Origin: Octopus vulgaris
Taxonomy: Eukaryota
Assembly (NCBI GenBank): GCA_951406725.2
Contig: OX597818.1
Span: forward strand, 110,050,001 to 110,114,000
Reading direction: 5' to 3'
DNA: 64,000 bases
In this document: piece after piece, positions 1 to 64,000 of the stretch
How the letters are laid out: the number at the start of each line of letters is the position of its first letter
How positions within the stretch are numbered: the stretch's first letter is position 1
Notes under the pieces: model-generated
The model's database searches: none
Told to the model about the DNA's origin: nothing
The model's input: the letters and a program-made list of their open reading frames with translations, nothing else
Made by a program: the position numbers and the translations under genes

Positions 1-250
1 TTTAATAAATATTAAATTGTCACTTCGAATGTATATTATGGGAAATATATATATATACATACATACATACATACATACATGTTTTGTCAGCAGAGTTTCG
101 TTCAGGAATTTTTTTATTAATAAAATTAACTGACCTTGAGGTTTTCCTCCATCTAGTTGTTCAGTGGTTGAGTGCATCCAGCCATTTCAGTCTGAGAGGT
201 CACCTATAAAGCTATATTCTTCGATGAGCCATTACGGACAACCTTCTAAA

Positions 251-343
<93 letters not shown>

Positions 344-882
344 TCATTTCTTTTTTTAATTTAGATCCCTAGACGCATGCGCGCACGCATGAGCACACAC
401 ATAAATACGGACCGATGATGATTGGCCCTTTACCGTTTTTCAAAACGAGCCCCTCTCCAAACAACTGAATTCCATACTCATTAAAATACTGTGTATGTGT
501 TTGAGTATTCCACAGTCACTTAAACTCTTAACGTATCACACAGGGCGAATCAGTATCATACAATAAATCGCAACAGCGGAAATTTGTTTTGCTAAGAAAA
601 ATTCCTCTGGTTATCTTTGCCAAAATTTACAACTCTACATTTTCCCTGAAACAGGTTTCAGGATCCGAAGGTATGGTAAAAGACACTTGTATGAGATACC
701 ACACGGATAAATCGAACGTGGAACTGCATGATTCTAAAGAAAACTTCTTAATATTTAAGCTTCCTTTACGTGAATATATATATTCACACACAGAGATCAA
801 ATACACACACACACACACACACACACACTTGTATATATATATATATATATATATATAAATGTGTGTGTGTGTGTGTGTATGT

Positions 883-2550
883 TTGTTCAGTTTTATTTCA
901 AGATTTCTTGCCAATAGAGAAAGAGCCGGTTTCTAACCTAGATTCAAGTCTCCTTCATTGGAATTTCAACATCAACAACAGGTTGTTTTTGTTTCTATGT
1001 ATGTATTTATGTAAATATGTATGTATGTATACGTGCAGATTTGTATGTTTCGCTTTATGTATGCATTCTCATGCATATAGTTACATATCTAGACATTCTG
1101 GGAAGTTTTACAGATTTTTACAGTTCCAATGATGGATTGGATCTGTAGTTTTTCGAATTAGCTTTCTCCTTTCTGGTTTTGAGAGGCCTAATTCCTCAAG
1201 ATTCGTATTTAATTAGTGCGTTACATATCCCAGTACCCCAATAATTACAGGTATAAACCTGAACTTGTAATCTAGATAGAGTAACTGCAGATTTCTCAAT
1301 AGTTCAGCATAGGAGTTCTCTTTTTCACTGATCTTCAGCTTTATATTAACATCCACTGGGCAGCTAATTTCCACAACAGTGCACAGTTTCTCTTCTCTAT
1401 CCCAAATCATTATATCAGGTCTCTTGTGCTTACATTTTATTGAGGTCGTCACAGGGACATTCTACCAGCCCTCCTTTTATTATGAGTGGCTATGACTTCT
1501 ACCATATTGTGGATTTTTATTTCTTTGTCCTAAGGATTATCCTTCCGCCAGATTTCATTATAGAGTGTCCTAGCTACAGCATCATGTCTCATCGGTAGAT
1601 AATACCGTGATGACATTTTCGGACAACTGCTTATGATGCGGGTGATATCTTCAGTGTGAACTCAACAAATTCTGCATCGGTTGTCACATTTTACTGCTTT
1701 TCCTGCATCTCTATCCCTTTTGTGCATTAAGTACTTGGTTGATATCTCCTGTTCCTGGATTGCAAACGCATACCCTTCTAAGTGGGAGGTAGTAATCCAG
1801 CTATTTGTCCATGATAAACTGCTTTGATGATCGATCTTACTATCACCACAGAGATTTCTAGTAACATATCCATGCATAGTCTTTTGCTCATATAGGTTCA
1901 TCCTTTCCTCTGATGATATGTTGCAGTAGAGTCGTGTGACTTCTTTGGGCATGTATTCTAGGTTATCAGACAAAGAGTGTTGCTCAAGGAGCTGCCTTCC
2001 AAGTCTTATGATATTATCAGCCTCATATATGCAAACTTAGTCAAGGGATGCACTTCGACACTTGGTGGTTAAAAGATGTTGCTGTAATGATATGATATGA
2101 TATTACATTCAAAGGCATTTGGGATCGATTCTAAGCCTCTACCGCCTTGTTTCCGTTTTAGGTAGAGGAGGTCTACATCACTGTTTAAGTGGAAATTGTG
2201 TGCTTGTTAATATCTTCCGGATTTTCACATCAATGACTCGGATCTCATCAAGCATCCAATCAAGCAACCCAAATGTTGGAATGATTACTTCCGCTGCAAA
2301 CACATTGTGGGCCACTGTTTTATTGAATGCAGAGAGTTCTGAGATACAAACTTTACAGTTTATTCACCTGTAATACTCTTTAGCGACACGTATTTAGTTG
2401 TAAGATGTGTTTTCCTCCACCCTTAGATACCTGTAACATTCCTCGTCAGATATAGAGGAAACAGTCAAACCATTGATGGAGATGTTACTAGTCTGGTTTA
2501 TAGTCTTTCCGCTTTTCACAACCATATAACAACATTTATCCTGACCATAA
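883..2550 (-). mobile_element. 5'-truncated, decayed non-LTR retrotransposon with restriction-like endonuclease (R4/Dong-like clade)
   Basis: Minus-strand pieces in order: RT end (ECYRYL), EGYAFAIQEQEISTK, zinc knuckle CRIC*VHTEDITRIISSC, RHD motif, RLE core KRPDIMIWD...VVEISCP...EKENSY. Interrupted by stops/frameshifts. 3' UTR ends ...aaataaaactgaacaa at ~883. Confidence 0.85.
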
Positions 2551-2586
2551 ATATGTGTGTGTATGTATGTAATATATATATATATA

Positions 2587-2931
2587 CCTCTGGAGTCAAT
2601 TGGGTAGGTATTTGAATGTGCAGCAATACAGGAACCGACACGAGCTGTTTGGGGCACTTATTGCTGCATGAGGGGCCATCCCTGCACAGTACCTGCAGGC
2701 ACTCATAGACAGCATGCCGACCCGCGTAGCAGCTGTCATTGCTGCCAAAGGAGGAGCAACAAGATATTGACTAAATTTCACGATTAATAACAATTATGTG
2801 GTGTGCTGGGATATGTTTTAATAAATTTTTGATTAAAAACGAGTTCATTTCTGATAATAAGTTAATTAAATTAAGAAAATGTAAGGCAATGTAGAAATTT
2901 GAGAAGTGCTAATTAATTTCCGACGCAAGTG
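2587..2931 (+). mobile_element. Tc1-family transposon 3' fragment (transposase C-terminus plus right end)
   Basis: 2587-2771 translates LWSQLGR...LIAA*GAIPAQYLQALIDSMPTRVAAVIAAKGGATRY*, the typical Tc1 C-terminal SMPxRxxAVIxAKGGxTKY. The segment ends ...caagtg|TA. Confidence 0.8.
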
Positions 2932-3104
2932 TATTTTTTTTCTTTTTATTTAATTCTGTGAATTTTTGAAGTTACTTTTTGCTTTAAATATTTTATACCC
3001 CAAAACTCGTTACTGTTTTCTAAAATGCAAAGCTTTCGCTGTCGATATTTAATTTTCTTTAAAGTTCTTCGACCAGACAAAATTAAGCGGACGTAAAGGA
3101 TAGA

Positions 3105-3372
<268 letters not shown>

Positions 3373-3543
3373 ACTCATTGTCATTGCTCCATACGTGTCA
3401 CACAAAACAAGCAAAAAGTCACGGAATGGACTGGTGGTATCAGGGCTTTAAGATCGTTTCTTGATGCCAAATTCAAGTAAAATAAATTGAGATGATTAAA
3501 AAAAAAGAATGGATAAACGAAGAATTGCAGATTATAAATACAT

Positions 3544-3549
3544 TTTATT
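3544..3549 (-). promoter_or_regulatory. candidate polyadenylation signal AATAAA for the minus-strand gene
   Basis: tttatt on +, about 790 nt downstream of the stop at 4335 and just before the microsatellite block. Confidence 0.3.
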
Positions 3550-4334
3550 GTCAAATTCCGTTTTTAGTACAAGACCCAATTTAGAATCCTGGAAATTCAA
3601 AATACAGAAAAGCCATTATATCAATTATCTAGGCTGGAACACCCTTACATTCATACATTTACATTATACAAGTGTGAACATATAATATACATGCATATCC
3701 ATACGTACATATATATATATATATATGTAGGTGACTGAGTAAATCTTCGTCTCAGGGAAATAGAGATTTCGAGATATGGAATGTGTGCGGAAGTGTTTAT
3801 AAAATCAACACAGAGGACACATTTGTAATCGTACCGTTAAGTGTGTATCGAGACGTATAGAAGTGGACTTGTTTGCCAATGAACATGACGCGAATTTTCA
3901 ACACACTCACATACATACACGCTCAAAAATCGCTTTCAGTAATTCACATGTGCACGCATCAATATTTGAACTCTGTGTTTTATATCCGTTTTAAGAGTTT
4001 CCGTAGGTCTTCGTCCATGTCTGTGTATGTATATATGTGAATATATATACCGAGAAGAGGCTATTTGTTTTGTCATTGTATGTGTATGGTGTGTTGGTTG
4101 ATACGTCTTCCTTTGTTTGGTGACAGAATCGAGAAGGAAGCGATACACGCAAAAGAGAGACAAACTCACAAACAGATTGATGATATTTTCGTTCATTTTC
4201 TAACGAATATTAAATTAGTTCCAAATTCGGGTAACTGTACGCCATTGTGGACAGTCATCCGAACATGATAATGGCTGCTTTACAGTCCACGTTAGCAAGC
4301 TCGCTAGCTAGCTAGCTATTTGCTTCTTCATTCG

Positions 4335-4610
4335 TCATTGAGGTGGTTGTGGTGATGAAAAAGATGATGGTGATGGTGACGATGAGAATGACGACGACGA
4401 AGGAGATGACGATGCTGACGACGAAGACGCTGCTCCGTTGGCCGGAAGGCCAGCATCGACACTTGAACGCGGTTTCTGTAATTTTTCACCTATTTGTCGA
4501 ATATGCTCGCTGTTTTGGGCGAGGATTTCTTGTTGCCGTTTCTGTTTTCGTCTGGCTGCTGCCAGCTTTTGGCCTTGATATTGGTGCATGTTTAAAGTTT
4601 CCAGAAGATC
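4335..4610 (-). CDS. terminal coding exon of an unidentified protein (DLLETLNMHQYQGQKLAAARRKQKRQQEILAQ...Ser/Pro-rich tail, stop)
   Basis: Strong acceptor ttctttctctgtctcttgcag immediately upstream (AG at 4612-4611). Open phase-0 frame of 91 codons plus TGA in unique, GC-richer sequence. Confidence 0.7.
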   Translation of the reverse strand, partial: DLLETLNMHQYQGQKLAAARRKQKRQQEILAQNSEHIRQIGEKLQKPRSSVDAGLPANGAASSSSASSSPSSSSFSSSPSPSSFSSPQPPQ

Positions 4611-5379
4611 CTGCAAGAGACAGAGAAAGAAATTTAATACAATAGGATGCAAATCACTGATTTAGATGCGGTTGGAATGATTAAGGAAGGACAACATTTA
4701 TTATTTCGCTAATATATGTGAATATATATACCGAGAAGAGGCGATGATATAATGGCGAAAATTATTTACTAATGGAAAGTAAGAAACATTTAAGCCCCAT
4801 AAATTAAAGAAAGGTGCAAAAATATTAGAACAAATGAACAATACACTATGCAGATATTCAACCAGTCACAAGAACACACACACTCACAGGCAAGTATACA
4901 TAACATTCTTACTATGTTGTGTTACTGTAGTTTTACTGCATATACTTTTTACTAGAATTATTTTTCATCGTAAATTTCTGTGACATATTTACACCAGCAA
5001 CAGTAATTTGATCCACATTTTTCAAAAATGTTGATGATGTAATTATTTCCCTGCCACATTAAATTAAATTAATTGAATTACAATAATTAATATTTACGTA
5101 ATTATTAATTGATTAGCAATATCATTCTGTGTGTTATCAAAACAACTACAGACAAAATGAAAATTTTGCAATACCAATGAGATCGTTTGTTTTCTATTCT
5201 TCTCCAAATTTTCCTGTGGACATTCATTTAGACAACTTGAAACTTTGAGCAATATTACACCGTTTGTTACTTTTGCAGTGAGGTAGTAATATATTGGAAC
5301 TTAAACGATATGTTAATGAATTAGACTCTTCTAGAATTCTCCGGATATAATCTTTTAGTGCATAGATGCATACACACCT

Positions 5380-5410
<31 letters not shown>

Positions 5411-6002
5411 GTAGTTGAGTGAATTATCCTAGTATGGATAATTCGGTTAACCGATATCCGGGTAGCAAATTTACGTCAGAAAACACGGTTTTTATACTCC
5501 GTTACATGAAGGCCGACTACCAAATTTCGTTGGGATATGTTTTACCTTTGTCTCTCTACCTCTCACCCCTCTCTCTCTCCCTCTCTCTATCATAGGCACA
5601 ATCAAACACACAGACACAAACCTGTCACTTCACCACTAGATGTATTTGGCTTTATTCCCCCACACACACACACACACAATGACGCACAAACATACACACA
5701 CATAGACACGAATGCAGTTATATACATACACACACATAGGTACTCAATCTCATTAGCAAAAGCAAACAACAACGCACCCCCATACATACGACTTGCACTC
5801 TGTCACCTTCCTATTCTTAGAACTTTCCCCTTCCAACCATTTTTGAACTCTTGAACTTTTTAGAATATTCTCCATCCAACCAATTTTGACGTCACTGCTT
5901 ATAACTGAATATTTTAAAGAAACACTCATTATCACTATGGACTCCGTGTGGGCAGTCATCTAAAAGGTTTTGTTCGTCATGATGCTGACATAACTTCCTT
6001 GG

Positions 6003-6091
6003 CTTTCCTGATGAGAAGGCGGCATAATGCACCCTTTATTCCTTCGGAATTAAGAATATGCAGTCTTCGAAACATATGTCGAGAATAAAGG
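6003..6091 (+). ncRNA. type I hammerhead ribozyme motif with GUC site and loop II pseudoknot, within a short repeat ending in (TA)n
   Basis: tttc-CTGATGA-gaaggc...gtcttc-GAAA-C-ATAT-GTC^gaga. Stem II gaaggc/gtcttc plus gcat/atgc. Palindromic stem III acatatgt. Loop cctttattc is complementary to downstream gaataaagg. Confidence 0.75.
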
Positions 6092-6126
6092 AATTTTGTT
6101 AAATCGTCGTTCGACTCCATTCTTTC

Positions 6127-6128
<2 letters not shown>

Positions 6129-6189
<61 letters not shown>

Positions 6190-6224
6190 ATATATATTAT
6201 ATACATGTATATATGTATATATAT

Positions 6225-6275
<51 letters not shown>

Positions 6276-6383
6276 ATATATATATATATGTATATATATA
6301 TACATATATATATATTTATTTATTTTTATTTTTTTTATTTTATCTAGTTTCAGCTCACGAGCTGTGGCCATGCTGTGGCCATA

Positions 6384-6436
<53 letters not shown>
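6129..6436. repeat. (TA)n microsatellite with a short SINE 3' remnant at 6340-6380
   Basis: Visible TA runs; tttcagctcacgagctgtggccatgctg resembles the SINE-A tail. Confidence 0.9.
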
Positions 6437-6439
<3 letters not shown>

Positions 6440-6499
6440 ATAAAACTTACTTAGAAAAGGATGCGTGGCGTTCGATCATATAATATTATAAACAATATA

Positions 6500-6950
6500 T
6501 AAATATATGCATACATACATACATATATGTACATACCTACATATATATGTAAATATACATGAATATATGGGTACAGGACATCAAAAAAACGTTGAACACA
6601 ATGAGAAACGAAAACATAAAAACAAAATCATGGAAACAAACTTTTTTTCAAACAACGAAAAAACATGCAACACATGTTCTTCAGTTGTCACTGTTTCGTC
6701 TACACCACGTTCGAAGGCAAGGACAAGATCCGACCTCGTTCAAACAGTCCTTCCCGCAAAGCAAATTAAATAATATTTGGGATTTTTTGCGGAGGGTGAA
6801 AGCGGTAACAAGAAAAGGACAGTAAGAACAAAAAAGTAAAATCAATACAAGTAAAAAACAGTAAAGGACAGGGCAACGAGAAGAACACAGTAAAAACAAA
6901 CGATGAGGGCTGTTAAGCCAAGACGATGGAAAAATTATTTTGAACGCATT
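6500..6950 (-). mobile_element. non-coding interspersed repeat (related copy at 8573-8905)
   Basis: Shared blocks gtacaggacatca...aaacg and ttcgaaggcaag...ccttcc(c/t)gc with 8573-8905; both sit in TA-rich microsatellite. Confidence 0.55.
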
Positions 6951-6967
6951 AATATATATAATATATA

Positions 6968-7158
6968 CTCTTTTACTCTTTTACTTGTTTCAGTCATTTG
7001 ACTGCGGCCATGCTGGAGCACCGGGACTTATTCTTTGTAAGCCCAGTACTTATTCTATCGGTCTCTATTGCCGAACCGCTAAGTGACGGGGACGTAAACA
7101 CACCAGCATCGGTTGTCAAGCAATGCTAGGAGGACAAACACAAACACACACACACACA

Positions 7159-7227
<69 letters not shown>

Positions 7228-7387
7228 GACAAGCTTCTTCCAGTTTCCGTCTACCAAATCCACTCACAAGGCATTGATCGGCCCGGGGCTATAGCAGAAG
7301 ATACTCGCCCAAGATGCCACGCAGTGGGACTGAACCCGGAACCATGTGGTTGGTTAGCAAGCTACTTACCACACAGCCACTCCTGCG

Positions 7388-7389
<2 letters not shown>
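6968..7389 (-). mobile_element. tRNA-derived SINE family A (CORE-like centre, internal TA/CA microsatellite, (AAAAGAGT)n tail)
   Basis: Head ggcgcaggagtggctgtgtggtaag (A box) and gggttcagtccc (B box); collinear with 41191-41613 and 54868-55327. Confidence 0.9.
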
Positions 7390-7451
<62 letters not shown>

Positions 7452-8310
7452 TATATATATGATATACAGTTTGTAAAATGACTGGTGTTAGTAAGGACAT
7501 CAGATGTAGAGAGCATGTCGAAACAGATACTGGCAGCTGCTATATTTAGACTTTGTCAGCTCCTGTCACCGTCCGACCCATGCCAGCATGGTTCTGAGAA
7601 GAAGGTAGAATTTTTTCAAGATTCTATCAGCAACGAGATTATTGTACTTGCTTGAGAATAAATTGTCTTGTCTTTGGCTTTATAATATATTCATTTGTTT
7701 GCTTTCCTTCTATGGTCGATACTTGTGGCCTCCTCATTTATGATGTTGTCTTTAATTACTCTACCCAGCTTCCTTTTATCTTCTGATTTTTATGTGGCTT
7801 TACACATTTTATTCTTTAGTGCTTTTACATATATTATGTATATGGGTGAAGTTGAAAGAAGTTACGTCTTTCGCTTGTAATGACTAATGAGAGATGATAT
7901 CTTCGTAACAACTTACGTAACCACAGCCATCGTGCATAGGAAATACAATGAAAATATCAATAAGTGCTCTTTGTTATGTATATGAAGGGGAATTATGTAT
8001 GCAAGTATACACAGGTCAACTAAAAGCGATAGAGGAACGCAGACATTACTAGATTCGACATACATACATACAGACAGACAGTCATACATACATTCAGACT
8101 TACATGCAGGCATACATACATACATAAGACATACATATATGCATACATCATACATACATACATACATACATGCAGGCATACATATAAACATACATACACA
8201 CACACATACATACATAATACATACATGCATACATTATCTCCCTTATAGTGGAAAAAACCCTGATTACCTTCCCCTGTCTGGAACTCCATATTTCACAACA
8301 TAGCGAAGAC

Positions 8311-8350
<40 letters not shown>

Positions 8351-8352
8351 GC

Positions 8353-8385
<33 letters not shown>

Positions 8386-8411
8386 TGTATGTATGTATGT
8401 ATGTATGTATG

Positions 8412-8454
<43 letters not shown>

Positions 8455-8526
8455 CTGTGAATTATGTATATATTATGTATATTTATATACTGAATGAAAA
8501 AGAGAGGTGAAAGTTTATTATTCGTG

Positions 8527-8572
<46 letters not shown>

Positions 8573-8905
8573 TGATAAATAAAAATATATGCATACATAC
8601 AAACATATATGTACGTACCTACATCTACATGTATATATACATGCATATATAAATAATTATACGGGAGTACAGGACATCACAATAAGACGTAGAAACGGAA
8701 AAAACCAAAAAGCCAAAAACAAGAAAACGAAAAACGAAAAACAAGAAAACGAAAAACAATTACAGGACGAGCTACACAAGGACAAAACCCCCGTCATCAG
8801 CTGTCGCTAGTGGAGTCAGGCATGTTTCGAAGGCAAGACAGAACACTAATCCAATAGGCCTTCCTGCGAGAGAATTAAAATAAAATTCCAAGCAGCGGGG
8901 CAAAA
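8573..8905 (-). mobile_element. non-coding interspersed repeat, relative of 6500-6950
   Basis: Same conserved blocks as 6500-6950. Confidence 0.5.
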
Positions 8906-8913
8906 TATATATA

Positions 8914-9428
8914 TCTCTATATATATAAAACTGTAGTTGTGTGAGTGTCTGTCCCCTTCGATTTAGATTCCTAACTACTCCCACATTTTGCGGTGCAGTT
9001 TAACCAAATTCGGGTATCTTATAGTCGTGATTCATATCGAGCCCGTCTGAGTATTAGCGCGCGTCTACGATGAGTCTACGATTTTAAAAATAATTTAACA
9101 TCATTTTTTATTCCATTTTAATGCATAATTTTTCGTGTGTCGATGGCGGCGGTGTTGGCGTCCATGGTCACACCTGCACCTGTTTGCTTCTCCCCCTTCT
9201 TCCCTCCCTCGTGAAGCTGTGGGGAAGGGAGTGTAAGGAAATCAACGTCGTAAAGCGTAGTCAAGGAGACCAGCGTTCTTTTAGAACAACGACTTCATGG
9301 CTTGAAGACACCAAAACAGAAATGGCTAAGAAAGCCCGAATTGGCATCTATAAGGGAAGTAACTCTCTAAAAATGCTTATATAGTTATTTCCCTTACAAA
9401 CGCGAGCAACGCCGGGCGATACTGCTAG
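8914..9428 (+). mobile_element. non-autonomous Helitron-like element
   Basis: Starts A|TCTCTATATATATAAAA and ends gcgagcaacgccgggcgatactgCTAG|T: 5'-TC, 3'-CTAG with a subterminal GC-rich motif, inserted in an A|T site, no TSD. Confidence 0.75.
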
Positions 9429-9436
9429 TATATATA

Positions 9437-9611
9437 TAAAGTTAATCCAAACGAGAAAGCACAAAAAACACAACACCGCGAGGACGTGGAACAAATATAG
9501 TATTATTGGACGCTCAGGAAAGAAGGAAGCTCTTCGTCGGAAACATAGAAGGAAAGATCCAGAGAAGGGAAGACAGAGGGAAAAAAATCGCCAACGGTAC
9601 ACACGAGGTCA
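9437..9611 (-). mobile_element. ~175-bp repeat family with hammerhead remnant (core partly deleted in this copy)
   Basis: Aligns by eye with 55356-55530 and 33079-33265 (cgttggcgatttttt...ctgagcgtc...ccacgtcctcgcg). Confidence 0.7.
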
Positions 9612-9625
9612 CATACACACACATA

Positions 9626-9693
<68 letters not shown>

Positions 9694-10150
9694 GCATATA
9701 TGTAATATATGTATGCGTGTATGCGTATACACACACACACACACATACATATACACACTTAAGACGTAGTAGTGGCTGCATTCATTTTTTTAGAATCATC
9801 CATCTTTGCTACTTCTCTTTCCAATCCATTCAGCGTTATCTTTTCTGCTCCAGACTATACAGTTATACAGTTTTCTTTATTCCAGATCATTGATATAAAA
9901 TCCCTTCCATTCATATATCGTGATGTCACTAAACTATATCTCAAGTGGATGTTGTTTTTTTGTATCCAGATTGTATTACTTCTTTAAATACCGAGTTTCC
10001 TGGGAATACCTTCAACAAACACAATATACTCCATTGTGACGATCTACTCCAATTTAATCTTTTTAAGCTTTCCATTATATCCAGAAACCGATCGATTGCT
10101 GTTGTTTTCGTCTTCATAATAACTATTAATATTATTATTATTATTATTAT

Positions 10151-10671
10151 TGAGTAAGAGAGCAGTGCATGCTATCCATGTGACGCTGGGGTAAACTATA
10201 CGAAGCCCAGTATATCCATCATGACTACTCGTCTGATAAGAGTACACCAGGCACATGCATACATGCATCACAACCATATGTGCGCGACATGGTGATCTCA
10301 GGTGGGGGCCCAGTTAGAATTTTCTTCTGGTCGAGTAACTCATCCCACTCAAAAGGTCCCTGAATAAGGGTTGTTTAAGGATGTTGAACGAAACACCTAT
10401 GTTTCCAGAGGTGAATTATTCAAACCCCAAAGAATCCCTCTCAACACATGGCTATGATGCTCCCCCACTACTTCTGCTTGTGATCAGAGATGCACATAAC
10501 GTCAGCCACTAAGGGACATGCTCAACTGGTTATGGTCAAACAACTGACAAGCAAATCTGTGGTATTGAGCAGAATATTTGCTGTAGCCCATCTTTTATAC
10601 CAAGACAAAACCATGTACATGATAACACTTCCAATCAGTCAAGATCAGAAGCCATGAGAGACACTGTCTGG
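10151..10671 (-). mobile_element. ~555-bp non-coding element embedded in (AAT)n, copy 1 (slightly truncated)
   Basis: High similarity to 10839-11397 and 47916-48478; flanked by ATT repeats on both sides. Confidence 0.85.
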
Positions 10672-10819
<148 letters not shown>

Positions 10820-10838
10820 GTATCATTATTATTATTAT

Positions 10839-11393
10839 TGAGTGAGAGAGCAGTTCATGCCATCAAAGTGACACTGGGGTAAAATATACGAAGCCCAATA
10901 TACCCATCATGACTACCTGTCTGATAAAGGTACACCAGGCACATAAATCACAACCATATGTGCGCGACATGGTGATCTCATATCAAGATAAACAGCACAT
11001 GACCTTGCAGGTGGGGCCCAGTTAGAATTTTCTTCAGGTTGAGTAGCCCATCCCGCTCAAAAGGTCCCTGAATAAGGGTTGTTTAAGGATGTTGAAAGAA
11101 CCACCCATGTTTCCAGAGGTGAACTATTCAAACCCCAAAGAATCCCTCTCAACACATGGCTATGATGCTCCCCCACTACTTCTGCTCGTGATCAGAGATG
11201 CACATATCGTCAGCCACTAAGGGACATGTTCAACTGGTTAAGGTCAAACAACTGACAAGCAAATCTGTGGTATTGAGCAGAATATTTGCTGTAGCCCATC
11301 TTTTATACCAAGACAAAACAATGTACATGATAACACTTCCAATCAGTTAAGATCAGAAGCCATGAGGGCCACTGCCTGGTACTGCATCAGGGC

Positions 11394-11397
<4 letters not shown>
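10839..11397 (-). mobile_element. ~555-bp non-coding element embedded in (AAT)n, copy 2
   Basis: Same termini (aaatgccctgatgc... / ...ctctctcactca) as 47916-48478. Confidence 0.85.
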
Positions 11398-11428
<31 letters not shown>

Positions 11429-11515
11429 GCATCATTATTATTATTAGTATCATTATTATTATTACTATTATTATTATTAGTATCATCATTATTATTACTA
11501 TTATTATTATTAGTA

Positions 11516-11596
<81 letters not shown>

Positions 11597-11608
11597 TTAT
11601 TATTATTA

Positions 11609-11650
<42 letters not shown>

Positions 11651-11703
11651 GTAGTAGTAGTATCATTATTATTATTATTATTATAGTAGTAGTAGTAGTA
11701 GTA

Positions 11704-11743
<40 letters not shown>

Positions 11744-11744
11744 C

Positions 11745-11818
<74 letters not shown>

Positions 11819-11823
11819 CATTA
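11398..11823. repeat. long (ATT)n/(AGT)n microsatellite
   Basis: Directly visible. Confidence 0.95.
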
Positions 11824-13284
11824 CTTAAAGCCGTGATGCCGTACCAGGTACTGGCTCTCATGGTTTCTGATCTTAACTGACTGGAAATATTATGTACATT
11901 GTTGGCTCTTCGGAGTGTGTCTATGTGAGGAGTAGAGAACTGAGTGGAACCCATGGCTTTTACCGATGGTAATTAAACCCATCAGCGCTAGAGTTTTCTT
12001 AATCCATCAGCGCTATTGTCTGCATTGGGTTGCTGGGAGTCTGTGAGATAGGAGAGGAGGTGTGGCTTGAGTCTGGACTGTGAGATAGATGAATGTATTG
12101 AGTGGCAATGACAAAGGATGCGTGTTTCTAAAAGTCTTAGAGAAGGTGTGTTTATGAAGGAGCATGCGTATTTCTAAAACACTTGGAAGTGTGTAGACGA
12201 ACATGGTGGATCTGTGTGATGCTGCAAGATTTCTGCTGGGCTTTCAAATGGTGAGATATTTTCCTCATTCCTATATTCCAGATTATCGGAATTTAGAAAC
12301 ATTTTCATGAAAGGTTGAAAGCGTTGCCGCCAACATTAAGCACTTCATGTGTATGTTTGTAAGTTTATCATGCCCTTCTTGAACCACCGGGGGCTTTTCG
12401 TTTCCTGGACCTCTTTATTCTGTTTCTTGTGTCTCATAGAAGGAAGCGGTTTGAACTTTTGGTCCAGAAGGAGAGTGTGTATTTGATCTTTCCTTCTCTC
12501 TCCCTTCAGATGGTTTTAACGGCTGACTTTTCCCAAAAGCTTCCATTAATGAAATTGTTGGAGTGTGGATAAACTATTTGAAGTCCTTGTGACATGAAAG
12601 ATGATGAATGTTAAATTAGCTGAAGGTGGCCATTCATTTGTATAATTTACTTCTTTTTTTGTAGATAGAAACGTTCGTCAATTTTCTAAATTGTTATATT
12701 TTGTTTGATTTCCTGAGTTTTATTTCTCTTGTGTGTGATGTTAGTGTGATATATCTTTTAATCAGATTGATTATTTAAGTTGTGTATTTCTGATGTCGCT
12801 TATGGAATATGTGCTTCTCTTGGTGGCAAGATGTGCCAACACTTAATTTACTAAATTTATTTACTGAAGTATCTTTGTTGTGGTCTTCTGAAATTTAATT
12901 TTGTTAGTTGCGTTGGTAGTGGATGCTTTTGAAGTTTACGAAAACGTTTTGCTTTGTTTATTAGTGTGTGAGTGTATGTTGTGATGATGATAAATTTGTA
13001 GTCTCAAGACAGTTTGTCATGTGGAGTTAGCGGTTAGCTAGTAACGAAAGTGCTGTTTGGTAATGTAATAGCTGTCTTTGACTTGGGCGAGGTATACAGG
13101 CGTGTGGGTGTGGCTTGCATAGGATAACAAAGACATTGTGTCATATCACCAGAATTGATTTTGTACTCGGATATGTTGTGTGCATTTCATCTCCCCTAAA
13201 CTATATTGAGAAGCAGAAGTAAAAGGATAACTATTAGTCGCAGACGAATTGTGAAAGTCGATGACTATAATGTATTTACATAGG

Positions 13285-13503
13285 GGTTTCAAATTTTGGC
13301 ACAAGGCCTGCACACTCGGGAGAAAGAGGGCAAGACGATTACATGGACCCTCCAGTGCTCAACTGGTACTTATTTTTTCGATCCGAAAGGATGAAAAGCA
13401 ACGTTTATCTCGGCGGAATCGGAACTCACAACGTAAAGACAAAGGAAATGCCGTTGAGCATTTTTGCACGGCACACTAACGATTCTGCCAGTTCACCGCC
13501 TTA
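13285..13503 (-). mobile_element. diverged SINE family B copy
   Basis: ctggtacttatt...gaaggatgaaaag...ggaactcacaacgtaaagac...ctgccagttcaccgcctt matches 25221-25450 in reverse. Confidence 0.75.
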
Positions 13504-13536
13504 AAAGCAAGATGAAATTATTTGCACCTAAACATG

Positions 13537-14558
13537 AGATCAATAAAATAATTTAGCGCTTCCCCAAAGGGGATCGATAAAATAAGTTAGCGGTTCACCA
13601 AAGGAGATCGATAAAATAACGTAACGGTACGCCAAAGGTGATCGATAAAATAAGTGAGCGGTTCGCAAACGTGATCGACAAAATAACTTAGCAGTTCGCC
13701 AAAGGTGATCGACAAAACAACTTAGCGGTTCGCCAAAGTAGATCGATAAAAATAACATGGCGGTATGCCAACAGAGATCAATAAAATAATTTTGCGGTTT
13801 GCCAAACATGATCGATAAAATAACTTAGCGGTTCGCCAAAGAGGAACTAAGCGGTTCGGCAAAGAGATGGATAAATTAACATAGCGGTGTGCCAAAGGAG
13901 ATCGATAAAATAATCTCGCGGTTCATCAAACAAGATCGATAAAATAGCTTTGTGGTTCGCCAATCGAAATCGATAAAATGACTTAGCGGTTCGCCATAGG
14001 AGATAGATAGATAAAATAAATTACTGGTTCGGCAGAGGCTATCGATTAAACAACTTAGAGGTTCGACAAACGAGATCGATAAAATGACTTAGCAGTTCGA
14101 CAAACGATATCGATAACATGACATAGCGGTTCGGCAAACGTGATCGATAAATTGACTTAGTGGTTCGATAAACGAGATCAATAAAATGACTTAGCGGCTC
14201 GCCAAACGAAATCGGCAAAATGGTGATCGATAAAATGACTTAGCGTTTCGGCAAACGAATGGATAAAATGACATAGCGGTTCGCCAAAGGGATCGATAAA
14301 ATAACCTAGCGGTTCACCAAGCAGGTTCGATAAAATGAACTAGCGGTTCGCCAAATGAGATCGATAAATTGACCTAGCGGTTCGACAAACAGGATCGATA
14401 AAATGACAGCGGTTCGACAAATGGGATCGATAAAATGACACCGCGGTTCACCAAAGGAGAGCGATAAAATGACATAGCAGTTCGACAAACGAGATCGATA
14501 AAATGACACCTAGCTGTTCGCCAAAGTGGTCGACCTAGCGGTTCGACCACTTTGGCGA
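13537..14558 (+). repeat. ~32-bp minisatellite (about 30 diverged units), consensus gatcgataaaatgacttagcggttcgccaaa(c)ga
   Basis: Contiguous tandem units without unique spacers; the unit matches SINE-A internal sequence. Confidence 0.9.
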
Positions 14559-15048
14559 TCTCGTTTGATGAGAAACGTTTGGAGAAACGCAGACGTTTCA
14601 CAATAATCAGTTTGCAGTTGCTACTTTCACTGGTATTTAGCCGAAGGCCTATAGTTTACTTTATTTTTCGATACTTTGCTGAGACGTTTCTGCTAAACGT
14701 TAATTATGATGTATTTCTAACCACAATTCTGACAAAAACATTGATCCTGTTTGTATTTGACTATTAATGGTGTTTATACATTTATCATAATTATTCAGTT
14801 CTACTTTGATCCAATCATTTACCAGACAATGAATGACGTCAGTATAGTTGCGAGATATCATATGAGATGTAAAAAATAAAAAAAAAACACATAACGAAAT
14901 AACTGCCAACATTAAACTGAATACACAGTGAAGTCTACACACAGTCAGTCATACAAGAACGAGTGATTTGGAGGTTTATAATGGCGGTATGGCTTTCTTG
15001 ATACCAGGAACAACACTAACAACAATACACGTACAGCAACAACAACAG

Positions 15049-15400
15049 TGGAGGCGCAATGGCCCAATGGTTAGGGCAGCGGACTCGCGGTTTCGATTCC
15101 CAGACCGGGCGTTGTGTGAGTTTATTGAGCGAAAACACCTAAAGCTCCACGAGGCTCCAGAAGGGGGTGGTGGCGACCCCTGTTGTAGTCTTTCGCCCCA
15201 ACTTTCTCTCACTCTTTCTTCCTGTTTCTTGTCCCCGACTTCCTATGCAACCGCTGAGCCTGGATGCACATTCATCCATCCGTCGATGCTCTCGGTGTCG
15301 GGGGTTGACCTGCTTTCTCTTCTGCGGGTCTTACGAAGAGCAAAGGACCACGTTTCGGACTTCTCCCATGTTGCGAGCTCTGGGACGAAGACCGTTCGCT
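15049..15400 (+). mobile_element. tRNA-derived SINE family C (tail variant 1)
   Basis: Head ggaggcgcaatggccca(a/g)tggttagggcagcggactcgcgg...ggtttcgattccc; flanked by caacaacaacag/caacaccaacag. Confidence 0.85.
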
Positions 15401-15617
15401 CAACACCAACAGCAGCAGCAAGAACAGTAACAGTAATAAAAACAACATTACTGATAACAACAACATTGACAATGATTAGCAGAAACCAAGAGAGAAATAC
15501 TGCCGCGAGAAAAGAGCGAACCCCGCCTAATACGCTCAATGTATTAACAATATTACGAAGTTCGCCACCAGCTACGATGGCGTACATGGCTGAGTTGGAA
15601 GGTTTTATGACAAACAT

Positions 15618-15782
15618 AGGTGCAGTAGTGGCTGTGTGGTAAGAAGCTTGCTTCCAAAGCACATGGTTCCGAGCTCAGTTCCACTGCGTGGCACCTTGGT
15701 CTAGTGTCTTCTACTATAGCCTCGGACCGACCAAAGCCTTGTGAGTGGATTTGGTAGACGGAAACTGAAAGAAGCCCGTCGT
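15618..15782 (+). mobile_element. SINE family A, 5' half (split by the 560-bp multimer insertion)
   Basis: Matches the head of 41191-41613; the 3' half resumes at ~17975. Confidence 0.85.
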
Positions 15783-16093
15783 ATATATGCATATATATAT
15801 ATATATATATTTCAACAATTGAGGGTAAAATTAATTAATTAATCAATTTCACCAAGTATTCAGTATACAAAGGGACCATTTCAGGCGAATTCAAATTATT
15901 ACATTATATAAAAGGGCTTAGTAAAATAAATTACTTTGCCGCATACTGAACTCATTAGAAATAGCAGCTAAAAAAACTTTTTCAAAAACTATTTCCAATA
16001 CTTAAAGAAAACCTCTCTCATATAGTGTTTGCTCAATTCAACTCACAAAAGTATGGGGGTAGAGACATTAAAAAATCAAATGCAAAGGTTATT

Positions 16094-16146
16094 TGAGAAC
16101 GTACGTTTCAAGATTAGTCAAAATCGACACTTCTATCATCAGCTCA
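16094..16146 (-). ncRNA. type I hammerhead-like motif (inverted arm copy)
   Basis: Reverse complement of 16577-16629. Confidence 0.6.
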
Positions 16147-16576
16147 GAACTCCCTGGTTTGGATTTGAAAACACTGAAAGTGGGAGCATACCCTTTCGGC
16201 TTGTTATCACTTCTGAAGATCTGCTCAAAACTAACAGTGCCAGCAAATTCAAATATGCAAGCGAAGAATTTCTGCTTTCCCCTTTCCACCAGCGTGGGTT
16301 AAAATCAGCAAACACTATGCTTTTTTCGGTAAAATCCGAGGCATTATATAGAGAGAGATGAATTATAATTTCAACAATTGAGGGTAAAATTAATTAATTA
16401 ATCAATTTCACCAAGTATTCAGTATACAAAGGGACCATTTAAGGCGAATTCAAATTATTACATTATTACATTGAATTTGCTGGCACTGTTAGTTTTGAGC
16501 AGATCTTCAGAAGTGATAACAAGCCGAAAGGGTATGCTCCCACTTTCAGTGTTTTCAAATCCAAACCAGGGAGTTC

Positions 16577-16629
16577 TGAGCTGATGATAGAAGTGTCGAT
16601 TTTGACTAATCTTGAAACGTACGTTCTCA
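16577..16629 (+). ncRNA. type I hammerhead-like motif
   Basis: tgag-CTGATGA-t-aga..gtc gatttt gac..tct-t-GAAA-C-GTAC-GTT^ctca. Stem I tgag/ctca, palindromic stem III aacgtacgtt, non-canonical U-U at the base of stem II. Confidence 0.6.
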
Positions 16630-17136
16630 AATAACCTTTGCATTTGATTTTTTAATGTCTCTACCCCCATACTTTTGTGAGTTGAATTGAGCAAACACTA
16701 TATGAGAGAGGTTTTCTTTAAGTATTGGAAATAGTTTTTGAAAAAGTTTTTTTTAGCTGCTATTTCTAATGAGTTCAGTATGCGGCAAAGTAATTTATTT
16801 TACTAAGCCCTTTTATATAATGTAATAATTTGAATTCGCCTGAAATGGTCCCTTTGTATACTGAATACTTGGTGAAATTGATTAATTAATTAATTTTACC
16901 CTCAATTGTTGAAATTATAATTCATCTCTCTCTATATAATGCCTCGGATTTTACCGAAAAAAGCATAGTGTTTGCTGATTTTAACCTACGCTGGTGGAAA
17001 GGGGAAAGCAGAAATTCTTCGCTTGCATATTTGAATTTGCTGGCACTGTTAGTTTTGAGCAGATCTTCAGAAGTGATAACAAGCCGAAAGGGTATGCTCC
17101 CACTTTCAGTGTTTTCAAATCCAAACCAGGGAGTTC

Positions 17137-17189
17137 TGAGCTGATGATAGAAGTGTCGATTTTGACTAATCTTGAAACGTACGTTCTCA
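17137..17189 (+). ncRNA. type I hammerhead-like motif (second tandem copy)
   Basis: Identical to 16577-16629, offset +560. Confidence 0.6.
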
Positions 17190-17696
17190 AATAACCTTTG
17201 CATTTGATTTTTTAATGTCTCTACCCCCATACTTTTGTGAGTTGAATTGAGCAAACACTATATGAGAGAGGTTTTCTTTAAGTATTGGAAATAGTTTTTG
17301 AAAAAGTTTTTTTTAGCTGCTATTTCTAATGAGTTCAGTATGCGGCAAAGTAATTTATTTTACTAAGCCCTTTTATATAATGTAATAATTTGAATTCGCC
17401 TTAAATGGTCCCTTTGTATACTGAATACTTGGTGAAATTGATTAATTAATTAATTTTACCCTCAATTGTTGAAATTATAATTCATCTCTCTCTATATAAT
17501 GCCTCGGATTTTACCGAAAAAAGCATAGTGTTTGCTGATTTTAACCTACGCTGGTGGAAAGGGGAAAGCAGAAATTCTTCGCTTGCATATTTGAATTTGC
17601 TGGCACTGTTAGTTTTGAGCAGATCTTCAGAAGTGATAACAAGCCGAAAGGGTATGCTCCCACTTTCAGTGTTTTCAAATCCAAACCAGGGAGTTC

Positions 17697-17749
17697 TGAG
17701 CTGATGATAGAAGTGTCGATTTTGACTAATCTTGAAACGTACGTTCTCA
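17697..17749 (+). ncRNA. type I hammerhead-like motif (third tandem copy)
   Basis: Identical to 16577-16629, offset +1120. Confidence 0.6.
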
Positions 17750-17974
17750 AATAACCTTTGCATTTGATTTTTTAATGTCTCTACCCCCATACTTTTGTGA
17801 GTTGAATTGAGCAAACACTATATGAGAGAGGTTTTCTTTAAGTATTGGAAATAGTTTTTGAAAAAGTTTTTTTTAGCTGCTATTTCTAATGAGTTCAGTA
17901 TGCGGCAAAGTAATTTATTTTACTAAGCCCTTTTATATAATGTAATAATTTATATATATATATATATATATGTG

Positions 17975-18142
17975 TGTGCATACGTATGTATGTATTTGTG
18001 AGTCTGTGTTTGTCTCCTTACCATCGCTTGACAACCGATGTTGGTGTGTTTATGTCCCCGTAAACTAGCGGTCCGGCAAAAAAGACCGACAGAATAAGTA
18101 CTAGGCTTATAAAGAATAAGTCCTGGAGTCGATTAGATCGAC
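17975..18142 (+). mobile_element. SINE family A, 3' half
   Basis: catcgcttgacaaccgatg...tagcggtccggcaaaa...gaataagtcctggagtcgat. Confidence 0.85.
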
Positions 18143-18283
18143 CACAGTACGCAACTGGTACTTATTTTATCGATCCCGAAAAGATGAAAGGCAAAGTCGA
18201 CCTCGGCGAAATTTGAACTCAGAACGTAAGGACAGACGAAATATCGCTAAGCACTTCGCCCGGCGTGCCAACGATTCTGCCAA
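18143..18283 (-). mobile_element. SINE family B, partial
   Basis: aactggtactta...gatgaaaggcaaagtcgacctcggcg...gaactcagaacg...ttctgcca. Confidence 0.85.
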
Positions 18284-18730
18284 ATGTAGTAATATATTGA
18301 TAGTAATTAGGACATCGATCTGAAGGAGACGAAAGAAAGTCAAATTGGTGGAATTTCAACAAAGAAAGAACGAAGGGAACAATATTAAATTTAATAGCAA
18401 ATTTTCCCCATCTCTCCTCTGTTGCAGTCAAGTATTTCCCTTGTTCAGGTGAATATTTGTATTGTCATTGCATCGGTTACGATGACAGAGAGAATAAAGC
18501 GTCGCATTACAGGCTTTGTGGAAGCGAATCCCATTCGTGATTGATCTTTCACTAAGGAATTACATATCATGTCAATCCTTATAAAGTTGGATTTGTACCT
18601 CATGGAATTGAATTAATATCTGCAGAAAGCATCAGCAATTAAAGCAACACAGTCCGGAATCGTTTGCACCAAGGGAAAACAGCCATGTTTAGGATTTCTA
18701 TTAAGTCATATACAAGATATAATACTTTAC

Positions 18731-18907
18731 CTGAGTTGGGTGTTGAGGGGATGTGATGCTCCTGTGCGGAGGTAAGTGTAATGGGCCTAGGCTGCCATTT
18801 AATATATTAGAGCGTGCTTGCAATGTAGAAGAAAAGAATTCGGTAACTATATCATTGTTTACTTCATCTGCCAGTAACGGTTGAGCATCAGAATGGCAGT
18901 CAGTTGT
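18731..18907 (-). CDS. internal coding exon, 177 nt, phase 0/0 (TTDCHSDAQPLLADEVNNDIVTEFFSSTLQARSNILNGSLGPLHLPPHRSITSPQHPTQ)
   Basis: Acceptor ttttgtttatttttcag and donor cag|gtaaag; length is a multiple of 3 with an open frame; in frame with the flanking exons. Confidence 0.7.
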
Positions 18908-21285
18908 CTGAAAAATAAACAAAATCGAAAGCAAAAATTAGATACGTTGGAAATAATTGTTATTTAGCACAACACAGCTTTTGTGAATGTGCCTTTAGTT
19001 GCTATGGCACAACACTGCTATTGGTGTTCTGAAAATTCAATGGCTTAATGAAGAAACCTTTTTGTAATTCATATCATTTAAGTCTGTAAGCTAAAAATAT
19101 ATTAAAAGAAGCAATAAAATATAGAATTAAATACAGTGAAGTATTAAGTTCCTGCCTTCGAAGCTCTGAGTTAAAACTAAAAAATTGCTTAACTTTGTTT
19201 GCTATTTGTATTGCTTCAGTAGAATAATTGAAAACAGTGAAGTCACGTTGATACACTCGACTTTACGTTGTTCGCTACAAAACCTGGAATAATTTTAATC
19301 GTGATTGTCACCAGAAAGCCAAGTCTTAGTAAGCTGGTCTTGTGAAATGGGTTCAATAGAACCACTTATAGTCATTTAATTTTCCATATGTTGCCAAATG
19401 CTCTTGGAGAAGGTACAAACGGCTTTACAACTTATTTCTCTCACCCCTATTAATGTGATAGCTACAAATGTAAAATATATTTACAAAAGTGTTTGAAAGA
19501 ATTTCTATACAAACATTTCACTCATCCGATCATTATAGAGAAACTAGAGAATGGTCGATTTTCTGCTTTTAACTCAGCACAAGTACTTTTGATAAACCTG
19601 AATCCGAAATGACCCACAGAACTTATCCATAGCATCTATATAAGTACCCAAGCGCTGGGAGTGTACGAAAATTATTTTCGTAGTACAGGGAGAGACAATA
19701 TTTACTGTAGATTAACTTTCGCAGTTAAATAACATTTTCACCAGCGTACGGAGAGAAGAAATAATTTGTTACAGTCAAATAATTTTGCTATTCATCTGTG
19801 AAATAATTTTGCTATTTATCTCCAATGAAACGCAGCGTAAAATTCCTCTGAGTGTGGCATAAAACAAAAAATAAAAATAAAATAGCCAAAATAAAAGATG
19901 TTCTTTGCTAATCTTTGCGAAAACTAGCTTTAGTTCTGGCGCTTAAAACACTCGGCAATTGTCTCTTTTTGAATAACATCAATGAGTTATAATGATATTC
20001 TTTGCCAAAACACAAGACTTGTTAATTAGATGATGAGATGTGCTCAACTAGACAGCTGTCGGCTTATTATTGTCGGTGTATTTTCTTATTATTTTCACAG
20101 GTGTGAAAAGTGAAATGATTCTTTGACAGTTAAGCTGCCTTCTAACGAACAGTGGATGGAAAACCCAAAGAACCGGTGGGAATTTTAGTTCTGTCTGATG
20201 CAGTTGTATGGGAAATTACTTGACACAAGCTATACTTTGTTTTTAAAGTTAATTTCATTTACTTAGACAGGAAGCAAAAGTTTCATAGGAAAAAAAAAAT
20301 ACAACATAGAGCTAAATATACAGTTCGTTACTAATTTTTGACATCGAACGATCTGTGTTAAAAAAAAAACAGAAAAGGGCAGAGGCCAGGGTGAATGAGG
20401 CTAGGTATGAATAAAGACATGAACCAGTACATTAAATGATATTACCTGAAACTCTATGGTGATAAAAGTTCAGTTGCAGCCGCCAAATCCATCTGCAATT
20501 GGCGATACTGAGTAATGGTGGCTGTTGTTGCTTTATTTGCAGTAAATTACGCAGATATTTCTTGAGGAGAAAAGTAGGGTTTTTTTTTGTTACTTTTATA
20601 TAGTTGTTATTTTATATCACGAGTTGGGAACTTGCGCTCGTTTAATAGTCTAGGTGCAGCTTGCTGAAAGAATTACAACGCTTGAGGGAAAATAATGTAC
20701 TGGAATGTATTTTTAATTTAATATATATGTAACTCTTTATAATTTAATATATATGTAACACGAAGTGGGTATCTTCGGAAAGAAACCATTTATCGTCATT
20801 CATACTAATAAGTAATTACTTTCGGAAAATGTAAATGTGAACTGTAACTTAGCACACGCATTTATCACAAACCTTTATCGCCATTTATACCCATTTAGAG
20901 ATGACTGTGATAGCTTTATATTAAAATAAGCTTTTAAAGCATTTAGGTTACCTGATAAAATTCGTCCATATCAATTTTATCAATAATTATGTTTTATAAA
21001 ACAGTTCAGTTTAAGTATAAAATATATATGTTATACATATTCTAATGTGATATTTTCAGATGGCATTTAACTTCAATGCTGCCTTCGAACATCTGTTTGA
21101 AATTCATATAATATTGGTGTCATGAGACCAGGATTTTGTATCCAGGAGTTATTTCCACAGACTTGTGGTTTTAGATGAATAACGATATGCTGAGAATATT
21201 GATCAAGTTACTATTTTGCCATTGCTGCAATTTAAGATCAGAAGTGGAAGACCGGCTGCAGTGTGTGGGAGGTGGATACGTTTGA

Positions 21286-21437
21286 GGGGGGGGGGGTCGA
21301 CTTTGCCTTTTATCCTTTCGGGGTTGATGAATTAAGTACCAGTTACGCACTGTGGTCGAAGTAATCGACTTAATCCGTTTGTCTGTCTTTGTTTGTCCCC
21401 TCTGTGTTTAGCCCCTTGTGGGTAGTAAAGAAATAGT
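21286..21437 (+). mobile_element. 5'-truncated SINE family B with 13-bp TSD
   Basis: TSD tggatacgtttga at 21273-21285 and 21438-21450; G-run at the 5' junction. Confidence 0.9.
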
Positions 21438-23896
21438 TGGATACGTTTGAAGGAAAATGATTATTCTGAAAGATATTTTTGTTGATGAAATTTTATTTAT
21501 TGTCCATTTTTTCAGTTAATTAGCAACTAATTACAACTATTAATACTTCTCCATTTACTCTTGTATTTGCTTTTGGCCAATGTAAGTGTAAAATGTAGCT
21601 CAGGCTAAGCATTGAGTTATTGCCACGTGAGTCTCCTCTAAAGACAACCGTTGCGACTTTTATATTTAAGCATATCCTGTCAGGACAAAAGTTACTTCTA
21701 AACATGTAGGGGACGGGTTCTAAGGTTCTAATATTTTACATTTTATTTTATAACCGCGGTTTAAAAGTAGTAGCATGAAATATAGTGTAATGCAGCTTGG
21801 TCGTGGTCAGAAGGCATTTAACTTCAATGTGGCCTTCCAACAGGAAAAAATTTCCACGCCTCTGCTCTATCATAATTATACTTGTCTTCATTTCATGATT
21901 ATTATCCAGTTGTTTGTACAGTATTACAATTGAAATTTGAGAATAAAACCTGGTTCGGGTCAACTATGGCAGATAAACGTTTATCTGGATTCTGAGTGAT
22001 GAGTGTCCATCGAGAAAATGTATTTTAAGATCAAACAGAGACTCACTTAAAAAGTGATTGATTGGTTCACATGAACTCATTCAAAAAGTGATTGATACAC
22101 TGGGACAAAACACAAGACATTTACAGTTTTCATTCCATATTTCTCTTTTATAAACAGAAAACTGATTATAATAAAGCATGTATTTTTTTCTTTGTTTTGT
22201 GAATCTATAATTTTACGTCGTGCGTCTTTTGAATTTTGCCAACAAGAAATAGTGCGAACTTCCTCTCTAGTTCACACCTACGCAAACCAGCCGAGTACTC
22301 TGATCAGGAATATCACTTTTACCATTAATTTTAGAATTCAGTTCTTCCATTTTACACTCCAGAATCAGCAAGACGTTGGCATGTCACGTTATCTTTTAAT
22401 GAATCATCCAATATTCTTCTGTTCAACAGGAATATGTTATCTTTCATATAATATTTTTTATTCATGTTTTCAAAATTACAAAACTACTATCCAAATAGCA
22501 GTTTCTATATATGTCGATCAATAGTCGGTATATATATTATATGTGCACACACACAGACACTGGTGTTTTTATTTATTTATTTGTTATTCTGTTTGGCAAT
22601 TTAAAAGTAATTTTAAACATTCTTGTTGCCTGGTTTATCTCAAAAATAATTATGTAGCTCGATATTCAAAACCAGGAATATATTACTTACAGTTAAATAC
22701 GAAGAATATTCAAAAGCAGTGACATGAAGATTAACTGTCTTAATCTCTATGTCACTGAATTATTTCTTCTGTGTAAATAAAATACATTTTGTCTTCTTTA
22801 TTTGATACTAATTTAGGTTTTGTATTGCTATGTATACATTTTTCATGATATTGAACACAATACATTTTGAATTTGAAGGAATGTTAGTGTTATCACTGTA
22901 CACAACCTTTGATACATTTGGATAAATTAGAAGCAATTTAACCTATATTTAACTGGAAAAAATTAGAACTGTCATTAAAATCTTAAGACATACTCATGTT
23001 TATAAACCATGCGTATAATGATGACTATAGCATGCATAGTGACATGGTTCCAAGTAAGATTTGTTATTCACATTTAACCTTTATTATAAGTTTATTTAGA
23101 TGTCTGCATGCAATGGGTAAGGTTTAAATATATTCTGCTATAGTTGAGTTCTCATAATCTTTAACATTGTGCTTACGAAAGCAAAGTAGCTATACTATCA
23201 TCATCTATTATATATAATGGTGCAGCACAAATATTTTATGTAATTTCAAATTTAATGTTTTCACATAAAAATATTCATTAATTTGATTATTAGATTTAGC
23301 AAGTCTGCAGTAATAAACTTCAACTTTTAACCGCGATTTCATTATTAATGGTCGCAATTGATAAATGGTTGCTTATTAATTATTTAAATGCTAAATAATA
23401 TTCAAAAATTCATTCCATTTTACACCAAAAATGTTTCTGAAATAAGACTAATATAATTTTTTTCTCACAAGTGAACTACATCGTACAACCAGCTCGGATA
23501 TTATAGGCGTTGGGGGTCATTGGGCTCCTTGGCCGAACTACTCCAAATGAGGAATATGTTAATTTTAATTTGCGCTCTGAACCTTGGAAAACTTACAGCT
23601 GAAGCCCTTGCTTCTACAGTATTTTAAGTGAGAACAACCGATTCACTAGATTTTAAACATAGAAAATATTCACTTATTATTGCGCTCTCTTCAGTTTAAA
23701 TATTCAAAATGCACACCACACATCTCCCAAAAAAGAAAAGTAAGAAAAGATTGTTTAAGGATTTCGGGTTTCACCAAGAATTACATTTCAGTTTTGGTAG
23801 TCATTATTATGAAGAATACCGAGATTAAACTTATTCTGATGAAAACAATTAAGGCGACGAACTGGCAGACTCGTTAGAACGTTGGAAAAGAATATC

Positions 23897-24129
23897 TTTT
23901 TTTTTCTTTATTGCCCACAGGGGGCTAAACATAGAGAAGACAAACAAGGACAAAGAAATTAAGTCGATTACATCGACCCCAGTGCGTAACTGGTACTTAA
24001 TTTATTGATTCCGAAAGGATGAAAGACAAAGTCGACCTCGGCGGAATTTGAACTCAGAGCCTAACGGCAGACGAAATAACGATAAGCATTTAGCCCGGCG
24101 TACTAACGATTCTGCCAGCTCGCTCCCCT
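23897..24129 (-). mobile_element. SINE family B with 18-bp TSD, nested in an older related SINE (23852-24310, +)
   Basis: TSD acgttggaaaagaatatc at 23879-23896 and 24130-24147. Confidence 0.9.
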
Positions 24130-24693
24130 ACGTTGGAAAAGAATATCGTCGTATATCTTCGCTCTTTATAATCTGAGTTCAAATCCAATAGCGGTCATTT
24201 TTGAATTTCATCTATCGTGGATCATTAAAATAAAGTACCGATGCATTACTGGAGTCTATAGTTTCAACTAGTTCTCCTCCCCCCAAAATTGCTGGTGTTG
24301 GGCCTGAATAAAAAAAATTGAAAAATGTTAAATTGGTTATATGATGCAAATATTATAACATCACGTAAAATCCTACACATATTAACTGACATCTCTTTAC
24401 GTTCGCGGTTGAAGCCCCACCAACCATAGCCGATTTTGCTTTACTTTCTTCTGGACTCAAAGAGCATGTCAAATTCTATAGGGGATCCGTTCGGTTATAC
24501 AACCTCACCGAGATATTTATGGCAATGTGCCACTATAAAAGTTTATCATTACATTGGCATAAGATCTGCGCATGAAATCGAGTTGAAGGCTTTCTATATT
24601 ATATGTGACCCCATCTCCACATTCTATTTCACGCCACTGATGCAGTTTACGTGTTTGAGAATTGTATTAATCTACAAACTCTTATTTCCCTTT

Positions 24694-24747
<54 letters not shown>

Positions 24748-24770
24748 GTATATATGTATGTATATATATG

Positions 24771-24815
<45 letters not shown>

Positions 24816-25110
24816 GTGACAACAAAAGAATGGAACCTCGATATTAGGTAAATAGAGAATTATATATATATATATAAGTATGTATGTATGTATGTATGTA
24901 TGTATGTATGTATGTATGTATGTATGTATGTATGTATGTGTGTATGTATGTATGTATAATCTAGGACAATCAGTAAGTTATCATTCAAGTACTCGGAGCT
25001 TCGAATATCGAAACGAAGATTTACGATACATTCTCGTAGTCTCACAATACATAGTCATAAAACCTCCTGCGTTCATAATGTCTACATATGTACACATTCA
25101 CACAATCATG

Positions 25111-25216
<106 letters not shown>

Positions 25217-25220
25217 AACT

Positions 25221-25445
25221 GCGGCGAACTGGCAGAAACGTTAGCACGCCGGGCGAAATGCATAGCCGTATTTCGTCTGTCGTTACGTTCCGGGTTCAAA
25301 TTCCGCCGAGGTCGACTTTGCCTTTCATCCTTTCTGGGTCGATAAATTAAGTACCAGTTACGCACTGGGGTCGATGTAATCGACTTAATCCCTTTGTCTG
25401 TCCTTGTTTGTCCCCTCTGTGTTTAGCCCCTTGTGGGTAGTAAAG

Positions 25446-25450
<5 letters not shown>
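25221..25450 (+). mobile_element. tRNA-derived SINE family B, near full length
   Basis: gcggcgaactggcagaaacgttagcacg...gggttcaaattcc (B box)...gcctttcatcctttctgggtcgataaattaagtaccag (conserved central domain)...gtagtaaagaaata. Confidence 0.9.
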
Positions 25451-25486
<36 letters not shown>

Positions 25487-25493
<7 letters not shown>

Positions 25494-25779
25494 ATCGATC
25501 AAACTATAGGATGTTGTCATACATCGCTGATCACAATGTGCTTTGTAACATTTTAGCTTGGGAATGATGCCACCTCGTTGGCAAGGTGAGTACAGGTCAA
25601 CATTTCCTCTGATCGGAAGTTTAGACCTTTGCAGTGTTCTTTGTTCACTGCTGACTGGACTGGAACCAAGTGAAAAGAAGTGTTTTGCTCAAGAGCACAA
25701 CGTGCATCCGGTCCGGGATCGAAATCATGATCCCACGTTCGCGAGTGCAATACCCTAACGACAAGGCCACGCGCCTTCA
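25487..25779 (-). mobile_element. tRNA/CORE-type SINE family E
   Basis: Head tgaaggcgcgtggcct...tttcgatcccgg, CORE-like gttgtgctcttgagcaaaacactt; related copy at 54395-54655. Confidence 0.75.
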
Positions 25780-26954
25780 TACACACATACACGCAAACAC
25801 ACGCACACGTGTATGTGTTGACATTTATATAAACAACATTTACCAATAAAGCAACTTTTCAACTACTATTATTTATGTATCTATTGGAGTTAGTATTATT
25901 AACATTTCTAGATGACTTCGGAAGTCATTTGACACCGACCATCTCATCGTTCACCTCCTTGAATCTACCATTATATCTATCAGATCGAAAAACATGGTCA
26001 CTCGAGTTGATTGCATCGGATTTTATCTCCTAAAACGTGTGTTAGAAGTCGGCGTTATTTGATATCACATTCTTACTCTATTTTGTAAGAAAGGCAAAAT
26101 ATAGAAAAATCTCTAATAGGATTAGCAACAAGCAGACAGTTTTAATAGCATCACTTACGCCAGTCAATCTACTCTATGTATGTTATCAACAACTAAGCAT
26201 GGATCTTTTAACTTCTTCTTAAAGACATTTCCTACGAACATCACTCTTGTTTAAATACTTAAGAAATGAAATACAAAGAAGATTGGGTTTCCGCTATTTT
26301 CCGCTCCCAGCGGACGGAAACCGCATCACTTCATTCATGTAGCTAATGTATTTTATTTAGACTTGCATGAACATCACTACTTCTTTCTAAGACTTTTATT
26401 TCATAAGATCACAGTTTTGATGCTTGTGCACAATAAATGAATAAAAAAATAAATAGTTCACATTAACCAATAACATGTTTCGATCCCAGTTGAGTTTCCG
26501 TTCCAATTTGGCATTTATTGTCATCAGATATCTTTCGTCTCTGCTGAGCTAATAAAATATCCTAAATACGACACAGAGGAGTCTAGCCTCCAAAGGACCG
26601 TTTTGTTGTTTACTTCAAATCAGCCCTGATATAGTCGATATCGATCAGTTTAAAGCCATGAGTCATGCATTCATAGTACCACCTCATCTAATGTGACCCC
26701 GCACTTATTAAGATGGCAGACTTGAGAGATATTTGACTGCTTTTTGCAGCAGATCTGGGTAGAGAAGAAAGGCTCTCAGCTTCAGGCCAGTTCCATTTAA
26801 GTATGTGTCAATGGTTCTACTGTTTTATTAGACTTGGAGTTTAAAGAAAAAATGATGCGTTCACGCAAGTTATGTTTTAAGTCAACTTGTATTAAGTTAG
26901 AATTGAAAACAGAGATCACTCCCGACTCATTAGGGGCTGATCATTGCTTTATGG

Positions 26955-27011
<57 letters not shown>

Positions 27012-27022
27012 GTCTCTCTGCC

Positions 27023-27085
<63 letters not shown>

Positions 27086-27114
27086 GAGTATGTCTATGTG
27101 TGTGCGTGTATATA

Positions 27115-28391
27115 TTAGGTTGTTCCGAAAATAATGGCCAATTTCAGAAACATAATTTTATTCTGGAAAAATTAACAATAGAAATGTTTTGATTAGTCAA
27201 AGTATGAGCCGTGAACATGAATGAATCTCTGCCATCGATATAACGAGATTATTTATGTCGCGGTGATAAAAAACTTATTGGCTTTGATGCTAAGAAATCT
27301 TTGAAAGCTGATTCCACCTCTGGTTTGGACCTGAAAGTTTTATCACTTAATAGCGTGTTTAAATGCTTTAAAAAACACTGTAGTCAGTGGGTGAAAGATT
27401 AGAAAAATATGGAGGATGTGATAAAGTGTCGTATCCCAAGTCTGTGAGTTTCTGTAGCGTCATTCTTACAACATGTGGCCTTGCTTTATCGTGGAGCAGA
27501 ATTAGGCCACGCCGATTCATCAATGCAGATCTCATTTTTTGGGCAAGTGAGTATGCATTTCAGCGAGTTGATTGCAGTGAACCTCTGCTGTAATGCTCTG
27601 ATTGACTTCCAGAAAGCTGTAATGGACAACCCCTCTTGCAGATCACCAGACAGTCACCATAATCTTTTGCTGATGCAACGTTCGCTTTGGGAAATGTTTG
27701 GGAAACTCATCACGGTCAAGCCATTGGCATGGTCGTTTACGGTTATCACAAAGGATCTACTTTTCGTCACAAGCGAGTATTCGGTCAAGAAAAGGATCAT
27801 TAGTGTTTCGCAGAAAGAGCATCGAACACACTTCAAAACGTCGAACTTTTTTATTTTCATTGAGCTCATGCGGTACCCATTTATCGAGCTTTTTCACCTT
27901 ACCAATCTTCTGCAGATTGCATAGGACCGTTGTAATATGAACACCAAATGCCTGAGACATTTCTCTGACACTTTGACATGGGTTTTGTTCAACAATTGCT
28001 TTCAATTGTTCAGTGTCAAGCCTGCACGACCGTCCTCTACCATCTTCATCTTCACAACTACGGAAACTCTGAAATCGCCTTCATACTGTGCGATCACTTG
28101 TGGACCCCTCTCCCCATGCTCTGTTGATATTGACAACAATTTGGGAGACATTGTGCCCAAGCTTGAACTTATACAAGAAAAGTAAGCGAAGGTCCTGTTT
28201 TGTCATGTTCATAATTAAGGGTGCCTATGCTTCAAGAATGTTTTCTGTCTGAAATAAGTGGAAAATTATTAAAGAGCATACATCAATTATTAAGTATGTC
28301 GAAATTCACCGAAATGTAATTAAAATACTATGATAAAATTACGTTTCAAAACACAACACTTAGAACGGCCATTATTTTCGGAACAACCTAA
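27115..28391 (-). mobile_element. mariner transposon, TIR to TIR, with pseudogenised transposase
   Basis: 25-bp perfect TIRs ttaggttgttccgaaaataatggcc (27115-27139 / 28367-28391) flanked by TA. WVPHEL and ILACDEK motifs, decayed YSPDL region (PYFSNLSPTDY). 1277 bp. Confidence 0.95.
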
Positions 28392-28402
28392 TATATGCAC
28401 AC

Positions 28403-28461
<59 letters not shown>

Positions 28462-28626
28462 CAGAACATTCATACACGTATTCATACATACATATACACA
28501 CACATATTCATATACATATTCATATATAAATATGTGAGTGTGTGTGTGTAGACACTGAAATATGTATTCATGCAAGCGTATATCTATAATTGAATGTAGT
28601 AGAGATACATACATATATATAGATGC

Positions 28627-28676
<50 letters not shown>

Positions 28677-28740
28677 TATATATATATATTCACACGTATG
28701 TATGTACACACACACGCACACATACATATATACATATATA

Positions 28741-28797
<57 letters not shown>

Positions 28798-28888
28798 GTA
28801 TGTGTATGTGTGTGTGTGTGTATATGTATATGTGTCAAGGAAAAGAAACACTTGTTTTCTGAAGCATTAATTTTAATAATATTTTTAC

Positions 28889-28969
28889 CTGTTGTTGCTC
28901 GTTTAGTTCTTGGTTGTCTGACGAGGCTGGAGCCGCCCCGGTGTGAAGCTTGCGACTAAGCTTCATGAT
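28889..28969 (-). CDS. coding exon, 81 nt, phase 0/0 ([27 protein letters not shown]); may contain the start ATG
   Basis: Acceptor ttaatttttctatttacag and donor cag|gtaaaa; GC-richer island, open frame, joins 18731-18907 in frame. Confidence 0.65.
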
Positions 28970-29952
28970 CTGTAAATAGAAAAATTAACCAAAAATATGA
29001 CGAAACCAAAATAATATTTGTTATGTTAAAACGTACAATATAAACCATTAAGATTATATAAATATTTATATTTCAAAATTCTAGGCAGAAACTGTTCCTA
29101 TATTACGAATTTCGAACCGTAGTATTCCGCATTGAATTTTTATGCCTGATATGTCTATCATTTAATTTTACTTTGGAAGGGTCTGACTTGAAGGAGATTT
29201 GGTCGCTACTATCAGAAATGCCAACATCTGCGTAAAGGTAACTTGTCGTTTACGAAAGAATTTATATTTCCGGTTGAATCGACATTTTTTCAGTGACGTC
29301 ACACGAATAATATCCACGGAAAGTAAGTATTATTTCATACATTCGGTGTTAGGCTTTACAAATTTGAAAGATGGTATCTAAGTAATCCTTATTAATATAT
29401 ATTTAATGCGAGCTATGTATCAAAGATTTTAAAACTCGCGCCTAACAATTAATTTTACTAAAGCCAATAGTACTCCCCATTTCATTCTCACGCGAAAGCA
29501 GGATCGTACGATTGTGTTTATCTTATATGATTATATTTTGTGGATCAAATGCAAATATCAGTTTGGTGCCAAGTGCGAATAAGAGCACAAAAAACTGCGA
29601 TAGGAAAAGGGTGTGGAAGGAAAGGATATCGCCGTCGTACGGATTAACAAAGGATGCGTTCAGATCTTAGGAAAAGAGGCCTGTCCGAAAAGTATATTGC
29701 AGTCTTCAGCCAATGTGAATATACGCATCAATAAGCATGCGAATTCCTTCAGAAGGAGTGGGGTGGAATGACAAAGGATGCGTATCCCAGAATCCTAAAG
29801 CGAGTTCAGGAGTGAACAACCGATAAGGATTGGAAATGGAAAGCAGAATGGCGGTTGCTTTTGATAGGGCCCTATGGAGGAGGTGATTGAGGACTTTACC
29901 TCCTCGACCCTCAGAGGAATAGTGTGAGAAGAAGATGAATGGAGAGAGGGAT

Positions 29953-30292
29953 TTCTTTTATTCTTTTACTTGTTTCAGTCATTTGACTGCAGCCATGCTG
30001 GAATATCGCCTTTTAGTCGAAGAAAGCGACCCTTGGACTTATTCTTTATAATCCTGGTACTTATTCTATCGGCCTCTTTGCTGAATCATTAAGTTATGAG
30101 GACGCAAACACACCAACATCGGTTGTCAAGCGAGGGGGGGGGGGGCGAACAAACGCAGACACAAAGACACACTTAAATTTACATATATATATATGTATGT
30201 ACAACGGGCTTCTTTCAGTTTCCATCTACCAAATCCAATAACAAGGCCTTGGTTGATCAAGGCTATAATAGAAGACACTTTCCCAAGGTGTC
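29953..30292 (-). mobile_element. SINE family A, 5'-truncated
   Basis: ttcttttacttgtttcagtcatttgactgc...ttctttcagtttcc...gaagacactt. Confidence 0.85.
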
Positions 30293-30520
30293 ACATACAC
30301 ACACACTCTCTCTCTTTCTCTCGTTTAACATGCACACACAGTCACACACACACGCACACATATATTTAAATATATGTACATATATATATATATACATATA
30401 TGCATATATATATATATATATATATAAATAAACATATATATGTATGTATATATATATATATATATATACATACATATATGCATATATTTATATATATATA
30501 TATGCATATATTTATATATA

Positions 30521-30574
<54 letters not shown>

Positions 30575-30832
30575 TACATACATACATACATACATACATA
30601 CATACATACATACATACATACATACATACATACATACAGTATATGCATATATAATCGAGAGGTACAGATTTCTGTGTGGGTGTATATGGTAGGTGCGTGT
30701 GCACACATTTGTCGATGCACTCAAACATACATGCGTATATATCATCTATGAAATGCGTTTATACTAAATGCTACTTAGAGTTTCTTTGATGAAATTAGAA
30801 CGTTTTCTTTATGATATCATTTGATCTTTTAT

Positions 30833-30868
<36 letters not shown>

Positions 30869-31139
30869 GTTGTGTGTGTGAGAGATAAAGGAAGAAATAT
30901 ATCAGTAAGAAATTACTTCCGCCCCAGCTGGATCAATACATCAATTTGTACTGATTCAATTTTCATTAAATCGAAATGGACTCGAATTTTCTCTTTTTTT
31001 TTGTTTTTGTGGAGTCATTTGTAAGACATACCGTCGAGTGTCGCCTTTGATGTGTTAGGAATCTCTAAGCAAACGCGACTAGTAATTTGAATAACAACGA
31101 CAACGGAAGTGCTTCATTTCATGAAAGTAAATCTTTTCT

Positions 31140-31531
31140 ACTGAAGGCACAAGGCCTGAAATTTTGGGAGAGGGTACTAGTCTATTACATCGACCCCAGT
31201 ATTCATCTGGTACTTAATTTATCGACCCCGAAAGGATAAAAGGCAAAGTCGTCCTCAGCTGAGTTTGAACTCAGAATGTAGCGGTGGACGAAATACCTAT
31301 TTCTTTACTACTCACAAGGGGCTAAACACAGAGAGGACAAGCAAGGACAGACAAACGGATTAAGTCGATTATATCGACCCCAGTGCATAACTGGTACTTA
31401 TTTAATCGACCCCGAAAGGATGAAAGGCAAAGTCGACCTCGGTGGAATTTGAACTCAGAACGTAACGGCAGACGAAATACCGCTAAGCATTTTTTGCCCG
31501 GCGTGCTAAAGATTCTGCCAGCTCGCCGCCT
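31140..31531 (-). mobile_element. dimeric/nested SINE family B
   Basis: Two consecutive B bodies; ttcatgaaagtaa repeated on both flanks. Confidence 0.85.
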
Positions 31532-31588
31532 TCTTCATGAAAGTAATTAAATTTCTGAATAATATAGAACCATTATATCTGTGACTAG

Positions 31589-31752
31589 TGGAGGTACATG
31601 GCCTAGTGGTTAGAGCAGCGGACTCGCGGTCGAGGGATCGCGAGTTCGAATCGTAGAGCGGGCGATGTGTGTGTTTATGAACGAAACACCTAAGCTCCAC
31701 GCGGCTCCGGCAGAAGTAATGGCAAACTTCTACTGACTATTTCGCCATAACT
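31589..31752 (+). mobile_element. SINE family C head
   Basis: ggaggtacatggcctagtggttagagcagcggactcgcgg...gagttcgaatc. Confidence 0.8.
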
Positions 31753-32263
31753 GGAAAGGCTTTGCTTATCGATCACAATGGTGAAACAACAGCAACAACA
31801 AAAGCAAAATGCTTTGTTCCAATAGCAACGAGAAAGATATGAAGTCTAAGGGAAGAATAAAAACAAAATCGATGTAGCAGCAGCAGCAGCAATGTAATTA
31901 ATTATTTCTTTTGATTAAATATAAGGCGATTTGTAGAGCATTCGATCTAATGAGCTTCATGTGTGTGTGTATGTGAATATATATAATTTATATGTCAGTG
32001 CATATGTCTACAATTATGTGCTTTAACTACAGCATTAGAGTTTTTTAGCACTTATTTCTAGCAATGTCGGTGTTCCAACACCTTGGTCATATTTAGTGGC
32101 AGTTCTAGTCGTCCTTTCTGGTAAAACATTGCATACTGCTATCTGCATTAATACATATGTATGTGTGTGTGTGTGTGTGTGTATGCATATACACACACAC
32201 ACACACATACACACACACACACATACATACATACATACATACATACATACATACATACATACA

Positions 32264-32333
<70 letters not shown>

Positions 32334-32357
32334 GTGTCCAGCAGTGAGCATCCAAAC

Positions 32358-32432
32358 AAGTGGTTCCCAAATCTTTTATTTAAATAAGTTTCCCTACTGA
32401 CCCCTTTTAATATACGTATTCTTATGTGTTTG

Positions 32433-32474
<42 letters not shown>

Positions 32475-32557
32475 AAATTTTGAATTGAGTTCACGGACCC
32501 CCAGTACTACTTTTGCAGACCGCCAGGGATCCGCGGGCCTCAGGTTGGGAACCACTG
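32358..32557. mobile_element. hAT (Charlie-like) MITE with internal TA repeat
   Basis: Ends (a)agtggttcccaa / ttgggaaccactg; imperfect 8-bp TSD atccaaac/atctatac. Confidence 0.65.
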
Positions 32558-32953
32558 ATCTATACGGCCACTCGACCTGCTGGAAATATAGACTAAAGTT
32601 TTCAATTTCCATCACAGTTGTTACTTCTTGACGCCAGCTTGACATGAGTGATAACGTATAGTCTGTCTACAACATGTAGGTCCATTGTTTTGGTTCATAT
32701 TTTTTTAATAAACCATTATTTCACGTTGCTTTAGTTTACTTGCTTCCTGGAAATATGAATGAGATCATTGCGATATGCTCAATCTGACATCACACTCTTT
32801 CACCTATTATCTCGAGTTACTTTCCTATTGGGTCTGGAAGTTTGTTCTACCCACACACTGTTCTGCTGAAGGCCATCGTGCACAAACATATCACAGCAGG
32901 TGACCTTTTGCATTTATCATGTCAGAGGATGACATGATAATATAATGCCTGAT

Positions 32954-33266
<313 letters not shown>

Positions 33267-33399
33267 CATTTTGAAATGACCCCTACCCCTGGCCTTCTGA
33301 CAGACTTTGGAGTATGTAATTCGCGGAAATTCTTTCTACCATCGAATTACATTACCTTGTTCATTCGGAATGTGCCATTTATGCAGATTGATTATGAAT

Positions 33400-33448
<49 letters not shown>

Positions 33449-36421
33449 GTATATATATATATAAACAGACGAGATGGTCATGATTGTAATACCATGATTA
33501 GCGAATGTTCTTGAGGTGTCAAACACGACTAAAAACAATACCTCCGCCTTCGCTAAGGCAGATGTAATAATGTCAGCATTTGTTTCACTAGACCACTCGC
33601 AGATGAGAAGTACTGTTTAACAAAGTGACACTTGACTATTCTTATCGAACGCAGAAAGGTGACTAGCAGCGAGTACCCCCATTTGGCGACGGACGAGGAT
33701 TGCGCAGTTTCTTGCCGAACAACCACACAGATGGTTTGTTTCTAGTGATCAAATACTTGTGTTCACATAAGCTCACTCTCTCCATTAAATGGACATTACC
33801 TGTACAGGTGCACGAGCGTACCACACGTCAGCTGTTGCAACGTGAAAGGAAGTGTTTTGCTCAAGAGCACAATGTAATGCCCGGTCAGGGAAACAAAACC
33901 ACGATTTCACGGTTGTGAGTTAGGGTTGGGGATCATCAGAAGAACAAATGGAATGTGCCAACATTCATGGATATATTTAGGGCTTTAGCTAAATTCCTGA
34001 AGTTTCTTAATGAAGCAACATTGTACTTTCGGCTCACCGGGAACTCTCTTTATGATACGCTTAATAACAAATATTAATTTTTAACTTTTGTAACAGCCTA
34101 GATTTAAAGGTCTGTGTATTAGCTGTGCATTGTAGATTACTGGTATTTTTTTTATCTACCACTGAATGGATAAACTCTGAAAGTTGGTTCCAAAGCTAAC
34201 TAGCATAAGACAATTGGTTCGGTTGTTGACAGTGTTTGTCACTCAGTTAACATTCTAGTAAGAAACAAACATTAAAAGACAAAACACATAAAGTAATGAA
34301 TTCTAAATAATTCTCGTGAGACATTTTCTTACCAGAATGATATTCTCTCGTTGAACTTTCTGAACAGAATTTTTTTTCAACTTCAAATGTGCAGAAATAT
34401 AACAGATATAGAAAATGCGCAGATTATTATCGAACAGAATATATAGTTTTGCAGGTGTGTTTATATTCGGGTTAACACTTCTGTGAAAAGAATTATATTT
34501 TTCTTCAGTTCATTATATATTCGCTGAAAACTTCATTGCACAAAATATCGCAGTTCATTCTGTAACTTTCCAGGAAAACATCTATAATAAGCTTGCAAGA
34601 ATATGGAGCATTTTCTTGCAAAAGGCCACCTGGTTCGATATACCTGTGCACGATGAGCTTAATAGAACAGCATGCGATTAGAACTTTTGGACCAATAGGA
34701 AAGTGGCAGCAGATAATAAGCTTAGTGGTGGGATGGGAGGGTGGGCGTTTATAGATGATCTCGTTCATATTTCCAAAGTGCAGTAACGTAAAATAAATCA
34801 TTCACTAAAACAAAAAAGGCAAACAAAAAAGGAATAAAACCAATGAATTGCCTTGCTCTCGACAGAAAATGCATCATTAATGTCTAGGCCTCTAAGAAGT
34901 GATAACTGATAAAAATTGATGGGGATTCCAAGGAGAGAGAATCACGAAGTCAGGAGCTAGTAAAGGATTTTTAGATTTTTCCTTCTATTGAAATAATTCA
35001 TTGCAATTAGTCAAATGAACACCATCTTAAAGTTTCAGAAAAAGTATTCTCTTGCTAGCTTGTACAGGGTTAAGCCTGACATAATCAATATTATACAATG
35101 CCAAGTCACGTTTTCATGCTGCTTTTCCTTCTTTCTTTCATGCGATAACGTTATAGGAGTGTAGGGGAAAGCATTAGCTCTGCTGAGAGGGGTGAAAGTG
35201 AAAGAAAGAATTTAAAGAATTTATGGATTCGACGAATAGATAGATAGGTAGGAGATTGACAGAGTGTGGGTGAGAAAGATAGAAAGAAAGAGCTAACAAT
35301 CAGTCATGGAACGAGACAGAGAGTTAGACGAGCAGACGATAGAACGAGTAAGAGGAGGAAATAGTGTAAGGGAAGAGAAGAGTGGTGACAAAAAAATGAG
35401 CTCTAGAAATGTAGGGGAATCAGAAAGGCAACGGAATAAAATAACAGACAATATAGATAATGAGTGACTAATAGAAAAGAATAAAGAGGTAAATAGAGGA
35501 ACATTAACGGATGATATCAAAGTCTGTACAGGAAAGAAGAGGTTGAATAAGAAGGAAGCGGTGGAGGTAAATTTTGACAGAGATGAAAAAGGAAGAGAAT
35601 TATAACATATAAAAAGATATGAAGAAAATAAATGATGAAGCAAATACGTCATAGATTAAGGGAGAAGATGGTAAAAGAAGGGGTAAAGAGGTAACTCAAA
35701 GATATAACAAAGGATTTCGATATAAAAGAAAAAAAACAAAGACTTGGATCGTGCTAATGTAGCGTAATGACATAACGCATAATCTGATTGTGATATTTTC
35801 TTACTACGAATTCATTCTATCTACCGTTTAATATATAAGTTTGAAAAGAAGATGAAGATAGAGTAGGAGTCTAAATAAACTTATCTATTCTAATGAAAGT
35901 TTATGCATTGATTTAATATTATATTCATCAACATGAACTCATGACATAAATATATATATTTGATTTCCTCTTATCTTCAAATTGTGGGTTTTCTTTTGGG
36001 TAACTCTTGTAGTTAACAGAACAGTTCCCCCGCCTCTTCAGAAACAGTAATATAAAAAAAACAACATAATAAGCGAAACAATACTAATGAGGTAAACTAT
36101 TGTCAGTCTCTTGAAACAAATAAAAAAAAACCCCACATCAACAAACTATACAACATAAACATATAGATACATAACAACGACTGTTATATGCAGTGGTATG
36201 GAATTAGGTAAACTTTCAGCCGTTGGCTGCTGAAATACAGCTCAGCTAACAATCAATAACAAATTACGCTTAGGAACACTGACAACTATACATACATACA
36301 TACATACATACATACATACATACATACATACATACATACATACATACATACATACATACGTGTGTATGTTTATGAACACATCACATATATATATGCATAT
36401 ATATATATATTTGTATATATT

Positions 36422-36465
<44 letters not shown>

Positions 36466-36466
36466 C

Positions 36467-36550
<84 letters not shown>

Positions 36551-36773
36551 GCATAACTCGACAAATTTGAAGCAGATATGCTTCATATGGTTAGGAGCAT
36601 CAATATTCTCCAAATATAAATTCCCCTTTCGAAAACAAATTTAACAAACCATAAGACTGTACCTATATCTTTTTCCTCATAAATGTCCTGAAAACTCCTC
36701 ACAGCCTTGGCTTTGTTATCTCATTTTGACTAATATACATATATATATATTTATATTATATTATATTAAATTA

Positions 36774-36843
<70 letters not shown>

Positions 36844-36849
36844 ACACAA

Positions 36850-37079
36850 ACATATTGTGTCTGTAAAGTCACGGTTGGGTTTCAAAGTTATTTGTTGATG
36901 CAACTTGCAACGCAAGTTACATCAACAAATTACATCTTCATGTTGAATAAGAGAGCAGCTACTAAAGCTTATGTACAGTTCAATGTAGTTCGATGTGGCT
37001 TCCATTTGCTACCCTACATCCATCTAATCGATACTTTAGTTGGTTGAGTAAAGAAATGACTTTGCGGACACACTGTGTA
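36850..37079. mobile_element. Tc1/mariner-type MITE
   Basis: Imperfect TIRs tgtgtctgtaaagtca / tgactttgcggacaca. Confidence 0.55.
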
Positions 37080-37097
37080 TGCACATTATACATACAC

Positions 37098-37266
37098 AGG
37101 CGCAGCGGGCGTGGTTGCGTGGTAAAAAGCTTGCTTCCCGACCACATTGTCCCGGCTTCAGTCTCGTAAGGTGGTACCTTGCATAAATGTCTTCTACTAT
37201 AGCCTCTCCTCGAACAAAGCCTTGCAAGTGGATGTGGTAGACGGAAACTGAAAGAAGCCCGTCGTA
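37098..37266 (+). mobile_element. SINE family A head, followed by another repeat family (37297-37780)
   Basis: ggcgcagcgggcgtggttgcgtggtaa...ggtagacggaaactgaaagaagcccgtcg. Confidence 0.8.
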
Positions 37267-37851
37267 TATTATCATCATCATCATCATCATCATCACCATC
37301 ATTGTTTAACATCTGCTTTCCATGCTGGCATGAGTTGGATGGTTTGGCAGGAGCTGCCAAAGCAGAAGACTGCACCATACTTCTGTGTCTGTTTTGGCAT
37401 GGTTTTTACAGCTGTGCAGAGTGGACTGAATGCTTTCTATGTGGCAGCAGCACAGGTTTTGACATGGTTTTAGTTTGGTAACCACAAAGGTATTATTTTC
37501 AAAGCTGTGCTCCAGCTAGCTTGTTTATAATTGGGACGGTTACTTGGTAGAATCAGTATTGGCAGCTGGATGCCCTTCATAACACCAACCACTCAGAGTG
37601 GACTGAGTGCTTTTTACGTGGCACAAGCAGAGGCGAGGTCAGCTTTGGTAAGGGTTTTACAGCTGGATGCTCTTCCGAACACTAACCACTGTACAGTGTG
37701 GACTGGGTGCTTTTTAAGTGGCACCAGCACTTGCAGGGTCACCAACTAACTTGCAAGACAAAGGACCTTTGAGAAGAAAAGGGACATTAGGACAGAAACA
37801 CGTGTGCTGCTGTTCAAGAGATACATGGTTTCCCAGGCAGAGGGAAAAGCA

Positions 37852-37917
<66 letters not shown>

Positions 37918-37929
37918 TGAAAGACAGTA

Positions 37930-37996
37930 ACTTGGATCTAAGTTAGAAACTGGTTCTTTCTCTATTGGCAAGAATCTTGAAATAAAACTGAACAAT
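37930..37996 (+). mobile_element. 65-nt 3'-terminal fragment of the R4/Dong-like LINE
   Basis: Near-identical to the reverse complement of 883-948. Confidence 0.75.
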
Positions 37997-38518
37997 GATA
38001 TGTGTGTGTGTGTGTCTCTGTGTGTGTGTGTATGGACGTATGTATATATATATATATGTATAGATGTCTGAATATCTTTTATGTATATACATGTATATAT
38101 GTACAGGTGAGTGAATAAATGAAAGAGATACTCAGCACATTGAGTAGGAGTTACGAATATTGTTATTCTTATTTAAGATGTTTGATTCGGCTCCATGCGA
38201 CTCAGTTTCGTCAGCTTCTTACAAAAACCTAGCTCATGGGACGTGTGAGTGTATATGTGTGTTTGTGAGTGTGTGTGTGTGTGTGTGAGTATGTGTGCGT
38301 GTCAATCAGTAATACCACACTAAACCAAACATTGAAAAGCATGTGTAAAAATATGCGAGATCAACGAGAGAAAAGTATGTAATGTGGAAAACAGACAGAA
38401 AAACTCGTGTAAAATTCAATTCGATGCAAATCCTCGCTTCTGAATGGCTGTTAACATTAGTTGACCGAACACAAATAGAAACCACATCATGTGTCAATAT
38501 CGCTATTGATGCTTTGAT

Positions 38519-38905
38519 GGAGGCGCAATGGCCCAGTGGTTAGGGCAGCGGACTCGCGGTCATAGGATTGCGGTTTCGATTCCCAGACCGGGCGTTGTGA
38601 GTGTTTATTGAGCGAAAACACCTAAAAGCTCCACGAGGCTCCGGCAGGGGATGGTGGTGATCCCTGCTGTACTCTTTCACCAAAACTTTCTCTCACTCTT
38701 ACTTCCTGTTTCTGTTGTACCTGTATTTCAAGGGGCCGGCCTTGTCACTCTCTGTGTCACGCTGAATATCCCCGAGAACTACGTTAAGGGTGCACGTGTC
38801 TGTGGAGTGCTCAGCCACTTACACGTTAATTTCACGAGCAGGCTGTTCCGTTGATTCGGATAAACCGGAACCCTCATCGTCGTAACCGACGGAGTGCTTC
38901 CTTCC
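38519..38905 (+). mobile_element. SINE family C, full length (tail variant 2), 12-bp TSD
   Basis: TSD tgatgctttgat at 38507-38518 and 38906-38917; A and B boxes present. Confidence 0.9.
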
Positions 38906-39517
38906 TGATGCTTTGATGCTGCAAATCTATAATCAGAGATGTTCAACCCATGCTTTTCTTAGATATTCTATCTAGGAATACTTCATGTGTTCGTTTTTCT
39001 AAAGCGGTAGCATATAATTTGGGGCAGACCTTACTGCTTTAGCTAGCAGATTCAAAGCGCAATGGAGAAGCTCCAGCGTGGACTTGCTGTGTTATTCGGC
39101 TTCTGCTCTTCTCCGTCACGGGATCTAGGGTTTACATTCTTCTCTGTTTCACTTCTTGTTTTTAGATAGTAACATGTAATTTAAGGGAGAAGTTGACTGC
39201 TATTTCTAGCCGTTTAATCGACCGCATAGTGTCACTTCTTCCTGCTTCGTTATCTTGTAGATTCCCTTATGTATTTCATGATGGTGGCTCACAATACTTA
39301 TATTTGAACATCTCCCCCCCCCATAGTCTCTCTTCCCCCTCTCTCTCTCTGTTAACCTTTCACTCTCCAGATATCTCTACAGAAATTACTCTCCCTGCTT
39401 ACCTCTAACTACACCTCACCTTGCTCCATTTATCTACTTCAGTCTCTCTCTGTAATTACCTGACAACTTTTCTCCTTCACTGCCTCCCCTTAACTTTCTC
39501 TCTCACTCTCTCCCTCT

Positions 39518-39860
39518 CTCCCTCTGCCCACCTGCATCCTCCTTCTTCTCTCTCCCTACCTTCCTCTGTCCACCTGCATCCTCCTCCTTCCCTCTCCCTT
39601 CCCCCCTGCCCACCTGCATCCTCTTTCTTCTCTCTCTTTTCCTCCCTCCCTCTGCGCACCTGCATCCTCCTTCTTCTCTCTCCCATTCTCCCTCTGTCCA
39701 CCTGCATCCTCCTCCTTCCCTCTCCCTTCCTCCCTCTGCCCACCTGCATCCTCCTTCTTCTCTCTCCTTTCCTCTCTCCCTCTGCCCACCTGCATCCTCC
39801 TTCTTCTCTCTCCTTTCCTCCCTCCCTCTGTCCACCTGCATCCTCCGTCTTCTCTCTTAC
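39518..39860 (+). repeat. ~32-bp polypyrimidine minisatellite (ccctctgcccacctgcatcctccttcttctctct), about 10 units
   Basis: Recurring cacctgcatcctc core at regular spacing. Confidence 0.9.
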
Positions 39861-41190
39861 TCCCCTTCTCTTCCTGTCTCTTTCCATCTTCTCTCTTTCG
39901 ATATCTATTTCTAACACCTCATCTCTCTCATTATATATCCTTTTATCTCCATCCACTTCTCGTTTCAGTATCTCTCATCCTATTCATCTCCAACCACTTT
40001 GCTCTCTTTCCATTCTCCTCTATTTGCTCTCAAACGTTTCTTTATTTGTTTCATCTTCACTTCACTTCCATTCATATATTTTTTCATTTGTTGTATTCTT
40101 TCGATTCCCATATTTCCTTCCGATCGTCTCCCTCTCTAACCCACTTCGTATATGTCTGAGTGGCTTTTATTTGAATCTCCGAGTTTGACAGGATTTAAAG
40201 TGTATAGTTAAACTTTTAATCTTTTCCCTGAATTAACCAACACGTTCGCCTCATTGCAACTTGGTCTACTTTACCCAAAGCAAACATTCCTACGATGTCA
40301 ATAATTACTTACTAAACGCACTTACTAAAATTGCCGACTTATTATAAATTACACGGCCAAATCAATTTTTATCACGCAGAAAACAACAAATACAATAAAC
40401 AAACCAAGTGCAAAAAATACTGATATAAAAAACATACATATTGACAAATCAACAAATTAATTAATCATTTTATTAACATGTTGAAATAGAGAATCAATCT
40501 CTTTAAACTGTGTAGATAGTATGAAAGAAGGAAAGGGCAACGCTTAATAATGTTTTAGACTCGCGATAAATTCCCTTGAACTCAATGTATGATTCAGGTC
40601 AAGATGGATTTAATTTGCCTTTACTAATTTAATCACTCTTAGACCGATGTATTTTTATTTTTATTCTCCAAACAGGGAGGATGATATTAATTTATATAAA
40701 TAGTTAATGTCAGTCTGATATTTTAAACCTTTTCCTCGACTGAGAGGAATCCTTTTAAAGTGGCGTATAACGGCTATGATATTAGATTTTAATATCAGAA
40801 ATGTAATATAAGGAGGCTTAATGTATGTAGCGTAAACTCGTGAAACCGAAGCCACATGTGATGGTCAGCAGGAGACTGAATAGAAAACTTCAATGAGTTC
40901 AATTATGGCGTGGAGTAAGAATCTTATCCTTTTGGATATTTACCCCTTCGTCTGAAAGAGTAACACAGGGAGAGAAAGATTGAAGGAGAGAGAGAGAGAG
41001 AGAAAGAGTCGAAGAGAGTGGGTGTATTGTCACAGGTCAATGAAAGAATTTAAACTGAAGAACCCACGTGACAATCACGTGGAGAGTGGAGGTGAAAGGC
41101 TGAGAAAAAGGAATGGGAAAATATCAGAACTCTGAGGTGTGAGGTAAACGAAGGGAGGTAAGTAAGGAGTTTGAAAAATAATTATAGAAA

Positions 41191-41367
41191 GGCGTAGGAG
41201 TGGCTGTGTGGTAAGTAGCTTGCTTACCAGCCACATGGTTCCGGGTTCAGCCCCACTGCATGGCACCTTGGGCAAGTGTCTTCTACTATAGCCTCGGGCC
41301 GACCAAAGACTTTTGAGTGGATTTGGTAGACAGAATCTGAAAGAAGCCCGTCGTATATATGTATTTG

Positions 41368-41412
<45 letters not shown>

Positions 41413-41613
41413 TTGTGTGTCTGTGTTTGTCGCCCCAACATCGCTTGACAACCGATGGTAGTGTGTTTACGTCACCGTAACTTAGCGGTTCGGCAAAAGA
41501 GACCGAAAGAATAAGCACTAAGTCCAGGAGTCGATTTGCTCGATAAAAGGCGGTGCTCCAGCATGGCCATAGTCACATGACTGAAACAAGTAAAAGAGTA
41601 AAAGAGTAAAGAG
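41191..41613 (+). mobile_element. SINE family A, full length
   Basis: tRNA-like head, ccttgggcaagt CORE-like block, internal TA/TG repeat, tail aagtaaaagagtaaaagagt. Confidence 0.92.
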
Positions 41614-41990
41614 TTAATGTCTCAAGAACAGCAAATTTCAGTAAAGAAATGAAGTATTAAAGTTTATTGATTTAGCAAGTCAGGATATAAAGATCATAGA
41701 AATATTGGAAATGTGTTGCAGATGTAATCAATAAATAAATTTAGGCATGTCGACATGATATAAGGATTAATAAGTCACAAAAGCCAATAACATACTTTAT
41801 GTTGGGTTGCCCCAAGGAAAATAACTAAGATTTCTGTCAGGGTTCATATCGGGGAATGTGAGAAATCGACCCGTTTCTCCATACATCCAATTTGACTTGT
41901 AAGTAAGTGATAGCAATTGTTGTTTAGCCCAAGGTCAGCACTTATACGGAATACGGTCTAGATTTGATCATACTGTCTTTTTAGACATTA

Positions 41991-42256
41991 TTTACATTTG
42001 ACAGATATTTGTCCTCATCTTGTTTGTTGTTAACACAACGTTTCGGCTGATATACCCTCCAGCCTTCATCAGGTGTCTTGGGGAAATTAGGAATGAGAAC
42101 CGAGGTTCGAAATTTCCCCAAGACACCTGATGAAGGCTGGAGGGTATATCAGCCGAAACGTTGTGTTAACAACAAACAAGATGAGGAACAAATATCCGTC
42201 AAATGTAAATAATGTAAATAATGTACATAATTCCTCATCTCTTAGATATAGAACTG
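41991..42256. mobile_element. palindromic Penelope-like pLTR-type element with two opposed minimal hammerheads and a 17-bp TSD
   Basis: ~103-bp inverted arms (41985-42088 / 42111-42214) with a 22-nt spacer and ~40-nt extension on the right. Flanking tgtctttttag(a/g)catta at 41974-41990 and 42257-42273. Confidence 0.8.
42121..42167 (+). ncRNA. minimal type I hammerhead ribozyme motif (mirror copy on - strand at ~42030-42078)
   Basis: gacac-CTGATGA-a-ggctg gagggtatat cagcc-GAAA-C-GTT^gtgtt. Stem I gacac/gtgtt, stem II ggctg/cagcc, loopless palindromic stem III aacgtt. Confidence 0.75.
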
Positions 42257-42379
42257 TGTCTTTTTAGGCATTACTAAGTTTATTATCTTTGTTCTTTCAT
42301 TTTTAAGATGTTTGATTTTTCCTTTTCAAAAGGCTAAGTTACTACAGCTCGGTCCAAGACGGTCCTCAACATATAAAAT

Positions 42380-43200
42380 AATTAAGAGCTTGGCCAAGTC
42401 TGCATTCTCTGTCTGCATCAGGTTTGCAAGGTTTATAAATTTTCGTCTACAAAGCCAACATACATAAAGAGAAAGAAGTTACGAAAATGGATCCATTCCT
42501 TTGCAACAATATTGATGGGAGATTCAAAGTGTTTCGGTCATGTGCCTTCACCGCGTTGTGCGAGCGATGTGATAAAAATTTGCCACTATGGATAGCGATG
42601 AAGGTGTACGGGTAGCAATATTTTTCTGCCTGAGAGAGTTTTTTTTCTCATTTTAGCTTCTAAAGATTTGCATACCAAATGGTGGTCCATAGATACCTAG
42701 CTCCATATTAACGATGGTAGTTCCTAACTGAGGACAACACTGTACCCTGCGCCATGCCACATATATAAAGAGGAATCGTATATTTGGTCATGTCGCTTTT
42801 TCTTAACTGTCAGGTCTGTTTCTCTGCTGTAGTCATTGTATAGATACGCCCTCCACCTCTAATCAACCTTAATCTATTTGACCAAACATCAGAACTGTTT
42901 CAGCCATTACATTTATATATCTTTATCGATATATAAGGCTCTATTATTTTTAAGAACCGGTTCACTCTGTCAGTTTGTTTGTCATTTCTGATGGTGACCA
43001 TACCCCAGGCGAGGCAGGACAGATGGACAACGGCTTGTAAATGAAAGTTAGCCTTCTTCTGTACTTATCATTGACCAGAAACTAGAGAAACTCCAGCCGA
43101 TGGGGGCAGCGGGTAATCCTCACATTGGCTCAACAAAATAAAATTACCATACATTCGCCATGTAGTTACTTCAGTGTTATAGATAAGGTGGATTAGGTTA
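42380..43200 (-). mobile_element. possible highly decayed LINE reverse-transcriptase fossil
   Basis: 42723-42758 minus reads GMAQGTVLSSVR, resembling the GVPQGSVLGP RT motif. Little else is recognisable and the boundaries are approximate. Confidence 0.3.
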
Positions 43201-43647
43201 GATTAGGTCTTTGTACTCTTTCATTTTGGTGAGTTTGTATTGTGGTAGAGCGAGAGTATGTTACTTGAAGTGACCAGTAAGACATCGTTGAATATTTCTT
43301 AATTAAAGAAGTTAGATAAGAAGAGTTTCTTTCACAGTATTCGGGCGAGTTTTCTTTAGATTTTCAAATAATACGATCAAATTAATGATTGATGTAGAGC
43401 TAAACAAATACAAACTTACTTTCAAATAGAAAAAGGTGACATAGATGTGAAGAACATAATCGGGGGGATATCGATGATAAATAATGATAGAGACATGTGA
43501 GTTATTTGCATTTGAAGCCATCTTTAGAAGAGAATTAAGATGGAAGCGGAGGAGTAAAAAGAGAAAACGTTTCATATATTTAACAATTTTAAAGTTTCCA
43601 TTAACACCCGCTTTTTGCGACCGAAAATCGATAATGTTTCTACTTAC

Positions 43648-43703
43648 TTGTAAACTTTACAGTCAACAGTCACCAAGAATTTATTGACATTCCCAAACAA
43701 TTT
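43648..43703 (-). other. candidate 56-nt exon (5' UTR or coding KLFGNVNKFLVTVDCKVY) of the minus-strand gene
   Basis: Strong acceptor ttttctctttattttgcag and consensus donor aa|gtaagt; phase does not directly match the 28969 exon. Confidence 0.3.
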
Positions 43704-43899
43704 CTGCAAAATAAAGAGAAAAAACGAAAAATATAGTCACAGTTGAGAAATAATTATCTAAACATTTTCAGAAATCAAATTACAATATTCCTGCTACGCA
43801 TATACATACATACATACACACACACTCACACACACACACATATATGTATATATGTATATATAAATAAATTTATAAATATATACATATATATATACATAC

Positions 43900-43912
43900 A
43901 TTCATGCATATA

Positions 43913-44001
<89 letters not shown>

Positions 44002-44056
44002 CGTATATATATACATATATATAAATATACGTATATATATACATATATATATATAC

Positions 44057-44144
<88 letters not shown>

Positions 44145-44211
44145 GTATATACTATATATATATATATATATATATACGTATATACGTATATATATATATA
44201 TATATATATAC

Positions 44212-44253
<42 letters not shown>

Positions 44254-44267
44254 GTATATATATATAC

Positions 44268-44315
<48 letters not shown>

Positions 44316-44316
44316 C

Positions 44317-44410
<94 letters not shown>
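43900..44410. repeat. ~500-bp (TA)n array with recurrent TACG interruptions
   Basis: Directly visible. Confidence 0.95.
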
Positions 44411-44412
<2 letters not shown>

Positions 44413-44512
44413 GGAGTAAACACATAAATGTGAAATATATATATATATATATTTATATGCATGTATGTGAGTGTGCGCACTTGCTGTGTGTGTTTATATG
44501 TATGTATGCAAC

Positions 44513-44544
<32 letters not shown>

Positions 44545-44579
44545 ATGTATATTTGTATCTATGCATGTACGCAAGTATG

Positions 44580-44628
<49 letters not shown>

Positions 44629-45001
44629 ATGCATGCATGTAGGTATGTACATATGTAAGTTTGTGTGCGTGTGTGTATTGTGTGTACCTAACTGTAGCAT
44701 GACAGTAGTAAGACCAGCTGATAGAACAGTCGGTAATAAAGCGGAAGAGAAATTTATCTTGATATGTCCTCAACTAAAGGCAACTATCATTTATGCATAT
44801 TGGACTTTTCATTCGAGATATCTCAAGTTCCATTCCACTTAACACGTAGATGTTGTCATAAGCAAAACGAAATTTCTCTTTTAAAAATTTTTATTAAACA
44901 AATTTGTGATAAACGACCTCGTTTTTAGATGAATTTAGCGCTGTCATCTGAAGTATATGCCGGCTTGATATCTATCCTTGTATCCCTCTGTTCATCCATC
45001 C

Positions 45002-45073
<72 letters not shown>

Positions 45074-45098
45074 GCCTGTCTGTCTATCTATCTATCTA

Positions 45099-45145
<47 letters not shown>

Positions 45146-45259
45146 CACATACATTGTGTGTGTGCATGTTAGATTTGTGGATCTGGAAGAGTGGAGTCTA
45201 GGAGACTACAACTCTATCCAATAATGCACTATACATAAATACATACATACATACGTACT

Positions 45260-45318
<59 letters not shown>

Positions 45319-45335
45319 ATACATATATATATATA

Positions 45336-45528
45336 TGTTTCTTTACTACCCACAAGGGGCTAAACATAGAGGGGACAAACAAGAACAGACAAACGAATTT
45401 AAGTCGATTATATCGACCCCAGTGCGTAACTGGTACTTAATTTATCGACCCCGAAAGGATGAAAGGCAAAGTCGACCTCAGCGGAATTTGAACTCGGAAC
45501 GTAACGGTAGACGAAATACGGCTACGCA
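45336..45528 (-). mobile_element. SINE family B, 5'-truncated
   Basis: Reverse complement of 25260-25450. Confidence 0.9.
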
Positions 45529-46077
45529 TATATATATATATACACACATTGTTGTATTTCAGGATAGCCATTTTCTTTTGCCAAAGAAACACACGCACTA
45601 AATATTTCTTCTTCACTCATTTATTCCTGTTCATTCGTCACACGTCTGTGACCTCTTCAGTGACACTTTTCGTTTCTGTGTGTATTCTTCTACGTGTGTG
45701 TGTTCGCCCACGGTGTTGCTATTGTGGTAGTTCTTGTTGTTGCCATTGTTGTCATCGCCGTTGCTGCTGTCATCGTTAATCGTGTTATTGACACTGTTAT
45801 GGCCGTTCCGGGAAATTTCTTGTGTGAGTGTATTATGTGCGCGCGTGTGTGTGGGTGTATATGCGTTCGCTTCGGTGCGGCAGAAGTATCGCCATTTTGT
45901 ATTCCAGTTTTATAGCTTCCAATTGAGTTTCTTTTTCATTTCCTGAAACTTCTACAATTTTTCCTATTAGTTTATCATTCGTTTCTTTAAGTAATGTGCT
46001 CAATAAAAAAATCACTTAATAAACATTTATACACTATAAAAGTTATTAAATGAAAATAGGTCGTTGCTTCTTCCGCA

Positions 46078-46501
<424 letters not shown>

Positions 46502-47119
46502 TTATTTATTTCTAAAAGCATGTATGTATGTATGTATGTATGTCACGTATCTCTTTCCGGAACTCTGATATATTTATATGTTTATGTATATTTGTATGTA
46601 CGTATGTATGAATGTATGTATGTAGGGAAAAGTACCCTGCTGAGTTGCCTTCTAGATATCAGTGCGTATGAAAATAATATGTAAATATAAATGTTGAAAC
46701 GTTACCGGGCTTGGAATGTGTCATGTGAGCCAAGATAAACTTTATCACGACTGCAAACGGAAAGGAACAAAAACTAGCAAATATTTGAATATAAAATGTA
46801 CTTCCCTGATGTGGTAGAATCCACTTAACATATAATAAGTAATGTCGGTTGTGTAAATTCATCGGACAACAGATACCAAAAAGAAAAACAAAATGGACTC
46901 TTCAGAATTTTCACAACTATATTTGATGTATTTAAACATATAACAGTGCTTAAGCATACAAAAACAGCGATACATGTATGTATGTTGGTTTCTTGCTTTT
47001 ACGCTAGAGTGTGTAAACTAGAAACGTCCATATTTGATTAAGCCAAAAATGGCGAAGTCTCTTTATAGAGCAAATTTTGTAACGTAATATTTTATGTATT
47101 ACACAAACATGCACTTACG

Positions 47120-47187
<68 letters not shown>

Positions 47188-47590
47188 TACAAACACACAC
47201 ACGCACACCAATACATATACAAAATATATATTTGCATATATGTATATATATTTACATAAGTAAGCTATATATATATATATATATATGTACACAAATTGTA
47301 TATATGCATATTGTATATATGCATATTGTATATATGCATATTGTATATATGCATATTGCATATTGTCTGCTAAAAATATATGTGCGTAAAGCTGATTATA
47401 TTTATTTTATTAGAATTATTTTTTTCTTCTGAGCATGGAAGGAGAAAACAAGAAAATATGCCTTCTTGCTAGTTGGCAACGTTGAATTATATTTAAACTA
47501 CAACTATGTTTCGACTACAAATTACAACAACAGCAACGACAACAACTAGTAGTAGTAGTAGTAGTAGCAGCAGCAGCAGTAGCAGTAGTG

Positions 47591-47641
<51 letters not shown>

Positions 47642-47915
47642 ACACTAAACGAATACTTTGGAGAAAAGAAATCTATGTGTATCTTGAGCAATTTCTTAGT
47701 CGAAAGAGAAGGCACTTAAAATTATCAAGTCGACCATACTTACTATGGAGGCATTACTTAGAAAAATCTGAAAGCCTGCTGCTACTAATCATTAATTATT
47801 TTTCAGCAGATATGTGAATTTATGTTTGTTCTGTAATATTTTTCTCATCGATTTTTAAATTAACAACAACAACAACAACAACAACAATAATAATAATGAT
47901 AATAATAATAATAAT

Positions 47916-48478
47916 AAATGCCCTGATGCTGTATCAGGCAGTGGCCCTCATGGCTTCTGGTCTTAACTGACTGGAAGTGTTATCATGTACATTGTTTTGT
48001 CTTGATATAAAAGATGGGCTACAGCAAATATTCTGCTCAATACCACAGATTTGCTTGTCAGTTGTTTGACCATAACCAGTTGAGCATGTCCCTTAGTGGC
48101 TGACGATATGTGCATCTCTGATCACAAGCAGAAGTAGTGGGGAAGTATCATAGCCGTTTGCTGAGAGGAATTCTTTGGGGTTTGAATAATTCACCGCTGG
48201 AAACATAGGTGTTTCGTTCAACATCCTTAAGCAACCCTTATTCAGGGACCTTTTGAGCGGGATGGTTACTCGACCTGAAGAAAATTCTAACTGGGCCCCA
48301 CCTGCAAGGTCATGTGCTGTTTATCTCGATATGAGATCGATCACCATGTTGTGCACATATGGTTGTGATGCATGTTCCTGGTGTACCCTTATCAGACGGG
48401 TAGTCGTGATGGGTATACTGGGCTTCGTATAATTGTGCCTCAGTGTCACTTTGATGGCATGCGCTGCTTTCTCACACA
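47916..48478 (+). mobile_element. ~555-bp non-coding element embedded in (AAT)n, copy 3
   Basis: Reverse complement of 10839-11397; AAT repeats on both flanks. Confidence 0.85.
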
Positions 48479-48496
48479 ATGATAATAATAATAATG

Positions 48497-48567
<71 letters not shown>

Positions 48568-49308
48568 CCTTTATTAGACACAAGGGCCGACAAAAATAAG
48601 ATTGGACATTACAAAACATGAAGTACAAAGAGGGGTTACATAAAGTGTCGTGGGAAAAGTCAATAACAATGAAAGCTATAACAAAGAAAATGTCTAAAGA
48701 TGGCAAACAAGACTGGGCTACTGATGGAGACTCCACGAGTCAAGGTTTGAATTTAAAATTTGACTCGGCAACACTGAATATAAATTCCCTACTGGGAATG
48801 ACCAAGTTTAAAAATCTGCAGGATCTCACTCATAAAGGAATCTTACATTGCTTAGAAACTCTATATTTGGAAGGACCCATTTTAAACTCTGTTGGACTGT
48901 TGGATTTTACTCAAAGGATATTGGAATATTACATATATACCATTATGCCTATAAAACGGATTTACAAACTCAATGCCCATACATATCGTGCATCTATTTT
49001 CTTTCCTCCACCTCACTCTCTATTTTGTATCACATCGAAACTAATTATGACTTAACTTTTCCTCTCACACCGTCTCCGATGAAGGGATATTGTTAATTAA
49101 TATCTATAAATGATCTAATATCTACACAGCCTTGGTTTTTTGTTATCTTATTACGCAAAAAATACTTATATACACACGCTGACATAAAACCAACGTTGAA
49201 CCGTTTATTCGTAAAATTACCGAATCTGGAACTTAACTATGGTCTGTCTATAGCACTTATTCAGCATTACCTGACACCATTGGGTCTCAATGACACCATT
49301 ATCTCGCA

Positions 49309-49384
<76 letters not shown>

Positions 49385-49570
49385 CATATGCTTGTGCGTC
49401 TGTGTTTGTCCCCCCACTATCGCTTGACAACCGATGTTTGGAAGTTTACGTTCTGTACCTTAGCCGTTCGCCATTAGAGACCGAATAGAATAAGTACTAG
49501 GCTTACAAAAAAAAAAAAAGTTTTGGGTCGATTTGTTTAAATGACTGAAACAAGTAAAAGAATAAAAGAC
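49385..49570 (+). mobile_element. SINE family A, 3' part
   Basis: tatcgcttgacaaccgatg...gactgaaacaagtaaaagaataaaaga. Confidence 0.8.
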
Positions 49571-50195
49571 TAGCAGTAGAGAAGAGACTCAGAAAAGTTA
49601 GTTTATGAAGTCGGGAAATGCAACGGTTTAAACTCTGACAATGAAAAGTGACAACCGACCCATTGAGTAATCAACACTTTAGACAAACATTTCATTGTGT
49701 TGTTCGACGATAAAACAGAGAAGTGGTATTGAACCAGTGCGTGTGTTTATTCATATTTTTATTAGAGTAATGACCCTCTCAACGTGCAGTAAGATTTGTT
49801 TCAACACACGAATTTCACATCATGAATCTTGAAAACCAAAAAGAAAAGAAAAACGAAGCAGAAAAAGATTTAAATGCAATATAGAAAGGAAGTTGTAACT
49901 GATAATTTCATTAATTCTTTCAACAGAATTTTTACGTAGAAGTTCGACTGAGTAACGTGAGAAGAATAATGATGAAGAACTTGTTTAACATTTTCACTTT
50001 TCTATTCTTTCCGCTTTTCTTTTATTTTCCTTTTTGTTTTTCGTAGTTTTAGGTTTCGTTTTGTTTTCTTATTTGTTGCGAAATTTTCAGAAAATTGTCT
50101 TAATTGAAAATACTGCTGCTGCTACTACTACTACTACCACCACCACCACCAACACCACCACCACCACCACCACAACCACTACTACTACTACTACA

Positions 50196-50254
<59 letters not shown>

Positions 50255-50594
50255 CAATAATAATAATAACAACAACACGTACTGGATCTATTTTATGATT
50301 ATATATTCCTCTCTCATAATCTCTAGACAAACATATGTGGAAATTTAAATGCCTATGTACATGTATGTACATATACATATATATATATACACACATTTAT
50401 GTATATACATTTATGTATATACATTTATGTATGTATAGATAGATAAATAGTTAGATAAATAATTAAATAAATAATTGGATAGATAGATATAGATAGATAG
50501 ATAGATAGGTAGGTAGATAGATAGATGGATAGATAGATAGATGGGTGGATGGATAGATCGATGGATAGATGAGAGATGATAGATAGATGATAGA

Positions 50595-50712
<118 letters not shown>

Positions 50713-51113
50713 CTGGATGGATGGATGAATGGATTATTTGATAGAAACATACACAGTTGCGTGCATGCATACATACATACATACATACATATGCATGTAT
50801 GTATGTATGTATGTATGTATGTATGTATGTATGTATGTATGTATGTATGTATAAACGTTTATGCACACTCATACATGTGTACATATGCTTATGTATATAT
50901 TGAAATATAATTATCTCCCTTCTCCACACTCTTCTATTCAACTTCATGTATCTTGATGGCGCACTTTGATACTCTCTATCGTCATCACTATATATATGCG
51001 TGTGTGTGTTTGTTTCCAGCTCCACTCCAAATACTGCCACACACCTTTATAATAAGAATTAACTAAGTATGTCTCATGTCTACAACAAGAAACCTGCTTC
51101 CTGCCCCTTCTTT

Positions 51114-51189
<76 letters not shown>

Positions 51190-51213
51190 ACACACACGCA
51201 CGCACATATATAT

Positions 51214-51405
51214 AGTTGAAATTTACAACAAAAGAAAATACAAAGACAGGTGTATAAACAACAAACAGGTGTATTTGACGCTCGGCAAACAGAAAGTCTT
51301 TTACGTTTCGAGCCCATGCTCTTCAACAGAAAGGAACACGAGTAAATAAACGGAGAGAGAATAATAAACAAAATATAGCGATCAATCATGATTTTGTGAT
51401 CAATC
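51214..51405 (-). mobile_element. short repeat with hammerhead-like core (CTGTTGA variant) at 51297-51333
   Basis: ttt-CTGTTGA-a-gagc atgg gctc-GAAA-C-GTA^aaag; same architecture as 55423-55458. Confidence 0.6.
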
Positions 51406-52404
51406 ACACACATACACACACATACACACACAGGAATGCAGTGTAAATAACGGACAGAATCAAGACTATTGAAAAGATTGCAAGACGTAACGAAAATTTT
51501 AGGAAAATACAAATAAGAAAAAAGTGGAAATTTTAACGGTGAGTGTGTTACATTATAAGGCAAAAAAAGAAAATGACTCTCCCCAGACACAACAAAATAT
51601 GCTTCAACACACAAACTCATATGAAGAATCTTGCAAACCAAATCCAAAAACGAAATATATTTTTATTGTATTAATTTTTTAAAGTTAGATATCATAAATA
51701 GCCAGCAAGCTTATTGGAAGTTAATAGCGACACAAGACCAGCATTAATACCACAAGGTAATCTTTAAATCCAGCTGAAAGCAGATGTTTTATAAGAAGTC
51801 TTAAGAGTTCGTCTCATATAGGTACCTGGTACTCAGAAAAAAAAAAGAAGTTTTCATTCTGCATGTAAATTTCTCTGCCAGTTGTAAGTTAAACACAGAT
51901 CATTTTGATAAGAATTCATCTCCATCTCATAATATGTTCAGAAGCTACAGGAAGTAAAATTTGTGGCAACAAATGCTTAGATCACACGTATTAGGTGAGC
52001 AGTAATAAAAACAAAAGAAACAGCAGAAAATTTCGCACTTAATTGCTTTTATATCTTGGTTTAGTTTGCAAACTGGAGGAATTTGTTAGCTCGACGTATA
52101 TGAATATATTTTCTATATCTATAAAACTTAAGGTATGAAATGCATATTAAATCTAACTCAGCAACCGGATATTCATTTGTATAGAGAATAAATAGCCGCA
52201 AACAGTATGATATAGGATATTTGGAATATTGTCAATAACCACATCAACAGCATCGAGAATATTTATCTGAAGGGGGAAACAATGTGGAAATAACCAAAAC
52301 ACGCCAATTATTGGAATACTTGAAACTTCTTCCTTGTAAAGAGATTGGCAACAATTGCAGAGAAGAGACAAACTATACGACCAAAAGACATAACACGCAT
52401 TGGT

Positions 52405-52618
52405 TTAAAATCTTGGCATAAGGCTTGAAATTTTCTGGAGAATGGCGCTAGTCGATTACATCTACTCTAGTGATCGACTGGTATTTATTTTGTAGACCCT
52501 GAAAGGATGAAAGGCAAAGTCGACCTCGGCGGAATTTGAACTCAGAACGCAAAGCCAGACGAGATACTGATAAGCATTTCGCCCGATGTACTAACGTTTC
52601 AGCCAGCTCGACGCCTTA
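52405..52618 (-). mobile_element. SINE family B, diverged
   Basis: gaaaggatgaaaggcaaagtcgacctcggcggaatttgaactcagaacg. Confidence 0.85.
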
Positions 52619-53443
52619 AAAAGAAAAAGGAAACAAAATACAGAAGATATTGAGATGTAGGATATGTGATTCACTTCTAGAATGCCGTCCTATCACTGGG
52701 TGTAGTTAAGAAGGATGCATTTAGGAATAAAAGGATCTCGGCAGGGGTTGAATTAAAACGAGGCTGATAAGTTGAATTAAGCGTCATTATTGAAATTTCT
52801 CAGCAATTTGTTTTCCCATGAGCTTGCTATCAGAAAAAGGTTACAAGCGATCGGGGAATGTTACGATTAGCAATTTAGTTAAGCGAAAATGCATCACACA
52901 CATCCATTTTATCGAGTGAAACCGCAGCAATTCTTAGTAAGTAGTTTACTGCGAGTCGAAGAAACACTTGATATTGTATTATTTATTATTCATTCTGTAA
53001 ATTGGATAATGACAGCGACATAGGTGAGATAATCGGATGAACTACTAATAAAGTAATGCATATTTTAAAAGATATGCCTGCTTCACCATAGCGAGGTGAA
53101 GAGATTGATATTCAATATAACACGCACACACACACATTCACTCACTCACACGCACACACACACACACACAGACGACAAGCAGTAACTTGTCGGTAACAAA
53201 ATTCCACTTATGTACACACTTGTTTATGTGTAACTCTGTGTGTGTGTGTGTAAAAGACATCATTGACATGAGTGTCTTGTAGCCAACACGTGCTATTACT
53301 ACCTGTCCTCTACTTGTGTCTAGTATACTAAATACCAATCTCGTTTTTCATCCTCGCCATCCTACATACGGCAACCAAATGACTGTTCCCTTTGAAGTTC
53401 ATATCAAACGATGCGATTGGCCACTAACATGTAATTGTATACA

Positions 53444-54310
53444 CAGACTGCGATGGGTAAATTGTCGCCATTTTATATTTCTAATTTCGCGTATGCGCAT
53501 TGTTTTTGCTTTTGTCGACTACACAGTGTAGTAGGGTCAGTTGGACGCCGTCTGTGAGAAAAACGGCGCCATGACGCAATTTACTCTCCCAGCAGTTTGT
53601 GACATGCTGTACTGCTCGGCATTCGCACCGGAAGCTCCAATACGAACATTTGGGAGTCAATCTGAAGACATATTGTCCCCAAAACATGTACCGAGAGTGA
53701 TTAAAATCAAACATCCAGTCAACGTCTTGGCGTTTGGAGTGATCACTAGTGATGGCCACGTTATGCCACCATTCACATTCCCATACGGCGTCACTCTACA
53801 TGGAGGCCTACATCAAGTGCCTGGAGGAGGTAATGCTGTCCTGGGTCAAGAGGGGGGCTGCTGGAAGACCTTATAACTAGCAACAGGATTTTGCACTATG
53901 CCACACATGCAGGAGAACCTAGTCATCACGGTCGCATAATTTCTGCGACACATCACCCCAAATATCTGGCCACCTAACTCCACAGACTGCAACCCCTTAG
54001 ATTATTATGTGTGGGGCGCAGTTGTGTGAGAGACCAACAAAAATTCCTTGTAACACCAAAGATGAACTGAAGGCAAGGATTATGGCTGTATTCACCAACT
54101 TAAACAAAAAGACCGCCCAGAAGAGTTGCAGGAGATGCCGAAGTCGTCTGGAGGCCATGATTGAAGCCAATGGCGATTTCATTGCATAAATTTTCTCTTT
54201 AGTATTTCAAGATATTTTTATGTAATTTTGGTAAATATTTCTATTAAAATGAGACGACAGTGTTATTTTCATTTATATGTAATTTAGACGACAGTTTATT
54301 CACCACACAC
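53444..54310 (+). mobile_element. internally deleted Tc1/mariner-superfamily transposon (maT/DD37D-like)
   Basis: KHPVNVLAFGVITSDGHVMPPF, QQD..CH, WPPNSTDCNPLDYYVWG, RSRLEAMIEANGDFI*. Decayed TIRs taaattgtcgcc / gacgacagttta. Confidence 0.85.
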
Positions 54311-54394
54311 GAGGAAGCACATAAATGCAAAACAAGGTCGAACAAAATAGCACCCGAATTCTAAACGTAGAGTAATATGCTTTTTTTATATTAC

Positions 54395-54655
54395 TCGTGG
54401 TTGGGTTGTTGCACTTACGATCGCAAGATTGTTGGTTCGATTCCCTGACTGGGCAGTGCATTCTGTTCTTGAGCAAAACACTTCCTTTTATGTTGGTCAG
54501 GTCCCGCTTTCGATTGTGTGTGTGTGGGAGGGGGGATGTTGGCCTGCTCGCCTTGAAAGCGGGGCGGCGTCACTTGAAGGCTAAAACATAGCAAACTCTC
54601 ATTGTGACCAGCGATGTGTAACAACATCTGGTAACCTGGTGGGTCACGTGATCAC
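54395..54655 (+). mobile_element. SINE family E
   Basis: ggttcgattccc...ttcttgagcaaaacactt...attgtgaccagcgatgtg...cacgtgatc. Confidence 0.7.
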
Positions 54656-54867
54656 AAGCCTAGTGAGTGGATTTGATAGATGGAGAATGAAAGAAGCATA
54701 GTTGTATTTACATAGATAGTTAATGCTTTTTGTAATGCACTCGCACGCGCGTGCAAACACCTCACACTCACATCCACATATAAATGCTTGTTCACATTCG
54801 CATCTATGTGATGGAACAGAATATAGAATACTCGTCTCTTCTACCCCACCCCTTTCTCTCTAAATCA

Positions 54868-55021
54868 GGTGTGGGTGTGTGGTGAGAAGCTTACCTCCCA
54901 ACCACATGGTTCCGAGTTCAGTCCACTGCGTGGCACCTTAAGCAAGTGCCTTCTATTTTAGCCTCGTGCCGACCAAAGCCTTGTGAGTGGATTTGGTAGA
55001 CGGAAACTGAAAGAAGCCTAT

Positions 55022-55118
<97 letters not shown>

Positions 55119-55323
55119 TTGTGTGTCTGTGTTTCTCCCCCACCATCGCTTGACAACCGATGTTGGTATTTTTAAATCCCCGTAACCTAGTGGTTCGGCA
55201 AAAAAGAACGATAGTATAAGTACTAGGCTTACAAAGATTAAGTCCTGCGGTCGATTAGTTCGATTAGAGGCCATGCCCCAGCATGGCCGCAGTCAAATGA
55301 CTGAAACAAATAAAAGAATAAAA

Positions 55324-55327
<4 letters not shown>
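54868..55327 (+). mobile_element. SINE family A, full length
   Basis: Collinear with 41191-41613. Confidence 0.9.
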
Positions 55328-55355
<28 letters not shown>

Positions 55356-55356
<1 letters not shown>

Positions 55357-55530
55357 GTTACCACATGTGAATCGTTGGCGATTTTTTCTCCTCCGTCTTC
55401 CTTTTCTATTGGACTTTGCTCTGTTTCTGAAGAAGAGCCTTGCTCGAAACGTAAAAACCACCTTTCTTTCCTACTCTGAGCGTCTGCTAATACTTTACAT
55501 GTACCACGTCCTCACGTTGTCGTACTTCTT
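55356..55530 (+). mobile_element. ~175-bp repeat in (TA)n with an intact minimal hammerhead core at 55423-55458
   Basis: gttt-CTGAAGA-a-gagc ctt gctc-GAAA-C-GTA^aaaac. Confidence 0.75.
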
Positions 55531-55563
55531 TTTGTGTTTCTTCTTCCATTATATATATGTATA

Positions 55564-55646
<83 letters not shown>

Positions 55647-57472
55647 CTATGTATATGTATTTATATACATATATATTTGTTTGTATATGTGTATGTGTAT
55701 GCCTGTGTGTGCATGTGTGTGAGTGTCTGTATGTGTGTATGTGAATGCGGTCATCTACAAATATTGATAAAGTGATGCACTTTAAATAGATGATAGGTGG
55801 ATGTATTTATACACATGCCAAACTCTCAAAGTCATTTTAGAATTATTTATCATAAACGAAAGAGTACTATATACTTAACACGCTACTCGTGTTGTTGTTG
55901 CCGTTGTTATTGTGTTCGTACAATTGACAGCGGGGGGGGGGGTGAGGCGTATGATAATGATTGTACCGTCGTGATGTTTGTGATATTTTAAGTGATATTG
56001 GACTTCATGGTGGTATCGGTTTGATGATGGAGATGGAGTTTGTGATATCCAAGGTGACTGCATTGGCGATGGTTTGTCGATAGAAAACGGACAGAAATAC
56101 TAGCAGTTTATAGTACAGTTCCGTAATACTGGCATGATAATGGTGGCGTCGGGGAAGGTGTTACGGTCTCAATCAGTTGGATGGTGTGTTGGTATTGAAG
56201 GAGAAGAGCTAGTAATGAAATTGATGCTGCGGTATTGAGATTGATGTGGTGGCATGGCTTACAAATAGCCAATGTAATGTAATAGTGTTAATAGTCAATG
56301 TAATATAGTGGTGTGAAGATGTGGTAGAACTAATAGTAGTGTTCCAACGAGTGTTCCAACTGATTCGATCAATGGTACAGCCTGCTCGTGAAACTAACAT
56401 GCAAGTAGCGGAGCACAGCACAGACATTCGTACCCTTAACATATCTGTCGGAGATTCAGTGTGACAAAGAATGTGACAAGGAGGGGCTGAAGGATGCAAC
56501 GTACCGCAAGGAATCGAACTTACGACCTTACGATCGTGGACCGAATCATGTAACCACTAAGCCACGCGCCTTCACAGTGTATAAATTGTATTCGTACTGG
56601 TTGGTGCTGAAGACAGTGAGGGCTTATTTATTGTAGTAATGTATATTATATATTGGTGTGGTGTTGCTGAAACTGGTGGAATTAAATGAATATAATGGTA
56701 CAGGTATTAGTGTGATGGCATTAGAAGTGGTGGTTGTAATGGAGGTAGGGAGGTGGCCTGCACAGTGATGATGGCTATTGAAATGTGGTATTTATAGCGA
56801 TGATGGTTGGGGTGCATATGCTGGGATGACGTACTGGCTGTGTTGGACTGTTCGTTGGATATGTACCTTTGGCGGATATTTGCTTAATCACTTCAAAAGC
56901 AACATCAAAAACAGAAAAATTACACAAACTAAGAACAAAAACAGAAATAAAAAATTGGAAACCAACAATGTCAAAATATATAACACCCCAGCCCGTCTCC
57001 CAAGGAAAAATAATCAAACAACCCCGCTCACCTTACAGATATTATCAGGCATTATAAAATAAGATATGAAAGAAATAAAAGTAAAACTAAGTGAGGAACA
57101 GTGAGGAATATAGAAGCAGTAAGTATTTGTAATTATCGATCGTATTAGCGATGACTGTAGGTTCATAGCAGAAGAAAATTTAAGAAAAAAAAATCTGTAA
57201 TGTTAAAAGCTGAAAATTGTGGTGGAGTGGTAAAGGACTGGAGGAGAGGAAATAAAACGATTGCCAATATTGAAGACTATGATGGAATACTTAGCAAGGG
57301 AAACCTTATGCCCTGGCACGCTTTACCGTTATTTCGAATATTCCTTGATTTTCTTAGATTGCAATATTTTCTCCCTCTCCGCCTACTCCTCCTACTCCTC
57401 CTCCTCCTTATACCATAAAAGCGATCAATCTATCCGTATATCTATCGATCTAACTACTTACCTATCTATCAA

Positions 57473-57554
<82 letters not shown>

Positions 57555-57881
57555 GTTATCAATGTATCTACCAATCTATCTGTGTGTCTAAGTATATGTA
57601 TATAGAAACACACACATACACATGCGTACATGTAATTACGCATGCGTACACATACATAAATACACCCACAAACATACACGCACACACACACACTCACACA
57701 TATATATATATATATATCTTCAATATGAGCACTGACACACATACTCACACACATGCAACTTAGAAACACATTATTGCTGAAGTCGCGAATATGCCGGAAC
57801 TGATACTTGATAGAAATATCTTTAGGTAAGGTTTCTGTGATTTATCACCACCACCACCACCACCGCCACCACCACCACCAA

Positions 57882-57913
<32 letters not shown>

Positions 57914-57915
57914 CT

Positions 57916-57947
<32 letters not shown>

Positions 57948-58333
57948 GACTACTACCCTTACCGAATCATTCAGGTCTCCACGATCAATATTACAGTTGA
58001 AAAGGATATAGTGACTCCGTAGTGCTACGCTCAATAAATAATTAAATAACTTTTACACATTCAGAGAAGCATTCGCCGCAAACAGGGTCAATTTAGAAGC
58101 CTCTAGTTACTATATTTACTTATTTGAAATAGCTGTCTAAACTCCCCCACAGTTTACAAGCATAGCTATGTGGTTAACAAGTTCGATTAGCCACAGCAAA
58201 GCTCCGAGTTCTGTACCACAGCGCGGAGCTGTAGGTAAATGTTGTTTACAGTTGTAATGAATCAACAAATAATTTATGAACAGAATTTACAAGGCGAAAC
58301 TGTACTTATACATAAGTACATATACACATATAG

Positions 58334-58512
58334 TGGAGGGAAAATGGCCCAGTGGTTAGGATAACGGATTCGTGGTCGTACGATCGCGGTTTCGATTCCC
58401 AGACCAGGCGTTGTGAGTGCTTATTGAGCGAAAACATCTAAAGCCCCACAAGGCTCCGGCAGGGAATTGTGACGAACCCTACTGTACTCTTTCACCACAA
58501 CTTTCTCTCTCT
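58334..58512 (+). mobile_element. SINE family C, 5' part
   Basis: Matches 38519-38700. Confidence 0.85.
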
Positions 58513-58949
58513 CTCTATATATATATATATATAGTGAGGGCGATACTCTGAATAGCATTAAGTAAAAGTGCTTTTCAAGACAGTTCCTTTTCCATTTTAT
58601 TATATCCGTGTTACCAACGTTTTTAAGGATATTTGACTTAGATCGTCACTTTCTATGGAAATGAACTAGTTTATGCAAAATCGCAATACAAATTCCCCAT
58701 TTATTTTTCCAAACAAATGTTTTATGTAAAGTCATATAATTTAGAATTGTATGTAATCCTAGCTAAACGTTTGAAAAGAAAATTTTGAATTTTAAAAATA
58801 TTTGACGTAAAAGTTTGTTCACTAAAAGCTATTTTGTTCCAATGTCTCTGAAGCATTTTGCTTCTAAATTTTCAGTAAGTGGGAGTTGGTGAAAATTGTT
58901 TGAATAATAAGAAATGAAAGCGAAGAAAAAATGGGCGAATATGATATAA

Positions 58950-60060
58950 CCTTCTTGCTGTAGATTTGTTGCTATATGTAATGTAATGTCACTACGAAGC
59001 CATCACAGCAAAGAGTGTACCTTTCGAAGAAAAAATAAACACAACCCGGAAAATAAGCGTATAATATATTATATGAATACGAAAGATGAAGGATATGTTT
59101 GAAAGATGTTAAACTGAAGATGTATTATATAAGAAATGTTAGCAATTGTAATACGAGGTATTACAATTAGTAAGAAAATATGGAAATCTAAATTATAAAA
59201 GAAATTCTTACCACGATTCCTGAAAACGATTCAGATATTTGAAAATTGGTTCCTCTTAATAATGATACTGTATGTGGTTATATTAGTGAATTGGAAAAGG
59301 ATATTTTTCGAGAATTTAGAATTTAACTACAAATTAACCACTTAAGCGATATGGAATCCTGTGAAACTCACACTACACCTTTTATGACAATTTGACAGGT
59401 TAGTCTAGTGATAGGAATATTTAATCTATTCGTGGTTCATTGTTTAATGTATCAGTAACTCCATATTCTTAAAGGTCACCGTTAATCTAGCTTCAGTGAT
59501 TTTTACTGTTAAGAAAACTGAAGATCAGGCCTTAACATTAGGTTATTCCGCCAACCATATTGGCGGTTATGAAAAAAAAAAACATTTCACGATTACTGAG
59601 AGTTTGTAATCTGTAAACACACTTCTCAGAGCCACAACAATTAAAGAATGATTTTGAAATTAGATTTAAGGACTTCAATGAAATTAGAATGTTCTCTATT
59701 GAATTTAAAAATAAACCTTTACGGGCAAAACAGAATAAAACATTGATTTACAGGGGACAATACTTAGGAAATAAGGAGGAAGTAAAGACGATTTTCTTTT
59801 AAACTTAAGGTTTATTGTGAAATATGAGCAAAATGCATAAAATCTCTGTTTTTGAAAAGAGTCAAGTTATTGTTTGTTGCTAATGCATCATATCATCTAT
59901 CGGAGACAGAATTTAGCGATGTTATCGAAATTCTAACCGAGTAACCAAAAATAGAACCCGAAATTATGTCCACATATTGTAAATTTGTTCGGACAGCAGC
60001 AACAAAGACCTGACATTTGAATTATTCGAATTTTAATGATATTAATAAACAATATGCGCT
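58950..60060 (+). mobile_element. decayed hAT (Buster/Charlie-like) transposase fossil
   Basis: Remnant motifs in the expected order: VPLNNDTVCGYISELEKDI (cf. LSnnTvxRRIxxm) at 59249, LKNDFEIRFKDF at 59641, LLFVANASYHLSETEFS (cf. hAT dimerisation PFxSTYLCExxFS) at 59867. Many stops; boundaries approximate. Confidence 0.6.
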
Positions 60061-60912
60061 ATCTTAATTATTCATATTTTAATCATAATAAAGGAGATAC
60101 GCATTCTTAATCATTATATGCTAATCATAAAAACTAATCAATATCTGTTATCTTAATTATTCTTATATAATCATAATAATAAATTATGTACATTTATCAG
60201 TAAAATAACAAGCCTGTTTATATTATAAATTCCATTAGAATCATTTCTTTTAAATATATAAGGGTAAAAGCTGATGTATTGATAAGTATGAAGGAAGTTT
60301 AGATGGACGACGGGCTGAACAAGGAAACACGGCTCTAAACATACAAGTACACACACTCACATACACATTCACATACACACACGTAGACCTACATGTAATT
60401 TTATACGTACCTATTTGTTATTTAAGCTCAATGTGTGACACTGATATATCAGAGCGCAAAACAAACCGATAAAGTATAAAATTGGGGGAAATCAATAACT
60501 GAAGAAGAAACATCGTTTTATATTTGTCTAAAGAGAGATTTTCAACTTGATCTGAGTAAAGAATAAAGTAGGATATTTAAATAAGTTGTTGCAATACCTT
60601 AACGATTAAAGAAGAATGTATAAAGAGAACCATCATTTCAAATTATCTGATGAGTGACGTACGTGATTCTGGACAAGAAACTAGAGAGTTTGTTGTAATC
60701 CCACTTATCTGTTGGTAAAGCAAGGCAGAAAATAAACTAATTCTTAAAGTGATAATTTGTTGTCAACTTAATGTGACAGTCCCATGAAAGTGAAGAATGC
60801 TACTGTTATTTAGCCCAAGGAAACAACGTTTCCTGTTGGACTTGACACATTTCCTGTATCCTTAAGTTTTCAAACAGGGGAGATAAGCACCTCCACCCAG
60901 CAAAGCCAGCAA

Positions 60913-60953
60913 CCAGAGACTAGTTTCAGAGTCATTGCCCTTCATCAGTCTGG
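60913..60953 (-). ncRNA. compact canonical type I hammerhead ribozyme motif
   Basis: ccaga-CTGATGA-aggg caatga ctct-GAAA-C-TA-GTC^tctgg. 5-bp stem I, palindromic stem III actagt, GUC site. Confidence 0.8.
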
Positions 60954-61854
60954 AGTAGCTTGACTTGCTAGCTGTCGATGCCTATTTACCTTTGAAAACA
61001 TATATATTTCGAGTGAAATACATTCACTGATTCTTGAAGTTAGAAATAATACATTTCTAAATCTCTCAGATTTGTGCAGTAGCTGCACGATAAAAATGAA
61101 TCTCGATTTCATGTTTCATTTTAAAGAAGGGATATTAAGAAAGTTTACAATTTCAGTGGACGCTTTGTCGGATTGCACAAGCGCGTACAAGCTTCAAGAT
61201 TTAAGAGAAAGTCACGTCGTAATTTGAGCACCGAACAAACTGCTCAACAAAATTCCAAACACCAACACTTATCGCAATAAATGCTTACTGTAAAGAAGAA
61301 AAAATGTGATGCTAATTGAAACACTCATTTATTTAATTCAGGTTTCAACATTAATTTATTTGACGAAACTAGAACTCTTGAAATACTGAGGTAGGAAGCA
61401 ATATCTCAATACAACGAGTTATAAATCGTTAAAGCGGAGACATGAAACCTCATCCATGCGATAGCATTAAACTGAGCGACAGATGAGGTCTGTTCCAACT
61501 TCCGGCAGTTAGATTTCTTATCTTTTAGGAAATCCGTTGTCTATTTACAGCTTCTCTCCAAGCGTGAATAATCTTCACACACTTCAGTTTACATTCGATC
61601 ATGAGAATGATTCAAGCTATTGGAGGGTTTCAAGACTTTCAACTCATAATTAAATATTCGACATTGAAGACGTCAAATGAAATATCATTGCTTTATTAAC
61701 TCTTCACTCTTCACAGGAAACATCACTTTTTCTATTACATATGTTTAATCTTCGACAGACAACCAAATACACGCCCCCACCCCATCCCGCCATGCATATA
61801 TTTATATTCCTCAAGAAAGTCTCTTACAAATATTATCACCATCTCCACCACCAC

Positions 61855-61887
<33 letters not shown>

Positions 61888-62046
61888 TATCATCATAATT
61901 ATTGTCATTATCCTCATTCATTTCATCTCTCTCAGGTTTGCTTGTCTATTCTGTTTATCCGAACTAAAAGGTAAACTGATACAGGCTGCTTATATGCGAT
62001 TCAAACGTCTGTTTCGGCGAGACAGACATATAAATAAGACTGCCAT

Positions 62047-62241
<195 letters not shown>

Positions 62242-62684
62242 GTGAATAATGATTACTGAAAGGAGCGAAGAAGAATTTAAGCAATTGCACTGCGAACCAA
62301 TACAGACGATGGAATAAATAAATATTCAACATTTGCTTGGTGCAACAGATTTTTAATCAAAGAGTCTATTGATTTTTCTCTCCTCGGTGAGACGCTATAT
62401 TTTCTGCAAGAAACAGCAACAACTAAAAGACCAGTTAAAATAAAATTCATAGCTGTGCTATAAAGAACAACAATAACATCAAGAAGTAATCTCATATATT
62501 GGATATTAAGTTTGAGGTTTTAGAAAAAGAAAAATGGCGGTTGTGACGCTCAATGCCTTTTTGTGAAGGTCTTGGTAATGTAGGTGGCATCAAATGGTAC
62601 CAAGGAAGAGGTAGAGATAACTTGTGTGAAATCTGTCCACGTTGAATTTGGTATTTAAACCACCGAAACAATCCATTTACTGGA

Positions 62685-62845
62685 TGTCAGCACCTGACTA
62701 GTTCTGTTTTTTATTTTTTTATTATCTATTCTGGTAGAATGAAAAGCGAAATTGATTTGGATGGAGTTTAAATTCTGAAGGAAAAGAAACGTTAATATAT
62801 GCCACAACACCTTTTGTCCGATGCTCAGCCGATTCCGCAATTCAA
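62685..62845 (-). mobile_element. old SINE family B remnant
   Basis: gaatgaaaagcgaaattgatttgg...cgatgctcagccgattccgcaa. Confidence 0.5.
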
Positions 62846-64000
62846 TCCACCGGCCTTGCTCAGATCAATAAAAACCATTGAGTTTTTGCTAGTCACAATC
62901 ATACAGATTTAGAAAGGATAGACAGACATGATTGTATAAACCCATCCACGAATGGAATATTTACTTTTTACCAAAAGGTGGACGGCGATGCGATCTCGAT
63001 GAATTTGTGTTTGAAAGCTTAGAGATGTTGTCAAGACAGGTGATGATTTAAATTAGCCCTTCACTGCACGGACACATCTTGACACATTTATCATAAAATT
63101 AACGATTTCTTTGGACACTACAACAGGCCAATGTTTATAAGAATCATTTATAGAGGATTGATTGTCTCTGGTGACTTGTCTTCTTTTATATTGTAGACAA
63201 TTAATCGTGGGTAATGATACTGAAGATGTGTAGGCTGTGAGAAGCATTAGAGAATCGAACAGGTCACCTTGCTAGGTTTAGCTACGACATTTTACGTTCA
63301 AGTCCTGTTGAGTACAGATTTGTCTTTCATAGTTCCGAAGTCGATAAAAAATAATCACCAGCCGAGTACTGTGACAGCGATATTACCGATTGCATATGCC
63401 TCACAATCAAAAGGTTATTTCCCCCCCTAACGCCGGTTTATTACTTTTCAGCAAGTTAAGCACCACATGTAACTGATTCTACTTATAATCCCTACGATCG
63501 TGGATAAATAAGCGATAACTGAAATGTATCTGGTTTCAGCCGGTTTCGATCTTTTAAGACATTTATCCCGATATCATTTTGTTTTCAGACAACATAACAA
63601 TCTTTCTCACACGACAATAGTTATTCGTTATCGAGACACCAGATTTTAGTCAAGTTTAATGTTGATGAGACTATTCGAAATAACATTACGGCTGAAAGAG
63701 AAACAGTTAAAACATGAAATCTAAATTTATTTCATGATTTTCTGCTGGTTATTAAAAGCTTCGCTAAGACGCGCCATGCAACTAAACATCGCTTTCCCAC
63801 CACACACACACACACACACACACATACATATATTGTTTTTAATCAGCCGAAATAAACAGAAGCAGCTTAAGGGTCGAGAGATGTTTTCATAACATCCTGG
63901 CGATTAATTATAAAACACATACATATGTGTATTTTATAAATAGAAGACATAAAAATAAGAATAAACCAATAAAACCGCTTGGAATAGATATAATATATAT

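Follow-up and report, generated by a model that had tools for sequence, protein, structure and literature searches.

The window, by which we mean the whole 64,000-nt stretch of Octopus vulgaris DNA analysed here, contains a 2,137-bp insertion made of 3.8 near-identical 560-bp units. We assign this insertion to the metazoan non-LTR retrozymes as a new member; it behaves like a non-autonomous Penelope-like element (PLE), and we are confident in placing it among non-LTR retrozymes of the PLE type. On balance, we think that it was made by a PLE protein with reverse transcriptase (RT) and GIY-YIG endonuclease acting in trans, probably on an RNA circle generated by the hammerhead ribozyme.

The insertion consists of two head-to-head arms that are 97–100% identical. 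The long arm (16471–17951, + strand) holds 2.64 units, with direct repeats starting at 16471, 17031 and 17591 (spacing 560), and its outer 3′ end lies at what we call site A, at unit position 361. The inverted arm (15811–16466, − strand) holds 1.17 units; it starts 5′ at unit position 347 and has its outer 3′ end at site B, unit position ~445. The 15-nt sequence common to both arms corresponds to unit positions 347–361. At the inner junction we confirmed a match of AATTCAA to TTGAATT, and a 4-nt TACA filler (16467–16470) repeats the adjoining TTACAT. An earlier note on this DNA had described these arm limits, the overlap, the microhomology and the junction slip, and all were found in the sequence. 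It had also described near-identical 560-bp units with one hammerhead each and no protein, a picture borne out by the repeats, the ribozyme cores and the reading frames. The longest stop-to-stop frame of the unit is 111 aa, and none of the three unit frames scanned (0/3) had a Pfam match. The GC content of the unit is 33.6%. The element has no LTR, PBS or PPT layout, its ends being the A and B sites in (TA)n, and it carries no ORF with the RT and GIY-YIG endonuclease of an autonomous PLE. The copies in the window differ at two substitution sites and one homopolymer indel. Read in ribozyme sense, unit position 372 is G,T,T,G in successive copies; the variation reported there as G,A,A,G is real, but those letters mixed the two strands. 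The second variable site, unit position 517, reads T,T,C.

The target was a high-copy SINE-like host repeat, split at its (TA)n tract (left, 15782–15810; right, 17952–17971), and the half-repeat flanks agree with the earlier description of a split repeat, named SINE-A there. The left half lies at 15625–15785 and the right half at 17976–18130 (both +), the latter running on to about 18290. They are two different halves of one repeat, not mirror images. A search with the left half gave 1500 candidates, the top 40 of which were 92–100% identical. The two halves join in other copies of the repeat. Among 11 such copies, the right half was 11–129 bp downstream in nine by script and in one more by eye (L211), and one was truncated; a short (TA)n(TG)n linked the halves of uninterrupted copies in 10/11 (9 by script, 1 by eye). 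Position 15756 was joined to 18020 in contigs of 4/4 public DNA-type runs, and no contig from runs of this type spanned the window locus. Poly(A) is absent from both of the insertion's ends, and a target-site duplication is not delimitable inside (TA)n. Uninterrupted SINE-like copies are also present in the window at 41199–41520 and 54871–55247, and on the − strand at 7021–7381 and 30035–30294. ARAGORN found no tRNA in the window, so the term SINE is based on the layout of the repeat. A minisatellite at 13536–14525 (34-bp unit, about 29 copies) has a unit that matches 18063–18089 of the right half at 81% and was apparently born from the SINE-like repeat, judging by this resemblance.

CTGATGA cores at 16581, 17141 and 17701 (+) and at 16142 (−) are each followed by GAAACGTACGTT and then CTC. 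They belong to type I hammerheads at 16577–16629, 17137–17189 and 17697–17749 in the long arm (+) and at 16094–16146 in the inverted arm (−). The long arm thus contains at least two consecutive complete motifs, with three cores, and the inverted arm contains one. Cleavage in the first unit is predicted after the U at 16625 (GUU). The parts are stem I (UGAG/CUCA), CUGAUGA, an interrupted stem II that opens with U.U and not with G10.1-C11.1, GAAA, and a 2-bp stem III with a palindromic GUAC loop; the segment comprising stem III and this loop, ACGUACGU, is a palindrome. The core is nearly invariant across about 192–197 units. In the 12 hammerhead variants, all 13 pairs were kept, 3 via wobble and none via a two-sided change. 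An Rfam scan at E ≤ 1 returned no hammerhead and only 3 chance hits, so the evidence for the motif is its core nucleotides and how well these are conserved. In isolation, the hammerhead folds no better than shuffled sequences (z +0.5 and +0.8), and the active fold costs 3.7 kcal/mol within the modelled circle. GUU is usually ranked as the weakest NUH triplet. Genome-wide, the cleavage-site triplet was GUU in 1,387 motifs vs. GUA in 6. These six, the sole non-GUU motifs, fill every matched unit of two loci (C5:54196254-54197827 and C31:6493346-6494322). In the retrozyme preprint (bioRxiv 10.64898/2026.07.22.740005), 8/9 Xenopus retrozyme dimers were uncleaved in vitro, and in PMC11167929, hammerhead mutants had no effect on PLE insertion in vitro.

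The copy-number check proposed earlier showed that the unit is multi-locus. Searching with the 560-bp unit gave 221 matches from the 40 of 1584 candidates that were scored, and the exact hammerhead pattern had 1,387 matches genome-wide, with none for the reversed control. Full-unit matches were 95–100% identical, came from many contigs and formed arrays of up to 16 units. The earlier description of a recently active, non-coding hammerhead retrozyme or PLE parasite, copied from multimeric or circular RNA with two primers, is supported. We mapped 52 loci picked by similarity: 39 with the whole unit, including the window locus, and 13 with a 201-bp query. For a second set, we selected 20 further loci by eye among the first 100 pattern matches, with a preference for close opposite-strand matches and arrays. 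The end rule described below therefore applies to a sample of similarity- or eye-chosen loci, in which assembly errors may inflate within-array differences.

Two arms were present at 38 of the 52 loci; the other 14 had a single arm, ending at A in 9 and at B in 5. Leaving out L033 (complex) and L065 (gapped) gave 36 classifiable two-arm loci. In all of them (36/36), one arm ended at A and the other at B. Site A ends fell at unit positions 321–363 (351 in 17/36 and 361 in 5/36) and site B ends at 435–449 (449 in 21/36 and 445 in 11/36), with a median A-to-B gap of 94.5 nt across the 36 loci. In the second set, the A+B arrangement was found in 17/18 simple two-arm loci, with L194 as B+B; L192 was single-arm. 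The probability of at least 53 of 54 A+B loci is 3e-15, assuming independent and equal choice of ends. A related 562-bp family gave A+B in 9/9 distinct two-arm loci, counted by eye. The sole B+B locus is a single case from the most diverged subfamily (about 84%), where the TATATA run of site A has been lost. One locus (L189:2692-4906) has four arms through an extra internal inversion, and its outer ends are still A and B. The outer 3′ ends enter (TA)n in nearly all loci printed, the exception being the A end of L196, and the inner 5′ ends are scattered across the whole unit. The family thus shows the layout of PLE mobilisation: defined 3′ ends, variable 5′ truncation, a head-to-head inverted copy and a tail at one end. 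It is highly likely that these insertions arose by double priming at A and B.

The region around sites A and B is as well preserved as the ribozyme. Across 39 loci, variation at the locus level was 0.14% in the hammerhead, 0.17% in what we call the A-B module (unit positions 295–445) and 2.11% elsewhere, so that the hammerhead and the A-B structure are over 12-fold less variable than the remaining unit. In the first unit of the window, the module (16765–16919, +) comprises a long stem, a hairpin, the AU-rich site A (~16810–16836), a second hairpin (16871–16900) and site B (~16905–16919); the repeat and fold data place it at 17325–17479 (+) in the second unit. In the A-B structure, 96.7% of cells were paired, and two-sided changes were seen in 5/28 pairs. 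Most of this covariation traces to a small number of family splits, and 27/500 shuffles reached 5 pairs. The whole unit is well folded in ribozyme sense only: the modelled sense circle has a folding energy of −137.8 kcal/mol vs. −109.0 for the antisense circle and −112.0 ± 4.9 for 40 shuffles. Sites A and B are mostly unpaired in this fold (0.73 and 0.61 vs. 0.39 overall). The A-B module is likely an RT-binding and initiation element.

Double priming had been suggested earlier in the form of L1-type twin priming on one linear concatemer, so that the two arms would rebuild one continuous ~2.1-kb RNA. In L1 twin-priming inversions, both target ends prime, and the 3′ ends of the arms face outward from a meeting point with short homology. 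The second primer anneals just upstream of the stop of the first cDNA, and the arms are contiguous. The window locus taken singly fits this model, as its B arm starts at unit position 347 and its A arm ends at 361, with the 15-nt overlap. Across the family, however, contiguity within 15 nt was found in 2/36 loci per direction, with 2.0 expected for each. The overlap of end and start is thus at chance level, the window locus is one of the two, and the continuous concatemer is a coincidence. Both outer ends are also fixed family-wide, poly(A) is absent, and more than a quarter of the mapped loci (14/52) have a single arm, which makes L1-type twin priming very unlikely. Relative to L1 inversions, the 560-bp family has a fixed rather than opportunistic second site, non-contiguous arms and no poly(A). 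Fold-back self-priming was rejected as the main route. Equal 5′ starts of the two arms within 15 nt were found in 4/36 loci by exact mapping (2.0 expected), and BLAST ends placed 7/38 within 20 nt (2.8 expected), which is at most a minor excess. Homology of at least 2 nt was present in 9/15 filler-free junctions, compared with 18% under the null. The number of junctions scored as insertions (21/36) is partly due to nearby variants breaking an exact match.

Could the units be only the truncated termini (pLTR arrays) of an undiscovered autonomous PLE? The end structure and the hammerhead are PLE-like, and our partner search covered a small part of the candidates. Against this, arrays of up to 16 units wrap from unit to unit with no coding insert, as do those of sister families with units of 562–594 bp, and family sequence ran into a PLE frame in 0/72 mapped family loci. 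A tblastn comparison of PLE frames with 110 sister-family loci found two neighbouring PLE fragments only. We consider this explanation most improbable. Satellite DNA with DNA-level fold-back, or an assembly chimera, is more improbable still. The window locus is known from the assembly, and many single-unit differences suggest some assembly noise. Such an origin does not account for flanks that are two distinct host-repeat halves, for more than 50 dispersed loci with fixed 3′ ends and variable 5′ ends, or for conservation and folding that are specific to strand and motif. A Helitron or Helentron origin was also considered and set aside, since fixed ends occur on the 3′ side only.

The nature of the RNA template is a separate question from that of priming. 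Units differed by 0.71% within arms, by 0.59% when the two arms of a locus were compared and by 2.40% between loci. We counted 325 locus-fixed variants, present in all covering units, of which 174 span both arms and 23 are private within the sample. Another 52 variants were partial, occurring in some units of a locus, and 229 occurred in single units. The cleavage site was crossed by 79/90 arms, with read-through of up to 16 sites. An RT stop at the cleavage site was tried as an explanation of the 5′ ends and rejected, since 4/90 lay nearby vs. 3.4 expected. Judging from its conservation, the ribozyme is under selection although reverse transcription passes its cut site. The simplest explanation for a conserved ribozyme that is nevertheless copied through, and for homogeneous arrays, would be cleavage and ligation followed by rolling-circle copying, a route that passages of PMC7229834 and PMC4209133 propose for retrozymes and PLEs. 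We accordingly regard a circular template as more probable than a linear one. The 52 partial variants, both window sites among them, are not explained by a single uniform circle; accounting for them takes multimeric templates, subsequent mutation or conversion, or errors in the assembly. The earlier objection that the variants argue against a single uniform circle thus holds for the two sites of the window locus. Across the family, array homogeneity still favours a bottleneck of a monomer or small multimer. The T,T vs. C pattern at unit position 517 does not fit a model in which both arms copied identical units. Partly shared variants that were mapped between arms fell in mixed registers and did not separate a circle from a linear template. 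In four runs presumed to be RNA, contigs covered 28–30 of 30 unit bins, but these contigs are no proof of transcription and carry no strand, end or circle information. One five-unit single arm (L060:3371-6136) has two alternating haplotypes, with period 2 fully kept at 3 sites and with one exception at a fourth, a pattern expected from a dimer circle or from duplication of two units.

In the alternative that we take most seriously, although we consider it unlikely, a PLE would still prime at both A and B, the template would be an uncleaved linear multimer transcribed from an array already present (or monomers strung together through RT template jumps), and the hammerhead would serve another step. 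Unprocessed RNA was the main substrate in vitro in PMC11167929. The 52 partly shared variants, including those at unit positions 372 and 517 in the window, fit heterogeneous multimers, and a dimer on one A-B module would yield the A+B rule with any template. However, repeated linear copying is expected to give mixed and shorter arrays, whereas units are ~3.5-fold closer within a locus than between loci and arrays reach 16 units. The hammerhead is also conserved as strongly as the initiation module. Imprecise jumps would leave indels at the cleavage-site junction, and these are absent; no deletion at unit positions 151–160 was found in about 197 units.

The mechanism that we favour, PLE action in trans on a ribozyme-generated circle, would begin with transcription of tandem copies. 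The hammerheads would cleave, likely as dimers via the ACGUACGU palindrome, and the unit would be ligated to a 560-nt circle, or at times to a dimer or trimer circle. A dimer of the PLE protein may then bind the A-B module, in which an AU-rich single strand comes after each of two hairpins. The protein would cut both strands of (TA)n, which is the target observed. One DNA end would prime at A and its counterpart at B, at a distance of about 94 nt, a step whose outcome is seen as a pattern in the ends. The variable arm lengths likewise suggest that each cDNA extends for 0.1 to 16 units, past the cleavage site, and stops at random. The cDNA ends would finally be joined via short homology or filler, giving the head-to-head layout. 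Passages of PMC11167929 report that a PLE RT begins at two internal RNA sites, that it cuts and extends both strands and that it is predicted to be a dimer; in vitro, both strands used the same start sites. PLE copies with an inverted 5′-truncated arm, and often with a 30–40-bp tail at one end, are described in passages of PMC8557442 and PMC3846280.

PLEs with RT, GIY-YIG and long open frames exist in this genome, with one-sided tails of about 25, 35 and 60 nt. A young family (L104–L108, e.g., L104:2439-4781) has many 781-aa open frames and an overlapping upstream frame of up to 479 aa; its copies end 3′ at either of two sites separated by about 35 nt, and a pattern search found no hammerhead in it. 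In another PLE (L109:2290-5480), which carries a minimal hammerhead variant, there is an inverted arm, and a ~25-nt tail occurs at just one end. An older, very abundant family (L273–L302, 5,697 candidates) has two 3′ ends about 60 nt apart. Taken with the A-B gap, these spacings indicate that tail length in the genome ranges from about 25 to 94 nt. To look for a partner, we ran a GIY-YIG family search and screened 47 + 30 PLE loci by BLAST and with a profile built from 17 A-B modules. Among about 6,000 candidates, 77 GIY-YIG loci were screened, and none was an autonomous PLE that shares the unit or the module. The matches seen near screened PLE loci were neighbouring insertions of sister repeats, and walks upstream from sister families led in every case to another non-coding tandem family. 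Because no partner sequence was found, PLE mobilisation of the 560-bp family rests on the junction signature and not on shared sequence.

In passages of PMC7229834 (Cervera and de la Pena 2020) and bioRxiv 10.64898/2026.07.22.740005 (Li et al. 2026), metazoan non-LTR retrozymes resemble the 560-bp family in being non-coding and low in GC (34% here), with one type I hammerhead per unit and dispersed short and long arrays. Reported units had been called usually shorter than this one, which agrees with a range of 150–450 bp (PMC7229834) but not with the 51–972 bp given in the preprint, so 560 bp is no exceptional size. The 2-bp helix III with a tetraloop and the U.U mismatch at the base of helix II recur in axolotl HHR_Amex2, as the passages of these sources describe it. 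Neither fixed A/B ends nor arms placed head to head are mentioned in those passages (PMC7229834 never uses the word "inverted", and the preprint uses it once). The 560-bp family differs from the published retrozymes in its GUU site, and circles and cleavage are shown there but predicted here. Its 5′ truncation, inverted copy, one-end tail and AT-rich or (TA)n targets are shared with EN+ PLEs as described in passages of PMC3846280 and PMC8557442, and two internal start sites in a structured RNA with a hammerhead upstream are shared with the PAc PLE of PMC11167929. Unlike these PLEs, the family has no ORF; its tail is about 94 nt vs. 30–40 nt, and its pairing of ends is near-strict (53/54), whereas the passages of the PLE papers use "often" or "optionally". 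The MRC1-type elements of Chlamys (PMC8557442) are likewise non-autonomous PLE derivatives with multicopy head-to-tail insertions. According to the same passages, however, they generally match an autonomous family at the 3′ end and belong to a clade without canonical hammerheads, whereas the 560-bp family has a hammerhead and no partner was found for it.

Retrozymes, PLE tails and PLE inverted arms have been described already. What is new is a large, young, protein-free sample that allows both ends to be scored against each other, and with it the near-strict pairing of A and B start sites with a ~94-nt tail, selection on the ribozyme, and PLE-type junctions on a retrozyme. Neither the pairing rule nor the 560-bp family was found in the literature searched, which comprised sources other than subscription papers, supplements and Repbase/Dfam. 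The family links two proposals, PLE mobilisation of retrozymes and circles as templates, which have so far been based on co-occurrence, phylogeny and one in vitro system. The 560-nt RNA offers a compact substrate with mapped start sites on which both can be tested. A more specific reading is possible, and we offer it tentatively, as one that may well prove wrong. A PLE dimer would dock on the two-hairpin module of ~560–600-nt ribozyme circles, with its subunits committed to different start sites and target strands; rolling-circle reverse transcription would proceed simultaneously from both, and the cDNAs would be joined head to head, with no ordinary second-strand priming. If this were true, the PLE "tail" would be the fixed spacing of two subunits and not an optional extension, and the superfamily to which these repeats belong would record the PLE integration mechanism in vivo.

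That superfamily comprises several other non-coding tandem families in which the A-B region is ~70% alike and the spacers are largely unalignable (L078:2505-2786, L111–L160 and L213–L272). The sister families have periods of 562, 566 and 578–594 bp and hammerheads with GUA or GUC sites, and a shared superfamily motif had 3,785 matches with the 560-bp family excluded. The near-equal unit lengths suggest a size constraint. A copy of the 562-bp sister family lies about 38 kb upstream of the window, at C5:110011611-110011761 (L241). Near-identical short fold-back insertions with the same flanks occur at four places on C1 (L268, L269, L271 and L272), and their shared flanks suggest segmental or tandem duplication after insertion.
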